A stretch of DNA of 64,000 nucleotides from NCBI GenBank assembly GCA_049304015.1, contig JBAQNS010000016.1:143-64142 (forward strand). The letters are read 5' to 3'. Shown piece after piece: positions 1 to 64,000 of the stretch. Position 1 is the first letter of the stretch. Each line of letters starts with the position of its first letter. This DNA comes from Minisyncoccia bacterium. GTDB taxonomy: Bacteria > Patescibacteriota > Minisyncoccia > Phycocordibacterales > Zambryskibacteraceae. The translations under genes were made by a program, and so were the position numbers. The notes below the pieces were generated by a model. The model did no database searches, had not been told where the DNA came from, and saw only the letters and a program-made list of their open reading frames with translations.

Positions 1-1
1 T

Positions 2-103
2 CAAAGGTTGGAAGACGCTCTGAAGAGAATTCGCGCTCTGGAGAGGCAAGTCCGCGAGCTGAGGACCAGGCAGCATCAGTCGGACGATATCCCGATAGGG
101 TAA
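2..103 (+). CDS. C-terminal fragment of an unknown protein (coiled-coil-like tail ...LEDALKRIRALERQVRELRTRQHQSDDIPIG*)
   Basis: Open frame running in from the window edge to TAA at 101-103. GC looks markedly higher than the backbone. Followed by a hairpin plus T-run. Confidence 0.3.
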   Translation, partial: QRLEDALKRIRALERQVRELRTRQHQSDDIPIG

Positions 104-133
104 CCAAAACACGAGCACTGCTCGTGTTTTTTC
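104..133. terminator. Bidirectional intrinsic terminator (aaaacACGAGCactGCTCGTgtttttt)
   Basis: 7-bp GC stem flanked by an A-run on the left and a T-run on the right. Sits between the upstream fragment (+) and the rpsA 3' end (-). Confidence 0.55.
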
Positions 134-166
134 TTGTCTTGTGCAACATCGAATGTTGCTCAAAAA

Positions 167-1318
167 TTATTTTACTTCCTTCGCGTCCTTGTCTAAATAG
201 GTGAGCGCCATCTTTTGTTCCTTAGCATCAAAGAGAGTAATCTTGAATGGATAAGTTTTACCCATTTCCAGTTTCTCTTTGAGTTTGTCTTCACCTCCAA
301 ATTCACTGACGTGTACAAGTCCAGCCACTCCTTCCTCAATAGAAGCAAGAGCACCATGCTTGTTGTATTTGATGATGACACCCTCAACTTGCATATCTTT
401 CTTATATTTCTTCTCTGCTTCCTTCCAAGGGTTTTCCTTGAGAGCTTTGATAGAAAGGGAAATCTTCTCATCCTTTATCTCTATAATCTTGACCTTCACC
501 TTTTCTCCGATTCTGTACATGGCTTTTGGATTCTCTACTAGACCCCAATCAATCTCAGAAATGTGGACGAGTCCTTCGAGTCCTTCTTCAAGCTTCACAA
601 AGATTCCAAAATCAACCAAACCAGTCACTTCACCAGTGAGTTCATCACCCAAGGCATAATGAGAGATAATTGATTCTTTGTTCTTGGTTTCTGGAGACTT
701 CTCAGAGAATATAAGCTTGCCTTCCTTTGGATTGGCACCAATGATAGTGACCAAAAGTTTTGTGCCCACAAGTTTCTTTAATTCAGCGAGGATGCTGTCC
801 TTGTCTCCATCAGTGACACGTGGATAGTGCTCAGGTTTAAGTTGTGAAGCAGGGAGGAAACCACTAATACCTTGCCAATTGATAATGAGTCCACCCTTGT
901 TGGCTTCGGTAATAGGGAGTTCGAAAACTCGCTTCTCATTTATAGCTGTATCTGCTTCACTCCAAATAAGAGCTTGTCTAGCTTCCTTGAGTGAGATTTC
1001 TATATAACCTTCTTTGCCTCCGATGCCCACAACCTTACCAGCGACAATGTCGCCAATATTGATTTTCTTGATGATATCCCTGGCATTCAAAAACTCTCGT
1101 CCATATATAATACCGGTGCCGAAAGGAGCAAGGTTTATATAAACCGCACCCTTATCAATACTAATAACTGGTCCCTCGACTACATCATCGATTGATGGAG
1201 GAGTGGCAGTGTTTAAAACTATTTGACCCATCAGGCTCGTGTCTTCTACGACAGGAACCTTTTCCTTCTTAACTTTTTCTTTTTTAATCAAAATTTTATA
1301 GCCATTCTTGGTCCTCAA
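167..1318 (-). CDS. rpsA: 30S ribosomal protein S1 (four S1 RNA-binding domains)
   Basis: 383 aa with repeated S1-domain signatures (GxV.GxV..F GaFV.l, HISEI). Confidence 0.8.
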   Translation of the reverse strand: MRTKNGYKILIKKEKVKKEKVPVVEDTSLMGQIVLNTATPPSIDDVVEGPVISIDKGAVYINLAPFGTGIIYGREFLNARDIIKKINIGDIVAGKVVGIGGKEGYIEISLKEARQALIWSEADTAINEKRVFELPITEANKGGLIINWQGISGFLPASQLKPEHYPRVTDGDKDSILAELKKLVGTKLLVTIIGANPKEGKLIFSEKSPETKNKESIISHYALGDELTGEVTGLVDFGIFVKLEEGLEGLVHISEIDWGLVENPKAMYRIGEKVKVKIIEIKDEKISLSIKALKENPWKEAEKKYKKDMQVEGVIIKYNKHGALASIEEGVAGLVHVSEFGGEDKLKEKLEMGKTYPFKITLFDAKEQKMALTYLDKDAKEVK

Positions 1319-1339
1319 GCTTCAAGAGTGTTTGCCAAA

Positions 1340-1860
1340 GCTTGAGGGGTAACAAAAACGGTGGTTATTAATTTATCCCGCCGTGGCGGGACTCGGGCAA
1401 TATAGCAGAAAAAAGGAATTTTGTAAACATAAAACGCGTCCCGTTCGGGTACGCGCGTTGCTTTGAAAATTGATGTTTCGAGGTGTTACCCCGTGGTCGC
1501 CGGCGTCGATGGCCGGCGACCACGGGACTATGCCGTTTGTCCCTCGGCCTGTGGCCCAGTAGTCCTGATGAAGGCTGGAACGAACCCGTTGGCTTTCCCC
1601 AGTAGGGTGCCAAGTTGGGCAACTTCGTGGCTTAATTCACCCCCTCATTTCCAGGATCGTCCTGGCGACGCAAGAGTCCGAAAGGGGAATTCGTCCCCTC
1701 GGCGATCCAAAAACTACACGGAAGTTCGAGGTGAGGACATGCGGCCCTCTGCGCTCGAGCGTGACTGGAGAAGCTCCAGCCCGCGGTCCCTCGCGGTCGC
1801 GCCGGCTTTGAAAAGCGGGGTGGCCACCAGGGAAAACATCAATTGGAAGGAACGTTCACT
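1340..1860. ncRNA. GC-rich, ORF-poor, hairpin-dense segment: candidate structured RNA (identity unresolved; RNase P RNA, tmRNA and 6S considered)
   Basis: About 500 nt with GC far above the flanks. Perfect 13-bp hairpin ccgtggtcgccggc/gccggcgaccacgg at 1491-1525. Long-range complement GGGGTAACA (1345) with TGTTACCCC (1486). Several other GC stems. The only ORFs (1463..1927 +, 1368..1622 -) have low-complexity, implausible translations. Confidence 0.35.
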
Positions 1861-1988
1861 TGTTATCCTATCATACTATTCAAATATTGTCAAGCAATTA
1901 AATTATAAAATTGTCAATAGGGGCTAAACAGAGCCATATTTGCTCTAAATTTACTGGTATTAAATACTGAATATGCTAGAATATACAT

Positions 1989-2624
1989 ATGATAATCACT
2001 TTCCAAGGTTTGGAGTCATTTCGAGTTTCTCAGGGAGACACCACCATAGCCCTTAATCCAGTATCCAAGGATTCTAAGTTTAAGTCTTCAAAATCTGGAG
2101 CAGATATAACCCTTATTACTACTAACCATCCAGACCTTGCAGGTAAGGATGCCACTAGTCGCGGTGATAAAGAGTCGTTCATCATAAGCGGTCCGGGTGA
2201 ATATGAAGTCAAAGATGTTGGAGTGAAGGGTTTTCTTTCGGAAAGCCTATATGGAGGAGAAAAACGTATTAATACTATTTACCAAATTTCCTTCGAGGGT
2301 ATGAACCTCTGTTTCCTTGGAGCTCTATCGAATCCGATGCTTTCTCCAGAGATTATTGAAGCCATAGAAGATGTAGATATTCTATTTGTACCCATTGGGA
2401 GTGAAGGAGTACTCGACGCTGCTGCAGCATATAAACTGGCAGTTTCCCTTGAACCAAAAATAATCATCCCTATGCACTACGGACAAATTGGAGACAAGAA
2501 TGCTTTGAAGTTGTTTATAAAGGAAGGAGGTGAAGAAGATGTAGAGTCTACGGACAAACTAGTGGTGAAGAAAAAAGACCTCGAAGGTCGAGAGGGCGAT
2601 GTTGTCATTCTTAAAGAAGAATAA
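1989..2624 (+). CDS. Metallo-beta-lactamase-fold hydrolase (UPF0173 / UlaG-like)
   Basis: 211 aa matching the MBL-fold metal-dependent hydrolase pattern (HxD.., PIG, IPMHYG). Confidence 0.5.
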   Translation: MIITFQGLESFRVSQGDTTIALNPVSKDSKFKSSKSGADITLITTNHPDLAGKDATSRGDKESFIISGPGEYEVKDVGVKGFLSESLYGGEKRINTIYQISFEGMNLCFLGALSNPMLSPEIIEAIEDVDILFVPIGSEGVLDAAAAYKLAVSLEPKIIIPMHYGQIGDKNALKLFIKEGGEEDVESTDKLVVKKKDLEGREGDVVILKEE

Positions 2625-2633
2625 TTTATATTT

Positions 2634-3002
2634 ATGAAAAAATATCTTTCAGAAATACATACTAAGTCTCCTGAGCATAAGAAAAAATTTGCACTCAGTG
2701 TTTCTCTTGGAATAACTTTGATTATCTTTGGTATCTGGTCTTTGGTTAAATGGAGCGACCTATCAAAGAAGGATGTTGTAGTAGAAAACAGTCAACCAAT
2801 AGCTGATGAGATCACTCCAATTTCTAACCTTACAAGTGGTATTGCGAATTCTCTGGAGGCCATCAAAACCACAGCCACTGATTTGAAAAATTCTGTTAAT
2901 CAAGTCAATCTTCAAAATCAATATGAGAATATAAGGAATGAAGCTCTTCCTGCAGATGCTCAAAATGGTAATATAGACACCACTAATACTAATGGCCAGT
3001 AA
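2634..3002 (+). CDS. Small membrane-anchored hypothetical protein
   Basis: 122 aa with one N-terminal TM helix followed by a polar tail. Confidence 0.4.
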
Positions 3003-5463
3003 AGATATCAAAAAAGAAGAGGATAAAACACCGCTTACTCGTACGAGTGCGGTTGTTTCTCGTTCGATTACTACAGAGATGAAAGAATCGTTCATCGACT
3101 ATGCAATGTCGGTGATTACTGATAGAGCTTTACCTGATGTTCGAGATGGTTTGAAACCGGTGCATCGAAGAATTCTCTTCTCTATGAATGAGAAAGGTCT
3201 GACCGCAAGTGCTAAGAGCCGTAAGTCAGCTACAGTAGTTGGAGATGTGCTCGGATCGTACCACCCACACGGCGATGCTTCTGTTTATGAAGCAATGGTG
3301 AAGCTTGCTCAAGATTTTTCTACTAGGTATCCACTCATTATTGGTCAGGGTAACTTCGGTTCTATAGATGGAGACGGGGCGGCTGCGTACAGATACACCG
3401 AGGCCAAGATGAGTCGTGTGGCCAGCGAACTTTTGAATGATATAGACAAAAATACAGTTGATTTTAAAGCCAACTATGATGGCACCAAGAAAGAACCAAC
3501 AGTCCTACCTTCTGCACTTCCAAACTTACTTTTGAACGGTACCCTCGGTATTGCTGTGGGTATGGCCACCAACATTCCTCCACACAATCTCACTGAAGTG
3601 GTAGATGCCACTATTAAACTTATTGATGAGCCAAGTACTTCGACTGAAGAATTACTCGAGTCAGTAAAGGGTCCAGACTTCCCAACAGGAGGCATAATTT
3701 TTAATCAAAAAGAGATTCATCATGCTTATGCGACTGGTCGTGGAGGTATTGTGGCTCGAGGAGTAGCTGACATCACTGAGAACAAAGCAGGAAATTTCCA
3801 AATCATTATCACTGAGATTCCTTATAGAGTGAATAAATCGACTCTTATAGAAAAGATTGCTGATTTGGTTAGAGAAAAGAAAATTGATGGGATAAAAGGC
3901 CTCAGAGATGAATCAACGAAAGATATTCGTGTTGTTATTGATTTGAAAACCGGTTCTCAACCACAAAAAGTTTTGAATTCTTTGTATAAACATACTCAAC
4001 TCGAAGATACTTTCCATGTGAACATGGTGGCGCTGGTGGATGGGGTGCCTCAAACATTGTCTCTAAAGACAATGCTCCAAGAATTCATTAAGCACAGACA
4101 AGTGGTGGTAAAGCGTCGAGCCGAATTTGATCTAGAGAAGGCTCTGGCTCGTGAACATATCTTGCTCGGGTTATCCAAAGCCCTTGATCACATAGAAGAA
4201 GTCATAAAAATCATTCGTGCTTCAAAGGCTGTAGAGGATGCGAAGGTAAACCTCATGAAGAGATTCAAGTTTTCTGATCTCCAAGCCAATGCTATCCTCG
4301 AGATGCGTCTACAGAAACTAGCCGGACTTGAGAGGAAAAAAATTGAAGATGAACTTAAAGAAGTACAGACACTCATTGAAGAACTCAAAACTCTTTTGGC
4401 TTCAGCCAAAAAAATGCTCGCTGTGGTTAAGACAGAATTACTCGCTGCTCGAGATAAATATGGAGACGATAGACGTACAAAAGTTATCAAAGGCGGAGCC
4501 AAAATACTTTCTGTGGAAGATATGATTGCTGAAGAAGAAAATGCTCTTGTACTCACTTCTGGTGGTTACATCAAACGTACTAATCCAGACGAATATAAAA
4601 AGCAGAAACGAGGAGGTGTGGGAGTAGTGGACTTAGACACTAAGGAAGAAGACTTTGTCACTCATTTCCTCACTGCTTCGACTCATTCAGATCTTTTGTT
4701 CTTCACAGACAAAGGCAAAGCTTATCAAATCAAGATGTATGACATTCCTGAAGGTAAACGCGCCACCAAAGGTAAGTCTATTATGAACTTCATCTCACTT
4801 TCAGATGATGAGAAGATTACTTCGATTCTACCTATGTCTAAGGAAGCCAAGAATATCGAGGGAGCACTCCTTATGGTAACTGAACAGGGTACAGCCAAAA
4901 AGGTTGATGCCAAGTCGTTCCACGATGTTCGTTCATCTGGAATTATTGCCATCAAACTTGCTGCTGGGGATAAACTTATTTCTGTCTCACTCGTGATAAA
5001 GGGCGATGATGCTACTATTGTGACTAAAGATGGTCAATCTATAAGGTTCAAGGAGTCTGATATTAGGGAAATGGGTCGTGGAGCCGCTGGAGTGCGAGGT
5101 ATTAAACTTTCTAAAGGAGATAAAGTAGTTGGTGCTCATGAGATAAAGAAAGAATGGAAAGATGCACACCTACTTGTCATTTCTGCCAACGGTTATGGTA
5201 AACGCACCGAACTTTCTGAATATAAGGTTCAAGGCAGAGGTGGTTCAGGTATTTTGACTTCAAAGGTGACAAGTAAGACAGGTAATGTGATGGCTTCTCA
5301 AATCGTGACCGAAGACAGTGAAGAAGTGGTAGCTATATCTAAGAAATCTCAGGTTGTGCGTGTAGACATAAAAGAAATCCCAGTGCTCGGTCGTCAGACT
5401 CAAGGCGTACGCATCATGAAGCTCCGAGAAGGTGATTCTCTCGCATCTGTGATTTGTTTATAG
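2992..5463 (+). CDS. gyrA: DNA gyrase subunit A
   Basis: 823 aa with [24 protein letters not shown] and the active-site Tyr region. C-terminal beta-pinwheel repeats present. Confidence 0.9.
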
Positions 5464-5478
5464 TGATACAATAAATAC

Positions 5479-6015
5479 ATGTTTTCTAATCCAGAAGATA
5501 ATGTTCATGAATTTGGATTTATCGCAGGACAATCTGTAGCAGATTTTGGTTCTGGGGCTGGGCATTATACCTTTGCTCTCTCAAAAGTTCTTGGAGTTAA
5601 TGGTCGAGTCTACGCAGTGGATATCCAAGAAGAAATGCTGACTCATCTGTCTATAGAACTTAAACAAAACAATGTAGAGAATGTGCGGGTGGTGTTGGGG
5701 GACATAGAAAAGCTCGATGGCACCCACCTCAAAGAGGAGTGTGTAGACGGTGTAGTCTTCTCAAACATCCTCTTTCAGCTTGATCATAAGGAGTCTGCTG
5801 TAAAGGAGGCCTTTCGAATCCTCAAATCCGGAGGCAAAGCTTGTATAGTCGAGTGGCACGACCTTTCGTTCCTTGCAGGGGTTAGGAAAGAAGATAGAAA
5901 GGTGGTGGTGACAGAAGAAGAGACAAGAAATCTTTTCATAAACGCAGGATTTAAATTCGAAAGGACTTTTGAATCAGGGGATCACCACTATGGTCTTATC
6001 TTTAAAAAACCCTAG
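5479..6015 (+). CDS. Class I SAM-dependent methyltransferase
   Basis: Motif I VADFGSGAGHYT. 178 aa. Confidence 0.6.
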   Translation: MFSNPEDNVHEFGFIAGQSVADFGSGAGHYTFALSKVLGVNGRVYAVDIQEEMLTHLSIELKQNNVENVRVVLGDIEKLDGTHLKEECVDGVVFSNILFQLDHKESAVKEAFRILKSGGKACIVEWHDLSFLAGVRKEDRKVVVTEEETRNLFINAGFKFERTFESGDHHYGLIFKKP

Positions 6016-6047
6016 TCATACGGGCAAGTAGTGATAGAATAATATAA

Positions 6048-7331
6048 ATGTCCAAGTTTCAATTAATTCTTCTTTCAATCTTTGGTGCCTTTATAGTGAT
6101 AGGTGTTATCGCTTTTTCAATGGCTCGTGGAGGCGGTGCGGGGGCCACAAATGTTGTCATTTGGGGAGACATTGCTGGAGACGCTTTCAATAGAACTATC
6201 ACTGGCTTTGGTGGAGGAGATGCTAATTTGCCTCGTATTCAATATGTTTATAAACCAGCAGATACCTTTTCAGCTGATTTGACTGAAGCCATAGCCACAG
6301 GCAATGGTCCAGATTTGGTCATTATGAATCTTTCTAGTATAGAAAAAAATAAAAACAAAATACTAGTTATCCCTGAATCCAGTTTGAGTCAAAGTGATTT
6401 TAAAAATACTTTTATCCAAGAAGGAGAGTTGCTAAGCACCACTGGCGGAGTATATGGTTTGCCTCTTGTAGTTGACCCAATGGTTTTGTATTGGAATAGA
6501 GATTTTTTTGATAAAGCATCACTCGTAGCCCCTCCTCAATATTGGGATGAAATCTATGACTATGCAGTCAAACTTACTGAGAAAGATACAGCAGGGAATA
6601 TCCAAAAGAGTACCATTGCCCTTGGAGAAACAAAAAACATTCCTAATAGCAAAAATATTATGTCACTCTTGCTTCTTCAGGCAGGTTCACCTATCACACT
6701 TTTTCAATATGATAGATATCATGCGGTCTTGACCGAGAGGTTTAATCTCCCACTACAACCTGCCGCGGCTGCCATAGACTTCTATACCCAGTTTGCCAAT
6801 CCTACCAAACGCTTCTACACATGGAATTCTTCGCTCTTACCTGCACAGACAACCTTCACTTCTGGCAATTCGGCCATGTATCTCGGCTTTGCTAGTGAGT
6901 TAAGTATTCTAAAGGCCAAGAATCCTACTCTAAATTTGGCAGTGGCTCTTGTCCCACAATCTCGTATAGCTGATAAGAAGATTACATTCGGGAAGCTTGA
7001 AGTGGTGGCAGTCTTAAAGAGTAGCAAAAACATCCCTGGGGCCTTTAGCTCTCTAATGAGTATTGTTTCTAAGGATAATGCCTCTGCACTCTCGAATGTG
7101 ATTTACATTCCTCCAGCTAGGAGAGATTTGCTTTCAACACCTCCAAAGGATTATTTCCTTTCGATGTTTTATACAGCCGCCATTCAATCCAGAGGTTGGC
7201 TTGATCCTGATGAGAAGAAGACAACAGGTATATTTGTAGATATGATTGATGGAGTGACCTCTGGTAGAGCCAGTACCCAAGAGGCTATTAATACAGCAAA
7301 CGTGGCCATTGATTCACTTATAAATCCATAA
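6048..7331 (+). CDS. Membrane-anchored extracellular solute-binding protein (ABC SBP family 1-like)
   Basis: N-terminal TM helix followed by about 400 aa of periplasmic-binding-protein-like sequence. No cognate permease is adjacent. Confidence 0.45.
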   Translation: MSKFQLILLSIFGAFIVIGVIAFSMARGGGAGATNVVIWGDIAGDAFNRTITGFGGGDANLPRIQYVYKPADTFSADLTEAIATGNGPDLVIMNLSSIEKNKNKILVIPESSLSQSDFKNTFIQEGELLSTTGGVYGLPLVVDPMVLYWNRDFFDKASLVAPPQYWDEIYDYAVKLTEKDTAGNIQKSTIALGETKNIPNSKNIMSLLLLQAGSPITLFQYDRYHAVLTERFNLPLQPAAAAIDFYTQFANPTKRFYTWNSSLLPAQTTFTSGNSAMYLGFASELSILKAKNPTLNLAVALVPQSRIADKKITFGKLEVVAVLKSSKNIPGAFSSLMSIVSKDNASALSNVIYIPPARRDLLSTPPKDYFLSMFYTAAIQSRGWLDPDEKKTTGIFVDMIDGVTSGRASTQEAINTANVAIDSLINP

Positions 7332-7729
7332 TGAAAAGAATATATCCACAAATTGTTGCGACTGCATTACTATCTATAATTGTTGTCAGTCCTCATATAG
7401 TTTCTGCTCAGTTTGGTGATTTTATAAAATGTGGAAATGAAGGACAGCCTGATTGCGGTTTTCAACAATTAGTAACATTGGTTACTGATGTGATAAATGG
7501 GCTTATAAAACTGGCCACACTCATAACCACTGGTGTGTTAGCTTATGCAGGATTCAAAATGATTTTCTCCGGTGGTGATGAAAGCACTTATAAAGAAGCC
7601 AAGGAGATGGCCCTTAAAACTGTTAAAGGTTATTTGTGGATACTGGTGGCTTGGACTTTGGTTTATACTATAACTACAGTGTTACTTGAACCAAATAATT
7701 ACACTAATTTATTAGGTAGCCCAAATTGA
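7331..7729 (+). CDS. Pilin-like small secreted two-helix protein (TrbC/VirB2-like), paralog 1
   Basis: Signal peptide, hydrophobic helix, short charged loop, then a second hydrophobic helix. First of six tandem paralogs. Confidence 0.45.
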   Translation: MKRIYPQIVATALLSIIVVSPHIVSAQFGDFIKCGNEGQPDCGFQQLVTLVTDVINGLIKLATLITTGVLAYAGFKMIFSGGDESTYKEAKEMALKTVKGYLWILVAWTLVYTITTVLLEPNNYTNLLGSPN

Positions 7730-8118
7730 TGAAAAAATTTATCCCTTCACTACTCGCGTTTGTTTTGTTGGCCGGTATATCTGTAGCGCTATTGAATGTT
7801 CATAAAGTATCAGCAACTACCACTACATCAGTAGACGCTGGAGCTACTATTAAAAACCCTTTTAAAGGAGGGGGAAATTTGGAGGAGTTATTTGTAGCGA
7901 TACTCAATGGCGTAGTTATACCTATAGGAGCAGTGGCGGTGGTCTTGGGTTTTATCTATACAGGTTTTCTCTTTGTGAAGGCACAAGGTAATGATAAAGA
8001 GTTGCCACAAGCCAGAGGTGCATTGTTGAACACAGTCATTGGGGCAATAATCCTTTTAGGAGCAGGGGTTATAGCCAATGTTATAGGCAATACTATTAAT
8101 CAACTCAAAGCATCATGA
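7726..8118 (+). CDS. Pilin-like (TrbC/VirB2-like) paralog 2
   Basis: Same architecture. Overlaps its neighbours by 4 nt, suggesting translational coupling. Confidence 0.45.
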   Translation: MMKKFIPSLLAFVLLAGISVALLNVHKVSATTTTSVDAGATIKNPFKGGGNLEELFVAILNGVVIPIGAVAVVLGFIYTGFLFVKAQGNDKELPQARGALLNTVIGAIILLGAGVIANVIGNTINQLKAS

Positions 8119-8417
8119 CCACTGACTCTAGAACCTTTGCCCAAATAGTTGGAGGTATCCTCGATTTGATTTCTTTGGTTGTGCCAGTACTGGCAGGAGC
8201 AGCGATGTTGGTTTTCTTCTGGGGTTTGGTCAAATTTATTTGGAAGTCCGGTGATGAAGCTAGCCATGAGGATGGTAAAAATTTGATGAAATGGGGCATT
8301 ATTGCATTATTTATAATGGTTTCTTATATAAGCATTGTGCAATTTCTATATGTTGGTTTTGGGTTTGGAACTGGTAGTAGCTTTGGGATACCACTATTAC
8401 CAACAAATCACTCATAA
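8115..8417 (+). CDS. Pilin-like (TrbC/VirB2-like) paralog 3
   Basis: Core LVFFWGLVKFIWKSGDE...KWGIIALFIMVSY shared with paralogs 4 and 5. Confidence 0.5.
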   Translation: MTTDSRTFAQIVGGILDLISLVVPVLAGAAMLVFFWGLVKFIWKSGDEASHEDGKNLMKWGIIALFIMVSYISIVQFLYVGFGFGTGSSFGIPLLPTNHS

Positions 8418-8418
8418 T

Positions 8419-8835
8419 ATGAAAAAGTACTTAACTCGAACTTCTATATTTATCTTGGGCAGTTTCCCTGTATATGCTTTTGGTGCCACTAGAGGTTTTA
8501 AGGAAGTTTTACTTGAGACTCAAGGAGTTATAGACAAGTTGGTAGTAATGGTTGTGGGTGTGGCTCTTTTTGCTTTCTTTTGGGGTCTAACAAAGACTAT
8601 TTTTGGTGCTGGGGATGTTGAGAAACAAGCAGCGGGTAGAAATATAATGAAATATGGTATTTTGGCACTTTTTATAATGGTTTCTATATGGAGTATTATT
8701 GGTTTCCTCCAACAAGGATTCGGGATAAACAATTCGACTTCTAACTCTAGTTTAAATTCTAATAACGCTTCTTCTGATGGTTGTACAGACGCATTTGGTA
8801 ATCCTACATACACAGGAGATTGTGGCACATTTTAG
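8419..8835 (+). CDS. Pilin-like (TrbC/VirB2-like) paralog 4 with Ser/Asn-rich C-terminal tail
   Basis: Start moved to the ATG at 8419 (MKKYLTRT...). Core FFWGLTKTIFGAGD...KYGILALFIMVSIW. Confidence 0.5.
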   Translation: MKKYLTRTSIFILGSFPVYAFGATRGFKEVLLETQGVIDKLVVMVVGVALFAFFWGLTKTIFGAGDVEKQAAGRNIMKYGILALFIMVSIWSIIGFLQQGFGINNSTSNSSLNSNNASSDGCTDAFGNPTYTGDCGTF

Positions 8836-8930
8836 CTCATCCACCTTTACTGCTAGCGTTAGTTTGGATAGGGGGTATAATATAATGCATACCGTTTATA
8901 GGTATATTAAAATTAATTTCAATTTTACAC

Positions 8931-9275
8931 ATGAAAAAGTTTTTACTTATAAGTCTCGCAGCAGCTCCAGCTCTTGCGTTTGGTGCATCAACTAGTGGTT
9001 TTGACTCATTCTTGAGCTCAGTGAAGGGAACTGTGGATAAACTCATTCCTTTCCTAGTTGGTCTCGCACTTTTGGGATTTTTCTGGGGCTTGGTCAAATT
9101 TATTTTCAACAGCAACAATGACGAAGGACGAGAGGAAGCAAAATCAATGATGATTTATGCCATTATTGCTCTATTCGTAATGACCGCCGTTTGGGGTCTT
9201 GTAGGTTTCCTAGGTACAGCTATCGGTGTTGATCAAGGAGGCTCAGTCACACTTCCTAGAACTCCAAGTCTATAA
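8931..9275 (+). CDS. Pilin-like (TrbC/VirB2-like) paralog 5
   Basis: Signal peptide MKKFLLISLAAAPALAFGA. Core FFWGLVKFIFNSNNDEGREEAKSMMIYAIIALFVM. Confidence 0.5.
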   Translation: MKKFLLISLAAAPALAFGASTSGFDSFLSSVKGTVDKLIPFLVGLALLGFFWGLVKFIFNSNNDEGREEAKSMMIYAIIALFVMTAVWGLVGFLGTAIGVDQGGSVTLPRTPSL

Positions 9276-9280
9276 TCAGA

Positions 9281-9559
9281 ATGGCAGCAGCAGAGATTAC
9301 CATTGTTCCTTTCTTGTACAAGGTTAATGCTGTGGTTATAAATCCTGTCATTAAACTTGTATTTGCCATAGCTATCGTGATTTTCTTTTATGGCATTTAT
9401 CAGTTTATAAGTGAAGAAACAGGGGACAAAGGAAGAGAACAAGGTAAGAAGAAAATCTTGTGGGGACTTGTAGGGATGCTCATAATGTTTAGTGCATATG
9501 GCATCATCAATCTAATATTGGGTACGTTTAATTTTCCCAAACCGGGAATACTCCCATAG
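9281..9559 (+). CDS. Pilin-like (TrbC/VirB2-like) paralog 6 (shortest, no obvious signal peptide)
   Basis: Two hydrophobic helices separated by the charged loop EETGDKGREQGKKK. Confidence 0.4.
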   Translation: MAAAEITIVPFLYKVNAVVINPVIKLVFAIAIVIFFYGIYQFISEETGDKGREQGKKKILWGLVGMLIMFSAYGIINLILGTFNFPKPGILP

Positions 9560-9563
9560 AAAT

Positions 9564-9594
9564 AAAAAGAACTCCCAATCGGGAGTTCTTTTTA
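9564..9594. terminator. Bidirectional intrinsic terminator (aaaaaGAACTCCCaatcGGGAGTTCttttt)
   Basis: 8-bp stem with A-run and T-run flanks, between the pilin array (+) and tRNA-Leu (-). Confidence 0.6.
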
Positions 9595-9596
9595 TT

Positions 9597-9680
9597 TGGT
9601 GCCGGGGAGAGGACTTGAACCTCCACACCTTGCGGTACCAGTTCCTAAAACTGGCGTGTCTACCATTTCACCACCCCGGC
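9597..9680 (-). tRNA. tRNA-Leu (anticodon TAG), type II with long variable arm, CCA encoded
   Basis: Reverse complement folds as a cloverleaf: GCCGGGG acceptor, anticodon loop TTTAGGA, T-arm GGTTCAAGTCC. Confidence 0.8.
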
Positions 9681-9787
9681 ATAATACGGATACTTGTACT
9701 TGTGGTCAGGAATAGTTTTTTGCTAAAAACTTCCCCGACCCGGACTCGCGCCGTCGCGCTCCGTCTCGCACAAGTGCTCCGCACTTG

Positions 9788-9860
9788 TGCGCCCAGTAGG
9801 AGTCGAACCTACGACCATCTCCTTAAGAGGGAGCTGCTCTACCAGCTGAGCTATGGGCGC
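9788..9860 (-). tRNA. tRNA-Lys (anticodon CTT)
   Basis: Reverse complement GCGCCCATAGCTCAGCTGGTAGAGC..CTCTTAAGG..GGTTCGACTCC..TGGGCGCA. Confidence 0.8.
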
Positions 9861-9927
9861 TCGAATGTAGAGTATCGCAAATTTCTAACGATTTTTCAAT
9901 CGTTTTATGATAATGTAGATTCTGTTC

Positions 9928-9998
9928 GGCCTAGTAGCCAAGTGGTAAGGCACGGCTCTGCAAAAGCTTCATCGGCGGTTCGATTCCGCCCTAGGCCT
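9928..9998 (+). tRNA. tRNA-Cys (anticodon GCA), U73 discriminator
   Basis: GGCCTAG/CTAGGCC acceptor, anticodon loop CTGCAAA, T-arm GGCGGTTCGATTCCGCC, discriminator T. Confidence 0.7.
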
Positions 9999-10033
9999 CC
10001 CGAACAGTTTGTGTTTATAATAACTGTGAGGCA

Positions 10034-10119
10034 TGCCCGGGTGGTGGAATGGTATACACGGAGGACTTAAAATCCTCTGGTCGCAAGACCTTGTGGGTTC
10101 GAGTCCCACCCCGGGCACC
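10034..10119 (+). tRNA. tRNA-Leu (anticodon TAA), type II, CCA encoded
   Basis: GCCCGGG acceptor, anticodon stem-loop GAGGA CTTAAAA TCCTC, long variable arm, T-arm GGGTTCGAGTCCC. Confidence 0.8.
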
Positions 10120-10121
10120 AA

Positions 10122-10192
10122 AGCGAGGTTAGTTTAGTGGTAGAACTGGTGCTTCCCAAGCATCGGGCGCGAGTTCGATTCTCGCACCTCGC
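10122..10192 (+). tRNA. tRNA-Gly (anticodon CCC)
   Basis: GCGAGGT/ACCTCGC acceptor, anticodon loop TTCCCAA, T-arm GCGAGTTCGATTCTCGC. Confidence 0.8.
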
Positions 10193-10301
10193 ACCTTAGA
10201 ATCGAACTGGGAAGGGGTCGGGAAACGGGAGTTTCCCGTAGAGGAAGGTTGGGAAAACCGTTGGTTTCCCAGATGTGAGATATCTCGCACCTCGCACAAA
10301 G

Positions 10302-10631
10302 CTATAAAGTTTCGTTTGTTATCTCGTCCAATCTTTGTCTATTTCTTTCTCCGTAGTCGATTCTCCAAGTGAAGTGGGGGACAATGCCAATTTTGGATTT
10401 GTTCCTAATATATTCATTTAGTTCCCCACCCTTACGAATTAGAAATTTCAAAGCAGTGTCCTCTTCTTTTTCTGGTAGGGTGGTAAAGAAAAAATTTGCA
10501 GATTTTCCTGATTCGTTGAGTTCTACGCGAGTGACAGTGATGAGGGAAGATGGGGTTGATTCTCTAAGCACAAAATCAGCCGCAAGCTTGTGGAGAATTT
10601 CTGCTGTTCTTTCTTTTTTAACTGGTTTCAT
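10302..10631 (-). CDS. rbfA: Ribosome-binding factor A
   Basis: 109 aa with an RbfA-like KH fold sequence. Lies immediately downstream of infB, the canonical order. Confidence 0.7.
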   Translation of the reverse strand: MKPVKKERTAEILHKLAADFVLRESTPSSLITVTRVELNESGKSANFFFTTLPEKEEDTALKFLIRKGGELNEYIRNKSKIGIVPHFTWRIDYGERNRQRLDEITNETL

Positions 10632-12136
10632 TATTTTGTAACTTTAATTATAGATTCAAGGATGTCTCCAGGGGCAATTTCAATCTTTGATTCAATGAGT
10701 GAACCGAACTCTGTGCCTTCATTTACTCTCTCTGTGGCTACTTTGGATTGCTGCAGCTCTTTAACCTTACCTCGACCAATTTCTGCTTCTCGTCGAATGA
10801 TTCTTATTTGTGAACCGAGGTCAATAACTCCTGTTTGAACCCTGGCACCCAAAACTTGTTTGTCTTTGTTTAAACTAAAGATACGAAGCACTTTTGCTTG
10901 TCCGGACACTTCTTCGACTTCAATGTGAGGCTCTCTCTCTTCGAGTAATTCTTCTATTCGCTCAGTTAGTTTATAAATAATATCAAAGCTTTCTATTTTA
11001 ATGAGAGATCTTTCAGCCAGTGGTCCTGCCTGAGGGTCAATTTTGGTGTTAAACGAAAAGATAATAGTGCCAGGGGTGGCGAGTGCGCTCTTCACATCAT
11101 TTTCACTCACGGTACCTATCCCAGAGAGGATTATCTGTGGTTGAATTCTTTCTCTACAAAGTTTTCCTATTTCATAAACTAATGCCTCAAGGCTCCCAGC
11201 AGTGTCGGCTTTAATAATAATAGGCAACACATTCATATCTTCAGGAATAACTATATTTTGTTTTTTGCTGCAGCATTTTATCTTTTCACTATCTGCATAA
11301 AATTGAGCCTGTTTTTTGTCCTCAAATAATTCAAACACTGCTCCTACTGGAGGAGGATTATCCCAACCGACTATTTGGACAGGACTAGAAAAGGTCGCTT
11401 CATCAATCTGTTTGTCATGAAGGTCGAGGATATATCGAAGTGGGGCGATGCATCCAGTAGAAGCCACAAACATACCTTTTTTCATCGTGCCATCTTTGAT
11501 GATACCAACAGCACTAACTCCCTTTTTGGGATCAAGTTTGGATTCAATGATTATACCCGTGCCCCATCTGCCTTTGTCTCCAGAAAATCCTTCGAGTTCT
11601 GCTATGAGGAAAATCATCTCCAGTAGGTCATTTATGCCAGCACCAGATTTAGAAGATATTTCAGCTACAGGAACATTACCACCATAACCTTCGACGAAAA
11701 TGTCGTTCTCAGCGAGGCTTTGTTTGGCGCGTTCAATGTTGGCACTTGGTTTGTCTATCTTGGTGATAGCAACAATAAATTGAATTGCAGCCCCTTTTAT
11801 CATTTTATAAGATTCAATAGTTTGAGGTTTGACCCCATCTTCTGCAGATACGATGAGGATTGCTATGTCGGCTACAGAAGCACCGCGAGTGCGGATGCCT
11901 TGAAAGGCTTCGTGTCCAGGTGTATCAAGAAAAGTGATTTTTCCCACCGAGCCGTCAAGCTTCACGTGTTCTATCTCATACGCACTGACATGTTGAGTGA
12001 TACCGCCCGCTTCACCTTCGACAATATTTGATTTTCTAATGTAGTCCAAAAGAGTCGATTTGCCATGATCGATGTGGCCCATGACTGCGACTACAGGAGG
12101 GCGAGATTCTTTGGTTTTTGTGTTTAGAAGTCCCAT
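10631..12136 (-). CDS. infB: Translation initiation factor IF-2 (short form lacking the N-terminal extension)
   Basis: G-domain GHIDHGKST, DTPGHE, NKID, followed by beta-barrel and C-terminal domains. 501 aa. Confidence 0.85.
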   Translation of the reverse strand: MGLLNTKTKESRPPVVAVMGHIDHGKSTLLDYIRKSNIVEGEAGGITQHVSAYEIEHVKLDGSVGKITFLDTPGHEAFQGIRTRGASVADIAILIVSAEDGVKPQTIESYKMIKGAAIQFIVAITKIDKPSANIERAKQSLAENDIFVEGYGGNVPVAEISSKSGAGINDLLEMIFLIAELEGFSGDKGRWGTGIIIESKLDPKKGVSAVGIIKDGTMKKGMFVASTGCIAPLRYILDLHDKQIDEATFSSPVQIVGWDNPPPVGAVFELFEDKKQAQFYADSEKIKCCSKKQNIVIPEDMNVLPIIIKADTAGSLEALVYEIGKLCRERIQPQIILSGIGTVSENDVKSALATPGTIIFSFNTKIDPQAGPLAERSLIKIESFDIIYKLTERIEELLEEREPHIEVEEVSGQAKVLRIFSLNKDKQVLGARVQTGVIDLGSQIRIIRREAEIGRGKVKELQQSKVATERVNEGTEFGSLIESKIEIAPGDILESIIKVTK

Positions 12137-12195
12137 AAGAGCCTTAGATTATCATATTGTTGTCCTAAAAACACGGACTGTATTAGAATGGCAAT

Positions 12196-13368
12196 ATGAG
12201 TTTGTTTAAACCAAAAAGAGTTTATATGGATTATGCGTCGACGACTCCAGTTTTGCCTGTGGTAAAAAAGGCTATGGACAAGTATTTGTCACAGGATTTT
12301 TATAACCCTTCAGCTATTTATGAAGAAGGAAATAAGGTCAAAGCAGAACTTGATCGGATGCGCACGTCTGTCGCAAGGTTAGTAGGAGTAAAAAGCAAAG
12401 ATATTTACTTCACTGGGAGTGGGACGGAGTCTATTAACCTTGCAGTCTTAGGAGTTTTTGAAAAGGCTAAAGAGAAAATTGCAAGGCCACATATTATTAT
12501 CTCTGCTATAGAGCATCCTGCAGTTAAGGAATCTGTGAAGGAAATAGTTAGACGAGGAGGAGAGGTGACAATTGTTTTTGTAGATGAAGAAGGACGAGTG
12601 TCATCTCAAGAAATTTTATCTTCTATAAAACCAAATACCGTACTTGTCTCTATAATGCTTGCGAATAATGAGATAGGAACCATAGAGCCTATAAGCAAAA
12701 TCAGTAGGTTAGTGGCTGAATATAAGAAGAAAAATGACACTATCTATCCGTTTGTGCATACGGATGCAAGCCAGGCGGCAAATTATATAAAAATATATGC
12801 TCCATCACTCGGGGCAGATATGATTACCATAGATGGTTCAAAGATTTATGGCCCAAAAGGGGTTGGAGTTTTGGTAGTGAAGTCTAATGTTTTAATTAAC
12901 CCAATTATTTTTGGTGGAGGACAGGAAAGAGGTCTTCGTTCGGGGACAGAAAATGTGGCTCAGATTGTCGGCTTCACAAAAGCTTTTGAAATGGCAGATA
13001 AAGACAGAGAAGATGAGTCTAAGAGACTAGAAATTATAAAAACTAAATTTATAAATGACCTAAAGAAATATTTACCAGAAATTATTATTAATACTCCAGC
13101 AAAGGATAGCTTACCTAATATAGTCAGTGTCTCTAAAAGTGGTATGCTCGCAGAATTAGTAGCCATAAAGATGGATTTAAAGGGCTTTCTTGTTTCAACA
13201 GGCAGTGCTTGTGGGTCGAACAAAGGCGCTTCAGGAACAGAGACTCTTGTGGGTATGGGCAAAGGGGAATTAAAGGAGTCTACGATTAGATTTTCTTTTG
13301 GGAGAGGGACAAAAATGAGTGATGTAGACAGAGCTTCAAGAGTTTTTGTTCAAATAATGCAGGGATAA
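12196..13368 (+). CDS. Cysteine desulfurase (class V aminotransferase, IscS/NifS-like)
   Basis: PLP-lysine motif region SGSKIYGPKGVGVL, class V fold. 390 aa. Confidence 0.75.
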   Translation: MSLFKPKRVYMDYASTTPVLPVVKKAMDKYLSQDFYNPSAIYEEGNKVKAELDRMRTSVARLVGVKSKDIYFTGSGTESINLAVLGVFEKAKEKIARPHIIISAIEHPAVKESVKEIVRRGGEVTIVFVDEEGRVSSQEILSSIKPNTVLVSIMLANNEIGTIEPISKISRLVAEYKKKNDTIYPFVHTDASQAANYIKIYAPSLGADMITIDGSKIYGPKGVGVLVVKSNVLINPIIFGGGQERGLRSGTENVAQIVGFTKAFEMADKDREDESKRLEIIKTKFINDLKKYLPEIIINTPAKDSLPNIVSVSKSGMLAELVAIKMDLKGFLVSTGSACGSNKGASGTETLVGMGKGELKESTIRFSFGRGTKMSDVDRASRVFVQIMQG

Positions 13369-13386
13369 ATCCACTATGTTATAATC

Positions 13387-14220
13387 GTGCGCATGACAAC
13401 AATGGAAGATTTGACCAAAACACAGATCATCCTTCTAACCCTCCTTGTGAGCTTTGTAACTTCTATTGCCACAGGGATTATTACTGCTTCCTTGCTCGCT
13501 GAGGCACCATTGAGTGTGACCCAGACTATCAATAGAGTTGTGGAGAGAACTATAGAGAAAGTGAATCCAACCAGCACTAATTCAACATTGAAAGAGGTGA
13601 CAGTGGTCAAAGAAGAAGATTCTATTATGAATTCAATAAATTCTTCGACTCAGTCATTGGTTAGAATCAAGGAGCCAATTGCAGTAGATGGCACGCAGGC
13701 TTTTTATGCCATAGGGGCGATAGTTTCTAAAACAGGTTTAGTTATTTCTGACAAAAGAGGAGTTATTCTCGGAGGGACATACAGTATTACTTTGGCCGAT
13801 GGTTCTATCTTACCAGCTATAGTGGCTTATGTGAGTGACACAGAAAGATTGGCAGTATTTAAAATTGTTCTAGATACTAATCATCAAAATGGATTAACCC
13901 CAATCAGTTTTTCTTCTAAGGAATTGCAACTCGGACAGAGTGTTATCGCTATGGAGGGTAGAGAAAAGAATGTTGTTGGTATAGGCCGAGTCACTGGCTT
14001 GAATACCCGAACTGAGAAAAATTCAAAGGGGGTGGATGTCACTGTACCTTATTCAGTTGAGACAGATATAGATCCAACAAACGAGATTCAAGGCAGTCTC
14101 TTGCTGAATTTATCTGGTGAATTAGTAGGTATCAAAACTTCGAATGATGATCTGATTGTGCCTGCTCGTGTTTATACAGCCATCTCACCAATCAGACAGG
14201 CTATAGAAAAGACGAAATAA
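13387..14220 (+). CDS. Membrane-anchored trypsin-like (HtrA/S1C-like) domain protein, possibly degenerate
   Basis: N-terminal TM helix. Region LLNLSGELVG resembles the GNSGGPL serine motif. His and Asp positions are not confidently placed. Confidence 0.35.
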   Translation: MRMTTMEDLTKTQIILLTLLVSFVTSIATGIITASLLAEAPLSVTQTINRVVERTIEKVNPTSTNSTLKEVTVVKEEDSIMNSINSSTQSLVRIKEPIAVDGTQAFYAIGAIVSKTGLVISDKRGVILGGTYSITLADGSILPAIVAYVSDTERLAVFKIVLDTNHQNGLTPISFSSKELQLGQSVIAMEGREKNVVGIGRVTGLNTRTEKNSKGVDVTVPYSVETDIDPTNEIQGSLLLNLSGELVGIKTSNDDLIVPARVYTAISPIRQAIEKTK

Positions 14221-14243
14221 TTTTGTTAGTTTAATAGAAAAAT

Positions 14244-16925
14244 ATGCCTCCATCATTTAATCATTTTACGACTAAAGCTAAGGAAGCCATCCGTAAGGCT
14301 CATGAGATTGCTATTGAACGTGGCCAAAATCATGTGAATCCGATGCACCTTTTGGCAGCACTCGTTATCCAAGATGAAAGTATGGTTGTTTCTATTTTGG
14401 ATAAGATGGAAGTGGATACTATTTTACTTACGGATTCTGTACTTGAAGCAATAGAGAGTCCTGAAGCAGTGCAAATGCTTTCTCCTTCGTATCAGATCTA
14501 TTTAACACCAGAGCTTGCTCATACAATCGAATCGAGTGCCAAGGTTGCTGAATCTCTAGGAGACGAATTTATTTCTACAGAACATTTGTTTCTTTCTGTT
14601 TTAGATGTCCCTGGGGATGCGCGTGAACTTTTGCAAAAATTTAAAATTGATCATGAGAAAGTAGTCAGAGTTATAGAAGAAATAAGAAAATCGAGTGTCA
14701 GTGAGCCAAAAACAGAAAAGAAATTTAAATCTTTGCTCAAATATACCCGCTCACTAACTAAACTAGCCAAAGAAAATAAACTTGATCCAGTCATCGGACG
14801 AGACGAAGAGATTTCAAGGATGATACAAATACTCTCTCGTCGTACAAAGAATAATCCAATCCTTATTGGAGAAGCCGGTGTGGGTAAGACGGCTATTGCT
14901 GAGGGTTTGGCTATCCGTATGGCTAACGGCAACGTACCCGAATCACTCCGAGATAAGGAACTTGTTTCTCTTGACCTCGGACTATTAATCGCAGGAACAA
15001 AGTATCGTGGAGAATTTGAAGAGAGATTAAAAAATATAATAAAGGAAATAGAAAAATCAGAAGGCAAAATCATTCTCTTCATTGATGAGATACACACTAT
15101 TGTTGGCGCCGGAGCTTCGGAGGGAGCGATGGATGCATCAAATATGCTGAAACCTCCACTTGCACGTGGAGATCTTCGAGCCATAGGAGCCACCACTCTT
15201 CGTGAATATCAAAAGCACATAGAGAAGGATCCAGCACTCACCAGAAGGTTTCAACCTATCAATGTGAATGAACCAAGTATTGAGGATACTATGACAATCC
15301 TAAGAGGGCTAAAAGAACGCTATGAGCTTTATCATGGTGTCAGAATCACAGATGATGCTATTCGTGCAGCAGTGAACCTCTCGGCGCGTTATATCACTGA
15401 TAGGTTTCTCCCAGACAAAGCTGTCGACCTCATAGATGAAGCTTCTTCTTATCTAAAGATTTCTTTGGAGAATATGCCACCAGAGCTTCAAAACGCGCAT
15501 TCAAAAATTATGAAGCTTGAGATAGAGAAGGAAGCTCTAAAGAAAGAATCAAAAAACATTAAGGCCAAAGCTCGTATAAAGGAAATTGAAAAGGAGATTG
15601 CAGATTATAAGGAGAAGACTTCAGAGCTCGAACTCAAATGGAAGAATGAGAAGGAAACTGTGGCAGATATAAAAGACATTAAGAAAAATTTAGAAACATT
15701 TAGACTTGAAGCCGAAGCTGCTGAAGCTCGCTCGGACCTCTCAAGAGCTGCAGAACTCAGATATGGGAAGATCCCATCACTTGAGAGAGATTTGGATACA
15801 AAATCAAAGAGACTAAAAAAACTCCAGAGTTCAAGAAGAATATTAAAGGAAGAAATCACTGAATCAGACATTGCAGATATTGTGTCCAAGTGGACTGGTG
15901 TCCCTGTGTCCAGAATGCTCGAGGCTGAAGCAGAGAAACTTGTTCGGATGGAAGAATTTCTCCGCAGTAGAATTGTTGGTCAAGAAGAAGCGGTTAAAAA
16001 AATCGCTGATACAATTAAGCGTTCTAGAGCTGGGATTTCTGATCCAAACAAACCGATTGGTTCGTTTATGTTCATGGGTCCAACTGGAGTAGGGAAAACA
16101 GAACTCACCAAAGCTCTGGCTGAATTTATGTTTGATGATGAGAAGGCGCTCATCCGAGTGGATATGAGCGAATTTATGGAGAAACATTCAGTTTCTAAAC
16201 TTATTGGAGCACCTCCTGGCTACGTTGGTTATGATGAAGGTACACCGTTTACTGAAACTGTTCGTCACCGACCATATTCAGTCATTCTCTTTGATGAGAT
16301 AGAAAAGGCGCATCCAGAAGTCTTTAATATTCTCCTCCAAGTGCTCGACAACGGGCGACTCACGGATACTAAAGGCAGATTAGTAAATTTTAAGAACACC
16401 GTCATCATCCTTACCTCAAATGTAGGAGCGGAATATATAGACAAGATGCAAACTATTGGATTCTCCAAAGGTGAAGTAGGAGAAGACTATCAAAACATCA
16501 AGGAAAAACTTATGGGTGCTTTGAAAAATCAATTTAGACCAGAATTCTTGAATAGATTGGACGACATCATTGTCTTCGATGTACTTTCGAAGGAGACAAT
16601 TAAATCTATTGTGGGTATACAGATAGAAGTGATTAAAAAACGCTTGGCCGAAAAGGAAATTGAACTAATTATCGCGGATGATGTTTATTCACTCCTTGCA
16701 GAAGAAGGCTATAACCCAGAATACGGAGCTAGACCTCTAAAGAGATTGATTCAAAATAAAATCCTTAACCCTGTGGCAACGATGATGATAAGTAATAAAG
16801 TATTGACTGGGGGCACAGTGATGGTAACTCGCAAGGGAAGTGAATTAGAATTCGAAGTAGTAAAGGGTAAAAGGTCGGGGAGTGTTGGAATTTCCTCACG
16901 TAAACATAATAAGACCTCCAAGTAA
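14244..16925 (+). CDS. clpB: Chaperone ClpB (two AAA+ modules with long coiled-coil M-domain)
   Basis: Clp N-domain, Walker [10 protein letters not shown] and GPTGVGKTE, about 120-aa coiled-coil insert in NBD1. 893 aa. Confidence 0.85.
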
Positions 16926-16988
16926 AGTTGAACTCAAGAGTCTCGTTTGTTAGAAATAATGTAGACTCGTTCTACGGAGGGAATAGCT

Positions 16989-17243
16989 ATGCAACGAATT
17001 TGTGTTTTCGGACCACGAGTGGTCTATGATGAAGTCGAAGGTGTGAAGCATATCATCACCAGAGCAGAAACTTGGGCCAACTTCCTCTTGGATGTCCCGA
17101 GAGTTGGACCTTGCAGACACTTCGTCGGTCACCCTTCGGAGAGCGGTGACAGCAAGCGCATCAATGGGAAACACTTGAAGGGATACACGTTCGTCGAAGC
17201 GTGCAAGCGCGTCGAACTGGAGCTTGCTCCAAAAACTGGGTAG
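16989..17243 (+). CDS. Hypothetical protein (mid-GC orphan)
   Basis: 84 aa at about 50% GC versus the low-GC backbone. Followed by its own hairpin plus T-run at 17225-17252. Confidence 0.3.
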   Translation: MQRICVFGPRVVYDEVEGVKHIITRAETWANFLLDVPRVGPCRHFVGHPSESGDSKRINGKHLKGYTFVEACKRVELELAPKTG

Positions 17244-17254
17244 AACCCCAGTTT

Positions 17255-17527
17255 TTATTTATAAAATTTCTTCGCGTAAACGAGGTAGAGAACCAAGATT
17301 ATATTGAATGAATAGTTTAGATAAATAGGGTAGTGTGCGGTTTGGGTTAGATAGTCATCTATTAGGATATAAAACATAGAAAAAAGCTCTCCTCCTATCC
17401 AGAGCAGTAGAAAAAGCATTGAAAGGTCGTGAGCACTTTTTGACTGCCAAGTTTTCATCACTTGTGGGACAGCACAAATGGCAAATAAAAAAGCACCTAC
17501 CCACCCAAAAAAGTTGTGGTACAACAT
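17255..17527 (-). CDS. SemiSWEET / PQ-loop family small transporter
   Basis: About 90 aa with 3 predicted TM helices and a PQ motif (AVPQVMKTW) in TM1. The longer ORF-track N-terminus is read-through of tRNA-Tyr. The start ATG at 17527 sits one base after the tRNA CCA end. Confidence 0.55.
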   Translation of the reverse strand: MLYHNFFGWVGAFLFAICAVPQVMKTWQSKSAHDLSMLFLLLWIGGELFSMFYILIDDYLTQTAHYPIYLNYSFNIILVLYLVYAKKFYK

Positions 17528-17528
17528 A

Positions 17529-17614
17529 TGGTGCGCCGGGAAGGATTCGAACCTTCGAAGCCCGAAGGCGCCAGATTTACAGTCTAGTGCGATTGACCAC
17601 TCCGCCACCGACGC
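17529..17614 (-). tRNA. tRNA-Tyr (anticodon GTA), type II, CCA encoded
   Basis: Reverse complement has GCGTCGG acceptor, anticodon loop CTGTAAA, long variable arm, T-arm GGTTCGAATCC. Confidence 0.75.
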
Positions 17615-17682
17615 ATACGGGCTATAATAAAGCATTTTAAGAGGACTTGCAAAATCTATAAAATCGGGTAATCTATAACCCT

Positions 17683-17856
17683 ATGTCACAAGACCATCTA
17701 ATAAAGCTCGTCTCTGTAGGAGACAAAGGCGGAGTAGGCAAGGGCCATACTTATTATTCGACCAAGAACAGAAAGTCAGTTGAACGCAAGATTGAAGTGA
17801 AAAAATACAATCCAATAGCCAAAAAGCATACGATTTATAAAGAGAAGAAAGCCTAA
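17683..17856 (+). CDS. rpmG: 50S ribosomal protein L33 (C-minus form lacking the Cys4 zinc ribbon)
   Basis: 57 aa MSQDHLIKLVSVGDKGG..YYSTKNRKSVERKIEVKKYNPIAKKHTIYKEKK matches L33. Below the ORF-track size cutoff. Terminator hairpin follows at 17859-17885. Confidence 0.65.
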   Translation: MSQDHLIKLVSVGDKGGVGKGHTYYSTKNRKSVERKIEVKKYNPIAKKHTIYKEKKA

Positions 17857-17901
17857 ATAAAACTCGCCGAATGGCGGGTTTTTTGTTAGGATAACTCCAC
17901 T

Positions 17902-17972
17902 GGGCGATTAGTTTAATGGTAGAACAGCGCTCTCCAAAAGCACTGGTGAGGGTTCGATTCCTTCATCGCCCG
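17902..17972 (+). tRNA. tRNA-Trp (anticodon CCA)
   Basis: GGGCGAT/ATCGCCC acceptor, anticodon loop CTCCAAA, T-arm GAGGGTTCGATTCCTTC. Confidence 0.7.
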
Positions 17973-17974
17973 CA

Positions 17975-18574
17975 ATGATAAACCCCTTTAATATCACTGA
18001 AGTTTTGGCTCTGTATGGATACATAGGAGTATTCGTGATTGTTTTCTTGGAGTCAGGGATATTCTTCCCACTGCCTGGAGACAGCCTCCTCTTCACCGCA
18101 GGCATCTTGGCTTCTGGGCTTGGGTTAAATTTAGGTTTTCTTATACCTCTTATTTTTATAGCCACACTCTTTGGAGGCATAGTTGGATATTATTTAGGCA
18201 CTCAAATAGAGAAACTTCATAAATATTCTTTCTTTAGAAAAATTTTAAGTCAGGAACATATAAATACAGCTCATAAATTCTTTGAGAAGTATGGGCGATT
18301 TGCTGTGGTTTTCTCTCGCTTTGTACCTTTGGTCAGAACTTTTGTACCTATTGTGGCTGGTATTGCGCGTATGGATTATAAAACCTTTTTGAAATACAGC
18401 ATTATAAGTTCTTTGCTTTGGTCGACTATTGTCACCTTGGTTGGATTTTTCTTAGGCAGAACTTTCCCTTGGGTGAAAGATTATCTTTCTTATCTAGTTA
18501 TCCTCATTATTTTCCTATCAATCGTTCCAGGTATTTATGAATGGGTCCGAACTCGACAGAAGAAAACCACTTAA
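17975..18574 (+). CDS. DedA-family membrane protein
   Basis: 199 aa, multi-pass, with a DedA/SNARE-associated signature (F..PG...L.AG, VPLVRTFVPIVAG). Confidence 0.65.
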   Translation: MINPFNITEVLALYGYIGVFVIVFLESGIFFPLPGDSLLFTAGILASGLGLNLGFLIPLIFIATLFGGIVGYYLGTQIEKLHKYSFFRKILSQEHINTAHKFFEKYGRFAVVFSRFVPLVRTFVPIVAGIARMDYKTFLKYSIISSLLWSTIVTLVGFFLGRTFPWVKDYLSYLVILIIFLSIVPGIYEWVRTRQKKTT

Positions 18575-19430
18575 TCTTTTTGTTTGCTTTAAACCAAGTC
18601 AGCTGACGTTTGGAATAATGCCTTATCTCTTTATATAGTTCTTCTATAAATTCTTTCTTAGCCTCGCCCGTGGCCAGTCTATGGCCGAGGGTAAGTTTGT
18701 TTTGTAGTAGGCGAGCGAGGTATCTATACTCTAGGCCTAATTCTTCCATGCGTTTATAAGTTAATCCGTCTCTATGGAGTTTCTTGGCTTCTTTTATCAT
18801 CCCTAGAAGGCGAGCGAGCAGTCTCTTATAAATGAGTTTTTCTAATACTTCTTTCTCTGGATTTACCCCTACATAAATATAATCATATTTGAGCAACATC
18901 CGATGTTGCTCACTTGGGACTTTGCCTAGTGCCTCAATAATTTCAAGGGCTCTGATTAGACGTACTTTATTTTTTGAATCAATGTTTTTAGCTCTCTCTT
19001 GATCTTTCTTTTGCAAAATTTTATAGAGAGCCTCTGTTGTTTTTGCTTCTAGTGTTTTTCTTAATTTAGGATTTGGAGGCACTTCTGGTAAAACCATTTT
19101 GCTAGTGAGGGTGTCTATATAAAATCCTGTGCCACCAACAATGATTGGTAATTTATTTTTCTTTATTATTTGTTCAATTGCTTTGTCACCAAGTTTTTTA
19201 TAATCTGATGCACTGAATCTTATCTTTGGACTGGCTACATCTAAGAGGTGATGAGGGACACCTTGCATTTCCTTTTTGGTCACTTTACCCGAGCCAATAT
19301 CCAAGCCTTTATAAACTTGCCTCGAATCAGCAGAAACAATCTCCCCATTGAACTCCTTGGAGAGCTTTACCCCCAGGCCACTTTTACCTGAGGCAGTTGG
19401 ACCCACTATTACTAAAACCTTCTTTTTCAT
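18507..19430 (-). CDS. miaA: tRNA dimethylallyltransferase
   Basis: Starts MKKKVLVIVGPTASGKS (P-loop), then DSRQVYKGLDIGSGK. The ORF-track N-terminal extension is read-through of tRNA-Leu. Confidence 0.8.
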   Translation of the reverse strand: MKKKVLVIVGPTASGKSGLGVKLSKEFNGEIVSADSRQVYKGLDIGSGKVTKKEMQGVPHHLLDVASPKIRFSASDYKKLGDKAIEQIIKKNKLPIIVGGTGFYIDTLTSKMVLPEVPPNPKLRKTLEAKTTEALYKILQKKDQERAKNIDSKNKVRLIRALEIIEALGKVPSEQHRMLLKYDYIYVGVNPEKEVLEKLIYKRLLARLLGMIKEAKKLHRDGLTYKRMEELGLEYRYLARLLQNKLTLGHRLATGEAKKEFIEELYKEIRHYSKRQLTWFKANKKIKWFSSVEFGPIHKYLERLIGK

Positions 19431-19432
19431 TG

Positions 19433-19513
19433 TGCCGGGAAGAGGACTCGAACCTCCACCCCTTGCGAGACACGATTTTGAGTCGTGCGCGTCTACCATT
19501 CCGCCATCCCGGC
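19433..19513 (-). tRNA. tRNA-Leu (anticodon CAA), type II
   Basis: Reverse complement has GCCGGGA acceptor, anticodon stem-loop CACGA CTCAAAA TCGTG, long variable arm, T-arm GGTTCGAGTCC. Confidence 0.75.
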
Positions 19514-19560
19514 ATAACTTACCCATACAACTTACAATAAACTCGTGCTAAAATCTACTT

Positions 19561-20565
19561 ATGTCACAGTTTTATAACGACTCAATCTTTTGGATTGAGG
19601 TGGAGAAGATTCACCCAAACCCATTTCAACCACGAAGAGAATTTGATGAAGCCCAACTAAACAGCCTTGCAGATTCAATGCGTCAGTATGGAGTACTCCA
19701 AGCATTAGTGGTCACTAGGACTGAAGTAGAGAAGCCCGAAGGAGGACTCGCAGTCGAATACGAACTCATCGCTGGAGAGAGGCGACTGCGTGCGGCCAAA
19801 CTCGCTGGACTAAAACAAGTGCCAGTTCTTATTCGTACTGGAGCAGAAAATGACCTCACTAAGTTAGAACTGGCCATTATAGAAAACATTCAACGTGAGG
19901 ATTTGAATCCTGTGGATAGAGCCAGAGCATTTGATAAGTTGGCTCGTGAATTTGGATTTAAGCATGCAGAGATAGGTAAGAAGGTAGGCAAGAGTCGAGA
20001 GTATGTCTCCAACACACTTCGATTGCTTATGCTCCCAGAGCATATTCTCCAAGCACTTTCGGATGGGAAGATTAGTGAAGGACACTCACGTCCTCTTATG
20101 ATGCTTGTAGATAAACCTGAAGAACAAGAAACACTCTTTAAAGAAATTTTATTTAAAAAATTAAATGTTCGTGATGCAGAAGGTATTGCTCGAAGAATCG
20201 CGTTTGAGAAGGCGCGCAAACAAATGGATCCAGAGTTAGTAGACATGGAAGAAAAACTTAAGGAGTCTCTAGGCACACGAGTAAGGGTAGAGAAGAAAGA
20301 TAAAGAGGGAGGAGGCAAGATTACTATAGATTTCTTCTCCAACGATGATTTGGAACATTTGTATCAAATACTAACTGCGAATGAATCACGTGGTGAGAAG
20401 GAAACAATGCTAGAGAACTTTATGGCGAACAAAGAAGCAGAGGGTCAATCTGTTGAATCAGTCTCTCCAATGACAGAAGAAGAGAAGGAAATGAACAAAG
20501 AAGAGAGTGACAAGGCGATGGAAGAACCAGAAGATTTGTATTCGGTCACTAACTTCACCGTCTAA
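19561..20565 (+). CDS. parB: ParB/Spo0J-family partition protein with acidic C-terminal tail
   Basis: ParB box IHPNPFQPRREF, GERRLRAAKLAG, HTH HAEIGKKVGKSREYVSNTLRLL. No parA adjacent. Confidence 0.8.
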   Translation: MSQFYNDSIFWIEVEKIHPNPFQPRREFDEAQLNSLADSMRQYGVLQALVVTRTEVEKPEGGLAVEYELIAGERRLRAAKLAGLKQVPVLIRTGAENDLTKLELAIIENIQREDLNPVDRARAFDKLAREFGFKHAEIGKKVGKSREYVSNTLRLLMLPEHILQALSDGKISEGHSRPLMMLVDKPEEQETLFKEILFKKLNVRDAEGIARRIAFEKARKQMDPELVDMEEKLKESLGTRVRVEKKDKEGGGKITIDFFSNDDLEHLYQILTANESRGEKETMLENFMANKEAEGQSVESVSPMTEEEKEMNKEESDKAMEEPEDLYSVTNFTV

Positions 20566-22074
20566 CTATTTCTTAGAAATTTTTGAAAGTTCGTTCTTGA
20601 TATGACGTTTGGTCATGGGCATTTTGCACATCTCAACCCACTTTATATTTGGTTTGGACGATTGTTTGGTCATAATTTCTACAATGTCTCCATTTTGGAG
20701 TTTGGTGTCCAGTGAGACGAGTTTGCCCCCAACCTTGGCTCCTATCATGTGGTTGCCAATATCTGAGTGGATAGAGTAAGCGAAATCTATGGGGGTTGAA
20801 TCAATAGGTAAGTCGACCACATCACCCTTTGGTGAGAAGGCAAAAATGCGATTACTAAAGAAGTCATTTTTTAAATTTTCTTGAAAAGCCTCCTTGTCTG
20901 TAGAATGTTCTTGATAGGCCACTAATTCTTTAATCCAATGAGGAATATCTTTAGTCGTTTCCAAAACTGATTTGTGCAATTCTTTCATCGGAGTTTTGGG
21001 TAGAAGTGAACGTATCCAACCAAGAGTTTCTTCATCCTTACCAGTCTTGCCACTCTTATAAGTGATGTGTGAGGCTACTCCATATTCAGAGAATTGGTGC
21101 ATCTCATGAGTTTTAATTTGTATTTCTACAATACCCCCATCACCAGTGAAGATGGTGGTATGGATACCTTGATAACCATTTGGTTTAGGAAAGGCGATAT
21201 AATCTTTAATTCTCCCAGGGAGAGGTTTCCATGAACCATGGATAACTCCAAGGACTCTATAACAATCTGCTGGTGTATCTACAAGGATACGGACTGCGTT
21301 GATGTCATAAATCTTTTCTATATCTTTCTTCTCTTGAAGTTTCTTATAGAGACTGTATAAGCCTTTTATTCTGTAGTCAGTTTTAATATTCACTAAACCT
21401 TCTTTGGCCAAAGCTTTCTTCACTGAATTTATAAACTTTTCGAGAGATTCAAGCCTCTCGCGTTCACTTTCTTTCATCGATTTCTTTAGATTTTCAAATT
21501 CTTTTGGATAGACATAAGGGAAGGCAAGGTCCTCGAGTTCACGATTAAGTTTTCTTATCCCTAGGCGATAGGCGATAGGAGCATAGATTTCTAATGTCTC
21601 TGTAGCTATACGTTTCTGCTTCTCTTGAGGTACATGAGAAAGGGTTCTCATATTGTGGAGTCTATCCGAAAGTTTAATCATAAGCACTCGGATATCCTCA
21701 GACATGGCTACGAAGAGTTTGCGCAGACTTTCATTGTGTCTGTCTGCGCCGTTGTACCTTAGACTGCCGAGTTTGGTCACTCCATCTACAAGAAAGGCCA
21801 CTTCTTCTCCAAATTCCTTTTCTATAGTCTCAAGTTTAATCTCACAGTCTTCGACTGTGTCGTGGAGAAGGCCGGCGACTACAGTAGTGACGCCCATCCC
21901 AAGTTCGGCCAAAATTTTGGCCGTCTCTACTACATGTATAAAATATTCTTCACCCGAATGTCTGGTTTGACCCTCATGAGCAATTCTCGCAAATATATAA
22001 GCCTTGTCGATGAGTATCACATCATCATTCGTTTTCTCATCTATGAGTCGTATGATGTCTGTGGCGCTCGTCAT
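20566..22074 (-). CDS. rel: (p)ppGpp synthetase/hydrolase of the RelA/SpoT family
   Basis: HD domain (HDTVED), synthetase domain (RIKDYIAFPKPNGYQGIHTT), TGS domain. 502 aa, no ACT domain. Confidence 0.8.
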   Translation of the reverse strand: MTSATDIIRLIDEKTNDDVILIDKAYIFARIAHEGQTRHSGEEYFIHVVETAKILAELGMGVTTVVAGLLHDTVEDCEIKLETIEKEFGEEVAFLVDGVTKLGSLRYNGADRHNESLRKLFVAMSEDIRVLMIKLSDRLHNMRTLSHVPQEKQKRIATETLEIYAPIAYRLGIRKLNRELEDLAFPYVYPKEFENLKKSMKESERERLESLEKFINSVKKALAKEGLVNIKTDYRIKGLYSLYKKLQEKKDIEKIYDINAVRILVDTPADCYRVLGVIHGSWKPLPGRIKDYIAFPKPNGYQGIHTTIFTGDGGIVEIQIKTHEMHQFSEYGVASHITYKSGKTGKDEETLGWIRSLLPKTPMKELHKSVLETTKDIPHWIKELVAYQEHSTDKEAFQENLKNDFFSNRIFAFSPKGDVVDLPIDSTPIDFAYSIHSDIGNHMIGAKVGGKLVSLDTKLQNGDIVEIMTKQSSKPNIKWVEMCKMPMTKRHIKNELSKISKK

Positions 22075-22077
22075 AGA

Positions 22078-24249
22078 TTATTCTGGTTTATTGAGTTTGT
22101 GCGGGTTGTGGTTAGGACAAGATTTGTCTGAACAACGCTCTGGGATAGTCTTGGTACCTTCCATCATGAGTGATCCACAGAGTTTACATATATTACCAGT
22201 TGGCTTAGCTTTTATCGCGTATTTACAATCAGGATAATTTTGGCATGAATAGAAAACTCCGAATCTACCACGTCTCTCTGCCATGTAGCCAGTTTTACAA
22301 ACAGGACAGAGGACACCAGTAGAATTAGCCTTCTCTTGTTCAGCATCTTTCTTTATGAATTTACATTTAGGGAAACGTTCACATGCGGTGAACATCCCGA
22401 ATTTACCTTCTCTCGTCACTAGGTTACCTTTACCACATTTTGGACAAAGCTCTCCAGTATCCTTTGGACCCTCAAGAGCCTTACCATCTATAGTGCGTGC
22501 GCCGTTGCAGTCTGGATATTTCTCACAAGAAAGGAATTTGCCACTTTTACCAAGTTTAATAATCATCGGTCCTCCACAAATTGGGCAGAGAATGTCTTTA
22601 GGGGCATCGCCCATGTTTGTCACCTTGGCTATTTTGTCTTTTGCCTTTACATCTTTTATGAACGGAGTATAGAAATCCTTGAGAGTTTTCAAATAAGTGC
22701 GTTTACCATTTGCTATCTCATCTAATTCATCTTCCATCTCTGCAGTAAAGCTATCGCTTATATATTTCCCAAAGTTTTCTTCGAGGAAACTTGAGACCAC
22801 GTCCCCAGTATCAGTAGGATGAAGCGCCTTTTGGATTTTTTCTACATAACCTCGGTCGTCGAGAGTCTTAATTATTGATGCATAAGTAGAAGGACGACCG
22901 ATACCTCGTTTCTCTAATTCTTTAATGAGTCCGGCTTCTGAATACCTAGCTGGTGGTTCAGTTTGTTTTTGTTCAGGTAAAATATCTATGAGTTTGAGTT
23001 CGTCATCTACTGCGAGTTTAGGCAGGATGACATCTTCACCTTGAGCATCGTTGTCTGCCCGAGTCCAACCGTCGAACAATATACGAGAACCGTTTAACCA
23101 AAAGTCTGGAATTTTATTCTTTTCAATATTGGCTGTTACTTTTGTGCGCATAACTTGTGCATCTCGCATTTGTGATGAGACTGTGCGGGCCCAAATTAAT
23201 CTATAGAGTTTCTTTTGTTCGTCGTTTGCTCCGGCGATTTCAGAAGTCATGTGGGTTGGACGAATAGCTTCGTGCGCCTCTTGGGCATTTTTGGATTTCT
23301 TTGTATAGGTATGTGCTTCATAATATTCAGCACCATACTTTTTCTCCACAACTTTCTTTATATCGGCACGAGCTTGGACGCCAAGGTTTGTAGAATCAGT
23401 ACGCATATAGGTGATGTGTCCTGCCTCGTATAATCTTTGTGCCACTTGCATGGTGCGTGATGGAGCGAAGCCAAGGCGAGATGATGCAGTCTGCTGAAGA
23501 GTAGAAGTGATGAATGGTGCACGAGGGGCACGAGCAACTTTGGTTTCCTTTATGTCTGTGATCTTCCAATTTCCTTTTTTGCCTGTGTCTATTATGTGGT
23601 CGACTTCTTTTTGTGTTGTTGGTTCAACTGAACAAGCGAAAGACAATTCGTTTGTTTGTTTGTCTTTAAGTATGGCGGTCAATGTCCAGAAGGTGACTGG
23701 TTTGAATGCCCGGATCTCACGTTCTCTCTCCATGATGATGCGTAGTGCAGGGGATTGCACACGGCCAGCCGAGAGCCCGTAGCGAACCTTCTTCCAAATC
23801 AGACCGGACAAATCATAGCCAACAAGTCTATCTAGAACTCTACGAGCCTCTTGGGCTTCCTTGAGGTCTATATCTATAGTACGAGGGTGGTTCAAAGCTT
23901 CTTCGACAGCCTCTTTGGTAATCTCATGAAAGACAATTCTCTTTGGATTCTTAAGTCCGACAGCCTCGGCTATGTGCCAAGCTATCGCTTCTCCCTCTCG
24001 GTCGGGGTCTGTGGCCAAGATTACCTCGTCAGCTTTCTTTGTGAGTGCTTTAATATCTTTCACTACATGAATTTTTTCTTTGGAGATTTCATAGTGAGGA
24101 ATAAATCCACCTTCTATGTCTATAGCTGCTTTATTTGATTTAGGTAAATCACGTACATGACCAACAGATGCAACCACGCGAAAATCTTTCCCAAGATATT
24201 TCTCGATTGTTTTTGCTTTTGATGGTGATTCAACAATTAACAACTTCAT
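22078..24249 (-). CDS. topA: DNA topoisomerase I
   Basis: TOPRIM MKLLIVESPSKAKTI, active-site region, three C-terminal C4 zinc ribbons. Confidence 0.9.
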   Translation of the reverse strand: MKLLIVESPSKAKTIEKYLGKDFRVVASVGHVRDLPKSNKAAIDIEGGFIPHYEISKEKIHVVKDIKALTKKADEVILATDPDREGEAIAWHIAEAVGLKNPKRIVFHEITKEAVEEALNHPRTIDIDLKEAQEARRVLDRLVGYDLSGLIWKKVRYGLSAGRVQSPALRIIMEREREIRAFKPVTFWTLTAILKDKQTNELSFACSVEPTTQKEVDHIIDTGKKGNWKITDIKETKVARAPRAPFITSTLQQTASSRLGFAPSRTMQVAQRLYEAGHITYMRTDSTNLGVQARADIKKVVEKKYGAEYYEAHTYTKKSKNAQEAHEAIRPTHMTSEIAGANDEQKKLYRLIWARTVSSQMRDAQVMRTKVTANIEKNKIPDFWLNGSRILFDGWTRADNDAQGEDVILPKLAVDDELKLIDILPEQKQTEPPARYSEAGLIKELEKRGIGRPSTYASIIKTLDDRGYVEKIQKALHPTDTGDVVSSFLEENFGKYISDSFTAEMEDELDEIANGKRTYLKTLKDFYTPFIKDVKAKDKIAKVTNMGDAPKDILCPICGGPMIIKLGKSGKFLSCEKYPDCNGARTIDGKALEGPKDTGELCPKCGKGNLVTREGKFGMFTACERFPKCKFIKKDAEQEKANSTGVLCPVCKTGYMAERRGRFGVFYSCQNYPDCKYAIKAKPTGNICKLCGSLMMEGTKTIPERCSDKSCPNHNPHKLNKPE

Positions 24250-24296
24250 AAGCTTGTATGTAACAAATACTACAGATATCTCTTTTGTGCAAATTT

Positions 24297-25160
24297 TTAG
24301 AAAGTTTTGCGGACTTCACCGAGTTCTTCGGTGATGAGGCCTTTGATTTCTAGGAGTGAGAGGATCGCACTCGCTTTACCTGTCTCAAATTTGCTGTTTC
24401 TTATAAGTTCATCACGTGTGCATGATGTTTCAAGAAGTTTTATAAAAATCTTTTCCTCATCGGTGAGGTCACTTGTATCAAAGAGAGTTTGATCTTCATC
24501 ATGCCTCTTTAGATGGAGCATTTCTAAAACATCATTTGAATCTCTTATTAAGGTTGCTCCAAGTCTTAGAAGCATATGAGGGCCCTCTGATGTTGGAGAA
24601 GTGATTGGCCCAGGGACAGCTCCTACGTCTCTGTTGTATTCAGTGGCCAAGCGCGAGGTGATGAGTGTTCCAGATTTGAGCTGGGCTTCTATAACTATAG
24701 TGGCGTCGCACATACCAGCCATAATTCTGTTCCTCTGAGGGAAGCTCCAAAGTGTTGCTTTGAAATCATCTTTATATTCAGAAAGTATACCTCCACCTGA
24801 TTCTATTATTTCATCTGCAAGGTTCACATTGGACCTAGGATGTATAACATCTCTAGAGACACCAGAGCCGGGGATGCCTATAGTCTGTAGTCCTGCGCGG
24901 AGAGCCGCGCGATGTACTATAGTATCCATACCTATGGCTAAGCCGGAGATAATAGTGATGGGATAGCCGGCGAGGCCAGCAATGATTGACTCGCACATCT
25001 CTTGGCCATAAGAACTATATTTTCTGGTACCCACTATGGCTACCAATTTGTTGCCTTCCATTGGGAGTTCACCGCGAATGCGGAGAGATTTGGGTGGATC
25101 ATTGATTTCCTTTAGTAATTCTGGAAATTGGTCAAACGAAAGATCACGGATATCGTTCAT
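24297..25160 (-). CDS. dprA: DNA processing protein DprA/Smf
   Basis: Rossmann-like DprA core (VAIVGTRKYSSYG ... GGGILSEY). topA-dprA adjacency. Confidence 0.75.
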   Translation of the reverse strand: MNDIRDLSFDQFPELLKEINDPPKSLRIRGELPMEGNKLVAIVGTRKYSSYGQEMCESIIAGLAGYPITIISGLAIGMDTIVHRAALRAGLQTIGIPGSGVSRDVIHPRSNVNLADEIIESGGGILSEYKDDFKATLWSFPQRNRIMAGMCDATIVIEAQLKSGTLITSRLATEYNRDVGAVPGPITSPTSEGPHMLLRLGATLIRDSNDVLEMLHLKRHDEDQTLFDTSDLTDEEKIFIKLLETSCTRDELIRNSKFETGKASAILSLLEIKGLITEELGEVRKTF

Positions 25161-25204
25161 TTAAATATTTTAGCATCTTTGTTATGATTGTTTGTAGTAA
25201 CAGA

Positions 25205-25262
25205 AAACCAAAGTCTTTACCCAGGCCAAGGTCTGGGCTCCGACAACTTTGATTTTCTTATT
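25205..25262 (+). promoter_or_regulatory. Conserved nested-hairpin RNA motif, copy A (5' leader of serS)
   Basis: agtCTTTACCC-[hairpin]-CTCCGACAACTT..TTTTCTTATT. Outer stem caaagt/actttg, inner stem cccag../..ctggg. Matches copy B at 63933-63990 with compensatory substitutions. Confidence 0.5.
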
Positions 25263-25275
25263 ACTCCAAAACAAT

Positions 25276-26544
25276 ATGTTAGACATTAAATTCATAAGAG
25301 AAAACAAAGACCTTATTACCCTTGGGGCCAAGAAGAAACACATCGAGTTCGACGTAGAAGCACTGCTCACTATAGATGATGAACGTCGAAGTCTCATGAC
25401 CAAACTTGAGGAAAGACGGGCAGAGCAAAACGCCGCCTCACTAGAGATTGTTCGTGCGGTTGGTCCAGAGAAATCTCAAATCCTTGAGAAGATGAAATTC
25501 CTAAAGGAGAGTATGGTCGCTGATGAAGAAAAGCTAAAGACAGTAATGCATGATTGGCAACTACAAATGCTCCAAGTGCCTAATGTACCCGATATATCTG
25601 TACCGGATGGGAACAGTGATGGAGATAATATGGAAGTGAAAAAGTGGGGTGAGCTTCCAAAATTCGATTTTGAACCAAAGAGTCATATAGAGATTATGGA
25701 AAATTTAGGGATGCTAGACCTTGAAAGGGGAACCAAAGTTTCTGGCTTTCGTGGATATTTCCTCAAAGGGGATGGAGCATTACTTTCTTTTGCTATTTGG
25801 AACTATGCGATGGATTTTTTCTTGAAGAAGAATTTTACTCCTATGATTGTGCCATCACTCGTGAAGAAAGAATCTCTTATAGGTACAGGCATGCTCCCAC
25901 AATCTGAAGAAGATTTGTATAAAACTCAAGATGGGGATTATCTCGCTGGGACAGCTGAGGTGGCTACTATGGGTTTTCATATGAATGAAATGATCCCTAA
26001 AACAGAGTTGCCTAAAAAGTATTTATCCTTCTCTCCATGCTTCCGCAGAGAAGCGGGGAGCTATTCTAAGGATGTGAAGGGTCTTATCCGAGTGCATGAA
26101 TTCTTTAAGGTTGAACAAGTGGTGCTCTGTGAGGCTAGTCATGAAGAATCAGTTGCTCACCACGAAGCCATAAACAGAAACACAGAAGAATTTATAGAGT
26201 CATTGAACATTCCTTACCACACAGTGACTAACTGTGGAGCAGACCTCGGGCTAGGACAAGTGAAGAAATACGATATAGAACTTTGGGTACCATTAGAGAA
26301 CAAATACAGAGAGATTTCTTCTGCTTCTTATTTCCACGATTTTCAAACACGTCGTTTAAACATTCGATATAAGGATACAGATGGGAAGACAAAGTATGTC
26401 CACTCACTAAACTCAACAGCTATCCCAACCCCACGCATCCTTGTTTCCCTCGTAGAAAATTTCCAACAAGCCGATGGTTCAGTAAAAATTCCTGAAGTGC
26501 TTGTGCCTTATATGGGAGGGAAGAAAGAGATTAGCAAAATTTGA
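25276..26544 (+). CDS. serS: Seryl-tRNA synthetase
   Basis: N-terminal coiled-coil arm, class II motifs. Start set at MLDIKFIREN. Confidence 0.85.
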   Translation: MLDIKFIRENKDLITLGAKKKHIEFDVEALLTIDDERRSLMTKLEERRAEQNAASLEIVRAVGPEKSQILEKMKFLKESMVADEEKLKTVMHDWQLQMLQVPNVPDISVPDGNSDGDNMEVKKWGELPKFDFEPKSHIEIMENLGMLDLERGTKVSGFRGYFLKGDGALLSFAIWNYAMDFFLKKNFTPMIVPSLVKKESLIGTGMLPQSEEDLYKTQDGDYLAGTAEVATMGFHMNEMIPKTELPKKYLSFSPCFRREAGSYSKDVKGLIRVHEFFKVEQVVLCEASHEESVAHHEAINRNTEEFIESLNIPYHTVTNCGADLGLGQVKKYDIELWVPLENKYREISSASYFHDFQTRRLNIRYKDTDGKTKYVHSLNSTAIPTPRILVSLVENFQQADGSVKIPEVLVPYMGGKKEISKI

Positions 26545-26616
26545 CATTTTTACTTTTAGATGTTAATCCTTATAAAGATTGTTCCACACTCTCACCAAGT
26601 TTAATGGAGGCTTCTG

Positions 26617-26982
26617 GTGGAAAAGCTCAGTGCAAAAGACATCAAGCCGGGCCAGTTGATCTGGTATAGCGGGCAGATGTCAGTTTCAAGTTGGGATTGT
26701 CCGGCGGTCATCACTACGGTCAAACCCAAGGATCAGACCTTTCGCGTTCGTTCTCTGGACGACATGAAGGAGCAGTCTCAGTCATATGGTTTTGATTGCG
26801 CTGTTGATACGACAGCCTCTCGGGCAAGCATGTATTTGGTTTCAAAGGAGGAAGTCGTGGAGTATCTGGATGATCGCGACAAAGCGATTTGCGATGATAT
26901 AAGGGATGTGGAAAGGAAGTTCAAGCGATACAAGTCTGACCTGAAGTTGTTTCGTGAGACAAGGAAAATTCTGGGGTTGTAG
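26617..26982 (+). CDS. Hypothetical protein (mid-GC orphan; GTG start)
   Basis: 121 aa at about 50% GC. Its own terminator lies at 26982-27012. Confidence 0.3.
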   Translation: MEKLSAKDIKPGQLIWYSGQMSVSSWDCPAVITTVKPKDQTFRVRSLDDMKEQSQSYGFDCAVDTTASRASMYLVSKEEVVEYLDDRDKAICDDIRDVERKFKRYKSDLKLFRETRKILGL

Positions 26983-27098
26983 CCCTCACAAGTATTGTGC
27001 AGGGCTTTTTTATTGACCGAATATTGTTTTCGGGTTATGATGGTGCAATACAGAAGTATAAAGATGTCTTTTGGGCAATCTATCTTTGAGAGGACTTA

Positions 27099-27452
27099 AT
27101 GAGTGACGGAGTGAGGTTCGGCGGTTCAGTGTACGGTTACCAGCATGGTGATCAAAGAGCACGAGGACTCGTGATTCGGGGCTTTGCTGTCCAGAAACAT
27201 CTCGTCGACACCGGTCTCATCGACAAGTGCCTTTCGATGGAAGATGCTTCTGTGTGGATTGAGAACCCTCACCTCTATCCAGAAGAATTTCGGAGAAAGA
27301 AAGTATTTCTCTGGAAGTCTACTGATCTGAGCAGTGATGGTCTCCATATTGTCCCTTGCCTTGAATGGTTTGGCGGTCAGATTACCGTCACCAATGTTTG
27401 GCTCGGAGACATTTGGTGCGACACAAGGCTCGCTGCCGTAATGGCGGCTTGA
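27099..27452 (+). CDS. Hypothetical protein (mid-GC orphan)
   Basis: 117 aa at about 50% GC. Its own terminator lies at 27456-27486. Confidence 0.3.
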   Translation: MSDGVRFGGSVYGYQHGDQRARGLVIRGFAVQKHLVDTGLIDKCLSMEDASVWIENPHLYPEEFRRKKVFLWKSTDLSSDGLHIVPCLEWFGGQITVTNVWLGDIWCDTRLAAVMAA

Positions 27453-27503
27453 GTGACAGCTGGACACATCGTCCAGCTTTTTTTATTTATGTATAATGTG
27501 CGT

Positions 27504-28340
27504 ATGAAAATCATTGGCAACAAAAACGCCCTTCATACTCCTGAATTCCATAAAAAGAAATTAATAGAGAGGCGTATTCGCATCACTATTATTTCTTTGA
27601 TTGTCTTAATTGTTGTAGTTGCCCCCATACTTCTTCTAAGAAACAAAAATTTTCAAGTAGTTAACTTGGAGATTAAAGGCAATGTGGTTACAAAGAGTGA
27701 AGAAATCCAGGCTATTGTCGATGAGGGATTATCTGGTAACTATCTTTGGGTTATCCCTCGTTCAAATTCTCTTTTATATCCAAAGAATGGAATTATTAAA
27801 AATCTTCTAGATAGAGAGCCGAGACTTTCTAAGGTAGAAATAAGTGCTCCGGATGTTAAGTCGATTGTAGTCAGTGTTTCTGAGAGGACCCCAACAGCTC
27901 TGTATTGCAAGGACATCACAAACACTTCTACGCCTGTGAGTTGTTACTTCATAGATGCAAACGGGTTTATTTTCTCAGAGGCTCCAGCATTTTCTGGGGG
28001 AGTCTATTTTGTTTATACTAGTGAACCACTACTTGATGCACCACTAAAGGTTCAATTCATGGAAGCGAAGAAATTTAAATTACTCGATGTATTCATAAAG
28101 AGTTTAGCAGACGCAGGTTTGTATCCAAAAGTTTTTGTCTTCAAAAAAGATGAATATCACCTCATCCTCTCGAACGGTGCAGATATAATGTGGAAGGAAA
28201 GTCAGAATCTAGATCAAATTCGGTCGAATCTCGTTTCTTTTGTTGAAGATGCCAGTTTTAGAAAGGATAAAAATAACTTGAGCAATATCCTATATATAGA
28301 TTTGCGTTTTGGTAACAAAATATTCTATAAATACAAATAA
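27504..28340 (+). CDS. ftsQ: FtsQ/DivIB-like cell-division protein (TM helix plus POTRA-like domain)
   Basis: N-terminal TM helix (ISLIVLIVVVAPILLL), then a POTRA-like region (VVNLEIKGN...). The start could alternatively be 27489 or 27453. Confidence 0.5.
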   Translation: MKIIGNKNALHTPEFHKKKLIERRIRITIISLIVLIVVVAPILLLRNKNFQVVNLEIKGNVVTKSEEIQAIVDEGLSGNYLWVIPRSNSLLYPKNGIIKNLLDREPRLSKVEISAPDVKSIVVSVSERTPTALYCKDITNTSTPVSCYFIDANGFIFSEAPAFSGGVYFVYTSEPLLDAPLKVQFMEAKKFKLLDVFIKSLADAGLYPKVFVFKKDEYHLILSNGADIMWKESQNLDQIRSNLVSFVEDASFRKDKNNLSNILYIDLRFGNKIFYKYK

Positions 28341-29329
28341 TGACTAATTTTTGGACCAAATTGCAGAAACCCTCGGCCAAAGCACGGGCGAGGCCAATTA
28401 TGGTTCTTGCTCCTATGGCTGATGTCACCGATGTGGCTTTTAGGAGAATAATAGCTAAATATGGTAAGCCAGATGTTTTGTGGACCGAATTTGTGTCAGC
28501 AGACGGGTTAGTGCTCGCAGATAAGAAGGGTAAAAAGAAACTTTCAAAGGATTTAGAGTATTCAGAAGCTGAGAGGCCAATCGTGGCACAATTTTTTACT
28601 TCAATTCCAGAGCATATGGAGGAGGTGGCCAAGCTTGCAATGAAGCTTGGCTTTGATGGTGTAGATATAAATATGGGTTGCCCAGATAAGAGCATAGAGA
28701 AGCAGAAGGCTGGAGCAGCATTAATAAAAAACCCCAAATTAGCCAGAGAGCTTATAAAGGCAGCCAAACGTGGAGCAGGAAGTTTGCCTGTTTCTGTGAA
28801 GACTCGCGTGGGGTATAACAAGATAGAGATAGAAGAATGGCTACCAGAAATACTCAAGGAAGAACCAGCAGTGCTCATTGTCCATGCAAGGACTAGGAAA
28901 GAAATGTCCAAGGTGTCTGCACGGTGGGAATTTGTGAAGAGGGCAGTAGAAATCAGAAATGAGCTCGGAGTAAAAACTTTAATATTTGGAAACGGAGACG
29001 TGAGAGACCTAGAAGACGCAAGGATGAAAGCCAAGGAGACTGGGTGTGATGGGGTGATGCTCGGGCGAGCCATCTTTGGGAATCCATGGCTTTTCTCTGA
29101 GCACATTCCAACTCTTAAAGAGAAACTAAATGTCTTAGTTGAACACACAAAACTTTTTGAAAAACTTTTGGGTAAATATAAAAACTTCGCAGTGATGAAG
29201 AAACACTTTAAAGCGTATGTGAATGGATTCGATGGGGCACAAGATCTTAGAAATAAACTTATGAATACAAATTCAGCCAAAGAAGTGGAGAAAATTGTTA
29301 AAAATTACTTATCCACAGTTTCAAATTAA
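28340..29329 (+). CDS. dus: tRNA-dihydrouridine synthase
   Basis: TIM-barrel Dus motifs (LAPMADVTD, DINMGCP, VHARTR). Confidence 0.8.
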   Translation: MTNFWTKLQKPSAKARARPIMVLAPMADVTDVAFRRIIAKYGKPDVLWTEFVSADGLVLADKKGKKKLSKDLEYSEAERPIVAQFFTSIPEHMEEVAKLAMKLGFDGVDINMGCPDKSIEKQKAGAALIKNPKLARELIKAAKRGAGSLPVSVKTRVGYNKIEIEEWLPEILKEEPAVLIVHARTRKEMSKVSARWEFVKRAVEIRNELGVKTLIFGNGDVRDLEDARMKAKETGCDGVMLGRAIFGNPWLFSEHIPTLKEKLNVLVEHTKLFEKLLGKYKNFAVMKKHFKAYVNGFDGAQDLRNKLMNTNSAKEVEKIVKNYLSTVSN

Positions 29330-29339
29330 TTACTTGCAA

Positions 29340-29805
29340 AGTTTTTTTGACGGGTGTAGATTATAAATTCCCCCCAACGGCCGTTGGAGGGAGGCGACCC
29401 ACCCTTTCACCAGGGACAGTCGATGGTGTCAGTTCTTCGCTCCCGGATGCGTGACTGCTTTCGGGGGGACCTTCCGCCGTAGCGTTTCTGGCGCAGCGTA
29501 AGGTCAGCTGCACCGGCCACTTGAGCCCTTCCGCTCAGATTTAAGTGGTCAGCAGGACAACTCATGGTTCACCGGATGGTGGACAACATGGTGGGGGAAG
29601 GCCCGCTATCCCGGTCGCTTCGACGACCTGCGTTTCGGCCGAACTGCCCGATAGCGCTCCACGGCGAATCAGTGGATCGGACTCTCTCTTGGGTCAGGAT
29701 CAGTACAACTCATGACTGACAACCTGGCCCAGGCGAGGGACCCCGATGCTCTACGAGCAAACACACACAGCCGCGACCGCAAGGTACGCGGTTATTTTTT
29801 ATATA
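29340..29805 (+). ncRNA. GC-rich ORF-free segment ending in an intrinsic terminator: candidate structured RNA (unidentified)
   Basis: About 460 nt, GC-rich, with no ORF of 60 aa or more on either strand. Possible promoter TTGCAA-17-TAGATT at 29332-29366. Hairpin plus T-run at 29771-29800. Many local GC stems. Confidence 0.3.
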
Positions 29806-29890
29806 CTTAACCTTTGACAAACTTAATTTTTTATGATAGTAAGAGTACAGAGCAGTTGTCCTTTTAGGCTACTTTTCAGGAGGTATTTCC

Positions 29891-31024
29891 ATGCGCAAGA
29901 TAAGATGGTTGCTGGGAGCGTTGGTGCTCGTCACTGCGTGTCAGCCTGACCGCTTGATCAGCATCAAGATCGACGACAGTTCGAGTCATCCTGGCTCAGG
30001 AACTGTGTTGGTCACCGGGGTGACCGTCACCTCGTCGCCGAACATCACTCTGTCGATCGGGGTGTCGTGCACAAACACGACGTCTCAGATTGTCGTCGCA
30101 GTTGCTCCGGCAAATGCGACGAACACCGCCGTCAGCTACACTGTCACGAGCCACGGCTCAGTGATGGTTAGCTCGACTGGTCTCGTCACCGCTCTCAAGG
30201 CGGGGACGGACACGGTGTACGTGACTTCGGTCGCTGACGCTTCGAAGAAGGCGTTCGTGGTAGTGACGGTGTCTGGCACCTCGTGTGCTTCAACGCCGGC
30301 TTGTCCGAACGGCTTCAGTTCTTGCAGTGGTGCACGATGGAGCGATGCGGGGATGACTCCGCAGGACACAACGTACACCTTCAGCCACAAGCGGCACGTG
30401 AAGGGTCTCACTTACATCCCGAGTGGTGTGAGTACCGAGATTCTTGTGCGTTCCGCGCTGGGTTGTGAGGCTGCGGCCAGCACGCCGCAAGTCATCGCGA
30501 CATCGTTGGCGAACGTCTATGCGGTGGATGTGGAGCTGCAGGCAATCAATATCTGCAGCGACAGTACGGTCTTCAAGTTGAAGGCCGACTCGACGCAGAA
30601 GAAGGCGGTCCATGTGACCGTTGTCTCTGCTCCGGGTTCTGTCCGGCTCAATCCTCCGACGACAATCGGAGGTGTGGGTGCCACTGGCAAGTACACCTGC
30701 ACAGTGAGTGGTTTGGCGGACTTGCGTTGCTGGTTCTATTCTACCAATCCGTTGGTAGTGTCCATCGTTCAGAAGGACACTACGTACACCGCTGCCACGT
30801 TCCCGTGGCCGGCAGGTGCAAACATCGGTGGTACGTACAAGAACCTCAGCGCTGGATCTGCGGGTATCTGCACCTTCAGTCCGAGCAATCCGGCCATCGC
30901 GGATTGCAAGAATCATGTAGTGTCGTCTGGCTCTGCCTTGATGGCCGGCTCGGGTCTCATGGCTCAAGCCGAACTTCAGGAATGGGCAGTGCCTGAGGTT
31001 CTAAGGGTTCTCACAAAACCCTAG
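29891..31024 (+). CDS. Lipoprotein with bacterial Ig-like (BIG2) domain; GC-rich gene
   Basis: Lipobox LVTAC. BIG2-like repeat (VTGVTVTSSPNITLSIG...TVYVTSVAD). Strong RBS caGGAGGt. Terminator at 31037-31070. Confidence 0.6.
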   Translation: MRKIRWLLGALVLVTACQPDRLISIKIDDSSSHPGSGTVLVTGVTVTSSPNITLSIGVSCTNTTSQIVVAVAPANATNTAVSYTVTSHGSVMVSSTGLVTALKAGTDTVYVTSVADASKKAFVVVTVSGTSCASTPACPNGFSSCSGARWSDAGMTPQDTTYTFSHKRHVKGLTYIPSGVSTEILVRSALGCEAAASTPQVIATSLANVYAVDVELQAINICSDSTVFKLKADSTQKKAVHVTVVSAPGSVRLNPPTTIGGVGATGKYTCTVSGLADLRCWFYSTNPLVVSIVQKDTTYTAATFPWPAGANIGGTYKNLSAGSAGICTFSPSNPAIADCKNHVVSSGSALMAGSGLMAQAELQEWAVPEVLRVLTKP

Positions 31025-31145
31025 CGGGTAACAACGGGCTAGCACCTTCGGGTCGCTAGCCTTTTTCTTTATCCAGAATGTTATATTTAATGAATTAATC
31101 CCGTTAGAAGTTTTGAGAATAATTTATTACATTTATAATTAACAA

Positions 31146-31421
31146 ATGAATACTTCTAACGGGATGAAGATTATAGTGAAAGCTAAGGCTGGAGCAAAAC
31201 TTGAGAAGATAGAACGAGTAGATCAGCCAAGTTTAAATTTTGATAATGAGAAGTTAAGTCTGCCAGTCTACAAAGTATGGGTACGAGAACCTGCTGTAGA
31301 CGGCAAAGCCAATAAAGCCATCATAAGAGTACTATCAGAACATTTTAAAGTAGCACCATCGCTTATAACCCTCGTCTCTGGACAAATATCTAAGCAAAAG
31401 ATTTTTGAAATAAGTTTATAG
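31146..31421 (+). CDS. DUF167 (YggU-like) protein
   Basis: 91 aa, low-GC, with YggU-like sequence (KVWVREPAVDGKANKAII). Confidence 0.45.
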   Translation: MNTSNGMKIIVKAKAGAKLEKIERVDQPSLNFDNEKLSLPVYKVWVREPAVDGKANKAIIRVLSEHFKVAPSLITLVSGQISKQKIFEISL

Positions 31422-31435
31422 TGTAGAATAACTTT

Positions 31436-32143
31436 ATGGAATTAATATTTATAGATACAGAAACCACCGGAGTAGATGTCACCACAGACAGATTGGTGCA
31501 AGTTTGTTATAGGGACTCTACGGGTATACACACAGAATATTTTAAACCACCGCTACCTATGTCTGTGAAGTCTATGAGCATCACTCACATCACTGATGCG
31601 ATGCTCGAAGACAAGCCATCTTTCTCAGACAGTCAGATGAAAAAGGATTTAATATTTCTTTTATCATCAGGAATTTTTGTCGCTCACAATGCGAAGTTTG
31701 ATATAGCTATGCTTGAGAAGGAAGGAGTGAAAGCTGGACAATATATTTGTACACTACGAGTAGCCAAGAATTTGGATATAGAAGGCGCTATCCCTGAATA
31801 TAGTTTGCAGTATTTGCGTTATCACTTTGGGCTAAATGTCGAAGGTAACCCGCATGATGCAGAAGGAGATGTGAATGTCTTAGTGGCACTATTCAATAAA
31901 CAACTAGAAGAAGTGATGAAGACTGTGCCAGATAGGGAAGAGGCTATTAAAAAAATGATTGAAATATCAAATACTCCATCATTATATAAAGTATTCAATT
32001 TTGGTAAACATAAGGATGAGAAGATAAAGGACGTAGCTGTTTCTGACCGCGGTTACCTAGAATGGCTCTTAAACCAAAAGCTCTCAGCAGGGGAAGAGGA
32101 CGAAGATTGGATTTTTACTTTGAAGTTTTATCTTGGTAAATAA
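31436..32143 (+). CDS. DnaQ-like 3'-5' exonuclease (DEDDh) with C-terminal KHKG/YLxWL domain
   Basis: Exo I FIDTETTG, Exo II VAHNAKFD, Exo III HDAEGD. C-terminal FGKHKDEKIKDV...YLEWLL. Confidence 0.7.
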   Translation: MELIFIDTETTGVDVTTDRLVQVCYRDSTGIHTEYFKPPLPMSVKSMSITHITDAMLEDKPSFSDSQMKKDLIFLLSSGIFVAHNAKFDIAMLEKEGVKAGQYICTLRVAKNLDIEGAIPEYSLQYLRYHFGLNVEGNPHDAEGDVNVLVALFNKQLEEVMKTVPDREEAIKKMIEISNTPSLYKVFNFGKHKDEKIKDVAVSDRGYLEWLLNQKLSAGEEDEDWIFTLKFYLGK

Positions 32144-32293
32144 CGGCTAATTATAGCCACGAAACAAGCTTGACAATTTGTCTAGTGTATGCTATCTTAG
32201 CTGGCAGACTCTAAATGTCGATCTTTGACATTAAGTTTATCTACTATCATCCCGTATCACCACGCAGTAAAACCAAAGGAGGTTTAAGTATGT

Positions 32294-32569
32294 ATGCCTA
32301 GCAAAGGCGAAGCGACAACTCTGAAGGCGGTGGTACAAAAGGTCGTCGATGGCAAACACGGCTGCTATGCAGTTGCCACTTCAAGCAAAATTGAAGGATC
32401 CATTACGTTTTCGTTGGATCCGGACGTTTGGCAAGAAAAGGCAAAACCCCAAGAGGGTTACGAGGTTGTCCTTGGCGATATCAGGAAGAAGTCCGCTGGA
32501 TGGCGGGCCCATTCCGCACGTTTCCTGAGGCCTGAAGATAAGGTCTCCAACAGCAGCAAAAAGCACTGA
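32294..32569 (+). CDS. Small hypothetical protein, first gene of the GC-rich operon
   Basis: 91 aa. Preceded by promoter TTGACA(32170)-17-tgcTATCTT and RBS AAGGAGG. Confidence 0.4.
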   Translation: MPSKGEATTLKAVVQKVVDGKHGCYAVATSSKIEGSITFSLDPDVWQEKAKPQEGYEVVLGDIRKKSAGWRAHSARFLRPEDKVSNSSKKH

Positions 32570-32582
32570 GCAAGGAGCCAAC

Positions 32583-33218
32583 ATGGCCGGAAGAATCAAA
32601 CAGTTTCTTGTTGATCAGAAATTGATCACAGGAGACGGTACACAATCTGGAAGCGCAGTGAAAGCTGCGCCGACACAGACTGCAAGTGTCGCCTCGATGC
32701 CACGCCCTGTGGCTACGGTGGGTGTAGCCGACACTGAATACGTCGGTGCCCTCCGTGAAGCGATGACGAAGTCAACAGTGAATGGATTTCAGGAATTCCA
32801 AGATCAACTCGGAATCTTTGAATCCGTTCCTGGAATGGACGAACCGATGCGTTTCCGCACTGCTATCACAGCTCTCTCAAAGAGCTCTGGTATCAAGCGG
32901 GATCAAATCGTGAAGGCCTCCGAAGATCGTCTTCGGATTCTGGTCGCGGCGCGCGATGAATTCGCCCACACGATCGAGGAGCGTCGTAACCGAGAACTCG
33001 GCAGCAATGAGGCTGACTTGTCAGCCACTCGCGCCGAGATCGATACGAAGCGCAAGGAAATCCAGGAGCTTGAAGGCAAGCTCCAGCAACTCGAAGTCAA
33101 GAAGCAAACGATCAACCAGAAGCTCACAGCTGCAAGCACTGCTTTCGGCAATGCTTATGCGGTTGTGGAAGCGGAGGTCAGATCGTTTGTCTCGAAGCTC
33201 ACGCAGTATCTCACCTAG
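32583..33218 (+). CDS. Soluble coiled-coil protein (PspA/TelA-like guess, weak)
   Basis: 211 aa. C-terminal half is heptad-like (RAEIDTKRKEIQELEGKLQQLEVKKQ). GC-rich. Confidence 0.4.
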   Translation: MAGRIKQFLVDQKLITGDGTQSGSAVKAAPTQTASVASMPRPVATVGVADTEYVGALREAMTKSTVNGFQEFQDQLGIFESVPGMDEPMRFRTAITALSKSSGIKRDQIVKASEDRLRILVAARDEFAHTIEERRNRELGSNEADLSATRAEIDTKRKEIQELEGKLQQLEVKKQTINQKLTAASTAFGNAYAVVEAEVRSFVSKLTQYLT

Positions 33219-33238
33219 CAACCAGCAAGGAGTATCAC

Positions 33239-34291
33239 ATGAGTGAAGTCCCAGCTGTTCAAGTTCCTCTTCCCCTGAAAAATTGGGTGAAGGGAACGAA
33301 CGGTGCCATGGCAGTTCTGAGTCTCGGTGCTGGTGCGATGATCGCCTACCTGGCGCTCCCCACCATCATCACGCTCCTCACGAATACTGCCATCGCTCTT
33401 GGTTGGCTCGTGGTTGTCGGTGCCATCGTTGGCGCCGGCTTCCTGATTCTGCCCATCATCTTTCACCTGTGGCCGAAGATTCGGTACCAGCAGAAGGTGT
33501 GGGCACTCGCTATCGCTGAACAGATGGTCAAACGTGACCCTGTTCGGTGGTCGCAGATCTACATTGATGACCTCAAGAAGAAGGCGCAAGCCCTTCTTGG
33601 TGCCATCACTCAGGCAGTCAAGTCTCTGATGACGGCAAAGCGCAAGCGCGATGAGAACATCAAGCTTCGCGACGATGCTCGAGCGAAGGCCCAGGCCGCT
33701 TACAAGGCGGGCAACCAGGCCGAGGCTGTTCGGTGGGAACGCGCTGCCAAGCGCAAGGATGACGCCATCGCTCGTTCAGAGCGTTGGATTCAGATGCTCG
33801 AACTCATCGTTCGCGCTCTGAAGAAGCTGAGTTCAACCCTCGAGACCCGCATTGCGGATCAGGAGGATGAGCTCAAGTCCTACATCGACGAGTACGAGAC
33901 GGCTCAGCAGGTTGAACCCGGCATTCGTGCCGGCATGAATGCGTTGGCTCCCGATGAAGACCTGCGTCACATCAAGGAGTCGGCTATCAAGGAAATGACA
34001 TCCAAGGCTGATGGCATGTACGCCGAACTTGAGATGACGATGGAGGCTTTCCAGCCTATCATCTCTGCTCAGGATCTCGACGATGCCGCGGCATTCGAAA
34101 GGATGTCGAAGGCGTTTGCCCAGTGGGAAAAGGGCGTCGATTCGACGCTCCTCGGCCCTGGTGGCAAGCAGCAGCTCATCGCTGAAACGCTCGACCCGAT
34201 GAATATCCTCAAGATCGAGGGTCCGCGTGGCGAGAAGATCCCTGTGGTCAAGGGAACGAGGGGAAGTTTCGACGATTTGATCGACCGGTAG
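33239..34291 (+). CDS. Membrane-anchored coiled-coil protein (2 TM helices plus long helical domain; PspA/IM30-like guess, weak)
   Basis: Two N-terminal TM helices, then about 250 aa of charged, Ala-rich helical sequence (EAVRWERAAKRKDDAIARSE...). Confidence 0.4.
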   Translation: MSEVPAVQVPLPLKNWVKGTNGAMAVLSLGAGAMIAYLALPTIITLLTNTAIALGWLVVVGAIVGAGFLILPIIFHLWPKIRYQQKVWALAIAEQMVKRDPVRWSQIYIDDLKKKAQALLGAITQAVKSLMTAKRKRDENIKLRDDARAKAQAAYKAGNQAEAVRWERAAKRKDDAIARSERWIQMLELIVRALKKLSSTLETRIADQEDELKSYIDEYETAQQVEPGIRAGMNALAPDEDLRHIKESAIKEMTSKADGMYAELEMTMEAFQPIISAQDLDDAAAFERMSKAFAQWEKGVDSTLLGPGGKQQLIAETLDPMNILKIEGPRGEKIPVVKGTRGSFDDLIDR

Positions 34292-34344
34292 TAGATAGAC
34301 ACATAGCGAAGTTAAGCATCCACAGCAAACACAGGAGCAACACA

Positions 34345-35907
34345 ATGCAGTTCAACAACCGAAGGGGTTCAATCACCTTCAAGGGTGCGATGATCATGGC
34401 CGCATTCGGCTTCATCATCCTCGCCATCATCGGCTTCTTCGTCTACAAGACGGGTGGAGCCAGCAGGGTTTCCAGTGCCTTGAGCGACAGCCGCAACGGC
34501 ACGCTCTCGAGCAAGGAGAAGAACAAGGTCATCCACGTCTGCGTCGTCACCTGGGGTGGCTACGCCGGCGGGCAGTATTTCAACGGCGGCTTCGAAGCGA
34601 CGAAGGATTCGCGGTTCTACAAGGACTACGGCATCCTCGTTGACTTCCCGGTCATCGACAACTTCGATGCATCGCGCAAGTCGTATCAGTCGGGGGAGTG
34701 CAATCTCCTCTGGCAGACGGCCGATGCGTTCTCGACGGAAGTCGGGAACCTGCAGAAGGCTGGTTTTGACCCGCGTGTGCTGTTCCAGTCCGACTGGTCT
34801 CGCGGTGGTGACCTCGTTGTCGCCAAGCGTGGGATCAACTCGGTGAACGATCTGCGAGGGAAGACTGTCGCGGTGGGCTACGGCACACCGTCGCACACCT
34901 TCCTTCTTCGGATGCTCGAAGCCGCCGGCATGTCGGTCAACGACGTGAAGATCGTGCAGGTTCCGAGTGCTGTCGATGCGGCCACGGCTTTCAAGTCTGG
35001 CCAGGTCGATGCGGCAATCGTTTGGTCACCCGATGACCAGGATTGCCTCAAGACCATCCCGGGTTCCAAGATTCTCACTTCGACGCGTGAAGCGACTCAC
35101 ATCATCGCCGATATTTTCTTCGGTGAACAGAAGTGGGCCGATGAACACAAGAAGGAGTTGGATGGACTCGAGGAAGGGTGGTTCAAGGGTGCTGCGGAAG
35201 TAAACACGAATCCCGAAGCTTTTGAGCAGGCGGTCAAGATTTTGGCCGTTGGTCTCAAGCAGCCCGAGGATTTCATGCGTACTGCCATCCGCAACGCCCG
35301 ACTCAGTACGTACGGGGACAACGTGAACTTCTTCAACCTCAATGGCAACGCCACTGGGGTGACGGGAGAGAAGTTGTACCTCGAGACAGGCCGGCTGTTC
35401 CAGGCGAGCACCGATCTCGTGAGTTCGCTCCCTCCGTGGCGCGAAATTACGAACCTCGACGCCCTGCGCTCCATCTCCCTCAAGGGGCCGGAGAACGCAG
35501 CTGAAGCTGAGGAACGGTATACGGTTGCTTCGGCGTCGGAGCGGAGAGCGGAAGCGCTTTCTGTGAAGCCGTTGCCGATCAACTTCGAGACGGGTTCGGC
35601 GACTCTCTCTGAGAACGCCAAGTCCTTGCTCGATCTCTTCGTGCCCACGCTCAATTCCTACAAGAATCGTGTGCGCATCGAAGGGAATACCGACAACAGC
35701 GGTTCTGCTGATGTGAATCGTCGGCTGTCGCTCGCTCGCGCGCGCGCAGCTCGCGATTATTTCGTCAACGAGTACCATTTCGATGTCAACAGGTTCATCG
35801 TCGAGGGCAACGGGCCGGATAAGCCCGTCGCCACGAACGATACGCCTGAGGGCATGGCGAAGAATCGTCGGTCGGAGTTCCAGCTCATTGGGAATCCGAT
35901 CAAGTAG
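34345..35907 (+). CDS. Fusion protein: TM anchor, NitT/TauT(SsuA/NMT1)-type ABC substrate-binding domain, and C-terminal OmpA-like domain
   Basis: N-terminal TM helix. SBP-like core. C-terminal OmpA_C signature NTDNSGSADVNRRLSLARARAARDYF...NRRSEF. Confidence 0.6.
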   Translation: MQFNNRRGSITFKGAMIMAAFGFIILAIIGFFVYKTGGASRVSSALSDSRNGTLSSKEKNKVIHVCVVTWGGYAGGQYFNGGFEATKDSRFYKDYGILVDFPVIDNFDASRKSYQSGECNLLWQTADAFSTEVGNLQKAGFDPRVLFQSDWSRGGDLVVAKRGINSVNDLRGKTVAVGYGTPSHTFLLRMLEAAGMSVNDVKIVQVPSAVDAATAFKSGQVDAAIVWSPDDQDCLKTIPGSKILTSTREATHIIADIFFGEQKWADEHKKELDGLEEGWFKGAAEVNTNPEAFEQAVKILAVGLKQPEDFMRTAIRNARLSTYGDNVNFFNLNGNATGVTGEKLYLETGRLFQASTDLVSSLPPWREITNLDALRSISLKGPENAAEAEERYTVASASERRAEALSVKPLPINFETGSATLSENAKSLLDLFVPTLNSYKNRVRIEGNTDNSGSADVNRRLSLARARAARDYFVNEYHFDVNRFIVEGNGPDKPVATNDTPEGMAKNRRSEFQLIGNPIK

Positions 35908-35996
35908 TTCTTTCTGTACTACACTCCGTAGTACGAGGGGTAGGGCTCTCGTAGTCCTACCCCTTTTTTCTCAAGAGCAGAAAAAGGAGTAAAGCA

Positions 35997-36794
35997 ATGA
36001 GCATTGTCCTGAGGAGCAGACCAAGCTACAAAAGGGCAGTTATTGTCCAAGTAGTAGCTTATGGATTGTTTCTTTTTGGATGGTGGCTCGTAACTGCCGG
36101 GCTTGGATACATCAAACCCGGCATTCTGCCATCACCCACGAGTGTGATTACCTCGTTCATTGCACTGCCGATGACTCGGGAGTTTTGGTTGAGCATGCGT
36201 TTCTCGCTCCTCATTACCATAGTGAGTAGCATTGAAGCTCTTTGCATCACCATACCTCTCGGTCTACTCATCGGTTTGCATCCGGACGCGCGAGCAATTT
36301 TCGAGAAGCCACTTGCGGCCCTGAGGTACCTACCTCTGACCGCACTTCTCGGAGTGTTCATGACTTGGTTTGGCTACAAGGTGAACATGAAGGTTCAGTT
36401 CTTGACCCTCAGCATCCTCGTTTATTTTCTGCCAGCATTCGTGGCTCGAATAGACGCGGTGACGACTGGTCACCTGAACACCATCAAGACACTAGGGGCC
36501 AACAATTGGCAAACGATCAAGAAGGTCTACTGGCCTTCAACGATCGGTCAATTCTTCACCGACATGCGTGTGCTGTCTCCGATTGGATGGACCTACATCA
36601 TTCTGGCTGAAACCATCAATCTCAACGATGGTGGCATTGGTCAGATGATTTTCTCTGCCAGCCGGAGGAGCCACATCGACGTCGCGTTTGCACTTCTGTT
36701 GCACATTGTCTGCATTGCGTTCATTCAAGACAAGGTGCTCATGTTTGCAGACAAAAAAATCTTCCCGTACAAGTACGTGGGAGGTGATCGATGA
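35997..36794 (+). CDS. ABC transporter permease (NitT/TauT family)
   Basis: 265 aa, 6 TM helices, with an EAA-like loop. Confidence 0.65.
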   Translation: MSIVLRSRPSYKRAVIVQVVAYGLFLFGWWLVTAGLGYIKPGILPSPTSVITSFIALPMTREFWLSMRFSLLITIVSSIEALCITIPLGLLIGLHPDARAIFEKPLAALRYLPLTALLGVFMTWFGYKVNMKVQFLTLSILVYFLPAFVARIDAVTTGHLNTIKTLGANNWQTIKKVYWPSTIGQFFTDMRVLSPIGWTYIILAETINLNDGGIGQMIFSASRRSHIDVAFALLLHIVCIAFIQDKVLMFADKKIFPYKYVGGDR

Positions 36795-37618
36795 TTACCA
36801 ACATTCCGTTCTTCGATGATCCCAACAAGGCGAACATCGTGGAGCTCAAGAACATTCGTCAGGCATATCCAACGCCAGACGGTAAGGAAGTGGTGGTCAT
36901 CGACGGGTTGAACCTCTTGATTGAGGACATCCCGAACCAAGGACAGTTCATTTCTCTCCTTGGGAAGTCCGGGTGTGGCAAGTCTACGGTCCTCAATTAC
37001 ATTGCGGGACTGCAGACTCCCACCAGTGGGGAGATTCTTCTCCACGGAGTTCCCAAGAAGGAGTCGGACGTCGTTGGGATGGTGTTCCAGCAGTACTCAT
37101 CCTTCGAATGGATGTCAGTACTCGAAAACGTCATGCTACCTCTCGAATTCAAGGGCGTGCCCAAGAAGGAGAGCAGGGAGCGTGCCATGGCCATGATTGC
37201 GGAGGTCGGCCTTTCGGGGCACGAGCACAAGTATGCTCAGACACCGACGCTTTCAGGTGGTCAACTCCAGCGAGTCGCAATTGCTCGGAGTCTCGTTTCA
37301 AATCCGGACATCATCCTCATGGATGAGCCGTTCGGCGCACTCGATGCCGTCACGAGGCATCAGATTCAGATTCTGCTCGCGAAGCTCTGGGAGACCTACC
37401 AGTCGACCGTGATCTTCGTGACGCACTCTGAATCAGAGGCGGTGTTTCTTTCGGATCAGATCATGATCATGGCTCCCAATCCAGGGAGAATCATTCGTGA
37501 GATCAAGGTCGACCTGCCGTTCCACCGTGACAAGTCCACCAAGAGGACACCTCGCTTCACAGAACTTGTTCGTGAAGTAGAGGATTCTCTGGAGTTCTCA
37601 ATCACTGCGAACGGATAG
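36791..37618 (+). CDS. ABC transporter ATP-binding protein (NitT/TauT family)
   Basis: Walker A GKSGCGKST, signature LSGGQLQRVAIAR, Walker B ILMDEPFGALD. 4-nt overlap with the permease. Terminator at 37661-37693. Confidence 0.8.
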   Translation: MITNIPFFDDPNKANIVELKNIRQAYPTPDGKEVVVIDGLNLLIEDIPNQGQFISLLGKSGCGKSTVLNYIAGLQTPTSGEILLHGVPKKESDVVGMVFQQYSSFEWMSVLENVMLPLEFKGVPKKESRERAMAMIAEVGLSGHEHKYAQTPTLSGGQLQRVAIARSLVSNPDIILMDEPFGALDAVTRHQIQILLAKLWETYQSTVIFVTHSESEAVFLSDQIMIMAPNPGRIIREIKVDLPFHRDKSTKRTPRFTELVREVEDSLEFSITANG

Positions 37619-37755
37619 CTCTTTCTACTCTTGGGCAACCTCGAGTTTTGTACATTTTCAGCCGCATATTCGAAAGGGTATGCGGTTTTTTCTTTATCTA
37701 AAATTCTATAAACATTGACATTCAATGGCTAAATTGCTATAGTAATGCCAAGATT

Positions 37756-38961
37756 ATGTATCAAAAGCGATCTTTCGGGCGCCCTAGTAGCTCTCGTTCA
37801 TACAGCCCTCGACCCATGCAGCGTGGCCGACCTCAAAGCAGAGGACGAGCACCTCAAGGCCAACACCTCGATATCCGAAGCTTCATAAACAAAGCAGTGA
37901 TCGTCGAAGAAGTTGATCATTTTATACCTGAACATGAATTCAGTGATTTTCTCATAGACGAAAAGCTTAAAAAAAATATTGCCACTAAGGGTTACATCGC
38001 TCCAACTTCTATCCAAGACAGAACCATTCCTCATATCCTTAAGGGTCAAGATGTGGTGGGTATAGCCAATACAGGTACAGGTAAGACAGCAGCATTTCTC
38101 ATACCCCTAATAAACAAAATGATGAAGGATCCATCACAATCTGTTTTGATTGTGGTACCTACTCGTGAATTGGCCACTCAAATAAATGATGAATTAAAAG
38201 GTTTTGCCCCAGGCACCGGACTTTTCTCTGTAGTCTGTGTTGGAGGTACTCAAATGGGTCCACAACTTCGTGAACTAAAGTATAAAAATCACTTCATCAT
38301 TGGTACTCCAGGGAGACTAAAAGATTTAATAGAAAGACGCGCTTTGGATTTATCCAAAACCACCTCAGTAGTTCTAGACGAAGCAGACAGAATGCTTGAT
38401 ATGGGATTCATGCCTGATATGAAATTCATCATGGGCCAAATGCCCGCTGAGAGACACACCTTATTTTTCTCTGCCACTATGTCCAAAGAGATAGAGAAAC
38501 TTATCCACGAATTTTGCAGAGAACCGGTTTCAATTTCAGTAAAGACACAAGATACTTCAAAGAATGTTGACCAAGATATTGTGCGTATGAAAGCTGGGGA
38601 GGATAAACTTGTAGCTCTTGAGAATATTCTCAAACACGAAGGTTCAAATAAAGTTTTGATTTTTGGAAGGACTAAACACGGTGTAGAGAGATTGGCCAAA
38701 ACACTTTCAACCCGAGGTTTCCTTGCAGACTCAATCCATGGGGACAAGAGCCAAGGACAGAGACAACGTGCCCTTGATGCTTTCAAAACCAATAAAATTA
38801 AAATTTTAGTGGCTACAGATGTGGCCGCCCGAGGGCTCGACATCCCTAAAGTTTCCCATGTTATCAACTATGACCTTCCTGCTACTTATGAAGATTATAT
38901 CCATAGAATAGGCCGTACTGGTCGTGCAGGGGAGACAGGCAAAGCTCTCACTTTTGTCTAA
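37756..38961 (+). CDS. DEAD-box ATP-dependent RNA helicase with RG-rich N-terminal extension
   Basis: Q-motif, AxTGTGKT, VLDEADRMLDMGF, SAT, HRIGRTGRAG. Promoter TTGACA-17-tgcTATAGT at 37697-37730. Confidence 0.85.
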   Translation: MYQKRSFGRPSSSRSYSPRPMQRGRPQSRGRAPQGQHLDIRSFINKAVIVEEVDHFIPEHEFSDFLIDEKLKKNIATKGYIAPTSIQDRTIPHILKGQDVVGIANTGTGKTAAFLIPLINKMMKDPSQSVLIVVPTRELATQINDELKGFAPGTGLFSVVCVGGTQMGPQLRELKYKNHFIIGTPGRLKDLIERRALDLSKTTSVVLDEADRMLDMGFMPDMKFIMGQMPAERHTLFFSATMSKEIEKLIHEFCREPVSISVKTQDTSKNVDQDIVRMKAGEDKLVALENILKHEGSNKVLIFGRTKHGVERLAKTLSTRGFLADSIHGDKSQGQRQRALDAFKTNKIKILVATDVAARGLDIPKVSHVINYDLPATYEDYIHRIGRTGRAGETGKALTFV

Positions 38962-39019
38962 TTATCGTTCTGCTTATAGTTTTCTGGTACTATACATTAT
39001 TATTATTTAGTTTAAAAAA

Positions 39020-39406
39020 ATGAATTTACTCTTTATTATTGGTCGCATTATTTTAGGAGGTTATTTTCTTATGAATGCATATAATCACTTGTTCAAATCA
39101 GCTGGCCTAGTTGGTTATGCAGAATCTAAGAAAGTACCTACAGCCAAGACAGCAGTCATAGGTTCAGGTATCCTACTCCTATTAGGTGGTCTATCTATTC
39201 TTTTTGGTGTAAGCACAAACACAGGTATTGCCCTTCTTGTACTATTCTTAATACCTGTCAGCTTCATGATGCACGCTTTTTGGAAGGAGACAGATCCAAT
39301 GAAAAAGATGGGGGAACAAGTAGCATTTACTAAAAATATGGCCATCCTCGGTGGTCTTCTTATGCTTCTCTCTCTAGCTACTCCTTGGGCAAACTCTCTT
39401 AGTTAA
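39020..39406 (+). CDS. DoxX-family membrane protein
   Basis: 128 aa with 4 TM helices and a DoxX-like pattern. Confidence 0.5.
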   Translation: MNLLFIIGRIILGGYFLMNAYNHLFKSAGLVGYAESKKVPTAKTAVIGSGILLLLGGLSILFGVSTNTGIALLVLFLIPVSFMMHAFWKETDPMKKMGEQVAFTKNMAILGGLLMLLSLATPWANSLS

Positions 39407-40112
39407 TTCTCTCTGGTTTAGTATCGTGTGAGAACTGAAGGCTGTTCCTTATAGGGACAGCTTTTATTATTTCTAAAATTTCATCGTGGTTATCTGTAAT
39501 GGTGAAAAGATCCATATCCTCTCGTTCAATAGTGCCTCGACTTAGAAGCTCATCCTTTATGAATTTTTCTACACTCAACCAATAATCACTACCAACACAA
39601 ATTATTGGTACTCCTTCTATTTTTCTAGTTTGGATGAGGGTAATAATCTCAAAAAATTCATCCAAGGTACCAAATCCTCCGGGGTAGAAAATAAATGCCT
39701 CAGCAGAGAAGGAGAGTAAAACTTTCCTGACGAAGAAATAATAACAATCATATTCTTTAGAAATGAACTTATTGATTACTTGTTCATGAGGTAGTTTGAT
39801 TGTAATCCCCAATGAAGTACCACCAACTTCTTGAGCTCCACGATTGGCTGCTTCCATAATCCCAGGTCCTCCTCCAGAAGCCACAGAATATCCAAGCTCT
39901 TTGGCTATGCGTCCGGAAAGTATCCGAGCGCTCTTATAGTATTCGTTCTGTTCTGTAAATTGATTAGAACCAAAGAAGGTCACTGATTTTGGATGTTTCT
40001 CAAGGAATTCAAATCCCCAAATAAACTCTTTGGTAATTTCTGATACTCTCTCGTGCGCCACTTTGTGTATCTCTGTTTTGCTTAATGTATATACGTTGTT
40101 ATCTTTATTCAT
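39399..40112 (-). CDS. LOG-family (TIGR00730) Rossmann-fold nucleotide-binding protein
   Basis: GGGPGIMEA..PGGFGTLDE motifs. Confidence 0.7.
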   Translation of the reverse strand: MNKDNNVYTLSKTEIHKVAHERVSEITKEFIWGFEFLEKHPKSVTFFGSNQFTEQNEYYKSARILSGRIAKELGYSVASGGGPGIMEAANRGAQEVGGTSLGITIKLPHEQVINKFISKEYDCYYFFVRKVLLSFSAEAFIFYPGGFGTLDEFFEIITLIQTRKIEGVPIICVGSDYWLSVEKFIKDELLSRGTIEREDMDLFTITDNHDEILEIIKAVPIRNSLQFSHDTKPERIN

Positions 40113-40178
40113 AGGATTATCTTACCACAAGGGGATAGACTACTTTCCCCCGAGTCACCAGCGGGTTATACTTGTATC

Positions 40179-40634
40179 ATGAAAAAAATGAACAGAAATG
40201 AGTGGATCGCTGTAGCTGTATCCCTCGCCTTTATCACATATATGTTTGCAGGAAGTTTAATAGTAAATTTGTTTAATCCACAACAAGCAATGAATACCCA
40301 AACAGGAGTACAAGTTCAGGATTTGGTGGTTGGTCAAGGGGCCACAGCTGAAGCAGGAGACAATGTGACTGTACATTATGTAGGGACATTGGATAACGGC
40401 AAAGTTTTCGATAGTTCTATTGATAGAGGTACACCATTCACCTTTACTCTGGGGATTGGACAAGTTATTAAGGGTTGGGATGTGGGTGTGGCTGGGATGA
40501 AGGTTGGGGGCAAGAGAAAGCTTGTTATTTCTCCTGAATTTGGTTATGGAGCACAAACAGTTGGACCCATACCAGCAAACTCCGCTTTGATTTTTGAGGT
40601 ACAGCTCCTTGATGTGAAGAAGGCAGTAAAATAA
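40179..40634 (+). CDS. FKBP-type peptidyl-prolyl cis-trans isomerase, membrane-anchored
   Basis: VHYVGTLDNGKVFDSS...GWDVGVAGMKVGGKRKLVISPEFGYG. Confidence 0.8.
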   Translation: MKKMNRNEWIAVAVSLAFITYMFAGSLIVNLFNPQQAMNTQTGVQVQDLVVGQGATAEAGDNVTVHYVGTLDNGKVFDSSIDRGTPFTFTLGIGQVIKGWDVGVAGMKVGGKRKLVISPEFGYGAQTVGPIPANSALIFEVQLLDVKKAVK

Positions 40635-40643
40635 TCTAAGAAC

Positions 40644-41270
40644 ATGGAGATAAATATAGACAATCTCCACCACGCATATTTACTCGAAGGTGACACAGAT
40701 ACAGGTGTCACTTTTGTGTATGGATTACTTGAAAGGTTAGGTATTTCTTCAATACAAAATCCGGATTTGCATATCTACAGCAATGATTCGTTCACCATAG
40801 ACGAAGCAAGGAAACTTGCGGACAAGGCTCAAGGTAAGGCTTTTGGTTCAAAGAAAATATTCATCATTTCTTCTCCAAAATTTTCTCTCCAAGCTCAGAA
40901 TGCACTGCTCAAAACATTTGAAGAGCCATTTGAGAACACTCATTTCTTTATTGTGCTCAGTAGTAGGGAATTGCTTATACCCACATTGTTATCAAGACTA
41001 GAAATCCACAGATTAGAGGCTTCGGATGAAAAAGATATAAATGCTAGGAAGTTTTTGGATATGAACACAAAGGAGCGAATGAACCTCATAAAGAAATTTG
41101 TTGATAATGAAAAACCACTTTCACCATTTCTAGATTCACTGATGCTAGAACTTAGAAAGAATGCTGATAATAAAGAATTAGAAAAAGTCTTTAATGTTCG
41201 CAAGTATTCCGACGATCCAAGCGCCATGAGCCGCCTCATCCTCGAACACCTTGCATTAGTTTTAAAATAA
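40644..41270 (+). CDS. holB: DNA polymerase III delta-prime subunit-like
   Basis: HAYLLEG, NALLKTFEEP, LLSRL. No P-loop lysine. 208 aa. Confidence 0.6.
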   Translation: MEINIDNLHHAYLLEGDTDTGVTFVYGLLERLGISSIQNPDLHIYSNDSFTIDEARKLADKAQGKAFGSKKIFIISSPKFSLQAQNALLKTFEEPFENTHFFIVLSSRELLIPTLLSRLEIHRLEASDEKDINARKFLDMNTKERMNLIKKFVDNEKPLSPFLDSLMLELRKNADNKELEKVFNVRKYSDDPSAMSRLILEHLALVLK

Positions 41271-41326
41271 AAAACCACTCACGGAAGCGTAAGCGGCTTC
41301 TGCGAGCGGGTGGGTGATTCGTCTAT

Positions 41327-41602
41327 CTATCCATGCAAAGCAATGATTAATAAAGCAGCTCCGGCAATGGCAGCTGTATCGGTCAACCATGCTGTAGAAT
41401 CTTTGGCTCTTGAATCGGGGTCGAAAGTGAACCAGTTCACTACCCCAGAGAAGCCACCAACAGCAACCATTGTCCACGATGTGTGTAGATACGGCTCATG
41501 AACACGAAGTGCAATGGGGATTAACAGTACGCAACCAAGAATCTGCAACATCGAACAGATGAGCCGAAGTACAAATATTTTCCTTTCCATATGACCTGGC
41601 AT
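41327..41602 (-). CDS. Small hypothetical membrane protein (mid-GC)
   Basis: 91 aa with 2-3 TM helices at about 50% GC. Could be spurious. Confidence 0.25.
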   Translation of the reverse strand: MPGHMERKIFVLRLICSMLQILGCVLLIPIALRVHEPYLHTSWTMVAVGGFSGVVNWFTFDPDSRAKDSTAWLTDTAAIAGAALLIIALHG

Positions 41603-41748
41603 ATGCCGAGTGAGGGTTGGAATACTTACTTCGAATGATGGTGTTCTGCAACTAAACTACATATATTTATCTGTTTTGTCAATGTAGCTTGAGCAACATC
41701 CGATGTTGCTCACTTTTTACAGATTAAAAGACGTGGTAATATTGACCC

Positions 41749-42288
41749 ATGGCATACAATTTTACTAATTTTAAGACAGCTTCAGAAGCGACTTTGGAGT
41801 GGTTGAAGAAAGAATACACTGGTCTCCGTACTGGTCGCTCTACTCCTACAATCCTTGATGTAGTGACTGTGGATGTTTATGGCTCTAAAATGGCTATTAA
41901 TCAGGTAGCCAATGTCACCGTAGAAGATGCGAAGACCTTGCGTATTACTCCATGGGACAAAACAGTCACTCCATCCATAGACAGTGCCATACGCGAGTCA
42001 AATCTAGGTTTATCTGTTTCTGTGGATGATAAGGGTCTCCGCATCGCTTTCCCAGAATTAACTGCTGATCGTCGAACGGACCTCATAAAGATTTCTAAAC
42101 AAAAATTAGAAGAGGCTCGTATTCGTATCCGTGGAGAGAGACAGAAAGTATTGAGTGATTTAGATAAAGGAGAGATGCCCGAAGATGAACAGACAAGGAC
42201 AAAGAATGAACTTCAAAAGCATGTAGATGAGACCAACAGAAAACTCGATGAATTAGCAGCTAAGAAAGAGAAGGAAATCTCAGAATGA
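41749..42288 (+). CDS. frr: Ribosome recycling factor
   Basis: 179 aa with RRF signatures (VDVYGSKMAINQVANVTVEDAKTLRITPWDK). Confidence 0.85.
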   Translation: MAYNFTNFKTASEATLEWLKKEYTGLRTGRSTPTILDVVTVDVYGSKMAINQVANVTVEDAKTLRITPWDKTVTPSIDSAIRESNLGLSVSVDDKGLRIAFPELTADRRTDLIKISKQKLEEARIRIRGERQKVLSDLDKGEMPEDEQTRTKNELQKHVDETNRKLDELAAKKEKEISE

Positions 42289-43373
42289 TAGCCATTATAT
42301 ATTTTCTGATTATCTTGAGCGTACTAGTTTTTGTGCATGAACTAGGTCATTTTTTAGTGGCAAAGTATTTTGATATTCGTGTAGACGAATTTGGCATAGG
42401 TTATCCTCCAAGAGCTAAAAAATTATTTAGTTGGAGGGGGACAGACTTTACTCTTAACTGGCTACCATTCGGAGGTTTTGTGAAAATTTTTGGAGAGAAT
42501 CCAAGCGAGGCAGATAACATAGAAGTTGAACAGGTCAAAAACAGTTTTGCATCCAAAAACAGAGGTATACAAGCCAGTGTTCTAGTATCAGGTGTTGTTT
42601 TTAATTTTCTGTTTGCTTGGTTATTAATTTCAATAGGATTTATGAGTGGCATGCCAGCTCCATTAGGGATGAATTTGCCTATCACTAATCCAAAAACTGT
42701 TATAACTGAAGTGATGCCTGGTTCACCAGCAGAGATAGCCGGACTAAAATCAGGGGACGTTATTCTTGGTGTGAATAGAGAAAATAAAATCAGTGAATTG
42801 GATCCAGAAAAACTCTCGAACTTTATTGGTTCATCAAAAGAGCCGATTAATATTTCTATTAAAAGGGGTAAAGAAGAATTTACCAAAACAATCAATACTA
42901 GTGAGGCAATCGTTTCAGATAGAGTGGCCATTGGGGTGGCTATGGAAACAATGGGGAGTGTTTATCTGGGCCCTAGTAGAGCCATTATTGAGGGATTTAA
43001 GGTGACTTCGGATTTAACATTATTAACTGCAGAGTCTTTGGGGGTATTTATAAAACAAATTTTTATTGGGCATGCTGATTTTTCTCAAGTGACCGGCCCA
43101 GTAGGTCTCGTGGGTATGGTGGGCAATGTTGAAGCACTTGGTTTTATTTATATTTTGTCTTTTGTAGCTTTAATCTCTATTAATCTGTCGATTGTTAATC
43201 TCTTGCCGATTCCCGCACTCGATGGAGGGAGATTATTAATCGTATGCATCGAGGCCATTCGCAGAAAAAATATTTCTCCAAGGATATTTAATATTGCCAA
43301 CACAGTGAGCTTTGCTTTTCTCCTTTTGCTCATGTTGATAATCACCTTTAGGGATGTGGTAAAGCTGGTATAA
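42285..43373 (+). CDS. rseP: RIP site-2 metalloprotease RseP (M50) with PDZ domain
   Basis: HEXXH FVHELGHFLVAKYF, PDZ region, LDGG motif. Confidence 0.8.
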   Translation: MIAIIYFLIILSVLVFVHELGHFLVAKYFDIRVDEFGIGYPPRAKKLFSWRGTDFTLNWLPFGGFVKIFGENPSEADNIEVEQVKNSFASKNRGIQASVLVSGVVFNFLFAWLLISIGFMSGMPAPLGMNLPITNPKTVITEVMPGSPAEIAGLKSGDVILGVNRENKISELDPEKLSNFIGSSKEPINISIKRGKEEFTKTINTSEAIVSDRVAIGVAMETMGSVYLGPSRAIIEGFKVTSDLTLLTAESLGVFIKQIFIGHADFSQVTGPVGLVGMVGNVEALGFIYILSFVALISINLSIVNLLPIPALDGGRLLIVCIEAIRRKNISPRIFNIANTVSFAFLLLLMLIITFRDVVKLV

Positions 43374-43380
43374 TAAGTCT

Positions 43381-43707
43381 ATGGGAAAAGAAGAACTATT
43401 TGATGAAGTAGAATCACAAGAAAGAACTCCATCTCAGGAAGAAATGGACGCCTATGTAGAGATGGAGAATTTATTTTTGCGCAGACACTTGGCCGAGATG
43501 CGCATTAATCCTTCTATAGACAGACAGCCAGCCATAGATGATTGGATGAGGATTTACTCTGGAGCTTTCCAGATTGCTTTTAGTAATTTAGTCAGAAAAA
43601 ATGAAGGTTTTATAAGGAGATGTCAGACCGGAGTAGAGAACACTAATGTCTTAGAAGAAATTGAAGCTGAGTTTAAGAAAGTAAAGAAAACTGAGGGTTT
43701 AGAATAA
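43381..43707 (+). CDS. Hypothetical protein
   Basis: 108 aa, acidic, no recognised motif. Confidence 0.3.
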   Translation: MGKEELFDEVESQERTPSQEEMDAYVEMENLFLRRHLAEMRINPSIDRQPAIDDWMRIYSGAFQIAFSNLVRKNEGFIRRCQTGVENTNVLEEIEAEFKKVKKTEGLE

Positions 43708-43766
43708 ATAAAGTTTGACCGAATATGGGGCTTTGTTTTAAAGCTTTTTTTCTTTATAATAGGCAA

Positions 43767-45014
43767 ATGCGACAGAGCCAACTATTTACAAGGACTAGAA
43801 AAGAAGCCCCAAAGGACGAAGTATCCAAAAATGCAGAACTTCTTATTCGTGGAGGTTTTATCCACAAAGAGATGGCCGGAGTTTATTCTTATCTACCCTT
43901 GGGTTTAAGAGTGATAAAAAATATTGAGAAGATAATTAGAGAAGAAATGAATGCCATAGGAGGAATAGAAATGAAAACTTCTATTCTTCAAAACAAAGAA
44001 GTGTGGGAGAAGTCGAACAGATGGGACGATGCAGTGGTTGATAATTGGTTTAAAACAAAATTAAAAAATGGAGGTGAGATTGGTTTGTCATTCACTAACG
44101 AAGAGGCATATTCAAATATATTAAAACAGTACATACATTCATATAAGGATTTACCGGCTTATCCATACGATTTTAAGGAGATATTCAGAAATGAAGCCAG
44201 GAGCAAATCCGGCATTATGAGAGGTCGTGAATTTTATTGGAAAGCACTGTACTCGTTCTCAAAGGATGAAGCAGAACACAATAAGTTTTATGAAGAATCT
44301 AAGAAAGCTTATAAGAAAATTTTTACTCGTGCTGGCATAGGAGAGAAGACATACTTAACCTTTGCATCTGGTGGTACATTCTCTAAATTTTCTCATGAAT
44401 TCCAAACCATAGCTGAGGCAGGAGAAGATACTATTTACCTTTCAAAGAAACATAATCTAGCCATAAACAAGGAAGTTTTCAATGATGATGTTTTGAAGGA
44501 ACTTGGTATCTCCAGGGAAGAAGTTGAAGAAACAAAGGCCATAGAAGTTGGGAACATCTTTACACTAGGGACAAAGTTCTCAGAACCATTTGATTTAAGT
44601 TATAAGAACGAAAAAGGCGAGGAAAAGCTTGTTTTTATGGGCTCTTATGGGATAGGTCTTGGTCGATTGATGGGCACAATAGTGGAACTTTTATCAGATG
44701 AAAAGGGCATTATTTGGCCCAAGGAAGTGGCTCCCTTTAGAGTCCACCTCCTAACTTTGAGTAATGATGAGAAGATAAAGGAATTAGGAGATGAGATCTA
44801 TAAAACTCTTGCCTCAAATAATGTTGAAGTTCTTTATGATGATAGAGATTTAAGGGCGGGTGAAAAGTTTGCAGATGCAGATCTCATTGGTATACCAAAT
44901 TCAATAGTCATAGGAAACAAAACTATTGAATCTGGTATGTATGAATTGAAAGATAGACTGACAGGAGAGATGAAATTGGTTTCTTTGGAGCACCTTATAA
45001 CAGCACTCAAGTAA
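43767..45014 (+). CDS. proS: Prolyl-tRNA synthetase (bacterial-type, no INS editing domain)
   Basis: MRQSQLFTRTRKEAP..., class II motifs, anticodon-binding C-terminal domain. Start moved to MRQSQ. Confidence 0.8.
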   Translation: MRQSQLFTRTRKEAPKDEVSKNAELLIRGGFIHKEMAGVYSYLPLGLRVIKNIEKIIREEMNAIGGIEMKTSILQNKEVWEKSNRWDDAVVDNWFKTKLKNGGEIGLSFTNEEAYSNILKQYIHSYKDLPAYPYDFKEIFRNEARSKSGIMRGREFYWKALYSFSKDEAEHNKFYEESKKAYKKIFTRAGIGEKTYLTFASGGTFSKFSHEFQTIAEAGEDTIYLSKKHNLAINKEVFNDDVLKELGISREEVEETKAIEVGNIFTLGTKFSEPFDLSYKNEKGEEKLVFMGSYGIGLGRLMGTIVELLSDEKGIIWPKEVAPFRVHLLTLSNDEKIKELGDEIYKTLASNNVEVLYDDRDLRAGEKFADADLIGIPNSIVIGNKTIESGMYELKDRLTGEMKLVSLEHLITALK

Positions 45015-45049
45015 TGAAAAAATATTTTAACAAAAACAGGTGGAGCAGA

Positions 45050-46081
45050 ATGCTCTCCAATGATATTGGTATCGATTTAGGCACAGCCAACACACTTGTC
45101 TATGTTCGAGGTATGGGCATCATTATCAACGAACCATCAGTAGTGGCGGTGAATATCAAGACTGGTCAAGTGGTGGCAGTGGGCAAGGATGCGAAAGAAA
45201 TGCTCGGTAGAACCCCAAACCACATCCAAGCAGTTAGACCACTTGTAGATGGAGTGATCTCAGACTTTGAGATAACTGAAGAAATGATTTCCTATTTTAT
45301 AAATCAAGCTCAAGAAAAATCTAGGAAGATGTTCGGACCAAGAGTAGTGGTGGGGGTGCCATCAGGTATTACAAACGTAGAAATCCGAGCTGTCAGAGAT
45401 GCGACCAAAAACGCAGGAGCTGGTGAAGTATATATAGTAGAGGAACCGATGGCCGCAGCTATAGGGATGAGATTGCCTATAAACGAACCAGTGGGGAATA
45501 TGGTTATAGATATTGGTGGAGGAACCGCAGATATTGCAGTACTTTCTCTTGGAGGAGTGGTTCGCACAAAAAATCTTCGTATCGCTGGAGACAGATTTAA
45601 TAATGACATCATCGCTTATATCAGAAATCAGTTCAAAATCTTAATTGGTGAAAAGACTGCAGAATTGGTTAAGCACAACATTGGTTCATTAATCCCAGGT
45701 AATGTCTCACTAGAAGCCAAGATAAAAGGTCGAGACCTCATCACTGGTTTACCTAGAGAAGTGATAGTGACTGACACAGATATCAGAGAAGCCCTTTCAC
45801 CATCTATTGAAGCCTTAGTAGAAGCAGTGAGAGAAGTGTTGGAGATGACTCCACCAGAAATCTTGGCTGACATTATGCAAAGAGGGATTTACTTGGCTGG
45901 AGGCGGAGCATTGCTCAAAGGTCTAAAGGAATTATTATCAGAAGAAGTAAATATTCCTGTTCATGTTTGCGCTGATCCATTGACTGCAGTAGCTAGGGGT
46001 ACGGGGATAATTCTTGAAGATATAGAATTTCATAATGATGTATTAATAGAAAATGAAGACTCTTTACCACCAAAAAAATAG
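45050..46081 (+). CDS. mreB: Rod shape-determining protein MreB
   Basis: MLSNDIGIDLGTANTLVY and an actin-fold ATPase pattern. Confidence 0.85.
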   Translation: MLSNDIGIDLGTANTLVYVRGMGIIINEPSVVAVNIKTGQVVAVGKDAKEMLGRTPNHIQAVRPLVDGVISDFEITEEMISYFINQAQEKSRKMFGPRVVVGVPSGITNVEIRAVRDATKNAGAGEVYIVEEPMAAAIGMRLPINEPVGNMVIDIGGGTADIAVLSLGGVVRTKNLRIAGDRFNNDIIAYIRNQFKILIGEKTAELVKHNIGSLIPGNVSLEAKIKGRDLITGLPREVIVTDTDIREALSPSIEALVEAVREVLEMTPPEILADIMQRGIYLAGGGALLKGLKELLSEEVNIPVHVCADPLTAVARGTGIILEDIEFHNDVLIENEDSLPPKK

Positions 46082-46838
46082 GATTAGAAGTATATATAGA
46101 AACAAAGTAATCTTTATTCTTTCTTTATTTTTTGTTTGTGCTGTGTTTTTTTCTTTTTTGGATGGTGGAGTGATACGAACAGTTACCCCAGCTTGGTTAG
46201 CTGAAAACTTTGTGGTTCAAGGGTTCTCTAATTTTTTTAACCTTGTTCATTCCAAGCAGTTTTTGATTAATGAGAACAACACCCTAAGAGCACGAATCGC
46301 TTCAGATGAATTAGCTCTTAGTGCATATGGGGGATTAGAAAACCAAAATAATTTACTATTAGAAACATACGGCAGGGGTCAAAGAAATAACTATATTGCA
46401 GCCACAGTTTTGGTGAGACCTCCTAAAACTATTTTTGATTCTATTATTGTTGACGCAGGAAGCAACCAGAACGTTAGAGTAGACAATCTAGTTTTAGTTC
46501 CAGAAGGTGCGGTCATAGGGATAGTTTCAGAAGTCTTTTCCAATAATGCTCGAGTGAAGCTTTTTTCTACTAGTGGTGAAGAAACTCCAGCCATTTTAGA
46601 AAGAGGCAATGTTTCAATAGACTTGAGAGGTATGGGTGGGGGAACTTTTGAAGCTAGTGTCCCTAGAATCACAGAAGTAGTAGTGGGAGACAGAATTTTA
46701 TCTGCGCATATTCATGGGGCACTTTTAGGTGTAGTAGAAGATGTGGAAATGTCTCCAACTGACTCGTTTAAAAGAGTTCTAATTAGAAGTGTTGTGAATA
46801 TTTTTAATATTCACTTTGTCAGTATTTCAAATGAATAA
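46053..46838 (+). CDS. mreC: Rod shape-determining protein MreC
   Basis: N-terminal TM helix, coiled-coil, beta domain. Positioned after mreB. Confidence 0.6.
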   Translation: MKTLYHQKNRIRSIYRNKVIFILSLFFVCAVFFSFLDGGVIRTVTPAWLAENFVVQGFSNFFNLVHSKQFLINENNTLRARIASDELALSAYGGLENQNNLLLETYGRGQRNNYIAATVLVRPPKTIFDSIIVDAGSNQNVRVDNLVLVPEGAVIGIVSEVFSNNARVKLFSTSGEETPAILERGNVSIDLRGMGGGTFEASVPRITEVVVGDRILSAHIHGALLGVVEDVEMSPTDSFKRVLIRSVVNIFNIHFVSISNE

Positions 46839-47097
46839 AAGGTTATTACTATCTCTAGGTTTACTATTTTTGATTTTATTCACTCCATATTATTTGTATT
46901 TACTGGCTTTAGTATTGGTTACTATTTTTGTCCCATTTTATTGGGAATCAATATTTTTGGGTTTTCTCATAGATTGTTTATATGGTCCATATTCTCATGT
47001 AGCTTTTTCATTTAGGTTCCCGGTTGGCTTCACTGCGTTTATTTTAGTTATTTTATTATTGCCCATAAGGGAACGGTTGAGATTTTATAATGTATAA
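46816..47097 (+). CDS. mreD: Rod shape-determining protein MreD-like
   Basis: 93 aa, multi-TM. Sits between mreC and PBP2. Confidence 0.45.
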   Translation: MSVFQMNKRLLLSLGLLFLILFTPYYLYLLALVLVTIFVPFYWESIFLGFLIDCLYGPYSHVAFSFRFPVGFTAFILVILLLPIRERLRFYNV

Positions 47098-48799
47098 CAG
47101 ATTATTTAGAAAAATAAGAAAAAGTATCACCAGGAAATACAAAGATATTGATCCTGAAGATATTTTCCTAGATTCAACTAACTTACCTGGTTTTACTATT
47201 AATAGATTTGAAGGTCGGATAGAAAAGCCTATTTCTTCTGTTACTTTCTTATTGATGAAAGGAGCTTTGGTTTTGCTACTAGCTTTCTTTTTTGTAAGGT
47301 TGTGGAATCTAAATGTGATAAATGGTGAAAATTTTAATAAAATTTCAGAGAATAATCGTTTGGCCCACACCTTAATATTTGCTAATAGGGGTGTAGTTTA
47401 TGACAGGAACAAAGTTGAATTGGCCACAAATGCCATAAAGGAAGGTAAAACAGATTTTGCAGAGAGATTGTATGCACCCATAGACGGTTTGTCTCATGTG
47501 GTTGGTTATGTGAAGTATCCTTCTAAGGATTCCTCAGGCTTTTATTATGAAGAAGAATATAGGGGTCAATCGGGAGTAGAGAAGACATATAACAGTATTT
47601 TGGCCGGAACGAATGGTCTAAAGATAACTGAGACGGACGCTCTCGGTCATGTGACATCAGAAAGTGTAGTTCGTAAACCAGAAGATGGTCAAGATTTAAT
47701 TCTTTCTATAGATGCGAGGTTAAATGCAGAACTTTATAAAGCTATGAAGGATATTAAAGAGACCAGAGGCTTTACTGGTGGAGCCGGAGCAATTATGGAT
47801 GTTAATTCAGGAGAAATATTGGCTCTTTCAAGTTTTCCTGGGTTTGATCAAAATTTAGTGACTCGTGGTGAAGACAAAAAAGAGATTTCCAGATTGCTCA
47901 CATCTAAAGACAAACCTTTCTTGGACAGAGCAGTCAGTGGTCTTTATACTCCAGGTTCTATAGTCAAACCCATTATGGCTTTAGCTGCTTTAAACGAAAA
48001 TGTTATTTCTCCTGATAAGCAAATACTTTCTACAGGGACACTGTTGGTACCCAACCCATATGATAAGACTAAGCCATCGATTTTTAAGGACTGGAGAATA
48101 AATGGTTGGACTGATATGAGGGAAGCGCTCGCAGTTTCTTCCGATATTTATTTTTATGTAGTGGGTGGCGGTTTTGAGGGACAAAAAGGTTTAGGTATAA
48201 ACAACATTGATAGATATTTTGAAATGTTTGGAATGACAGAAAAGACAGGTATTGATCTCCCTGGTGAAAATGAAGGAGTGATTCCCAGTCCAGAATGGAA
48301 AAAAGAGAATTTTGATGGAGAACCTTGGAGACTCGGAGACACATATATTACTTCTATCGGCCAATATGGCACTCAGGTCACACTTCTAGAGGCTCTCAGA
48401 TGGACTGCGTCTATAGCTAACAAAGGCACACTACTAATACCTTCTGTAGTTTTAGGTGGCAAGTCTCCAAACTCAAGAGTTTTTAGAACCATTGATTTAC
48501 CAGACAATGTTTGGAAAGTTGTTCAAGAAGGAATGAAGCAAGGTGTAGAAACAGGCATAGTTAGCGCCCTCAAAACTCCTGCAGTGGCTGTGGCAGCGAA
48601 GACTGGGACAGCCGAACTCGGAGCTTCCAAGAATAGAGTAAACTCGTGGTCAGTTGGATTTTTTCCATTTGAACACCCCCATTATGCATTTGCAGTTTTA
48701 ATGGAGAATGGTCCAGCAGACAATCCAGTCGGAGCTACTTATGCGATGCAAGAGCTGTTAAATTGGATGATTTTGAATACTCCAGAATACACAAAATAG
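47090..48799 (+). CDS. mrdA: Penicillin-binding protein 2 (elongation transpeptidase)
   Basis: PBP dimer domain plus transpeptidase with SxxK (TPGSIVKP), SSD, and KTGTAE motifs. Confidence 0.8.
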   Translation: MYNRLFRKIRKSITRKYKDIDPEDIFLDSTNLPGFTINRFEGRIEKPISSVTFLLMKGALVLLLAFFFVRLWNLNVINGENFNKISENNRLAHTLIFANRGVVYDRNKVELATNAIKEGKTDFAERLYAPIDGLSHVVGYVKYPSKDSSGFYYEEEYRGQSGVEKTYNSILAGTNGLKITETDALGHVTSESVVRKPEDGQDLILSIDARLNAELYKAMKDIKETRGFTGGAGAIMDVNSGEILALSSFPGFDQNLVTRGEDKKEISRLLTSKDKPFLDRAVSGLYTPGSIVKPIMALAALNENVISPDKQILSTGTLLVPNPYDKTKPSIFKDWRINGWTDMREALAVSSDIYFYVVGGGFEGQKGLGINNIDRYFEMFGMTEKTGIDLPGENEGVIPSPEWKKENFDGEPWRLGDTYITSIGQYGTQVTLLEALRWTASIANKGTLLIPSVVLGGKSPNSRVFRTIDLPDNVWKVVQEGMKQGVETGIVSALKTPAVAVAAKTGTAELGASKNRVNSWSVGFFPFEHPHYAFAVLMENGPADNPVGATYAMQELLNWMILNTPEYTK

Positions 48800-48862
48800 G
48801 AGGTTGCTTTTTAGGTCCGTTTGGCGTAGTATGTGTCCCCATAATCGTTTCCAACAACCAAC

Positions 48863-49330
48863 ATGCACAAAGACAAGGAGTATCTAACAGAAGCAAAATT
48901 TAACGAATTTAAAGCTGAACTAGAAGAGCTAAGAACTAAGAAACGCAAGGAGATTGCTGAGGCTTTAGAATTTGCAAAATCTCTCGGTGACCTTTCAGAA
49001 AATGCAGAATATCATGATGCCCGTGACATGCAGGCTCGTGTTGAAGACAGAATCAATCACTTAGAAGCACTTCTAAAAAATGCTTCTATAGTTGAAAGCC
49101 ATGACACTCATTCAGTTTCTGTAGGTTCAACAATTACTCTTTCAAGAAATGGAGATAAAGAAACAAAAGTTTATACGATTGTTGGGGCAGAAGAGTCAGA
49201 TGTATCCAAAGGTAAAATTTCTGTCCGCTCACCACTCGGTGTAGCTGTTTTAGACAAAAAGAAAGGTGATACCTTTACCTTCAAAACTCCTGGGGGGACT
49301 GTGAACTATAAGGTTATTGATATAAAATAG
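48863..49330 (+). CDS. greA: Transcription elongation factor GreA
   Basis: Coiled-coil N-terminal domain plus FKBP-like C-terminal domain. 155 aa. Confidence 0.85.
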   Translation: MHKDKEYLTEAKFNEFKAELEELRTKKRKEIAEALEFAKSLGDLSENAEYHDARDMQARVEDRINHLEALLKNASIVESHDTHSVSVGSTITLSRNGDKETKVYTIVGAEESDVSKGKISVRSPLGVAVLDKKKGDTFTFKTPGGTVNYKVIDIK

Positions 49331-49334
49331 AGGC

Positions 49335-50822
49335 ATGGCCTCCATCGAAGAAATCCAAGAAGCACGCTTAGGCAAGCTTCAATTATTAAAGGATAAAGGC
49401 ATTAATCCTTATCCAATTGTTTCTCACCAAGACTTTACTAATCTAGTCGCAGTCGAAGATTTTGATTCGATTTCTTCTTCAGGAAAATCTATTTTTATGG
49501 TGGGGAGAATTTTGTCTCTCCGTGCTCAGGGCAAAATTATTTTCATCACCTTTGATGATGGGACGAGTAAGTTTCAAGCGCTTTTAAAATCTGGAGAACC
49601 TCTCCCAGAAGAGACATTTGATTTATTTGAACAAGCATTCGACATAGGCGATTTTGTGGAGATAAAGGGAACATTATTCAAGACTAAAAGAGATGAGAAA
49701 ACTATCCTCGCTGAAGATGTGCAGATGCTCTCTAAGTCTCTCCGCCCTCTACCCGAGAAATGGAGTGGTCTACAGGATCCAGAAGAAAGATTTAGAAAAA
49801 GATATTTAGACATAATTTCAAATCCAGAACTCAGAGCAGTTTTCCAAAGGAAAGCCAAGTTCTGGAACACCATTCGAGAGTATATGCTTTCAAAGAATTT
49901 CCTAGAAGTTGAAACTCCTGTTTTGGAGAACACTACTGGTGGAGCAGAAGCGCGTCCATTTATTACTCACCACAATGCTCTTGATATAGATGTTTATCTC
50001 CGTATTTCAGCTGGAGAGCTATGGCAGAAAAAGTTATTGGTAGCTGGTTTCCCTAGGACTTTTGAGATAGGAAGAATTTTTAGAAATGAAGGTATCTCTA
50101 ATGAGCACCTTCAGGACTACACTCAACTAGAATACTACATGGCTTATGCTGATTATGAGGAAGGTATGAAGATGACCAAGGAGCTCTACAGATTAATCGC
50201 TGACAAAGTTTTTGGCACCACCAAATTCACTATTAGAGGTATGGAAGTTGATTTGGCCAAAGAATGGGAAGTCTATGATTTTTGTACTGTTATTAAAGAA
50301 AAATTTGATATAAATCCACTAAATACAACAGAGCAAGAAGTTTTGGCCGTTTTGGATAAAAATAATATAGAGAGAGAAAAAGACACAAACATAGAGAGGG
50401 GAATCGATTTGCTTTGGAAGAGTTTAAGGAAGACTATCGCTGGTCCAGGATTCCTCATAGGTGTGCCAGTATCAATGGAGCCTCTAGCCAAGAAAAACAG
50501 AAATAATTCAAACACTGTAGAAAGGTTTCAAGTCATCCTTGCTGGTAGTGAGATGGGTAAGGGCTTTAGTGAATTGAATGACCCTGTTGATCAAAAAGAA
50601 AGATTTATGAACCAGCAAGCCAAACGTGATGCAGGAGATGATGAAGCGCAGATGGCAGATATGGAATACGTTGAAGCACTAGAGTATGCGATGCCTCCAG
50701 CATTTGGTTTCGGACTTTCAGAAAGATTGTTTAGTTTCCTTATGGACATGTCAGTACGAGAGACACAACTTTTTCCTCTAATGAGGCCTAAAAATAAAGG
50801 AAATTCTGAAATTGACAAATAG
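49335..50822 (+). CDS. lysS: Lysyl-tRNA synthetase (class II)
   Basis: OB anticodon-binding domain plus class II core (FRNEGIS, GGAEARPF). Confidence 0.85.
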   Translation: MASIEEIQEARLGKLQLLKDKGINPYPIVSHQDFTNLVAVEDFDSISSSGKSIFMVGRILSLRAQGKIIFITFDDGTSKFQALLKSGEPLPEETFDLFEQAFDIGDFVEIKGTLFKTKRDEKTILAEDVQMLSKSLRPLPEKWSGLQDPEERFRKRYLDIISNPELRAVFQRKAKFWNTIREYMLSKNFLEVETPVLENTTGGAEARPFITHHNALDIDVYLRISAGELWQKKLLVAGFPRTFEIGRIFRNEGISNEHLQDYTQLEYYMAYADYEEGMKMTKELYRLIADKVFGTTKFTIRGMEVDLAKEWEVYDFCTVIKEKFDINPLNTTEQEVLAVLDKNNIEREKDTNIERGIDLLWKSLRKTIAGPGFLIGVPVSMEPLAKKNRNNSNTVERFQVILAGSEMGKGFSELNDPVDQKERFMNQQAKRDAGDDEAQMADMEYVEALEYAMPPAFGFGLSERLFSFLMDMSVRETQLFPLMRPKNKGNSEIDK

Positions 50823-50901
50823 GGTAGTTGTGTGCTATAATAGAAAAAGATAACGCTCTTGGACAAACTTGTCCGAACAACACTTTTGCCCGAGGAGGGC
50901 A

Positions 50902-51547
50902 TGTGAACATTCAAAACACTTTCTTCATGCTCATCGCGCTACTCGTACCGCTTGCGGTCGAGGCGCAGAAGGACACCACGAAATTCGAGCCGTATACGTT
51001 TGTCTGGCTAGAAGGTCAGGCAGCCGTGCCGAAGTCTGAACTTGGACTGAAGAAGCCGGTGATTCAACAGAGTGTCTCAACACTCACGTTCGGTCACCAA
51101 GCTTCACAAGGAGTCGGTGTGGTCGCCACTCTGGCTCATGCTAACACTCTCGACTCCGAGGCATGGAACGAAGTGACTCTGACTTGGTCCGTCGCGACGA
51201 AGTCTGGACTGTCAGTTTCTGCTGGTCCGGCTATCGAACAAGTGGGCAAGGTCTACCACAATCGCGGTCGTGTGAATTTCTTCTATGACCATGAGGCGAG
51301 TGCGAGCTTCCTCTACGGTCAGCTCGACGCTGGTCAGGGTACGAGTTGGTGGTGGGTCGACGGCGCCATTTTCATTAAGAAGTTTGTTGGAGTTGGCGTG
51401 CTTGCCCAGATGCCTGACCTTGGTGTTGGCCCGAAGCTTGAACTTCGAATGGGGAATCACGTTTCCATTTGGGGGGCGGGACTTCGTCAGCCAGATACCA
51501 AGGTTGAGTACGGGGTCTTCGGACTCCGACTCAAGTACGACAAGTAG
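50902..51547 (+). CDS. Secreted beta-strand-rich protein (possible beta-barrel), GC-rich; GTG start
   Basis: Signal peptide MNIQNTFFMLIALLVPLAVEA/QK. Alternating hydrophobic/Gly-rich segments. C-terminus ...YGVFGLRLKYDK. Promoter TTGACA-18-tgcTATAAT at 50808-50844. Tandem hairpin terminator at 51548-51603. Confidence 0.45.
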
Positions 51548-51717
51548 TGACCAACACTCGGTGTTGGTCAAGGCGCATACCATCCAGGTATGCGCTATTT
51601 TCATATATTTATAGGGTTAAATTAAAGCTTGACAAATTATATATAATTTGCTATAGTATGTTTAGTTTAGATGTACATTCCACGAGGCATAGGCCTCACT
51701 ACTACGAGGTACACGCA

Positions 51718-52359
51718 ATGCGCAAGCACGCACTGATGTTCGTCCTACTCGCGGTTCTGCTGCCGGTTGACCTCTTCGGTCAGAACCGCATCAGTTCGGT
51801 GAGTCTCGGCTCCGGCCAGGACGCCATCTCGAGCGGCATGACCGGTATCCTCCGGTTCGAGTCGAAGGACAAGAAGCTCTTCGGCGAATTCGCTGCTCAG
51901 CATGAGCAGGCGTGGTTCGCTATCGGGCGGCAGCTCAACGGTCGAGTCAGTGGCTTCGTTGCCGGTGACGTCGGACATTTCCAGGGTGCGCCCTGGTATG
52001 GTCCGTACGTCTCACTCTCGACTCCGCTCTTGAAGATCGGGAACAAGGATCTCTCCATTAGCACTCTGCAGTGGCCCGCGATCTTCGTCTCCAACCCTTC
52101 GAGCAAGACCGGTCAGAAGCTCAACGGGTTCATCGAGCACGTGGGCTATCTGTCCTCGTTCAGCCTGACGCTCGGTCCGGTGTCCTTGAACCATGCGATG
52201 CTCCACTTCCTGAACGATCCCTGGAATTCGCTTCCGGGTGCGTCGATCACACTGCCCATCACGGGTGAGGTGAGCGGAACGACTTCGTACACTCGCAACG
52301 TGAACGGGAAGTTCGACATGTACTTCATGGGAGTCAGCTGGACTCCGTCGAGTAAGTAG
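51718..52359 (+). CDS. Secreted beta-strand-rich protein (possible beta-barrel), GC-rich
   Basis: Signal peptide MRKHALMFVLLAVLLPVDLFG/Q. Promoter AAGCTTGACAA-17-tgcTATAGT at 51623-51660. Terminator at 52371-52415. Confidence 0.45.
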   Translation: MRKHALMFVLLAVLLPVDLFGQNRISSVSLGSGQDAISSGMTGILRFESKDKKLFGEFAAQHEQAWFAIGRQLNGRVSGFVAGDVGHFQGAPWYGPYVSLSTPLLKIGNKDLSISTLQWPAIFVSNPSSKTGQKLNGFIEHVGYLSSFSLTLGPVSLNHAMLHFLNDPWNSLPGASITLPITGEVSGTTSYTRNVNGKFDMYFMGVSWTPSSK

Positions 52360-52447
52360 TTCTGCTTCCTAGCCCCACAGATTAGCTTCGGCTTCTGTCG
52401 GGGCTTTTCTGTTTCAAAATTCCGATACAAAAATGGGGGAATGACAA

Positions 52448-52522
52448 GTGGAAAAGTGGATAACTAAGGTAGTAGAGTGGATGCATGTGGGATACAATAT
52501 CTATCAGGTGGGAGAAAGTGGG
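52448..52522 (+). promoter_or_regulatory. Array of six GTGG(G/A) direct repeats at about 10-bp spacing upstream of mraZ (putative MraZ operator)
   Basis: GTGGA at 52448 and 52456, GTGGA at 52477, GTGGG at 52487, 52508 and 52518. The mraZ ATG is at 52546. Confidence 0.5.
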
Positions 52523-52545
52523 AAATTTAATATTTGTTATTTAAC

Positions 52546-52980
52546 ATGTTCATTGGCGAATACACACATACAGTCGATGAGAAAAAAAGAATCTCATTAC
52601 CATCCAAGTTCAAAAAAGAACTTGGAGACAAAGTGGTAGTCACCAGAGGACTTGATAACTGTCTTTTCCTTTTCACTCACAAATCGTGGACAATCATTTC
52701 TAAGGAAGTGGGCAAGCTCGACATGAAGCAAGCAGATGCCAGAGGATTCGCTCGCTTTATGTTTGGAGGGGCGCTCGAGATAGATGTGGATTCTATGGGT
52801 CGCATACTCATCCCAGATTATTTGAAAGAGTTTGCAGACCTCAAGAGTCCCGTCGTCTTCGCTGGCCTCAATGACCGAATCGAAATCTGGAATGAGAAGC
52901 GTTGGAAGGAATACAATAAACGCATTGAATCCGAAGTCGAAGGTTTAGCCGAAAAGCTCAGCAACATAGGAGTGAGATAA
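52546..52980 (+). CDS. mraZ: Transcriptional regulator MraZ
   Basis: MFIGEYTHTVDEKKRISLP and a second DxxxR half. The ORF-track TTG start was moved to the ATG. Confidence 0.85.
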   Translation: MFIGEYTHTVDEKKRISLPSKFKKELGDKVVVTRGLDNCLFLFTHKSWTIISKEVGKLDMKQADARGFARFMFGGALEIDVDSMGRILIPDYLKEFADLKSPVVFAGLNDRIEIWNEKRWKEYNKRIESEVEGLAEKLSNIGVR

Positions 52981-52981
52981 T

Positions 52982-53872
52982 ATGGCCCACATTTCAGTTC
53001 TTTTACATGAATCAGTAGAAAATCTAGACCTTAAAGAAGGAGAAATTTTTCTTGATGGCACTCTTGGTGCAGGTGGCCACTCGGCCCTTGTAGCAAAAAC
53101 ACTCGGAGAAGATGTAGAGATTATTGGTCTTGATAGAGATCCTGAAGCAATAAAAAGAAGTGAGGAGAGATTGCGGACTCTCACCACTAATGCATATCTG
53201 CGTAATGAAAGCTTTAGGAATCTTGATCAAGTTTTGTTTTCTCTAGGTGTCTCTGGTGTTGATGCAATCCTCTTTGACCTTGGTATTTCGTCCGATCAGC
53301 TCGATGCAGAAGGTAGAGGATTTTCCTTTCAGAGAGATGAACCACTAGACATGTCTATGTCTAAGGATAGTAAGGGCTTTAATGCAAAGGTGATTCTAAA
53401 CACTTTTGATGAAGAAGCACTAGAGCTGATCCTTCGTGGCTTCGGAGAAGAAAAATTCTCTCGTCGTATAGCCAAGGAAATCATCCAAAGAAGGGAGACA
53501 AAGCCATTTGAGACTACGTTTGAACTAGTAGAAGCGGTACGCGCTGCCACGCCATCCGTCTACCATCGCGGGAAACTCCACCCTGCGACACGTACGTTTC
53601 AAGCCTTACGCATTGCCACCAACGAAGAATTAACTGCCCTAGAAGAAGGTTTAGAGAAAGGTTTCGAGCATCTAAACGTTGGTGGAAGGTTTGTGGTCAT
53701 CTCATTTCACAGTCTAGAGGACAGGATAGTCAAACAATTTTTCAAGAAAGTTGTTGATGAGGAGAGAGCCAAGATGATTACAAAAAAACCAATTGAACCA
53801 ACTCTCATGGAGATAAAAGAGAACCCACGTTCTAGGAGTGCCAAATTAAGAGTGATAGAAAAAATTATTTAA
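52982..53872 (+). CDS. rsmH: 16S rRNA (cytosine1402-N4)-methyltransferase RsmH
   Basis: HISVLLHE..DGTLGAGGHS and FHSLEDRIVK. Confidence 0.85.
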   Translation: MAHISVLLHESVENLDLKEGEIFLDGTLGAGGHSALVAKTLGEDVEIIGLDRDPEAIKRSEERLRTLTTNAYLRNESFRNLDQVLFSLGVSGVDAILFDLGISSDQLDAEGRGFSFQRDEPLDMSMSKDSKGFNAKVILNTFDEEALELILRGFGEEKFSRRIAKEIIQRRETKPFETTFELVEAVRAATPSVYHRGKLHPATRTFQALRIATNEELTALEEGLEKGFEHLNVGGRFVVISFHSLEDRIVKQFFKKVVDEERAKMITKKPIEPTLMEIKENPRSRSAKLRVIEKII

Positions 53873-53877
53873 TAAGA

Positions 53878-54216
53878 ATGTACATTACAAAAACACTTTC
53901 ATACGATACCCGCGCAAGAGCCTTTTGGACCCTTGTAGTTTTGTCCATTCTATCTTTGGTGGTTTATATTTTTGCCATTAATGCCACCATCAGAAACACT
54001 GTCACCAGACAGAATTTAGAGAACGAAGTAGCTACCATTTCTACTCAACTTGGAGATTTAGAATTTTCATACATCGCTTTAAAAAATAGAGTTTCTTTGG
54101 ATTTGGCTTATACTCGAGGGTTCAAAAATGTTTCCTCAGCACAATATATATCAAGAGGAGAGTCTAGATCTTTGACTATGAATGTAACCTCTCTATCTGG
54201 CACAATAAGTAGATAA
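53878..54216 (+). CDS. ftsL: FtsL-like small bitopic division protein
   Basis: 112 aa with a single TM helix. Sits between rsmH and ftsI. Confidence 0.45.
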   Translation: MYITKTLSYDTRARAFWTLVVLSILSLVVYIFAINATIRNTVTRQNLENEVATISTQLGDLEFSYIALKNRVSLDLAYTRGFKNVSSAQYISRGESRSLTMNVTSLSGTISR

Positions 54217-54218
54217 CT

Positions 54219-55958
54219 ATGAAAGAGACCCAAACGCGTCTCCGTTTACTTTCCATAAGTATTATTCTCGTGGCCCTAGTACTCATAGGGAAGCTTTATT
54301 TCGTGCAAATAATTAATGGTCAGACTTATAAAGATAAAGCCGATCGACAGTATGTGGCTGGAGTAAATTTCTTTGATAGAGGCTCTGTTTATTTCAGTTC
54401 TAAAGATGGTGGGGTTGTACCAGCCGCATCCTTAAAGACTGGTTATACTTTGGCTATAAATCCTGTTATTTTAGCTACCAATGCTGATCAAAATAATGTT
54501 TATGAAAAGATAAACACCATCACTCCAATAGACAAGACGGTATTTTTTGAGAAGTTATTTAAAAAAAGTGATCCATATGAAGAACTTACAAATAAATTGC
54601 CCATAGACGTGGCAGACAAAATACAAGCCTTGAATATCAAGGGTGTTTCTGTTTATAAAGATAAGTGGCGTATATATCCTGGTAACTCTATGTCTGCACA
54701 TACTATTGGATTCATTAGCTACAAGGGTGACAAATTGACTGGGAGTTATGGATTAGAGAGATTTTATGAGAACGTTCTAATGCGCAGTGGTGATGAAGCT
54801 TTTGTGAACTTTTTTGCAGAAGTTTTTTCTAATATTAGGAAAAGCGTTACCCCCGGTGAAAGTCCAGAAGGAGATATAGTGACCACCATCGAGCCAACGG
54901 TAGAAGCTTTTCTTGAATCAGAGTTGAAGAAAGTGGATGAAACCTATAGTTCCGAATTCACTGGAGGCATAGTGATAAATCCTAAAAACGGAGAAATTTA
55001 TGCCATAGGTATGGACCCAACTTTTGATTTAAATAATTTCTCTAAAGAAAAGAATGCACAGATTTATAGGAACAAATTCGTAGAAGACAGATATGAGATG
55101 GGTTCGATTATTAAGGCTCTAACTATGGCTGCTGGTCTTGATTCTGGTGCGGTGACAGCGAAGACAACTTACAACGACCCCGGTTGTATGACTCTAAACA
55201 AGAAAACATTTTGTAATTATGACCAAAAGTCTCATGGTTCAAATCTGCCTATGCAAATAGTTTTGGACAAATCTCTAAACACTGGGGCAGCATTTATTGT
55301 CCAAAGAATGGGCAACAAAAGCTTTACTGATTATATGTATAAATTTGGTTTAGGTAGTACTACAGGCATAGATTTACCCAATGAAGGACACTCATTAGTT
55401 TCAAATCTAAATTCATCTAGGGATCTCGAACATGCTCAAGCATCATTTGGGCAGGGTATAGCCATGACCCCTATTCAGACAGTGCGCGCACTTTCTGTTT
55501 TAGCTAATGGAGGGACACTTATAAATCCACACTTAGTAAAAGAAATCGATTATAAAATAGGCACAAAGAAAAAGATTTCTTTCCCTGAAGGACCAAGGGT
55601 CATCTCTCCTCAAACTTCAGAAGAAATAAGTCGTATGCTCACAGAAGTAGTAGACCAATCTTTAAGGAATGGTACAGTCAGATTACCTAACTATAGTGTG
55701 GCAGCCAAGACTGGTACAGCTCAAATCGCTACCTCTGGAGGGTATTACTCAGATAGATATTTGCACTCTTTCTTTGGTTACTTCCCTTCATATGACCCAA
55801 AATTCCTGGTTTTCCTCTATACTTACTATCCAAAGAATGTGCAATACGCATCCGAAACCCTCACAGATACCTTTATAGATATGGTTAAATTTTTGATAAA
55901 CTATTATGATGTACAGCCTGACAGGGAAGCCCCACCACCACCTACCGCCAAGTTATGA
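54219..55958 (+). CDS. ftsI: Penicillin-binding protein (FtsI/PBP3-like transpeptidase)
   Basis: N-terminal TM helix, SxxK (GSIIKAL), SLN, KTGTAQ. Confidence 0.75.
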   Translation: MKETQTRLRLLSISIILVALVLIGKLYFVQIINGQTYKDKADRQYVAGVNFFDRGSVYFSSKDGGVVPAASLKTGYTLAINPVILATNADQNNVYEKINTITPIDKTVFFEKLFKKSDPYEELTNKLPIDVADKIQALNIKGVSVYKDKWRIYPGNSMSAHTIGFISYKGDKLTGSYGLERFYENVLMRSGDEAFVNFFAEVFSNIRKSVTPGESPEGDIVTTIEPTVEAFLESELKKVDETYSSEFTGGIVINPKNGEIYAIGMDPTFDLNNFSKEKNAQIYRNKFVEDRYEMGSIIKALTMAAGLDSGAVTAKTTYNDPGCMTLNKKTFCNYDQKSHGSNLPMQIVLDKSLNTGAAFIVQRMGNKSFTDYMYKFGLGSTTGIDLPNEGHSLVSNLNSSRDLEHAQASFGQGIAMTPIQTVRALSVLANGGTLINPHLVKEIDYKIGTKKKISFPEGPRVISPQTSEEISRMLTEVVDQSLRNGTVRLPNYSVAAKTGTAQIATSGGYYSDRYLHSFFGYFPSYDPKFLVFLYTYYPKNVQYASETLTDTFIDMVKFLINYYDVQPDREAPPPPTAKL

Positions 55959-56965
55959 TATATAAACAACTCACTCGTTTTGTAAATTTTCTTTCAGAAA
56001 AGGAAGCTAAGCTTGTTTATAAAAAATATAAACCAAAAATAGTTTCTATTGTTGGTTCAAACTATGTAGCTCCTGCGAGCTACGCTGTTTTTACTGCACT
56101 GTCAAAATTTTATTTTGTGCGTCAGGGTGGGCAAAATCCACACCTTTCAATTTTGGGTTTTGAAAATAATCAAAATAATTTTTGGGAATGGATTTTAATT
56201 TTAACCGAAGGATTGGCCCTCATAATCTTACCCAATCATTATCCTGAATGGCTCATAGTAGAATCAAAGTTTGATGGGGCTGATTATTTTGTTCTTGTTG
56301 ATGAACAAAGCAGCCTAGTTACCAAAGACTATGGGGTGGTTTATGGAGAAAATAGTTTACCTAAGGGGATGACCTTTAAAATTCTTGATAAGAATGAGGA
56401 ATATCCAGTATATATAGAGAGTACTATTGGTGAAGCACAAATACGTCCTATACTGAAGGCTTTTGATTTGTGCTTAACCTTAGGAATCCAGTCTTCAGTG
56501 TTGGCCAAAGCTTTTAGTGATCTTCATGAACCCAATGATAACTATATGAAATTAGTTGCTGGTATAAGGGGAAGTATGATAATTGATGATACCCACGACG
56601 CTTCCACTGAGTCACTAATCGATGGGATAAAAACATTAGGAAGTTTAGATAAACCAAAGAGAAGAATTGCTGTCTTAGGAGATATTTTAATATTAGATAG
56701 GTTCTCTATTGAAGAGCACAAGAAAGTGGGCCAAGAAGTATCTGATAAAATAGATATTTTGGTGACAGTGGGGATTAGAGCTAGAAATATAACCGAGGAG
56801 GCTCTTAATAATGGTTACCCAGAATCTAGAGCTTTTCAATTTGATGAAGCTGAGGAAGCCGGAGATTTCATCCAAAATTTAATAAGAGAGGGAGATGTGG
56901 TCTACGCGAGTGGTGCTATGGGCATGCATGTAGAAAAAATAGTTGAAGCAATAAAATATGAATAA
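55955..56965 (+). CDS. MurF-like Mur ligase family protein with degenerate ATP-binding P-loop
   Basis: C-terminal Mur ligase domain ([33 protein letters not shown]...GDVVYASG). P-loop position reads [12 protein letters not shown] instead of GSNGKTT. Confidence 0.5.
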
Positions 56966-57314
56966 ATTAACCGAAGAAGAGAAAAAAGTCATAATAGACA
57001 AAGACACAGAAGCACCGTTTGTTGGAGAATATGTGAACAATAAGGAAACTGGTGTATATGTCTGCAGACAGTGCGAGGCGCCACTTTATAACTCAAAGGA
57101 TAAATTTGAATCAGATTGTGGTTGGCCAAGCTTTGATGATGAGATACCTGGTGCTATACACAAGAGTTTGGATGCAGATGGTTTGAGGACCGAGATTACT
57201 TGTGCGAATTGTGGTGGGCATCTAGGGCATTTGTTTGTGGGTGAGCAATTAACTCCAAAGAATGCAAGGTACTGTGTGAACTCCATCTCTATGAAATTCA
57301 TCCCAGGTAAATAA
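56958..57314 (+). CDS. msrB: Peptide methionine sulfoxide reductase MsrB
   Basis: Two CxxC pairs ([19 protein letters not shown]). Confidence 0.85.
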
Positions 57315-57315
57315 A

Positions 57316-57801
57316 ATGATTAAAAAAGCATATTTTGCAGGTGGATGTTTCTGGGGCTTGGAGGATTTAATCCGAAAGCAACCTGGAGTTGTTTCTACTA
57401 AGGTGGGATACACAGGTGGGCAGGTGGAGAATCCTACTTATACAAACCATGAAGGTCACGCAGAAGCAGTGGAGATAGAATACGACGCAGAGAAAACATC
57501 GTACTGGAAACTTCTAGATTTCTTCTTTCAAATTCATAATCCAACTACTTTGAATCAGCAGGGGAATGATATGGGCACTTCGTATCGGTCAGCTATTTTT
57601 TATCAAAATGAAGAAGAAAAAACTGAGGCCGAAAAATTTATAAAGATAGTCGATGATTCAAAGCGCTGGCCTAAACCAGTGGTCACCTCACTTGAGCCAT
57701 TTACTAAGTTTTATTTGGCCGAAGATTATCATCAAGATTATCTACAGAAGAATCCAAATGGCTATACCTGTCATGCCATTTGGTTTGATAGTTATTTATA
57801 A
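57316..57801 (+). CDS. msrA: Peptide methionine sulfoxide reductase MsrA
   Basis: GGCFWG active-site motif. Confidence 0.85.
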
Positions 57802-57808
57802 TAAATTG

Positions 57809-57880
57809 TGACCCTACAGAGAATCGAACTCTGATTTGATCCTTGAGAAGGATCCGTCCTAACCGTTAGACGATAGGGCC
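57809..57880 (-). tRNA. tRNA-Glu (anticodon CTC)
   Basis: Reverse complement GGCCCTATCGTCTAACGGTTAGGACGGATCCTTCTCAAGGATC..CAGAGTTCGATTCTCTGTAGGGTCA. One G-U pair in the acceptor stem. Confidence 0.7.
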
Positions 57881-57932
57881 TAGAACGCCAGAATAGCTTT
57901 AAATTGAGCATTTTTCAAGAGTTCATCTTGTT

Positions 57933-58337
57933 GTGTATAATGTGTTTGTCATGCTAGAAAAAATAATTATTAATTTGTTCGCCGGTCTATTGGTTGGTTA
58001 TGCACTCGAGTTTTCATATAGATCTTATAAGGCCCAAAGGATTATATGGCCAAAGTTTGTGAACTATCAGATGTATGGTTTAACTGCAGTTTTCTTGGTG
58101 GTTTTATCATCGTTTAATATCCCATTATTTTTTAAATTAGTATCAGTTTTACTATTTACTTTTTTTATTGAATTAATCACTGGTATTTTGTATATAAAAT
58201 CAAAAGGAGTAAAAGCGTGGGACTATTCAGATGAACCATATAACTACAAGGGAATCGTGTGCCCATATTACTCAACACTTTGGTTTGCCATAGCCACATT
58301 TTATTATTTTCTAGCCATTCCTAATTTTCATTTTTAA
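57933..58337 (+). CDS. Hypothetical multi-pass membrane protein
   Basis: 134 aa with 4 TM helices. Confidence 0.35.
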   Translation: MYNVFVMLEKIIINLFAGLLVGYALEFSYRSYKAQRIIWPKFVNYQMYGLTAVFLVVLSSFNIPLFFKLVSVLLFTFFIELITGILYIKSKGVKAWDYSDEPYNYKGIVCPYYSTLWFAIATFYYFLAIPNFHF

Positions 58338-58339
58338 AT

Positions 58340-58591
58340 ATGACTTTTAAAGAGAAGATTTATAAATTAGTACAGACGATTCCTAAGGGGCAGGTGATGA
58401 CTTATAAGGAAGTGGCGAAAAAGGTTGGGCATCCAAAAGCTTATAGAGCAGTGGGTAATATTTTGGGCAAGAATGTAGACAAGAATGTGCCTTGCCACAG
58501 AGTGATTAGAAGCGATGGCAAAATAGGAGGCTATAGAGACGGCAGTGCCTTCAAAATCAAGAGACTTCAGGATGAAGGTTATCTCAAATAG
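58340..58591 (+). CDS. MGMT/Ogt C-terminal-domain-only methyltransferase family protein (active-site PCHRV retained)
   Basis: 83 aa HTH plus PCHRVI motif with Cys present. Confidence 0.65.
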   Translation: MTFKEKIYKLVQTIPKGQVMTYKEVAKKVGHPKAYRAVGNILGKNVDKNVPCHRVIRSDGKIGGYRDGSAFKIKRLQDEGYLK

Positions 58592-58607
58592 GTTATAATA
58601 AATCCAT

Positions 58608-61358
58608 ATGGCAAATGAATCTGGATCTTTTTCTAATCCACACGAGGAGCTCGCATATTTGCGCTCAAAAGTTTTAGAGACGGAGAAACGTTTGGAGCGA
58701 TTTGGGGTGAATAAACCCAGAGAAGAAATAGTGAAGAGTTCTATAGAGGATTATAAAAATGAAGTTTTGCCCAACCTTACTCCAGCTCATCATGCTGAAG
58801 CAGAGAATCAAGCCAGAATGGTGGGTGGACTAGAAGATAAAAGACAACTCGACGAAATGATGAAAGTGGCAGAATCCAAAGGAGTGATGAGTGCATTGGT
58901 GACTGTGGAGAAGATGAAAGGCTGGAAACTCGAAGATGATTTCCATGATTTTTTGGCTGATTTAATTGCTCAAGGTTTGCCCTTTAGAGGCTTAAAGGAA
59001 ACAGGTCCAGAATATAAAGCTCTTCATATGACTCTATATGAAGTAGTTCTACCCAAAACAGAAACAAGTGACAAGCCATTTGTAGAAATAGTTAAGAGTA
59101 TGGAGCAGCTATATGCAGGGTTCCTTTCTATCCCTAGTGCTGAACAAAAAGAAACCGATTATATGGTTTTTGAAATGGCTAACCCAGAAGGAGAAGAAGA
59201 TGCTTCTATTTTTGTTTCTGTGCCTACAGATAGAAAGGTTTTATTTGAGAAACAAGTGCTTTCTATATTTCCTAATGCGAGGTTAATAGTACGTTCGAAG
59301 GATTATAATATTTTCAATTCAACCGGTGTTTCTGTTGGCTCTAGTTTAAAGCTCGCAGAATCACCAGCCTATCCATTGCTTACTGCTGAATCATTTGGAG
59401 AGGACCCAATGAATGTTATTTTAAGCTCCTTTGCCAAGATTTCTAAATTTGGTTCAGGAGCTGCTCTGCAAATAGTTTTTAAACCAAAAGGCAAGGTTTA
59501 TACAGAGAAGTTCTCAAGAGCTTTAGAGAAAATAAAAAAAGGAGAAAAACCAAAAGAAGTCCTCGAGGAAGTTTCGTTTACCAAAGAATTTGGTGGTGCT
59601 TTAAAAGATTTTATTTTTTCTTCGAAAGCTAAATCCAAAGATGAGAAAGAAAAAGCTAAATCTCAAAATGCTCAAATAAACGTGCATATAGTAGAAGCGA
59701 TTCAAAAGAAACTTGAAAGTCCAACAGTGGAGACAAATATCAGATTAATAGCTTGTGCCCAAACTGAACCAGAAGCTCGTAGATTGCTCGACAACTTTGA
59801 ATCAGCCTTTAACCAATTCGAGAACACAGGCAAGAATCATTTTGTTTTTGAGCGCACCAAAGTGAACAAAGAAAGTGACTTCTATAGAGCTTTTACCTTT
59901 AGATTGTTTAGAGAATCAGAAATTACACCTCTAAACCTAAAGGAACTTTCAGCCATCCTGCATTTCCACACTGAAGCACTGATTGCGAACACCCCACTCA
60001 CTCAGAATAAAGCCAAAGCGTCGCCAGCTCCACATGGTCTTATAAATGCCGGTACCTTTATTGGGGTTAATAATTATCAAGGTCATGAGACCTCTATTTA
60101 TATGAGTGCCGAGGACAGATTAAGACATTTCTATGTTGTTGGACAAACAGGCACAGGAAAGTCTGTCTTTTTAAAGAATTTGATTATGGAGGATATACGA
60201 CGTGGAGATGGGGTGTGTTTTATTGATCCTAACGGTTCAGATGTCCAAGATATCCTTGCTCAGATACCCAAAGAAAGAATGGAAGACGTGATTTATTTTG
60301 ATCCTGCTTATATAGAGAGGCCAATGGCCTTAAACATGCTCGAATACGATGGGCGCTATCCAGAACAAAAAACGGCCGTAGTGAACGAGCTTCTAGGTAT
60401 TTTCAATAAACTATTTGATATGAAGACTGCTGGTGGTCCGATGTTCGAATTGTATTTCAGAAATGCTGTTTTGCTCACCATAGATGATCCAAATGCAGGT
60501 GCTAGTTTGGTCGATGTTTCAAGGATTTTCTCCAACAAAGAATACAGAGATCAAAAAATCGCTACTTGCAAGAATCCATTGGTTGTAGAGTTCTGGAAGG
60601 AAACAGCCCAGAAAGCCGGAGGGGAAGGGAAGCTTGAAAATATGGTGCCTTATATTGTTTCTAAGTTTGATAACTTCCTTTCAAATGACATCATGCGACC
60701 AGTGATTGCACAATCCAAATCAAGCTTTAATTTTAGAGAAGTGATGGATAACAAAAAAATTCTTCTTGTTAACCTTTCGAAAGGTCGTCTAGGCGAACTC
60801 AATGCGAACTTAATTGGATTAATTCTAGTGGGCAAGATATTAATGGCCGCGCTTTCCAGAGCAGATAGTCATGGTGTTGATTTCCCTCCATTTTATTTAT
60901 ACATAGATGAATTCCAAAACATTACTAGTGATTCTATTGCTTCTATCTTGTCCGAGGCACGTAAATATAAGTTATCACTAAACGTTGCCCACCAGTTTAT
61001 CAAACAACTCAAAGATGAAATACGTGATGCAGTTTTCGGGAACGTAGGCTCTATGGCTATCTTTAGAGTTGGCTCAGAAGATGCAGAATTTTTGGAGAAG
61101 CAACTCTCTCCAGTTTTCACTGCCACCGATATCCAAAATATAGATAATCTAAACGCTTATGTGAAGATTCTCTCAAACGGCATACCTCAAATCCCATTCA
61201 ATATTAGTATTAAATATCCTGAAAGAACTGAAGAAGGGAAAAGAAATGCAGAACTACTCAAACAAATGTCTTATTTGAAATATGGAGGTGATAGAGCAGA
61301 GATAGAAGAGGTGATAAGGAAGAAATTTGAAAAGCTTCCAAGACCAGAAATAATATAG
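58608..61358 (+). CDS. Large P-loop ATPase of the VirB4/VirD4/HerA-FtsK (AAA_10-like) type, T4SS or conjugation-like
   Basis: Walker A VVGQTGTGKSVFL, Walker B LYIDEFQNI followed by ARKYKLSLNVAHQF. About 480-aa N-terminal domain with no TM helix. Confidence 0.5.
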   Translation: MANESGSFSNPHEELAYLRSKVLETEKRLERFGVNKPREEIVKSSIEDYKNEVLPNLTPAHHAEAENQARMVGGLEDKRQLDEMMKVAESKGVMSALVTVEKMKGWKLEDDFHDFLADLIAQGLPFRGLKETGPEYKALHMTLYEVVLPKTETSDKPFVEIVKSMEQLYAGFLSIPSAEQKETDYMVFEMANPEGEEDASIFVSVPTDRKVLFEKQVLSIFPNARLIVRSKDYNIFNSTGVSVGSSLKLAESPAYPLLTAESFGEDPMNVILSSFAKISKFGSGAALQIVFKPKGKVYTEKFSRALEKIKKGEKPKEVLEEVSFTKEFGGALKDFIFSSKAKSKDEKEKAKSQNAQINVHIVEAIQKKLESPTVETNIRLIACAQTEPEARRLLDNFESAFNQFENTGKNHFVFERTKVNKESDFYRAFTFRLFRESEITPLNLKELSAILHFHTEALIANTPLTQNKAKASPAPHGLINAGTFIGVNNYQGHETSIYMSAEDRLRHFYVVGQTGTGKSVFLKNLIMEDIRRGDGVCFIDPNGSDVQDILAQIPKERMEDVIYFDPAYIERPMALNMLEYDGRYPEQKTAVVNELLGIFNKLFDMKTAGGPMFELYFRNAVLLTIDDPNAGASLVDVSRIFSNKEYRDQKIATCKNPLVVEFWKETAQKAGGEGKLENMVPYIVSKFDNFLSNDIMRPVIAQSKSSFNFREVMDNKKILLVNLSKGRLGELNANLIGLILVGKILMAALSRADSHGVDFPPFYLYIDEFQNITSDSIASILSEARKYKLSLNVAHQFIKQLKDEIRDAVFGNVGSMAIFRVGSEDAEFLEKQLSPVFTATDIQNIDNLNAYVKILSNGIPQIPFNISIKYPERTEEGKRNAELLKQMSYLKYGGDRAEIEEVIRKKFEKLPRPEII

Positions 61359-61385
61359 GAAAAAGGCAGTCCTAGACTGCCTTTA

Positions 61386-61823
61386 CTAACGATCGTGCTC
61401 GCGCTCCCACTTGTCCATCCAACCTTCTCGTGGAGGCTGATTGGCTGGGACTGCGTGTTCTCCAGATGTGCTGACTTGGGGCTTGTCGCTCACAAACACT
61501 TCTTGTGAGTGTTCATCCTCATGAGAACGACGTTTCTTCTCTGCACTCTCCTCACTTCGTTGAATTAAAACCTTGAGGTCATAATCAACGAACTGCTCTC
61601 TCAGATCTGAGATTTCTCGAGGCGACAGGCCTTGTTGAATTCTTATATCCTCAAGTACAACATCGAGCGCTTTGTCGTGCGGCATGCGTTTTTCCTTCGC
61701 CATTCTACGCATGTCTTGAGCTATTCCGTCGAACAGAGCATTCGGTTCTACAAAAGTAGGCACTCGCTCCTCCTCTGGTTTTTGCGCGAACGCATCTAGT
61801 TGGTCTGGGTTAGATAATACCAT
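61386..61823 (-). CDS. Hypothetical protein (mid-GC, acidic)
   Basis: 145 aa at about 50% GC. Confidence 0.3.
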   Translation of the reverse strand: MVLSNPDQLDAFAQKPEEERVPTFVEPNALFDGIAQDMRRMAKEKRMPHDKALDVVLEDIRIQQGLSPREISDLREQFVDYDLKVLIQRSEESAEKKRRSHEDEHSQEVFVSDKPQVSTSGEHAVPANQPPREGWMDKWEREHDR

Positions 61824-61845
61824 ACTAATTAGTTAGTTTGTCAAG

Positions 61846-62295
61846 TTAAGCAAATACTTCATCTATAATTTTTTTAACTAGAGCACCATCAGCTTTGCCT
61901 TTGAGTTCTTTCATAATGCCACCCATGAATTGATTCTTAGTGCTTGGGTCTGGATTAATTTCTGTCTTCTTTGTATTTATAAAATTTCTTATCTCATCTT
62001 CAGTCATCTGGGTGGGTAGCATGGCTTCAAGGACAGATAGCTCTGCCTTCTCTGCATCTGCAAGGTCAGTGCGTCCACCTTTGGTAAATTGTTCTATAGA
62101 ATCCTTGCGTTGTTTAACTTGTCGCCCGATGATTTGGAGTGCATCTTCATCAGAAAGAGCTTCATCTGGTTTGCGTTTTTTGGCCACTAATTCATTAGTA
62201 AAGGCACTAATTAGGCCTCGTAGCACTCCTAATCTGACTGTATCTTTTGCTAACATGGCGACCTTTATTTGGTCTCTAATATCTGTTTGTATCAT
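61846..62295 (-). CDS. GatB/YqeY-domain protein
   Basis: MIQTDIRDQIKVAMLAKDTVRLGVLRGL..., YqeY family. Confidence 0.75.
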   Translation of the reverse strand: MIQTDIRDQIKVAMLAKDTVRLGVLRGLISAFTNELVAKKRKPDEALSDEDALQIIGRQVKQRKDSIEQFTKGGRTDLADAEKAELSVLEAMLPTQMTEDEIRNFINTKKTEINPDPSTKNQFMGGIMKELKGKADGALVKKIIDEVFA

Positions 62296-62399
62296 GGGTT
62301 TATGATAACATATTGAATATGTCCATAGCAGTTCTCACCGCCATAGTTCTCCTCGTGGCTTTATATTTTTGGTTAAGGTAAATCTGATATAATATATTT

Positions 62400-63455
62400 A
62401 TGTCAGCAACAATTGTTGGTCTAATTATACTTATTGGGCTTGTGATTTTTTTAATTTGGAAGATTAGTCAGAAGCCAGAAAGTACAGACAGCAAAGGCTT
62501 AGACCTCCTTCTCCAACAAATCAACGAACTTTCTCGTACCATGGATCACAAGATGAGTGAGTCTAATAAAATGATGAACGAGTCAGTCAGGAATCAATTT
62601 GGTGAATCAGCCAAGCTTATCCGAGAGGTGACTGAAGGATTGGTGAAGCTTGATGAGACTAACAGACAAGTGGTTTCCTTTGCTGACCAACTACAGTCTT
62701 TAGGTGATATGTTAAAAAACCCAAAACAGCGCGGAGTATTGGGTGAGTATTACTTAGAGACACTACTTAAGAATACGATGCCGGCAGGAAGCTTTGAGAT
62801 GCAATATGAATTGGGTATGAGCGAAGATGGTTCCCGTTTGATTCCAGATGCCATAGTGAGAGTGAAAGATAAAATTATCCCTATTGATTCAAAATTCTCA
62901 CTTGAGAATTACAACAAACTTGTTGAGGAAAAAGATCCTGTACAGAAAGAAAAGTTAGAAAAGTTATTTGTTCAAGATTTAAAAAATAGAATTGCTGAAA
63001 CTTCTAAATATATTCAACCGAGTATGGGGACCATGGACTTCGCTTTTATGTTCATCCCTCACGAAGCGATTTATTATGACCTAATAGTGAACAAAATTGG
63101 TGCCCTTCAAGAGGAAACAGAAAGTTTAATTCAACGAGCGGCTTCAAAATACAAAGTTATTATCGTCTCCCCAACTTCTTTTCTTGCCTATCTTCAAACC
63201 GTGATGCAAGGTTTAAGGGCTCTCCAAATCGAAGAGAAAGCTCAAGAGATAGTGAAAAAGGTGAGTGATTTAGGCAAACATCTAAAGAGCTATGAGGAAT
63301 ATTATATGAAGCTTGGAAATACCCTTGGGACAGCAGTAAACCACTACAATAGTGCAGGCAAGGAGCTTTCTAAGGTAGACAAGGATGTGCTCAGAATAAC
63401 CGGCACTTCAGCCGGTATAGAGACAGTAGTTGTGGATAAACCAAGCCTAGAATAG
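62400..63455 (+). CDS. rmuC: DNA recombination protein RmuC
   Basis: N-terminal TM helix, coiled-coil, RmuC C-terminal nuclease-like domain. Confidence 0.7.
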   Translation: MSATIVGLIILIGLVIFLIWKISQKPESTDSKGLDLLLQQINELSRTMDHKMSESNKMMNESVRNQFGESAKLIREVTEGLVKLDETNRQVVSFADQLQSLGDMLKNPKQRGVLGEYYLETLLKNTMPAGSFEMQYELGMSEDGSRLIPDAIVRVKDKIIPIDSKFSLENYNKLVEEKDPVQKEKLEKLFVQDLKNRIAETSKYIQPSMGTMDFAFMFIPHEAIYYDLIVNKIGALQEETESLIQRAASKYKVIIVSPTSFLAYLQTVMQGLRALQIEEKAQEIVKKVSDLGKHLKSYEEYYMKLGNTLGTAVNHYNSAGKELSKVDKDVLRITGTSAGIETVVVDKPSLE

Positions 63456-63504
63456 GCTTTTTCCCTTGCCTTTTGGGGATATATCTGTAGAATATAGTCC
63501 CTAT

Positions 63505-63918
63505 ATGGCTGAAGCAAAAACAACTAAACCAAAGGCAGTAAAAGCAGCCCCTAAAGCCGCTCCAAAGGCCCCAAAAGCCCCTAAAACAGCATCTAATGCT
63601 GACTTCGCAGTATTCGCCACCGGAGGCAAACAGTACCGAGTTTCTGCTGGAGATTCAGTGAAGATTGAGAAGATTATCGGTGAATATAAGGAAGGAGATA
63701 AAATCACCTTCAATGAAGTTCTTCTTGTGGACAACGGTTCTACAGAAGCTACCATCGGCACACCTTTCATCACAGGAGCAAGCATTAGTGCTACTTTAAA
63801 GAAGATCGGTCGTTACCCAACTATTGATGTCATCAAGTATAAACAGAAGTCTCGATACTTTAAGAAAAACGGTCACCGACAACCATACTTTGAAGTCACT
63901 ATAGATTCTATTAATTAG
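63505..63918 (+). CDS. rplU: 50S ribosomal protein L21 with Lys/Ala/Pro-rich N-terminal extension
   Basis: FAVFATGGKQYRVSAGDSVKIEKI...GHRQPYFEVTI. Start ambiguous between 63466 and 63505. Confidence 0.75.
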   Translation: MAEAKTTKPKAVKAAPKAAPKAPKAPKTASNADFAVFATGGKQYRVSAGDSVKIEKIIGEYKEGDKITFNEVLLVDNGSTEATIGTPFITGASISATLKKIGRYPTIDVIKYKQKSRYFKKNGHRQPYFEVTIDSIN

Positions 63919-63932
63919 TTTCGGACAAAATA

Positions 63933-63990
63933 AAAAACAGAAGTCTTTACCCGACCTGGTCGGGCTCCGACAACTTCTGTTTTCTTATTT
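63933..63990 (+). promoter_or_regulatory. Conserved nested-hairpin RNA motif, copy B (downstream of rplU)
   Basis: agtCTTTACCC-[cccgacc tg gtcggg]-CTCCGACAACTT with outer stem aacagaagt/acttctgtt, then TTTTCTTATT. Compare copy A at 25205-25262. Confidence 0.5.
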
Positions 63991-64000
63991 TGTCCTGTGC

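Follow-up and report, generated by a model that had tools for sequence, protein, structure and literature searches.

Large non-coding RNAs (ncRNAs) of the 'GC-IGR' class, such as OLE, GOLLD, ROOL and the raiA-motif RNAs, are lineage-restricted and arise from GC-rich intergenic regions of AT-rich genomes. In the hok-type type I toxin mRNAs, a structured transcript of about 400 nt is closed by the folding back of its 5′ end onto its 3′ end. The CPR/Patescibacteria have tiny genomes, and their ncRNAs are little known. The window described here, a 64-kb stretch of DNA, belongs to a genome of ~40% GC whose flanking proteins are labelled Minisyncoccia in NCBI (Parcubacteria/CPR). Judged from its sequence and from the homologous loci of relatives, a GC-rich stretch beside rpsA most likely constitutes a gene of its own, for a folded ncRNA of ~430 nt on the rpsA strand.

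The genes for ribosomal protein S1 (rpsA, minus strand) and for an MBL-fold hydrolase (plus strand, PF13483) flank the segment as the initial annotation stated; they are divergent, and the GC-rich segment occupies the spacer between them. The sharp rise in GC over the neighbouring coding DNA that drew attention to it is confirmed in 200-nt windows, with 0.55-0.605 across 1401-1800 versus 0.38-0.44 in rpsA, and 0.345 in 1801-2100. The flanking genes have a GC of about 0.41 and the AT-rich stretch at 1863-1988 only 0.26, while 1440-1860 is hairpin-dense at 55-60% GC. The further GC stems reported there are present, and the minimum free energy has a z-score of about -4.3 on each strand (20 shuffles), so that the two strands cannot be told apart by folding energy. 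Elsewhere in the window, coding islands at 29500-31050, 32500-37650 and 50800-52400 reach 53-60% GC, against ~40% for the genome. Their products comprise coiled-coil proteins and a Big_2 lipoprotein, together with an NMT1+OmpA binding protein that is accompanied by an ABC permease and ATPase; two further proteins have no Pfam match. These islands could stem from horizontal transfer or from chimeric assembly.

Read in the direction of minus-strand transcription, the locus contains the following features:

1989-2624, plus strand: gene of the MBL-fold hydrolase.
1463-1927, plus strand: the only long ORF, 154 aa and not conserved.
1865-1893, minus strand: putative promoter of the RNA gene, with -35 TTGACA (1893-1888), a 17-nt spacer and a TG-extended -10 TAGGAT (1870-1865).
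1425-1858, minus strand: predicted transcript of about 430 nt, 60% GC, its ends placed from promoter and terminator.
1834-1844, minus strand: 5′ strand of the closing helix, RNA AAUUGAUGUUU, about 15 nt past the predicted start.
1681-1832, minus strand: variable 5′ domain, 64.5% GC, with several GC hairpins.
1684-1698, minus strand: hairpin GGGGAAUUCGUCCCC within the variable 5′ domain.
1530-1680, minus strand: conserved 3′ core of ~150 nt, from blastn, RNAalifold and covariance model R1.
1651-1665, minus strand: CCAGGA-loop-UCCUGG hairpin in the 3′ core.
1567-1641, minus strand: long irregular stem in the 3′ core, GGUGAA...ACGA...GCCC...UUGGC / GCCAA...GGGU...UCGU...UUCAUC.
1490-1526, minus strand: perfect 15-bp GC hairpin near the 3′ end, arms 1490-1504 and 1512-1526, 7-nt loop.
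1468-1478, minus strand: 3′ strand of the closing helix, RNA AAACAUCAAUU.
1425-1457, minus strand: intrinsic terminator, bulged stem CGCGU-A-CCCG/CGGG-ACGCG, then UUUUAUGUUU.
1399-1427, minus strand: rpsA promoter, TTTACA-17-TATATT with TG, marking the border of the RNA gene but lying outside it.
167-1318, minus strand: rpsA, the left flank of the spacer.

The anatomy is that of an independent ncRNA gene, with its own promoter and intrinsic terminator on one strand, and both are conserved in homologues. Syntenic loci from relatives were retrieved by means of the flanking proteins. The promoter scores 10/12 with TG in a consensus scan, which also placed it at the same position in L004 and, as TTGACA-17-TAGTAT, in L114; by eye it was recognised in L003, L010, L011 and L116 as well. 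Transcription would thus start near 1858. The homologous units have lengths of 392 nt (L004), about 462 nt (L116) and 664 nt (L003). The terminator stem, read from the sequence, folds at -14.1 kcal/mol and is found on the minus strand only; a scan tool missed it in the window but called the equivalents in L004 and L116. Its U-tract overlaps the -35 of the rpsA promoter, which the scan likewise recovered in homologous loci.

Since AAUUGAUGUUU is perfectly complementary to AAACAUCAAUU, the two ends of the RNA would clamp the whole body. This helix, 1468-1478 with 1834-1844, is the genuine long-range pairing of the locus and was absent from the pairings first listed. It comprises 11 perfect bp with strands 355 nt apart (12 bp in the fold, with one G·U), and the CAUCAA motif of its 3′ strand is kept in nearly all variants. 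Just inside that strand sits the long hairpin, first reported as 13 bp (1491-1525), which proved real and longer, a perfect 15-bp inverted repeat with a 7-nt loop.

The order of these elements also invites a cis-acting interpretation, in which transcripts from the promoter at 1893 run into the structured region and the terminator at 1457-1425 sets the flow into rpsA, e.g. in response to S1 or another signal. The unit always adjoins rpsA and is co-oriented with it, even where the MBL side of the spacer has gained small genes (L010, L011, L116), and a closing helix followed by a terminator resembles an aptamer with its expression platform. In L003 and L004, moreover, the 3′ arm of the hairpin is an alternative pairing partner for the sequence beside the terminal helix. 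We nevertheless regard a leader or attenuator as improbable, since the conserved TG-extended promoter (1427-1399) lies between the terminator and rpsA and persists in L009, where the RNA body is absent. Furthermore, the spacers of most relatives, 78-250 nt long, are without the RNA element, and the body is not conserved past a narrow clade, unlike the leaders that bind ligands or proteins. Membership among riboswitches and leaders was rejected on the intervening promoter and on the absence of the element from most relatives. rpsA also has a conserved 5′ UTR hairpin of its own, which likewise speaks against the leader interpretation.

This 5′ UTR hairpin (1316-1352, minus strand) has an invariant loop, UUUGGCAAACACUCUUGAAG, and is found also in L003, L004, L009, L113, L114 and L116, including loci where the GC-rich RNA is absent. 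Its stem covaries, with CCUCAAGCUU/AAGCUUGAGG in the window and CUACAGCUU/AAGCUGUAG in L116; it may represent an S1 leader or an autoregulatory element. The initial annotation had paired part of the same UTR, 1345-1353, with 1486-1494. The complement exists as an 8-nt match (GGGGTAAC/GTTACCCC) but is not maintained in L003 and L004, both of which have GGGGCAGC as the partner with no compensating change. The UTR lies past the terminator and the rpsA promoter, so that the pairing would span two transcription units. Both the intervening signals and the loss in these two relatives indicate that the match is probably due to chance. On the other side of the spacer, the TG-extended -10 of the MBL hydrolase gene (TGCTAGAAT, 1974-1982) ends 6 nt before the ATG (1989), which suggests that its mRNA is leaderless.

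Comparison between the homologous units reveals how the helices have changed. The closing helix has a perfect 13-bp equivalent in L003, with strands 592 nt apart, and a T-A pair of the window is C-G in L003 and L004. Seven different versions of the 15-bp hairpin are preserved (window, L003, L004, L113, L114, L115 and L116), and L119 holds an eighth, with stem mismatches. Two or three pair types occur at 8 of the 15 stem positions and both-sided swaps at 7. On the rpsA-sense strand the hairpin variants contain four G·U pairs and no A·C within the stems, and the G·U pairs of L004 and L115 would be A·C mismatches if read on the other strand. Terminator stems have wholly different sequences among eight variants, every one of which retains a stem and a U-tract. 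In the alignment, one A-U pair of the small hairpin at 1684-1698 (GGGGA/UCCCC) is swapped to U-A in L003. Compensatory substitutions are accordingly seen in four places, namely the closing helix, the 15-bp hairpin, the terminator stem and the small hairpin at 1684-1698. The RNAalifold consensus of the 3′ core has 54 pairs, with 11 G·U cells versus 5 A·C cells on the rpsA-sense strand and one invariant G·U; given that only three full-length homologues can be aligned, the core pairs are mostly invariant and uninformative either way. The compensatory changes and the G·U pattern together fix the strand and favour selection on RNA structure.

Constraint is also apparent in the primary sequence. L003 and L004 are 98-96% identical to the window in S1 and 94-93% in the MBL protein. 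At the four-fold degenerate positions of rpsA, MBL and gyrA the three share only 44-72% identity, and to judge from these positions the species are more distant from each other than the protein identities imply. The 3′ core, with 72-78% identity to L003 and L004 (blastn), is therefore conserved above the neutral level. The RNA has 57-60% GC in all three species, compared to a GC4 of 29-35%, and the 5′ domain, although unalignable among them, has 64-65% GC in each. Neutral sequence would decay towards AT, and selection for structure is thus the simplest explanation of the GC content. These data support purifying selection on the 3′ core and three helices. The initial proposal of a structured RNA is in this way substantiated by the promoter and terminator of the unit, compensatory helix changes, conservation above neutral sites and GC far above neutral.

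An unlikely, though not negligible, explanation is that the segment is non-functional GC-rich DNA, a decayed horizontal or MITE-like remnant lodged between a promoter and a terminator that were there before it. The window has other GC-rich islands, the spacer is a variable locus where GC-rich small genes have been acquired in other lineages, and L009 keeps promoter and terminator without the body. The ends of the segment are inverted repeats (11 bp in the window, 13 bp in L003) and its 5′ domain has undergone large indels. Such an origin should leave other traces, but no second copy was found in the 64-kb window or in 672 kb of related loci, and no protein remnant is detectable. Phage, plasmid and IMG/VR sequences gave no match, and the JGI metagenomes returned the same contig only. 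As read from the sequence, the gap in L009 exceeds the repeat-bounded segment and takes the outer flanks too, and no target-site duplication is visible. Neutral decay should also have erased the compensatory and G·U changes and the 60% GC, which persist though synonymous sites are near saturation. The suggestion of foreign GC-rich DNA thus found no match in phage, plasmid or IMG/VR sequences, and foreign DNA may still be the ultimate origin of the segment.

Protein-coding capacity was assessed in several ways. The claim that the segment is free of ORFs holds in that its sole long ORF, of 154 aa, is not conserved and has no match in Pfam or a protein database, and no homologous ORFs were recovered. 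Stops interrupt all three frames of the corresponding region in L003, and the translations of window and L004 are 31% identical, compared to 93-97% for the flanking proteins. No conserved ORF was found on either strand among the window, L003 and L004, Pfam found nothing in ten stop-free translations of the segment, and tblastx against the related loci and the rest of the window gave nothing below E=0.05. A pseudogene of a GC-rich protein gene, the possibility that the initial annotation had set against its own reading, was hence rejected, both Pfam and tblastx being empty and no residual similarity at the protein level being found. Scanning metagenomes with the best-conserved motif of the core returned the same contig, along with coincidental matches inside coding genes rich in GC (MaoC-like and others); these were dismissed as homologues, since tblastn shows non-homology and only about 10 aa are shared.

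The same data bear on the idea that the unit encodes a small protein or type I toxin-like peptide whose translation is controlled by RNA structure. GC-rich genes for small membrane proteins share the spacer in related loci, and an AUG in the conserved 5′ helix strand (UUGAUGUUU) would be sequestered by the terminal helix. However, the reading frame opened by this AUG differs in length, with 41 aa in the window but 12 aa in L003 and 5 aa in L004, the AUG is not preceded by a Shine-Dalgarno sequence, and neither strand has a conserved ORF; we consider a peptide very unlikely.

Rfam 15 was searched at the gathering threshold over the whole 64 kb, where it found tRNAs only, and at E≤10 with permissive filters on 1250-2000 (751 nt), where only noise was returned, namely a miRNA model on the bare hairpin and Guanidine-II at 14 bits. 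No gathering-level match was found in 19 related loci, and no weak match recurred consistently across seven homologous loci under the E-value thresholds used. Segment and homologues thus stand outside the known families. For RNase P RNA, the bacterial models (RNaseP_bact_a/b) gave no match at gathering, at E≤10 on 1250-2000 or in the homologous loci, and this RNA would be expected in all close relatives, whereas L009 has no body, L114 has a truncated one and most relatives lack it at this locus. ARAGORN found no tmRNA gene in 1-3000, and the Rfam tmRNA models were likewise without match. 6S and SRP RNA were rejected for want of an Rfam match and because the predicted length of ~430 nt compares with about 185 nt and about 100-270 nt, respectively, and group I and group II introns because there is no Rfam match and the segment is intergenic, between two promoters. 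Look-alikes of a hammerhead, a T-arm and P4 seen by eye fail to fold into the helices that such motifs require, and no model supports them.

The initial annotation had likened the segment to the large housekeeping RNAs, and a divergent RNase P RNA, tmRNA, 6S or SRP RNA could in principle be missed by standard models. Size, high GC in an AT-rich reduced genome and a terminal closing helix do recall RNase P RNA, and short strings weakly recall P4 and T-loop motifs by eye. This likeness is outweighed by the failure of every Rfam family at E≤10 and of ARAGORN, by the absence of the element from most of about 70 syntenic relatives as well as its loss in L009 and truncation in L114, and by a sequence that is unalignable at 89% S1 identity, a divergence far faster than known for those RNAs. 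It is highly improbable that such an RNA has been overlooked here; on the searches and distribution given, the segment is not RNase P, tmRNA, 6S or SRP RNA. RNase P RNA and the other essential RNAs are ruled out at this locus by the accessory and lineage-restricted nature of the RNA.

Alignable copies are confined to the window, L003 and L004, with degenerate copies in L114 and L113 (S1 at least 95%), and covariance model R1 gave full-length matches to the three syntenic copies only in 672 kb of related loci. At about 89% S1 identity (L115, L116-L119) the sequence is unalignable and only the architecture persists, i.e. promoter, end pairing, the CCCGUGG... hairpin, CAUCAA and terminator. The model recovered the 15-bp hairpin in L114, L115, L116, L117 and L118, and L113 and L119 were added by reading the sequence. 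Apart from this hairpin module, blastn, nhmmer and covariance model R1 found no homologue outside the closest clade among 85-95 syntenic loci. The body is absent from L009 (MBL 88%), whose terminator is small, and in L114 the unit is down to 223 nt, is richer in AT and no longer has the 5′ strand of the closing helix. Among some 70 relatives at greater distance, the spacer between rpsA and MBL measures 78-2300 nt, and many of these spacers are short and AT-rich. With its absence in L009, its degeneration in L114 and its narrow clade, the RNA appears accessory and lineage-restricted; the same absence and decay imply that it could be drifting or junk in some lineages. Most likely the family is dispensable, outside Rfam and restricted to a narrow CPR group.

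The locus is variable in other respects as well. L003 has about 270 extra nt (3459-3822, 65% GC) in the 5′ domain that are not duplicated from the rest of the RNA. Among L033-L112, the spacers of L037-L042 and L050 contain GC-rich genes, each with ribosome-binding site and terminator, that encode small single-pass membrane proteins, and L007 and L097 have longer GC-rich ORFs in the rpsA-MBL spacer. L056 has an ORF-free unit upstream of rpsA (about 2990-3430, minus strand) with a promoter TTGACA-17-TAATAT. Its closing helix is GUGAAGG..GGGUGG/CCACCC..UUCAC and its terminator ACCGCCAC...GUGGCGGUUUUCUUUU; blastn, nhmmer and the covariance model detect no sequence similarity between it and the RNA of the window, and it matches no Rfam family. 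The contigs of L001, L113 and L120 end on the 15-16-bp GC hairpin or no more than about 25 nt away from it, and those of L002, L006, L010, L011 and L115 elsewhere in the RNA element. These breaks probably reflect the effect of the palindrome or of GC bias on assembly and not biological variation. Hypervariability within populations, which they had led us to suspect, was discarded because four strains with identical S1 carry near-identical RNA bodies.

On balance, and with some reservation, we favour a stand-alone gene for a structured ncRNA of ~430 nt (about 1858-1425, minus strand) that acts in trans as a compact scaffold. A strong sigma-70-type promoter would start the RNA and the intrinsic terminator would end it just ahead of the rpsA promoter. 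The two termini of the RNA would then pair so that the helix encloses the whole body, and this end-to-end helix together with the long hairpin may yield a compact, exonuclease-resistant molecule. The 5′ domain would be free to vary in sequence and length as long as it stays GC-rich. The RNA presumably works in trans and as an accessory rather than an essential factor; most likely it would bind protein or serve as a scaffold by way of invariant internal loops in its 3′ core, in preference to antisense action by a short seed. This mechanism is proposed from the anatomy of the unit. One may further speculate that the RNA is the first representative of a class of 'end-clamped' large RNAs specific to CPR and tied to the S1 gene, with the L056-type units included and with a defined biochemical role, e.g. 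as an RNP scaffold or switch. A conformational switch would in that case operate through alternative pairing of the neighbourhood of the terminal helix with the long hairpin. We hold this broader proposal to be doubtful.

If transcription and structure hold, the RNA would join the few families of large orphan ncRNAs in bacteria and offer a handle on lineage-specific regulation in uncultivated episymbionts. An RNA of 430 nt at 60% GC is costly to keep against AT pressure, and some lineages evidently need it. Narrow distribution and dispensability limit its present importance, and it will be of use to those who catalogue CPR RNAs.

The locus shares traits with several known systems. Like MITEs and other palindrome-associated non-autonomous elements, it is ORF-free, has terminal inverted repeats of 11-13 bp and varies in presence and absence. 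Unlike them, it is single-copy in the 64 kb and 672 kb searched, has no target-site duplication and no precise empty site, diverges vertically among orthologous copies and has a conserved promoter and terminator outside the repeats. With type A RNase P RNA it has in common its length, a high GC content in an AT-rich genome and a terminal helix joining the 5′ and 3′ ends, but no covariance model matches it, it has no CR-I and CR-V (P4) motifs in the proper order, and it is dispensable in close relatives and fast-diverging. The resemblance to hok-type mRNAs lies in a predicted ~400-nt transcript with end-to-end closure and an AUG in the paired 5′ strand, and in the small hydrophobic-protein genes that occupy the same locus in relatives; a conserved peptide ORF and an antisense RNA gene are lacking. 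The GC-IGR RNAs differ from it in that there is no Rfam match to OLE, GOLLD, ROOL or raiA, in its narrower distribution and far less covariation support, and in its location, which is neither near tRNAs nor in a prophage. With these same RNAs it nevertheless shares the absence of ORFs, a GC content far above that of the genome, a length of several hundred nt, many helices and transcription signals of its own. It is a new family of a familiar kind, that of the lineage-specific large bacterial ncRNAs, rather than a new kind of system.

Follow-up and report, generated by a model that had tools for sequence, protein, structure and literature searches.

The window (the whole stretch of DNA analyzed here, 64 kb in length) carries two copies of a hairpin element, both on the + strand. 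Copy A (25196 to 25265) lies in the spacer between dprA (24297 to 25160, − strand) and serS (25276 to 26544, + strand), within the serS 5′ leader. An earlier note on this DNA had correctly placed it just 5′ of serS; we add that the spacer separates two divergent genes. Copy B (63923 to 63995) fills the gap between rplU, whose stop codon is at 63916 to 63918, and the convergent gene recR, whose stop codon (63985 to 63987, complement) falls inside the 3′ arm of the hairpin. The recR neighbor was seen on a Logan contig (L092) that encodes an identical rplU protein and carries the same hairpin. The note was right that copy B is 3′ of rplU, but its suggestion of a leader upstream of translation genes fails for this copy, which stands between convergent genes and is followed by recR rather than rpmA. 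The window SerRS sequence places the source organism in the Patescibacteria, class Paceibacteria (Parcubacteria), among neighbors labeled Taylor-, Zambryski-, and Kaiserbacteria.

The two copies share a core, GUCUUUACCC-(hairpin)-GGGCUCCGACAAC, that occurs exactly twice in the window. An exact search of the 64 kb with the pattern GTCTTTACCC-N(5-25)-GGGCTCCGACAACTT returned exactly two matches, both on the + strand (25213 to 25249 and 63943 to 63976), while the same pattern was absent from all 100 dinucleotide-preserving shuffles of the window, so that 0 matches are expected by chance. The 3′ half of the core had no near relative elsewhere in the window. Copies A and B also have in common an identical 10-mer tail, TTTTCTTATT, and are alike in their 5′ arms (AAYARAAAAC).

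In copy A, an A-rich 5′ arm (25196 to 25213, with the closing G at 25213) pairs with a U-rich 3′ arm (25247 to 25265, including UUUUCUUAUU) to form the lower stem. Above this stem, the 5′ loop strand UCUUUA (25214 to 25219) and the 3′ loop strand CUCCGACAA (25238 to 25246) flank an apical hairpin, CCCAGGCC-AA-GGUCUGGG (25220 to 25237). The predicted minimum free energy is −23.2 kcal/mol (z-score, −4.1). Copy B has the same loop strands (UCUUUA at 63944 to 63949 and CUCCGACAA at 63965 to 63973) around a different apical hairpin, CCCGACC-U-GGUCGGG (63950 to 63964), and folds with −26.6 kcal/mol (z-score, −5.9). As the note had observed, both the outer stems (CAAAG/CUUUG in copy A and ACAGAAG/CUUCUGU in copy B) and the inner hairpins (CCCAGGCC..GGUCUGGG and CCCGACC..GGUCGGG) differ in sequence yet still pair. 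The nested architecture described there also stands, although the proposed length of ~58 nt does not: pairing between the A-rich 5′ flank and the U-rich tail extends the hairpins to 70 to 73 nt. Similarly, the segments that the note took to be single stranded are indeed shared but are not wholly unpaired, with G-C and U-A pairs possible at the base of the loop and the CCC/GGG clamp on top.

Several other features of the window were recorded. A ~60% GC island in this 42% GC genome (1432 to 1842) follows an S1-protein gene, and the sole open reading frame (ORF) across it has no Pfam match; the island contains dense GC hairpins, such as a perfect 15-bp stem at 1490 to 1526, folds with a z-score of −4.3, has no Rfam match at E ≤ 1, and is a candidate large structured noncoding RNA. 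Four consecutive small genes with domains like those of type IV secretion system pilins (PF18895; 7331 to 9559) are followed by a canonical terminator (9560 to 9597) and a five-tRNA cluster (9597 to 10195). A run of ORFs without Pfam matches extends from 26617 to 34291, with gaps of 805 and 610 nt, and the GC content is 54.5% in the block at 32 to 36 kb versus 37 to 46% elsewhere in the window; this run and block may be acquired DNA. An inverted repeat with 20-nt arms and a 34-nt AT-rich loop (31095 to 31168), which lies just before a DUF167/YggU-like gene and overlaps its start, is unrelated in sequence to the element.

An exact-core scan of GTDB species genomes gave no match; the closest relative carries a one-base variant that was found later with a covariance model. 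A scan of JGI metagenomes returned 11 loci, 7 of which (5 distinct) have the full architecture. The other four (L001, L006, L007, and L009) were discarded as chance or coding matches: they are GC rich, lack the outer stem, and score 21 to 34 bits with the covariance model. The five distinct contigs range from 37 to 52% GC and have no other DNA similarity to the window or, among the pairs compared, to each other. With contexts confirmed by Pfam, the element lies directly 3′ of hup (L002, identical to L008), rplL (L004), rplS (L005, nearly identical to L011), and ftsH (L010), and 5′ of groES (L003, a Paceibacterota contig as judged from its GroEL neighbors). Together with the window copies, five of seven distinct genomic sites are thus 3′ of genes (rplU, hup, rplL, rplS, and ftsH), and in three of these five the next gene is on the opposite strand. 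The note asked whether downstream genes are enriched for translation functions; the neighbors are highly expressed housekeeping genes in general, including hup, ftsH, and groES as well as ribosomal-protein genes and serS.

A covariance model (R1) was built from seven copies; it scores copy A at 57.4 bits and copy B at 58.7 bits. R1 found no further copy in the metagenome loci and a single match in 1.29 Mb surrounding serS from 80 related species. This match (L012) is in the closest relative, whose SerRS is 84% identical, at the same site 5′ of serS and with arms identical to those of copy A. In L014 (83%), a diverged version at the serS site, G-CUUUA-CCC...GGG-GCCUACA-C, was recognized by eye, while L013 and L015 have no hairpin there. 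At the groES site, two relatives of L003 with 93 to 94% identical GroEL proteins (L099 and L100) keep the element and a third, at 81%, lacks it (L101). Among relatives at the rplU site, L094/L095 and L096 have no spacer at all, and L097 has a plain terminator, AAAAAUCCGG-GUAA-CCGGAUUUUU, where copy B stands. Overall, searches with R1, with a TTTACCC+GGG+stem descriptor, with a CTTTA...CNACA descriptor, and with a scan for long inverted repeats added only L012, L014, L099, and L100. Because R1 gives L014 just 5.6 bits, very divergent members can be missed by such searches. A scan of viral contigs in IMG/VR gave no match. The element is sparse and patchy within the Paceibacteria, to which all copies so far are confined.

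Two further structures were seen on the collected contigs. A hairpin in L024 (2140 to 2205) has a 21-bp stem and a 24-nt loop containing GUUUACCC but lacks both the inner hairpin and the 3′ core; it may be distantly related to the element, a decayed version of it, or a coincidental match. The 719-kb Paceibacterota contig L099 carries the core of a diversity-generating retroelement (bAvd and reverse transcriptase; 2992 to 4379) ~5 kb from its groES-leader copy.

Across all copies, the anatomy is a 20- to 23-bp A/U-rich lower stem, an asymmetric internal loop (UCUUUA opposite approximately CUCCGACAA), and a short apical hairpin clamped by CCC and GGG. The lower stem is ~23 bp in L002, L004, L005, L010, and copy B, and the hairpin feet are mostly RGA...UCY on the different contigs. 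Folding z-scores for all copies lie between −4.1 and −9.0 relative to shuffled controls. The apical hairpin always starts with CCC and ends with GGG but is otherwise free, with loops of CAAG, CUG, CCG, UCUAC, UCUUC, UAAC, or UUU. Two pairing registers are possible at the internal loop: one has G-C and U-A pairs and a 5×8 loop, and the other has GUC/GAC pairing, a 4×4 loop (UUUA/CUCC), and an AAC bulge. The groES lineage favors the GUC/GAC register, and L014 fits only the G-C/U-A register. The conserved loop module comprises 31 to 36 nt. The full hairpin is missed by a simple terminator scan.

In an alignment of 11 distinct copies, CUUUACCC on the 5′ side forms invariant columns; CUUUA is present in 11 of 11 copies, and the leading U is absent in L014. 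Of GGG-CUCCGACAA-C on the 3′ side, only G..C.AC is retained. The eight main-type copies have CUCCGACAA as their 3′ strand, and the others have CUUCGACAA (L012), CUCCGACGC (L099), CCCACGC (L100), and GCCUACA (L014). The alignment indicates that the 5′ loop strand is the constrained surface, with the 3′ strand mainly staying noncomplementary to it. The lower stem covaries. Double changes occur in 6 of its 11 pairs, 91.8% of alignment cells are paired versus 76.9% after shuffling, and the covariation score of 0.388 (versus 0.119 for shuffled alignments) was reached by 0 of 500 shuffles. Slid registers of the lower stem all score far lower. When six independent copies were permuted, the observed pairing was reached by 0 of 265 derangements. 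The note would have been refuted by a lack of further copies or of covarying stems; further copies exist, and their stems covary.

Small ribozyme classes are marked by fixed loops, free stems, and a patchy distribution, and the conserved unpaired nucleotides framed by variable helices, together with sporadic occurrence in several copies, could fit a small self-cleaving ribozyme. We regard this as extremely improbable: Rfam ribozyme models gave no match even at E ≤ 10, one of the two loop strands varies, there is no conserved pseudoknot partner, and location in the terminators and untranslated regions (UTRs) of essential genes speaks against cleavage.

Orthologous copies were compared with the genes that flank them. 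The window and L012 agree at only 50% of third codon positions in serS and 62% in dprA, whereas their 115-nt dprA-serS spacers differ by three substitutions when the apical hairpin is set aside (~97% identity). Within the 12-nt apical segment there are five changes (L012 has CCCGACCCGGUCGGG), and the hairpin is kept; of this part of the element, only the CCC/GGG clamp is conserved. Likewise, L099 and L100 are 49% identical at third positions of groEL, yet GCCUCGCGUCUUUACCC and CGACUC are unchanged in the leader and the outer arms, although diverged, still pair. Synonymous sites are saturated over the same distances, so orthologous copies that are either conserved or changed in a compensatory way show selection on the element, and this rules out neutral junk and chance terminators. 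The ~97% identity between the window (25161 to 25275) and L012 (9889 to 10000) was observed to extend over the entire spacer, beyond the hairpin; in L014, at a similar protein distance, the spacer sequence is completely different and the architecture is the same.

The null explanation given in the note, that copies A and B are two unrelated intrinsic terminators alike by chance, is therefore refuted, and we assign it a negligible probability. Both copies do have A- and U-rich flanks, and copy B is exactly where a terminator would be expected. However, no match is expected by chance in the window, the same 10- plus 13-nt core recurs on five further unrelated contigs and is conserved at orthologous sites, and copies without U tracts exist. 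In all, ~10 further lineage-distinct copies share the loop and have different, compensating stems.

All copies are in the sense orientation relative to the adjacent highly expressed gene. This orientation is unambiguous where rplL is followed by the element and then by a + strand gene (L004), where the element stands between rplS and a PduO-type gene (L005/L011), and where a TTGACT-17-TATAAT promoter ~120 nt upstream is followed by the element and then by groES (L003, L099, and L100). In four of the five 3′-end copies, the hairpin foot is 1 to 7 nt past the stop codon or overlaps it, which leaves no room for a separate promoter. At the serS site, an extended −10-like sequence read from the window, TGTTATGAT (25180 to 25188, + strand), ends 7 nt before the base of the copy A hairpin, and L014 has TATAAT at the equivalent place; the serS mRNA may therefore start at the hairpin foot. 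Shine-Dalgarno-like sequences are absent before serS, rplU, and dprA (25160 to 25276 and 63455 to 63505), and a TAAAAT −10-like box 6 nt before the dprA ATG suggests a leaderless dprA mRNA.

The groES leaders contain a second hairpin just after the promoter, GUUUACUC-N6-GGGUAAAC followed by U6 (L003, 5104 to 5128, − strand; L099, 9513 to 9540; L100, 9493 to 9520). Its 3′ arm, GGGUAAA, is perfectly complementary to UUUACCC of the element ~50 nt downstream. This complementarity could reflect an alternative pairing or an operator. As a general feature of the element it was rejected because it is present only in the groES lineage.

The opposite strand folds equally well or better, especially for the 5′-UTR copies, whose arms fold with −23 to −30 kcal/mol on the opposite strand versus −17 to −24 kcal/mol on the sense strand, because A·C oppositions become G·U pairs. 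The asymmetry between G·U and A·C as a guide to the active strand thus did not support the sense strand. Further, GC skew is positive across the window, making the + strand the probable leading strand, and the orientation of the copies could consequently reflect replication rather than transcription. The functional structured RNA that the note proposed is well founded as a conserved structured element; only the orientation of the copies points to RNA as the active form.

A DNA-level explanation is a selfish palindromic repeat of the REP or MITE type. It would be moved by a transposase supplied in trans, such as an HUH or tyrosine enzyme that reads the mismatched loop when the hairpin forms in single-stranded DNA, and its insertions would be tolerated chiefly at terminators and in intergenic spacers. 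A 23-nt conserved core with its structure cannot plausibly arise independently at many sites. The similar arms of copies A and B, with the shared TTTTCTTATT tail, and the complexity of the core argue that copies spread by duplication or transfer rather than originating on the spot. The patchy occurrence among relatives, the long near-perfect inverted repeats of fairly constant length (~23 bp) with RGA...UCY bases, and the folding of the opposite strand would also be expected of such a repeat. Nevertheless, we consider it unlikely. Copies are very few (2 in the 64-kb window and 1 in the 41 kb covered by loci L012 and L096 of the closest relative), and stems vary while the loop is fixed, the opposite of the pattern in young transposon copies. 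Orthologous copies are under purifying and compensatory selection despite saturated synonymous sites, and orientation is always sense to the neighboring gene. Finally, no target-site duplication is visible, Pfam found no transposase, reverse transcriptase, or HUH domain in the ~60 window ORFs, and there is no IMG/VR match.

The reading that we favor, at somewhat less than an even chance, is a cis-acting RNA stem-loop located at the ends of transcripts and resembling a terminator where these are 3′ ends, with an internal loop that docks a trans-acting factor; both the factor and its effect are postulated. A stem-loop of ~70 to 80 nt would be made within the mRNA of the adjacent highly expressed gene. 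At the 3′ ends of rplU, hup, rplL, rplS, and ftsH, the A tract, stem, and U tract would replace an ordinary bidirectional intrinsic terminator and protective 3′-end hairpin, while in the serS and groES leaders the element would be a 5′-UTR hairpin. In either setting, the pyrimidine-rich CUUUACCC strand, kept unpaired above the long helix by a noncomplementary opposite strand, would serve as the docking site, most likely for a protein, and the bound factor may set read-through, processing, or stability of the transcript. The structure of the element, its conservation and selection, and the positions and orientation of its copies are direct observations to which this model gives a function. Its rarity and patchiness count against the model, since a general housekeeping signal would probably be commoner.

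The distribution of U tracts narrows what the common function might be. A U tract immediately follows the hairpin at all of the 3′-end sites (copy B, L002, L004, L005/L011, and L010). Copy A, L012, and L014 have a U-rich tail that lies within a 5′ leader, and a U tract is missing from the groES-leader copies (L003, L099, and L100). This excludes termination as a function common to all copies. The specialized terminator with a recognition loop suggested in the note therefore fits the five 3′-end copies and not those in groES leaders.

Alternatively, a small stable RNA, a ~75-nt hairpin, might be freed from 5′ and 3′ UTRs and act in trans via its loop. Double-stranded RNA of 20 to 25 bp is an RNase III-sized substrate, and release could, for example, be by RNase III acting on the ~23-bp stem. 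The near-constant hairpin length and similar base sequences (RGA...UCY) on unrelated contigs agree with this idea, as does conservation of the loop whatever the neighboring gene. On the other hand, the 3′-end copies leave no space for a separate promoter of such an RNA, neither loop strand has a complementary target within the window, and the copies are multiple and diverged, with different arms and apices. We think that such an RNA is quite improbable.

Whatever its mechanism, this is a previously undescribed structured element that is under selection and narrowly distributed. Almost nothing is known of gene regulation and RNA biology in the Patescibacteria, which cannot be grown alone, and here a compact element with clear covariation marks the ends of transcripts for ribosomal proteins, HU, FtsH, GroES, and SerRS. 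Should the loop prove to dock a protein or Nus factor, it would offer a testable handle on termination, read-through, or mRNA stabilization in reduced genomes. If the element is instead a mobile palindrome, it would be the first REP-like system for the group. The element also provides annotators with a new covariance model.

Known systems were compared with the element. A scan of the window with Rfam 15 at gathering thresholds found only nine tRNAs, and scans of copy A and the L010 copy at E ≤ 10 gave only chance-level matches (a microRNA, plastid psbJ, and STnc370). Literature searches by sequence strings and topic found no description of the element, and a Pfam search of the ~60 window ORFs for a transposase or special RNA-binding partner returned housekeeping genes only. 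Several candidates were rejected. A kink-turn has a 3-nt bulge and then tandem sheared G·A/A·G pairs, set between a canonical and a noncanonical stem; inspection of both strands found no register that puts GA/GA next to the bulge without 4 to 6 extra unpaired nucleotides. The Tas-associated TIGR arrays of the candidate phyla radiation consist of tandem units with conserved edge and loop repeats (UG...CCA), variable 9-nt spacers, and a Nop-domain Tas gene; the element is solitary, has conserved loops and variable stems (the reverse pattern), and has no Tas gene nearby. The UUUACC of the element resembles the asymmetric loop of the E. coli signal recognition particle (SRP) RNA, but domain IV of bacterial SRP (4.5S) RNA, a single-copy structure with a GNRA-type tetraloop and conserved symmetric and asymmetric loops, was rejected because only UUUACC is alike, the apical loops vary, there are two copies, and there is no Rfam SRP match. 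A T-loop, attC, ribozyme cores, CIRCE, promoter hexamers, and a small ORF were likewise dropped on inspection.

RNase III sites of the phage T7 type consist of two helices with an asymmetric internal loop, lie between or after highly expressed genes, and leave a protective 3′ hairpin. The element resembles these hairpins in its two helices, its asymmetric internal loop, and its location by highly expressed genes. It differs in that loop sequence is little conserved at RNase III sites. REPs stabilize upstream mRNA and bind proteins, and the element is like the REP/BIME repeats of E. coli and its relatives in being an imperfect palindrome found at gene ends or between convergent genes, several per genome. 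Unlike those repeats, it has far fewer copies, its internal loop rather than the whole palindrome is conserved, and this loop is common to lineages with no other DNA similarity. A REP/RAYT system was rejected for the window, with its two copies in 64 kb, conservation of the loop only, and no Y1/RAYT or other transposase in the ~60 ORFs.

A ligand-sensing riboswitch or attenuator inside the terminator hairpin could tune read-through in response to a metabolite or ion. The HMP-PP riboswitch (thiS motif; PMC6478431) is a precedent for a small aptamer nested in a terminator hairpin. This riboswitch is consistently found 5′ of one gene family. The element similarly has a small conserved internal loop within a terminator-type hairpin, and in the serS leader this hairpin is flanked by a U tract. 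However, the element is mostly 3′ of unrelated genes (five of seven sites are 3′ of genes), several copies stand between convergent genes with nothing downstream to regulate, and no common pathway links the associated genes. In addition, a terminator tail is missing from the groES copies, conservation does not extend to the 3′ loop strand, and no Rfam riboswitch model matches. A riboswitch or leader attenuator, for which a position 5′ of one coherent set of regulated genes would be expected, was accordingly set aside as very unlikely.

The BoxA consensus, GYTCTTTAANA (PMC5725501), has essential positions at G2, C5, and U6. UCUUUA of the element corresponds to the central BoxA hexamer, is single stranded directly after a helix as in nut sites bound by NusB-NusE, and is near translation- and growth-related genes. 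In contrast with BoxA, the essential G that should stand two positions ahead of the C is shifted by 1 nt (2 nt in L014), AANA is replaced by CCC, and the site is in an internal loop rather than in a free single strand. The consensus is thus not matched: the element reads N-G-TCTTTA-CCC, with the G one position too close and no AANA. No rRNA operon whose own BoxA could be compared was present in the window or the 101 loci examined. On this comparison, recognition of the UCUUUA loop as a BoxA by Nus factors is a long shot. A broader proposal, which we consider somewhat unlikely but worth stating, is that the loop is a Paceibacteria-specific address tag carried in the transcript-end hairpins of a few highly expressed genes. 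A dedicated factor, possibly a NusB/S10-like BoxA reader in view of the UCUUUA core beside a helix, might read the tag, switch transcripts among terminator, read-through, and processed states, and so couple ribosomal, chaperone, and nucleoid genes to one signal. If true, the tag would represent a new class of cis-regulatory RNA in the candidate phyla radiation.

Bidirectional intrinsic terminators share the most visible features of the 3′-end copies. In five lineages the hairpin directly follows a stop codon, and its stem is preceded by an A tract and followed by a U tract; copy B, which separates convergent genes, takes the position of a plain terminator in a relative (L097). Intrinsic terminators differ in that their stems are short and G+C rich rather than A/U rich and 20 to 23 bp long, and in having no counterpart to the conserved 31- to 36-nt module that forms the loop of the element. 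They also do not account for the groES-leader copies, which lack a U tract, or for the serS copies, which lie between divergent genes. By analogy, the element appears to be most like an intrinsic terminator, or a 3′ hairpin of the REP type, into which a sequence-specific internal-loop module has been built.

Follow-up and report, generated by a model that had tools for sequence, protein, structure and literature searches.

A six-gene operon of a Minisyncoccia genome encodes an ABC importer, its binding protein with a predicted wall anchor, and a candidate PspA-like membrane protein

PspA, Vipp1 and ESCRT-III proteins are ancient machines for membrane repair and remodeling. The 64-kb stretch of DNA analyzed here (the window) derives from a small CPR (Minisyncoccia) genome and carries six genes, P1 to P6, in which transporter components follow proteins with long coiled coils. 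Does this locus encode an ordinary nutrient importer, or does it link solute uptake to maintenance of the membrane? An earlier, sequence-only reading had favored an envelope-stress or membrane-remodeling function, and had considered the architecture of its binding protein to be uncommon.

Organization of the operon and its transporter

All six open reading frames of that reading are present in one orientation and at the sizes it gave (Table 1). Its promoter at TTGACA (position 32170) and its terminator were also recovered as a promoter-like site and a terminator-like hairpin, which are consensus matches only. Such scans are weak evidence because 14 promoter-like sites were found in the region where 7.9 were expected. 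The leader has no match to an Rfam family, and no riboswitch was found. The intergenic gaps from P1 through P6 are 13, 20, 53, 89 and -4 nt, the last reflecting a 4-nt overlap of the P6 start with the P5 stop.

Table 1. Features of the operon, numbered by position in the window (aa, residues of the protein concerned)
Feature	Position	Strand	Basis
Promoter candidate, sigma-70-like, TTGACA-17-TATCTT with TG extension	32170-32198	+	10/12 consensus match
Leader, ~90 nt, with GGAGG (32278-32282) 11 nt 5' of the P1 ATG	32199-32293	+	sequence
Six open reading frames, P1-P6	32294-37618	all +	ORF list
P1, 91 aa, accessory first gene	32294-32569	+	ORF; position conserved in CPR-type cassettes
P2, 211 aa, predicted soluble cytoplasmic coiled-coil protein	32583-33218	+	family synteny, AF2 model, conservation profile
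P3, 350 aa, membrane protein	33239-34291	+	hydropathy, family profiles, AF2, Foldseek
P3 N-terminal two-TM hairpin, aa ~26-75 (TMs ~26-44, ~57-75)	33314-33463	+	hydropathy
P3 helical domain, probably PspA/ESCRT-III-like and cytoplasmic, aa ~95-305	33521-34153	+	profiles, model
P4, 520 aa, SBP-OmpA fusion	34345-35907	+	HMM, hydropathy
P4 TM anchor, aa 15-33	34387-34443	+	hydropathy
P4 NMT1/SsuA-type binding domain, aa ~62-385	34528-35499	+	HMM
P4 OmpA-like predicted peptidoglycan-binding domain, aa 414-508	35584-35868	+	HMM
P4-P5 gap, G+C-rich hairpin (13 bp) then T-run (hairpin and T-run 35935-35965)	35935-35971	+	hairpin scan, folding energy
P5, 265 aa, type-I ABC importer permease, TauC/SsuC/SaoP-like	35997-36794	+	HMM, motif
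P6, 275 aa, ABC ATPase	36791-37618	+	HMM, motifs
Terminator-like hairpin (12 bp) with T-run, operon end (stem-loop 37660-37687)	37660-37697	+	hairpin scan

The gap between P4 and P5 holds a hairpin followed by a T-run that was absent from the sequence-only reading. Its predicted folding energy is -22.7 kcal/mol versus -11.0 +/- 2.8 kcal/mol for shuffled sequences, wherein none of 200 shuffles is as strong. Of the 44 related loci in which P4 and P5 are separated by 20 nt or more, 32 have a hairpin of -12 kcal/mol or stronger, a count that covers those loci alone, without a control set. The structure is a candidate partial terminator or mRNA-stabilizing element.

The operon had also been described as GC-rich, which agrees with GC3 values of 0.55 to 0.75 across P1 to P6 versus 0.30 to 0.40 for the flanking genes. 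The genes that flank the cassette are housekeeping genes, and defense-island neighbors do not recur. The fact that the GC3 anomaly is confined to the source genome and its close relatives suggests that this copy was acquired horizontally. Among 73 loci, the GC content of the cassette agrees with that of its host in 70. A sister lineage holds the cassette at the same chromosomal site, consistent with stable inheritance across two diverged lineages.

P4 had been read as a TM anchor joined to an NMT1/SsuA domain and an OmpA-like domain, and profile searches bear out each part. The OmpA-like domain (PF00691; 8.8e-20, 71.3 bits versus a cutoff of 27.2) carries the motifs NTDNSG, LSLARA and NRR, and its best matches are Acinetobacter baumannii Omp38 (3td3; 3.5e-17) and YiaD. 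Residues D450 and R465, which correspond to the peptidoglycan-contact Asp and Arg, are invariant in the family alignment (A1). The binding domain matches NMT1 over residues 159 to 291 (8.2e-12, 45.9 bits versus a cutoff of 20.5) as well as NMT1_2 (31.7 bits versus 24.7), and its closest solved proteins are distant SsuA, TauA and NrtA-like proteins. Three K/R residues precede the TM segment, and the phage protein family phrog_25518 matches P4 over its full length. Judged by its sequence, P4 is the binding protein of the P5/P6 importer and is fixed at both ends, by the membrane and by a predicted peptidoglycan anchor.

The permease and ATPase assignments also stand. P5 matches BPD_transp_1 (46 bits versus a cutoff of 26.4) and has an EAA-like coupling loop (TLGANNWQTIKKVYWP), and P6 matches ABC_tran (105.7 bits) with Walker A (GKSGCGKS), LSGGQ, Walker B (IILMDEP) and H-loop (VTH) motifs all intact. 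By domain and motif content, P5 and P6 constitute a NitT/TauT-class type-I ABC importer whose catalytic motifs are intact. The best NCBIfam matches of the transporter genes are SsuA_fam, TauC, SaoP, SaoA and TauB-like, but assignment to a subfamily of characterized substrate, for example taurine, sulfonate or nitrate, was rejected, as every equivalog or subfamily model scores far below its cutoff. Specifically, P4 reaches 84.5 bits versus 163.5 for SsuA_fam (despite 7e-24), P5 reaches 88.8 versus 342 for TauC, and P6 reaches 197.6 versus 360 for SaoA and 196 versus 357 for TauB. Thus, a substrate is not transferable from the known families.

The coiled-coil proteins and the accessory gene

Both P2 and P3 had been proposed to be PspA/IM30-like, which proves plausible for P3 and is not upheld for P2. 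P3 has the two predicted TM helices previously noted, with six K/R residues just after the second. A search of the P3 protein of the window against the PspA, TelA and LemA profiles gives no match at E <= 0.1. Within its family of 48 members, PspA_IM30 is the top Pfam family and is matched by 22 at E <= 0.01 (best 4e-07), with scores of 16.8 to 24.8 bits, none of which reaches the gathering score of 33.9 bits. By comparison, the equally coiled-coil P2 family matches PspA_IM30 in only 2 of 51 members.

Moreover, the P3 matches keep a constant register, wherein residue ~95 of the protein corresponds to profile position ~22, and a near-invariant DP lies where PspA carries EDP. The P3 profile finds Vipp1/PspA chains among PDB sequences in that same register, but with E = 1.5-10, and an hhalign comparison with the single E. 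coli PspA sequence was negative. The AF2 model is poor overall (pLDDT 54), with a pLDDT of 72-94 in the hairpin, and it exhibits a long alpha1/alpha2-3 helical hairpin followed by the shorter helices alpha4 and alpha5, as is characteristic of PspA. In Foldseek searches with this model, Vipp1/PspA structures rank first and make up 11 of the 14 top matches, and the superposition on 4whe spans 117 columns at 1.5 A, although some of this similarity may be that of long helical hairpins in general. A P3 homologue of 52% identity is named "phage shock protein A" by JGI. The helical domain is therefore likely to be a cytoplasmic, distant homologue of PspA/ESCRT-III. The amphipathic helix alpha0 is not at the N terminus of P3, where the two-TM hairpin is found instead. 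Short conserved motifs are present at both termini, including one in the C-terminal tail.

Judged by eye, the P3 segment between TM2 and the DP (VWALAIAEQMVKRDP) has a loose likeness to the last part of alpha0 in E. coli PspA (NINALLEKAEDP).

P2 comprises a conserved N-terminal KxLF peptide, a disordered linker, a small three-helix domain and a helix of ~105 residues. Its family lies immediately 5' of P3 in 78 loci, and the window protein is 21% identical to a Bacteroidales copy over the full length. A PspA/Vipp1/ESCRT-III-like identity for P2 was rejected on several counts. The two PspA_IM30 matches in its family occur amid generic coiled-coil noise, and hhalign gives a probability of 1.1% against E. 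coli PspA and of 13%, over 18 columns, against the P3 family, neither of which indicates similarity. The single-sequence AF2 model contains the three-helix domain and one ~105-residue helix in which a hairpin is absent, and PspA/Vipp1 are not among its Foldseek matches (best E-value 1.2).

P1 has no match in Pfam, NCBIfam, PADLOC or PHROG searches. Homologues with the conserved motif GxYAV..GSITFSL..DVW..GWRA..AR occupy the equivalent position only at loci L001-L004, L011, L075, L007/L008 and L095/L096, which marks P1 as a CPR-restricted, lineage-specific extra gene ahead of the remaining five, as far as homologue searches identify it.

Distribution and possible functions of the cassette

Contrary to the earlier supposition, the SBP-OmpA architecture is not uncommon: its homologues number at least 2,594, at least 527 species genomes encode it, and it already bears an NCBI product name as well as a PHROG family. 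The conserved unit consists of the five genes P2-P3-P4-P5-P6, which occur in this order in 48 loci and, together with P1, in five more; most remaining loci are cut by contig ends. Hence, of the six-gene order drawn from the window, the P2-P6 part is widespread and the P1 part is CPR-only. Most carriers are Bacteroidota, including the cultured Tenacibaculum finnmarkense, Aquimarina, Lacihabitans, Aureisphaera and Draconibacterium, and others belong to CPR lineages and further phyla. The upstream gene pair of the Bacteroidales cassettes, like that of a 6.4-Mb genome, consists of true homologues of P2 and P3. Phage genomes also carry the cassette in full, both those of Lak-A and Lak-B megaphages (15 Lak megaphage records) and that of a 735-kb phage, copies for which no mention was found in searchable papers. 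Literature searches found no experimental work on any member of the cassette, and cassettes of this kind have so far been described only computationally.

Some loci have P2-P3-P4 without an adjacent recognizable permease and ATPase, and a few have P4-P5-P6 without P2-P3, demonstrating that the two halves are separable. In 19 Bacteroidota loci of ~80, the cassette is followed by a gene for a ~634-aa two-domain AAA+ protein (one inactive and one classical domain). An HMM made from these 19 proteins has no match in the 64-kb window, in CPR-type loci or in megaphage loci, wherein +/-7-8 kb was covered around each locus other than the window.

The conservation of the P2-P3-P4-P5-P6 order across phyla and megaphages suggests that P2 and P3 are functionally tied to the transporter, as the sequence-only reading had assumed, and from this synteny we infer a coupling that may be physical or functional. 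We consider it somewhat probable that horizontal transfer brought in the operon as one copy of a widespread, mobile five-gene envelope module, with the lineage-specific P1 added, that couples uptake to membrane maintenance. P3 would polymerize at the inner face of the membrane, beside or around the transporter, with P2 as its coiled-coil partner docking via the short conserved terminal peptides. The hairpin 3' of P4 would probably yield more P1-P4 transcript than permease/ATPase transcript. Uptake of a small solute at the wall-anchored site would thereby be coupled with local stabilization or remodeling of the membrane, and the module would therefore serve to maintain the envelope instead of simply importing a nutrient. 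In many Bacteroidota the adjoining AAA+ protein would recycle the polymer, whereas the copy in the window would work without one.

The principal alternative is a plain NitT/TauT-class importer of a nutrient (such as sulfonate, taurine, nitrate, bicarbonate or a pyrimidine precursor), for which P2 and P3 would serve passively, as scaffolds or assembly factors, to place P4 and would not remodel the membrane. The identity of the best transporter-family matches, the nearest solved binding proteins, the intact catalytic motifs and the few loci without P2-P3 all fit this possibility, as does the position of the hairpin, since ordinary ABC importer operons typically have a hairpin just after the gene for the binding protein. 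However, the matches to characterized transporters are far under their cutoffs, P2-P3 are kept with P4 across phyla and megaphages, an AAA+ protein of the PspA-associated type is attached in 19 loci, and P3 carries PspA/ESCRT-III signals. We consequently regard this alternative as unlikely.

A second alternative is that P4 reads a ligand or the mechanical state at the peptidoglycan and that ATP hydrolysis by P5/P6 drives assembly or disassembly of a P3 polymer, much as force is transduced by FtsEX and similar ABC systems, with the ABC ATPase replacing AAA+ where the latter is absent. The double fixation of P4, the restriction of AAA+ to a minority of loci that excludes the window, CPR-type and phage copies, and the short terminal motifs of P3, which suit partner docking, are consistent with such a sensor, and how AAA+-less PspA homologues have their assembly regulated is a stated open question (Ravi et al. 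2024, PMC11237479). Against it, P5 belongs to BPD_transp_1, a family of type-I importers whose known activity, to our knowledge, is import and does not extend to mechanotransmission, AAA+ could sit elsewhere in the genome beyond the neighborhoods covered, and a contact between P3 and P5/P6 is only postulated. We judge it quite improbable. A related and still more doubtful proposal is that in AAA+-less cassettes, such as this CPR copy and those of megaphages, the ABC transporter powers or gates an anchored ESCRT-III-like polymer at the peptidoglycan-tethered site, and that Lak-type megaphages carry the whole module so that the host envelope stays intact, or is supplied, over a long infection cycle.

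No known anti-phage system was recognized, as PADLOC matches are generic rather than system-specific (ZorB via the OmpA-like domain, 8.9e-10; mad3 and other ATPases via the ABC fold; and weak coiled-coil matches to LmuB/PbeC). A phage-related conflict module (anti-phage defense, superinfection exclusion or a takeover function derived from phages) whose cellular copies were transferred from phages would agree with the megaphage copies, the full-length PHROG match of P4 and the compositional island in the source genome, but it is highly improbable given those generic matches, the host-like GC content of nearly all loci, the housekeeping flanks without recurrent defense neighbors and the stable inheritance at one chromosomal site.

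Under the envelope-module reading, the cassette hard-wires a probably PspA-like protein to an ABC importer whose binding protein is predicted to be tethered to the wall. A connection of transport with membrane maintenance can be tested because at least 527 species carry the cassette, including cultured Bacteroidota in which genetics may work. If true, a phage-borne "phage shock"-type module that brings along a transporter would stand out among auxiliary functions, and an ABC-driven polymer would mean that bacterial ESCRT-III/PspA systems can be driven in a way not known before. The window itself is of modest value, as an instance of the module having moved into a small CPR genome and having persisted there at a single site while lineages diverged.

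Comparison with known systems

The closest precedent is a comparative genomics study that described operons of PspA/Snf7, AAA+, ABC and "PBPB+OmpA" genes, exemplified by OGG56892.1 of Candidatus Handelsmanbacteria, and proposed a tie between membrane remodeling and the transport of solutes, in which OmpA would bind peptidoglycan (Ravi et al. 2024, mSystems, PMC11237479). The idea of envelope-stress-linked uptake is reasonable but, given this precedent, not new. As in that operon, a gene for a TM-anchored protein, probably of the ESCRT-III superfamily, sits in one operon with ABC transporter genes (ATPase and permease) and an SBP+OmpA gene, and the corresponding two-domain AAA+ gene adjoins the cassette in the 19 Bacteroidota loci. 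We infer that P3 is the equivalent of the "TM+Snf7" protein. The order there is PspA, SBP-OmpA, permease, ATPase, TM+Snf7, AAA+, whereas here it is P1, P2, P3, SBP-OmpA, permease, ATPase. The 64-kb window also differs in being without AAA+ and without a separate recognizable soluble PspA, and in having P1 added.

With the classical Psp, Lia and Vipp1 systems, P3 shares the long alpha1-alpha2/3 hairpin, the shorter helices that follow and a DP at the start of helix 1. Membrane recruitment is a common theme. LiaI anchors LiaH, for example, whereas P3 is anchored by its own two TMs, rather than by an amphipathic alpha0 or a separate anchor protein. P3 further differs in being sub-threshold in Pfam, in lacking PspB, PspC, PspF and LiaFSR partners and in its link to a transporter.

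Features shared with NitT/TauT importers (TauABC, SsuABC, NrtABCD/CmpABCD and SaoABP) are the NMT1/SsuA-type domain, the BPD_transp_1 permease with its EAA-like loop and the ATPase, which matches SaoA and TauB best. What sets the operon apart from these importers is the presence of P2 and P3, together with the TM anchor and the C-terminal OmpA-like domain of P4. P4 retains the TDxxG...LSxxRA...NRR signature of OmpA-like anchors (MotB/PomB, YiaD, TssL and Pal) and resembles MotB in combining an N-terminal TM anchor with a C-terminal predicted peptidoglycan binder. It departs from these anchors in that its middle segment is a complete solute-binding protein rather than a plug or linker.

Gene content and expression signals of the cassette

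The six cassette ORFs (P1 to P6, in 5′ to 3′ order) lie on the + strand with the sizes assigned to them by the sequence-only reading, whose coordinates for the operon are accurate, and they are tightly packed, with successive intergenic gaps of 13, 20, 53, 89, and −4 nt. P1 is a small conserved protein for which no family match was found in Pfam, NCBIfam, PADLOC, or PHROG, and a GGAGG sequence is located 11 nt ahead of its start codon. A promoter-like site precedes the operon, where the promoter scan, which yielded 14 sites versus 7.9 expected, is weak evidence when taken alone. Searches of the leader for known RNAs or riboswitches gave no match at E ≤ 1 in the window, and nine related loci were likewise negative.

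The sequence-only reading overlooked a hairpin in the gap between P4 and P5. Its folding energy is −22.7 kcal/mol, compared with −11.0 ± 2.8 kcal/mol for shuffled sequences, and this value was reached by none of 200 shuffles. Of the 44 loci in which this gap measures at least 20 nt, 32 have a hairpin there with a folding energy of −12 kcal/mol or lower, a count made without a shuffle control for these loci. The best promoter-like site of the scanned region (37715–37743, + strand; TTGACA, 17 nt, TATAGT, 11/12, with a TG extension) lies between the cassette terminator and a DEAD-box helicase gene. This arrangement is what would be expected if the cassette were transcribed as a unit of its own, inserted among housekeeping genes.

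The domains previously proposed for the transporter proteins are confirmed by HMM scans. P4 carries an OmpA domain (71.3 bits, cutoff 27.2, amino acids 414–508) and a binding domain that matches NMT1, NMT1_2, and SsuA_fam, the permease P5 matches BPD_transp_1, and the ATPase P6 matches ABC_tran and has its Walker A, LSGGQ, Walker B, and H-loop motifs intact. Hydropathy identifies one transmembrane segment in P4 (amino acids 15–33), and the charge distribution, by the positive-inside rule, suggests that the binding and OmpA-like domains are outside the cell. The nearest solved binding proteins, all of them distant, are the Xanthomonas SsuA-like protein 3e4r (2e-10), Escherichia coli SsuA (2x26), and TauA (6ssy).

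Positions of cassette features in the window and in related loci (L handles)
Feature	Positions	Strand	Details
P1	32294-32569	+	ORF, 91 aa
P2	32583-33218	+	ORF, 211 aa
P3	33239-34291	+	ORF, 350 aa
P4	34345-35907	+	ORF, 520 aa
P5	35997-36794	+	ORF, 265 aa
P6	36791-37618	+	ORF, 275 aa
Promoter-like site	32170-32198	+	TTGACA, 17 nt, TATCTT, TG extension; 10/12 consensus match
Hairpin, P4-P5 gap	35935-35965	+	13 bp, G+C-rich, with T-run; hairpin scan
Terminator-like hairpin, cassette end	37660-37687	+	with T-run; hairpin scan
Sister-lineage cassette	L095 843-6138; L096 4142-7722		compared with window 32294-37618
AAA+ gene (~634 aa)	L028 10269-12197; L063 10196-12103; L071 10305-12209; L083 10993-12897		directly 3′ of cassette
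P2-like gene	L018 5888-6685; L034 2326-3135; L086 6119-6934		variant without detected P3
Phage cassettes	L093 5227-12595; L094 5289-11655; L092 5817-11575		Lak-B5, MK250024.1; Lak-A1, MK250016.1; LR756501.1, 735 kb

Comparison of P3 and P2 with PspA and ESCRT-III proteins

Both P2 and P3 had been described from the sequence as PspA/IM30-like coiled-coil proteins. Scans of the window's own proteins for PspA, TelA, and LemA gave no match, the window's P3 has no Pfam match, and coiled-coil noise was all that P1 to P3 produced when scanned against Pfam, NCBIfam, PADLOC, and PHROG. At the level of the protein family, no Pfam family matches P3 members as often as PspA_IM30, which is hit by 22 of 48 of them (E ≤ 0.01; best E-value 4e-07), with the runner-up family matching 8 members. 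The P2 family, which is also coiled-coil, provides an internal control, wherein 2 of 51 members match PspA_IM30. The matches of the P3 family score under the cutoff (16.8–24.8 bits versus 33.9) and fall in one register, such that residue ~95 corresponds to profile position ~22 and the alignment reaches position ~190. The same register was obtained when the P3 profile was aligned with Vipp1/PspA chains (E = 1.5–10), and a near-invariant DP of P3 (P101; 'VKRDPVRWSQIYIDDL') occurs at the position of 'AEDPQKLVRLMIQEM' in E. coli PspA. Alignment of the P3 profile with the single E. coli PspA sequence by hhalign was negative. Among plasmid-borne pspA matches, 441 of 468 are enterobacterial copies of 90–95% identity, which is too uniform for a diverse PspA profile.

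P3 has two transmembrane segments by hydropathy, and its charge distribution, by the positive-inside rule, points to a cytoplasmic location for the helical domain. An exhaustive profile search defines P3 as a discrete family. It has 696 representatives at E ≤ 1e-3, of which 276 also pass E ≤ 1e-10, and almost all of them are 330 to 380 amino acids long. This family is too divergent for a word-index search, which therefore recovered only three proteins with the single sequence and five with a 48-sequence profile. As a result, P3 was modeled by AF2 from a 5-sequence alignment and P2 from a single sequence. The P3 model (mean pLDDT 54) contains a confident helical hairpin (H101–156/H160–233, pLDDT 72–94) followed by helices H240–276 and H283–305. 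Vipp1/PspA structures account for 11 of the 14 top Foldseek matches in the PDB, with E-values of 5e-3 to 0.1, and the model superimposes on 4whe at 1.5 Å over 117 columns. In addition, a homologue that is 52% identical to P3 is named 'phage shock protein A' by JGI. Collectively, these observations make it likely that P3 belongs to the ESCRT-III superfamily, and the proposed PspA likeness is plausible for P3 at the family level.

The same proposal is not supported for P2, as nothing ties this protein to PspA or to P3, and an hhalign comparison of the P2 profile with the single E. coli PspA sequence was negative or uninformative. In the P2 model (pLDDT 71), a short helix at the N-terminus (amino acids 4–11) is followed by a disordered linker (12–50), three short helices (51–102), and a single helix (106–210). 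Conservation in the family peaks at an N-terminal KxLF peptide and at a 'GxDYLEF' core. P2 and P3 are not recognizable as paralogues (hhalign probability 13% over 18 columns). The PspAA domain described by Ravi et al. (2024, mSystems, PMC11237479) in their comparative genomics of PspA/Snf7 operons was rejected as an identity for P2 because PspAA contains a four-stranded β-sheet. The same authors show a Salinibacter 'coiled-coil' gene between PspA and TM+Snf7, and P2 may be equivalent to it.

Distribution, variants, and acquisition of the cassette

Fusion of a substrate-binding domain to an OmpA domain had been considered uncommon. Our search with P4 contradicts this claim, since at least 2,594 proteins match at E ≤ 1e-3 among 8,000 candidates scored, a relative is encoded in at least 527 species-representative genomes, and phrog_25518 covers P4 over its full length (3.8e-47). 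The top 120 relatives are all of ~495–554 amino acids and have the OmpA + NMT1 architecture in common. They are named 'phosphate ABC transporter substrate-binding/OmpA family protein' by NCBI and 'NitT/TauT family transport system substrate-binding protein' by JGI. The majority of the genomes listed with a P4 relative belong to Bacteroidota, among them the cultured Aquimarina, Tenacibaculum finnmarkense, Aureisphaera, Lacihabitans, and Draconibacterium. Relatives also occur in CPR lineages (Paceibacterota, Peribacteraceae, Saccharibacteria) and in Fibrobacteria, Chlorobiota, Caldithrix, Geobacter, and Thiotrichaceae.

In a Bacteroidales MAG and in a 6.4-Mb genome, P4 is preceded by true homologues of P2 and P3, with 21–24% identity over nearly their full length (E 3e-10 to 2e-15). 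When HMMs were iterated over 90 loci, the order P2-P3-P4-P5-P6 was found in 48 loci and in five more with P1 ahead, and most of the remaining loci are interrupted by contig ends. Thus, the composition and synteny of a five-gene unit are established, and P1 is confined to the CPR-type subset. Among the variants, some Saprospiraceae and Chitinophagales loci carry P2-P3-P4 and then other genes, and in five loci (L017, L041 with a UbiD-like gene, L050, L059, L082) the genes after P2-P3-P4 are unrelated or lack a Pfam match. In three loci, a P2-like gene (~265–271 amino acids) directly precedes P4 where P3 is undetected. Separately, L054 (165–674) and 12 other Flavobacteriia/Saprospiraceae-type loci encode a ~167-aa protein ahead of P2 and in the direction of the cassette. 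This protein has zero Pfam matches in the 13 loci, and could be a further lineage-specific component, like P1 in CPR lineages. A complete P1-P6 cassette is also present in L075 (JAUSIT010000016.1, 4774–~11000), which is labelled Nanoarchaeota archaeon. Two explanations are considered for this locus, namely mis-binning of a CPR contig and transfer into a DPANN archaeon, in which a peptidoglycan-binding OmpA-like domain would be unexpected.

A tblastn search with P4 matched 35 of 50,697 phage records, including 15 Prevotella Lak megaphage genomes (~540–550 kb) and two records of a 735-kb uncultured phage, both groups with ~34% identity over 83–90% of the query. The homologue lies at consistent positions in all 15 Lak records. 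P2-P3-P4-P5-P6 is present with its order unchanged in three of three phage loci scanned with the cassette HMMs (E 1e-31 to 1e-143), whether the loci are translated with genetic code 11 or 15, and Pfam confirmed OmpA + NMT1_2, BPD_transp_1, and ABC_tran in these copies. We found no mention of the cassette in Lak or huge phages in the searchable literature on Lak phages and transporters or on megaphages and PspA. The pspA-like gene reported for Jug phages adjoins terD, a context that differs from that of the cassette.

The window derives from a Minisyncoccia (CPR/Patescibacteria) MAG, GCA_049287265.1. Its cassette genes have a GC3 of 0.55–0.75, compared with 0.30–0.40 in the flanking housekeeping genes. 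Across 73 related loci, cassette GC exceeds that of the flanks by a median of 1.2 points, and an excess of more than 8 points is seen only in the window genome and its close relatives (+12.7 to +14.7). In a sister lineage, the cassette occupies the identical site, where RNase T and DEAD-box helicase genes flank it, and it shows the same GC3 excess. Its P4 protein is 85% identical to that of the window, the cassettes share 76–90% nucleotide identity, and the DEAD-box helicase and holB genes share ~78%. The common site and GC3 excess therefore indicate that the cassette, including P1, was acquired horizontally before the two lineages split, and the extent of their divergence indicates that the foreign composition has persisted without amelioration.

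A second compositional island lies just upstream, where a gene (29891–31024, + strand) for a putative lipoprotein of 377 amino acids that contains a Big_2 domain has a GC content of 57.8% and a GC3 of 0.685 versus ~0.30–0.40 in the adjacent genes. Between this gene and the cassette are two housekeeping genes of low GC content, and a ~370-aa counterpart is found at the equivalent position in the sister lineage (L096). GC is also raised at 50001–54000 (0.45–0.47 versus a background of ~0.40).

A putative envelope-maintenance module and its published relatives

On balance, we favor the interpretation that the cassette is an envelope-maintenance module. It would comprise a type-I ABC importer whose binding protein is fixed to membrane and peptidoglycan alike, coupled on the cytoplasmic face to a membrane-anchored, PspA/ESCRT-III-like polymer of P3 with P2 as its coiled-coil partner. 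The hairpin after P4 would set the stoichiometry of the upstream genes relative to the permease and ATPase. Polymerization of P3, its coupling to the transporter, and a role in stress are what we infer from these components.

A plain nutrient importer, with P2 and P3 as scaffold proteins, is an unlikely alternative reading of the same genes. In its favor, P4-P5-P6 occurs without P2 or P3 in three loci (L051, L062, L074); against it, every substrate-specific NCBIfam model scores far under its cutoff on the cassette transporter. Somewhat less plausible still is that the cassette senses the state of the wall and acts as a motor, with the ABC ATPase driving the polymer. A phage-conflict module is very improbable, and PADLOC gives no specific support to a defence-system reading.

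The sequence-only reading, which proposed an uptake module linked to envelope stress or membrane remodelling, is partly right. The theme is not new, because Ravi et al. (PMC11237479) suggest that solute transport and membrane remodelling are linked and list (Table S3) an operon of Candidatus Handelsmanbacteria with PspA, PBPB+OmpA, permease, ABC-ATPase, TM+Snf7, and AAA+; both the cassette theme and the functional idea are thus already published as computational inference. We found no experimental work on the cassette in the searchable literature, and nothing on it under the NCBI product name of the P4 relatives. The common architecture and the prior hypothesis reduce the interest of the cassette, which is favored by the existence of cultured carriers, the complete copies in megaphage genomes, and the computational nature of the literature.

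Neighbour clustering revealed a further parallel with the published operons. In 19 Bacteroidota loci, the cassette is directly followed by a co-directional gene for a ~634-aa protein, which has classical AAA and AAA_lid_6 domains in its C-terminal half and an N-terminal half without an assigned domain. These features fit the partner that Ravi et al. describe, an 'inactive AAA + classical AAA' protein. An HMM built from the 19 proteins has no match in the 64 kb of the window and none in the CPR-type or megaphage loci. The window cassette is therefore an AAA+-less form, with P1 added, of a kind so far described only computationally.
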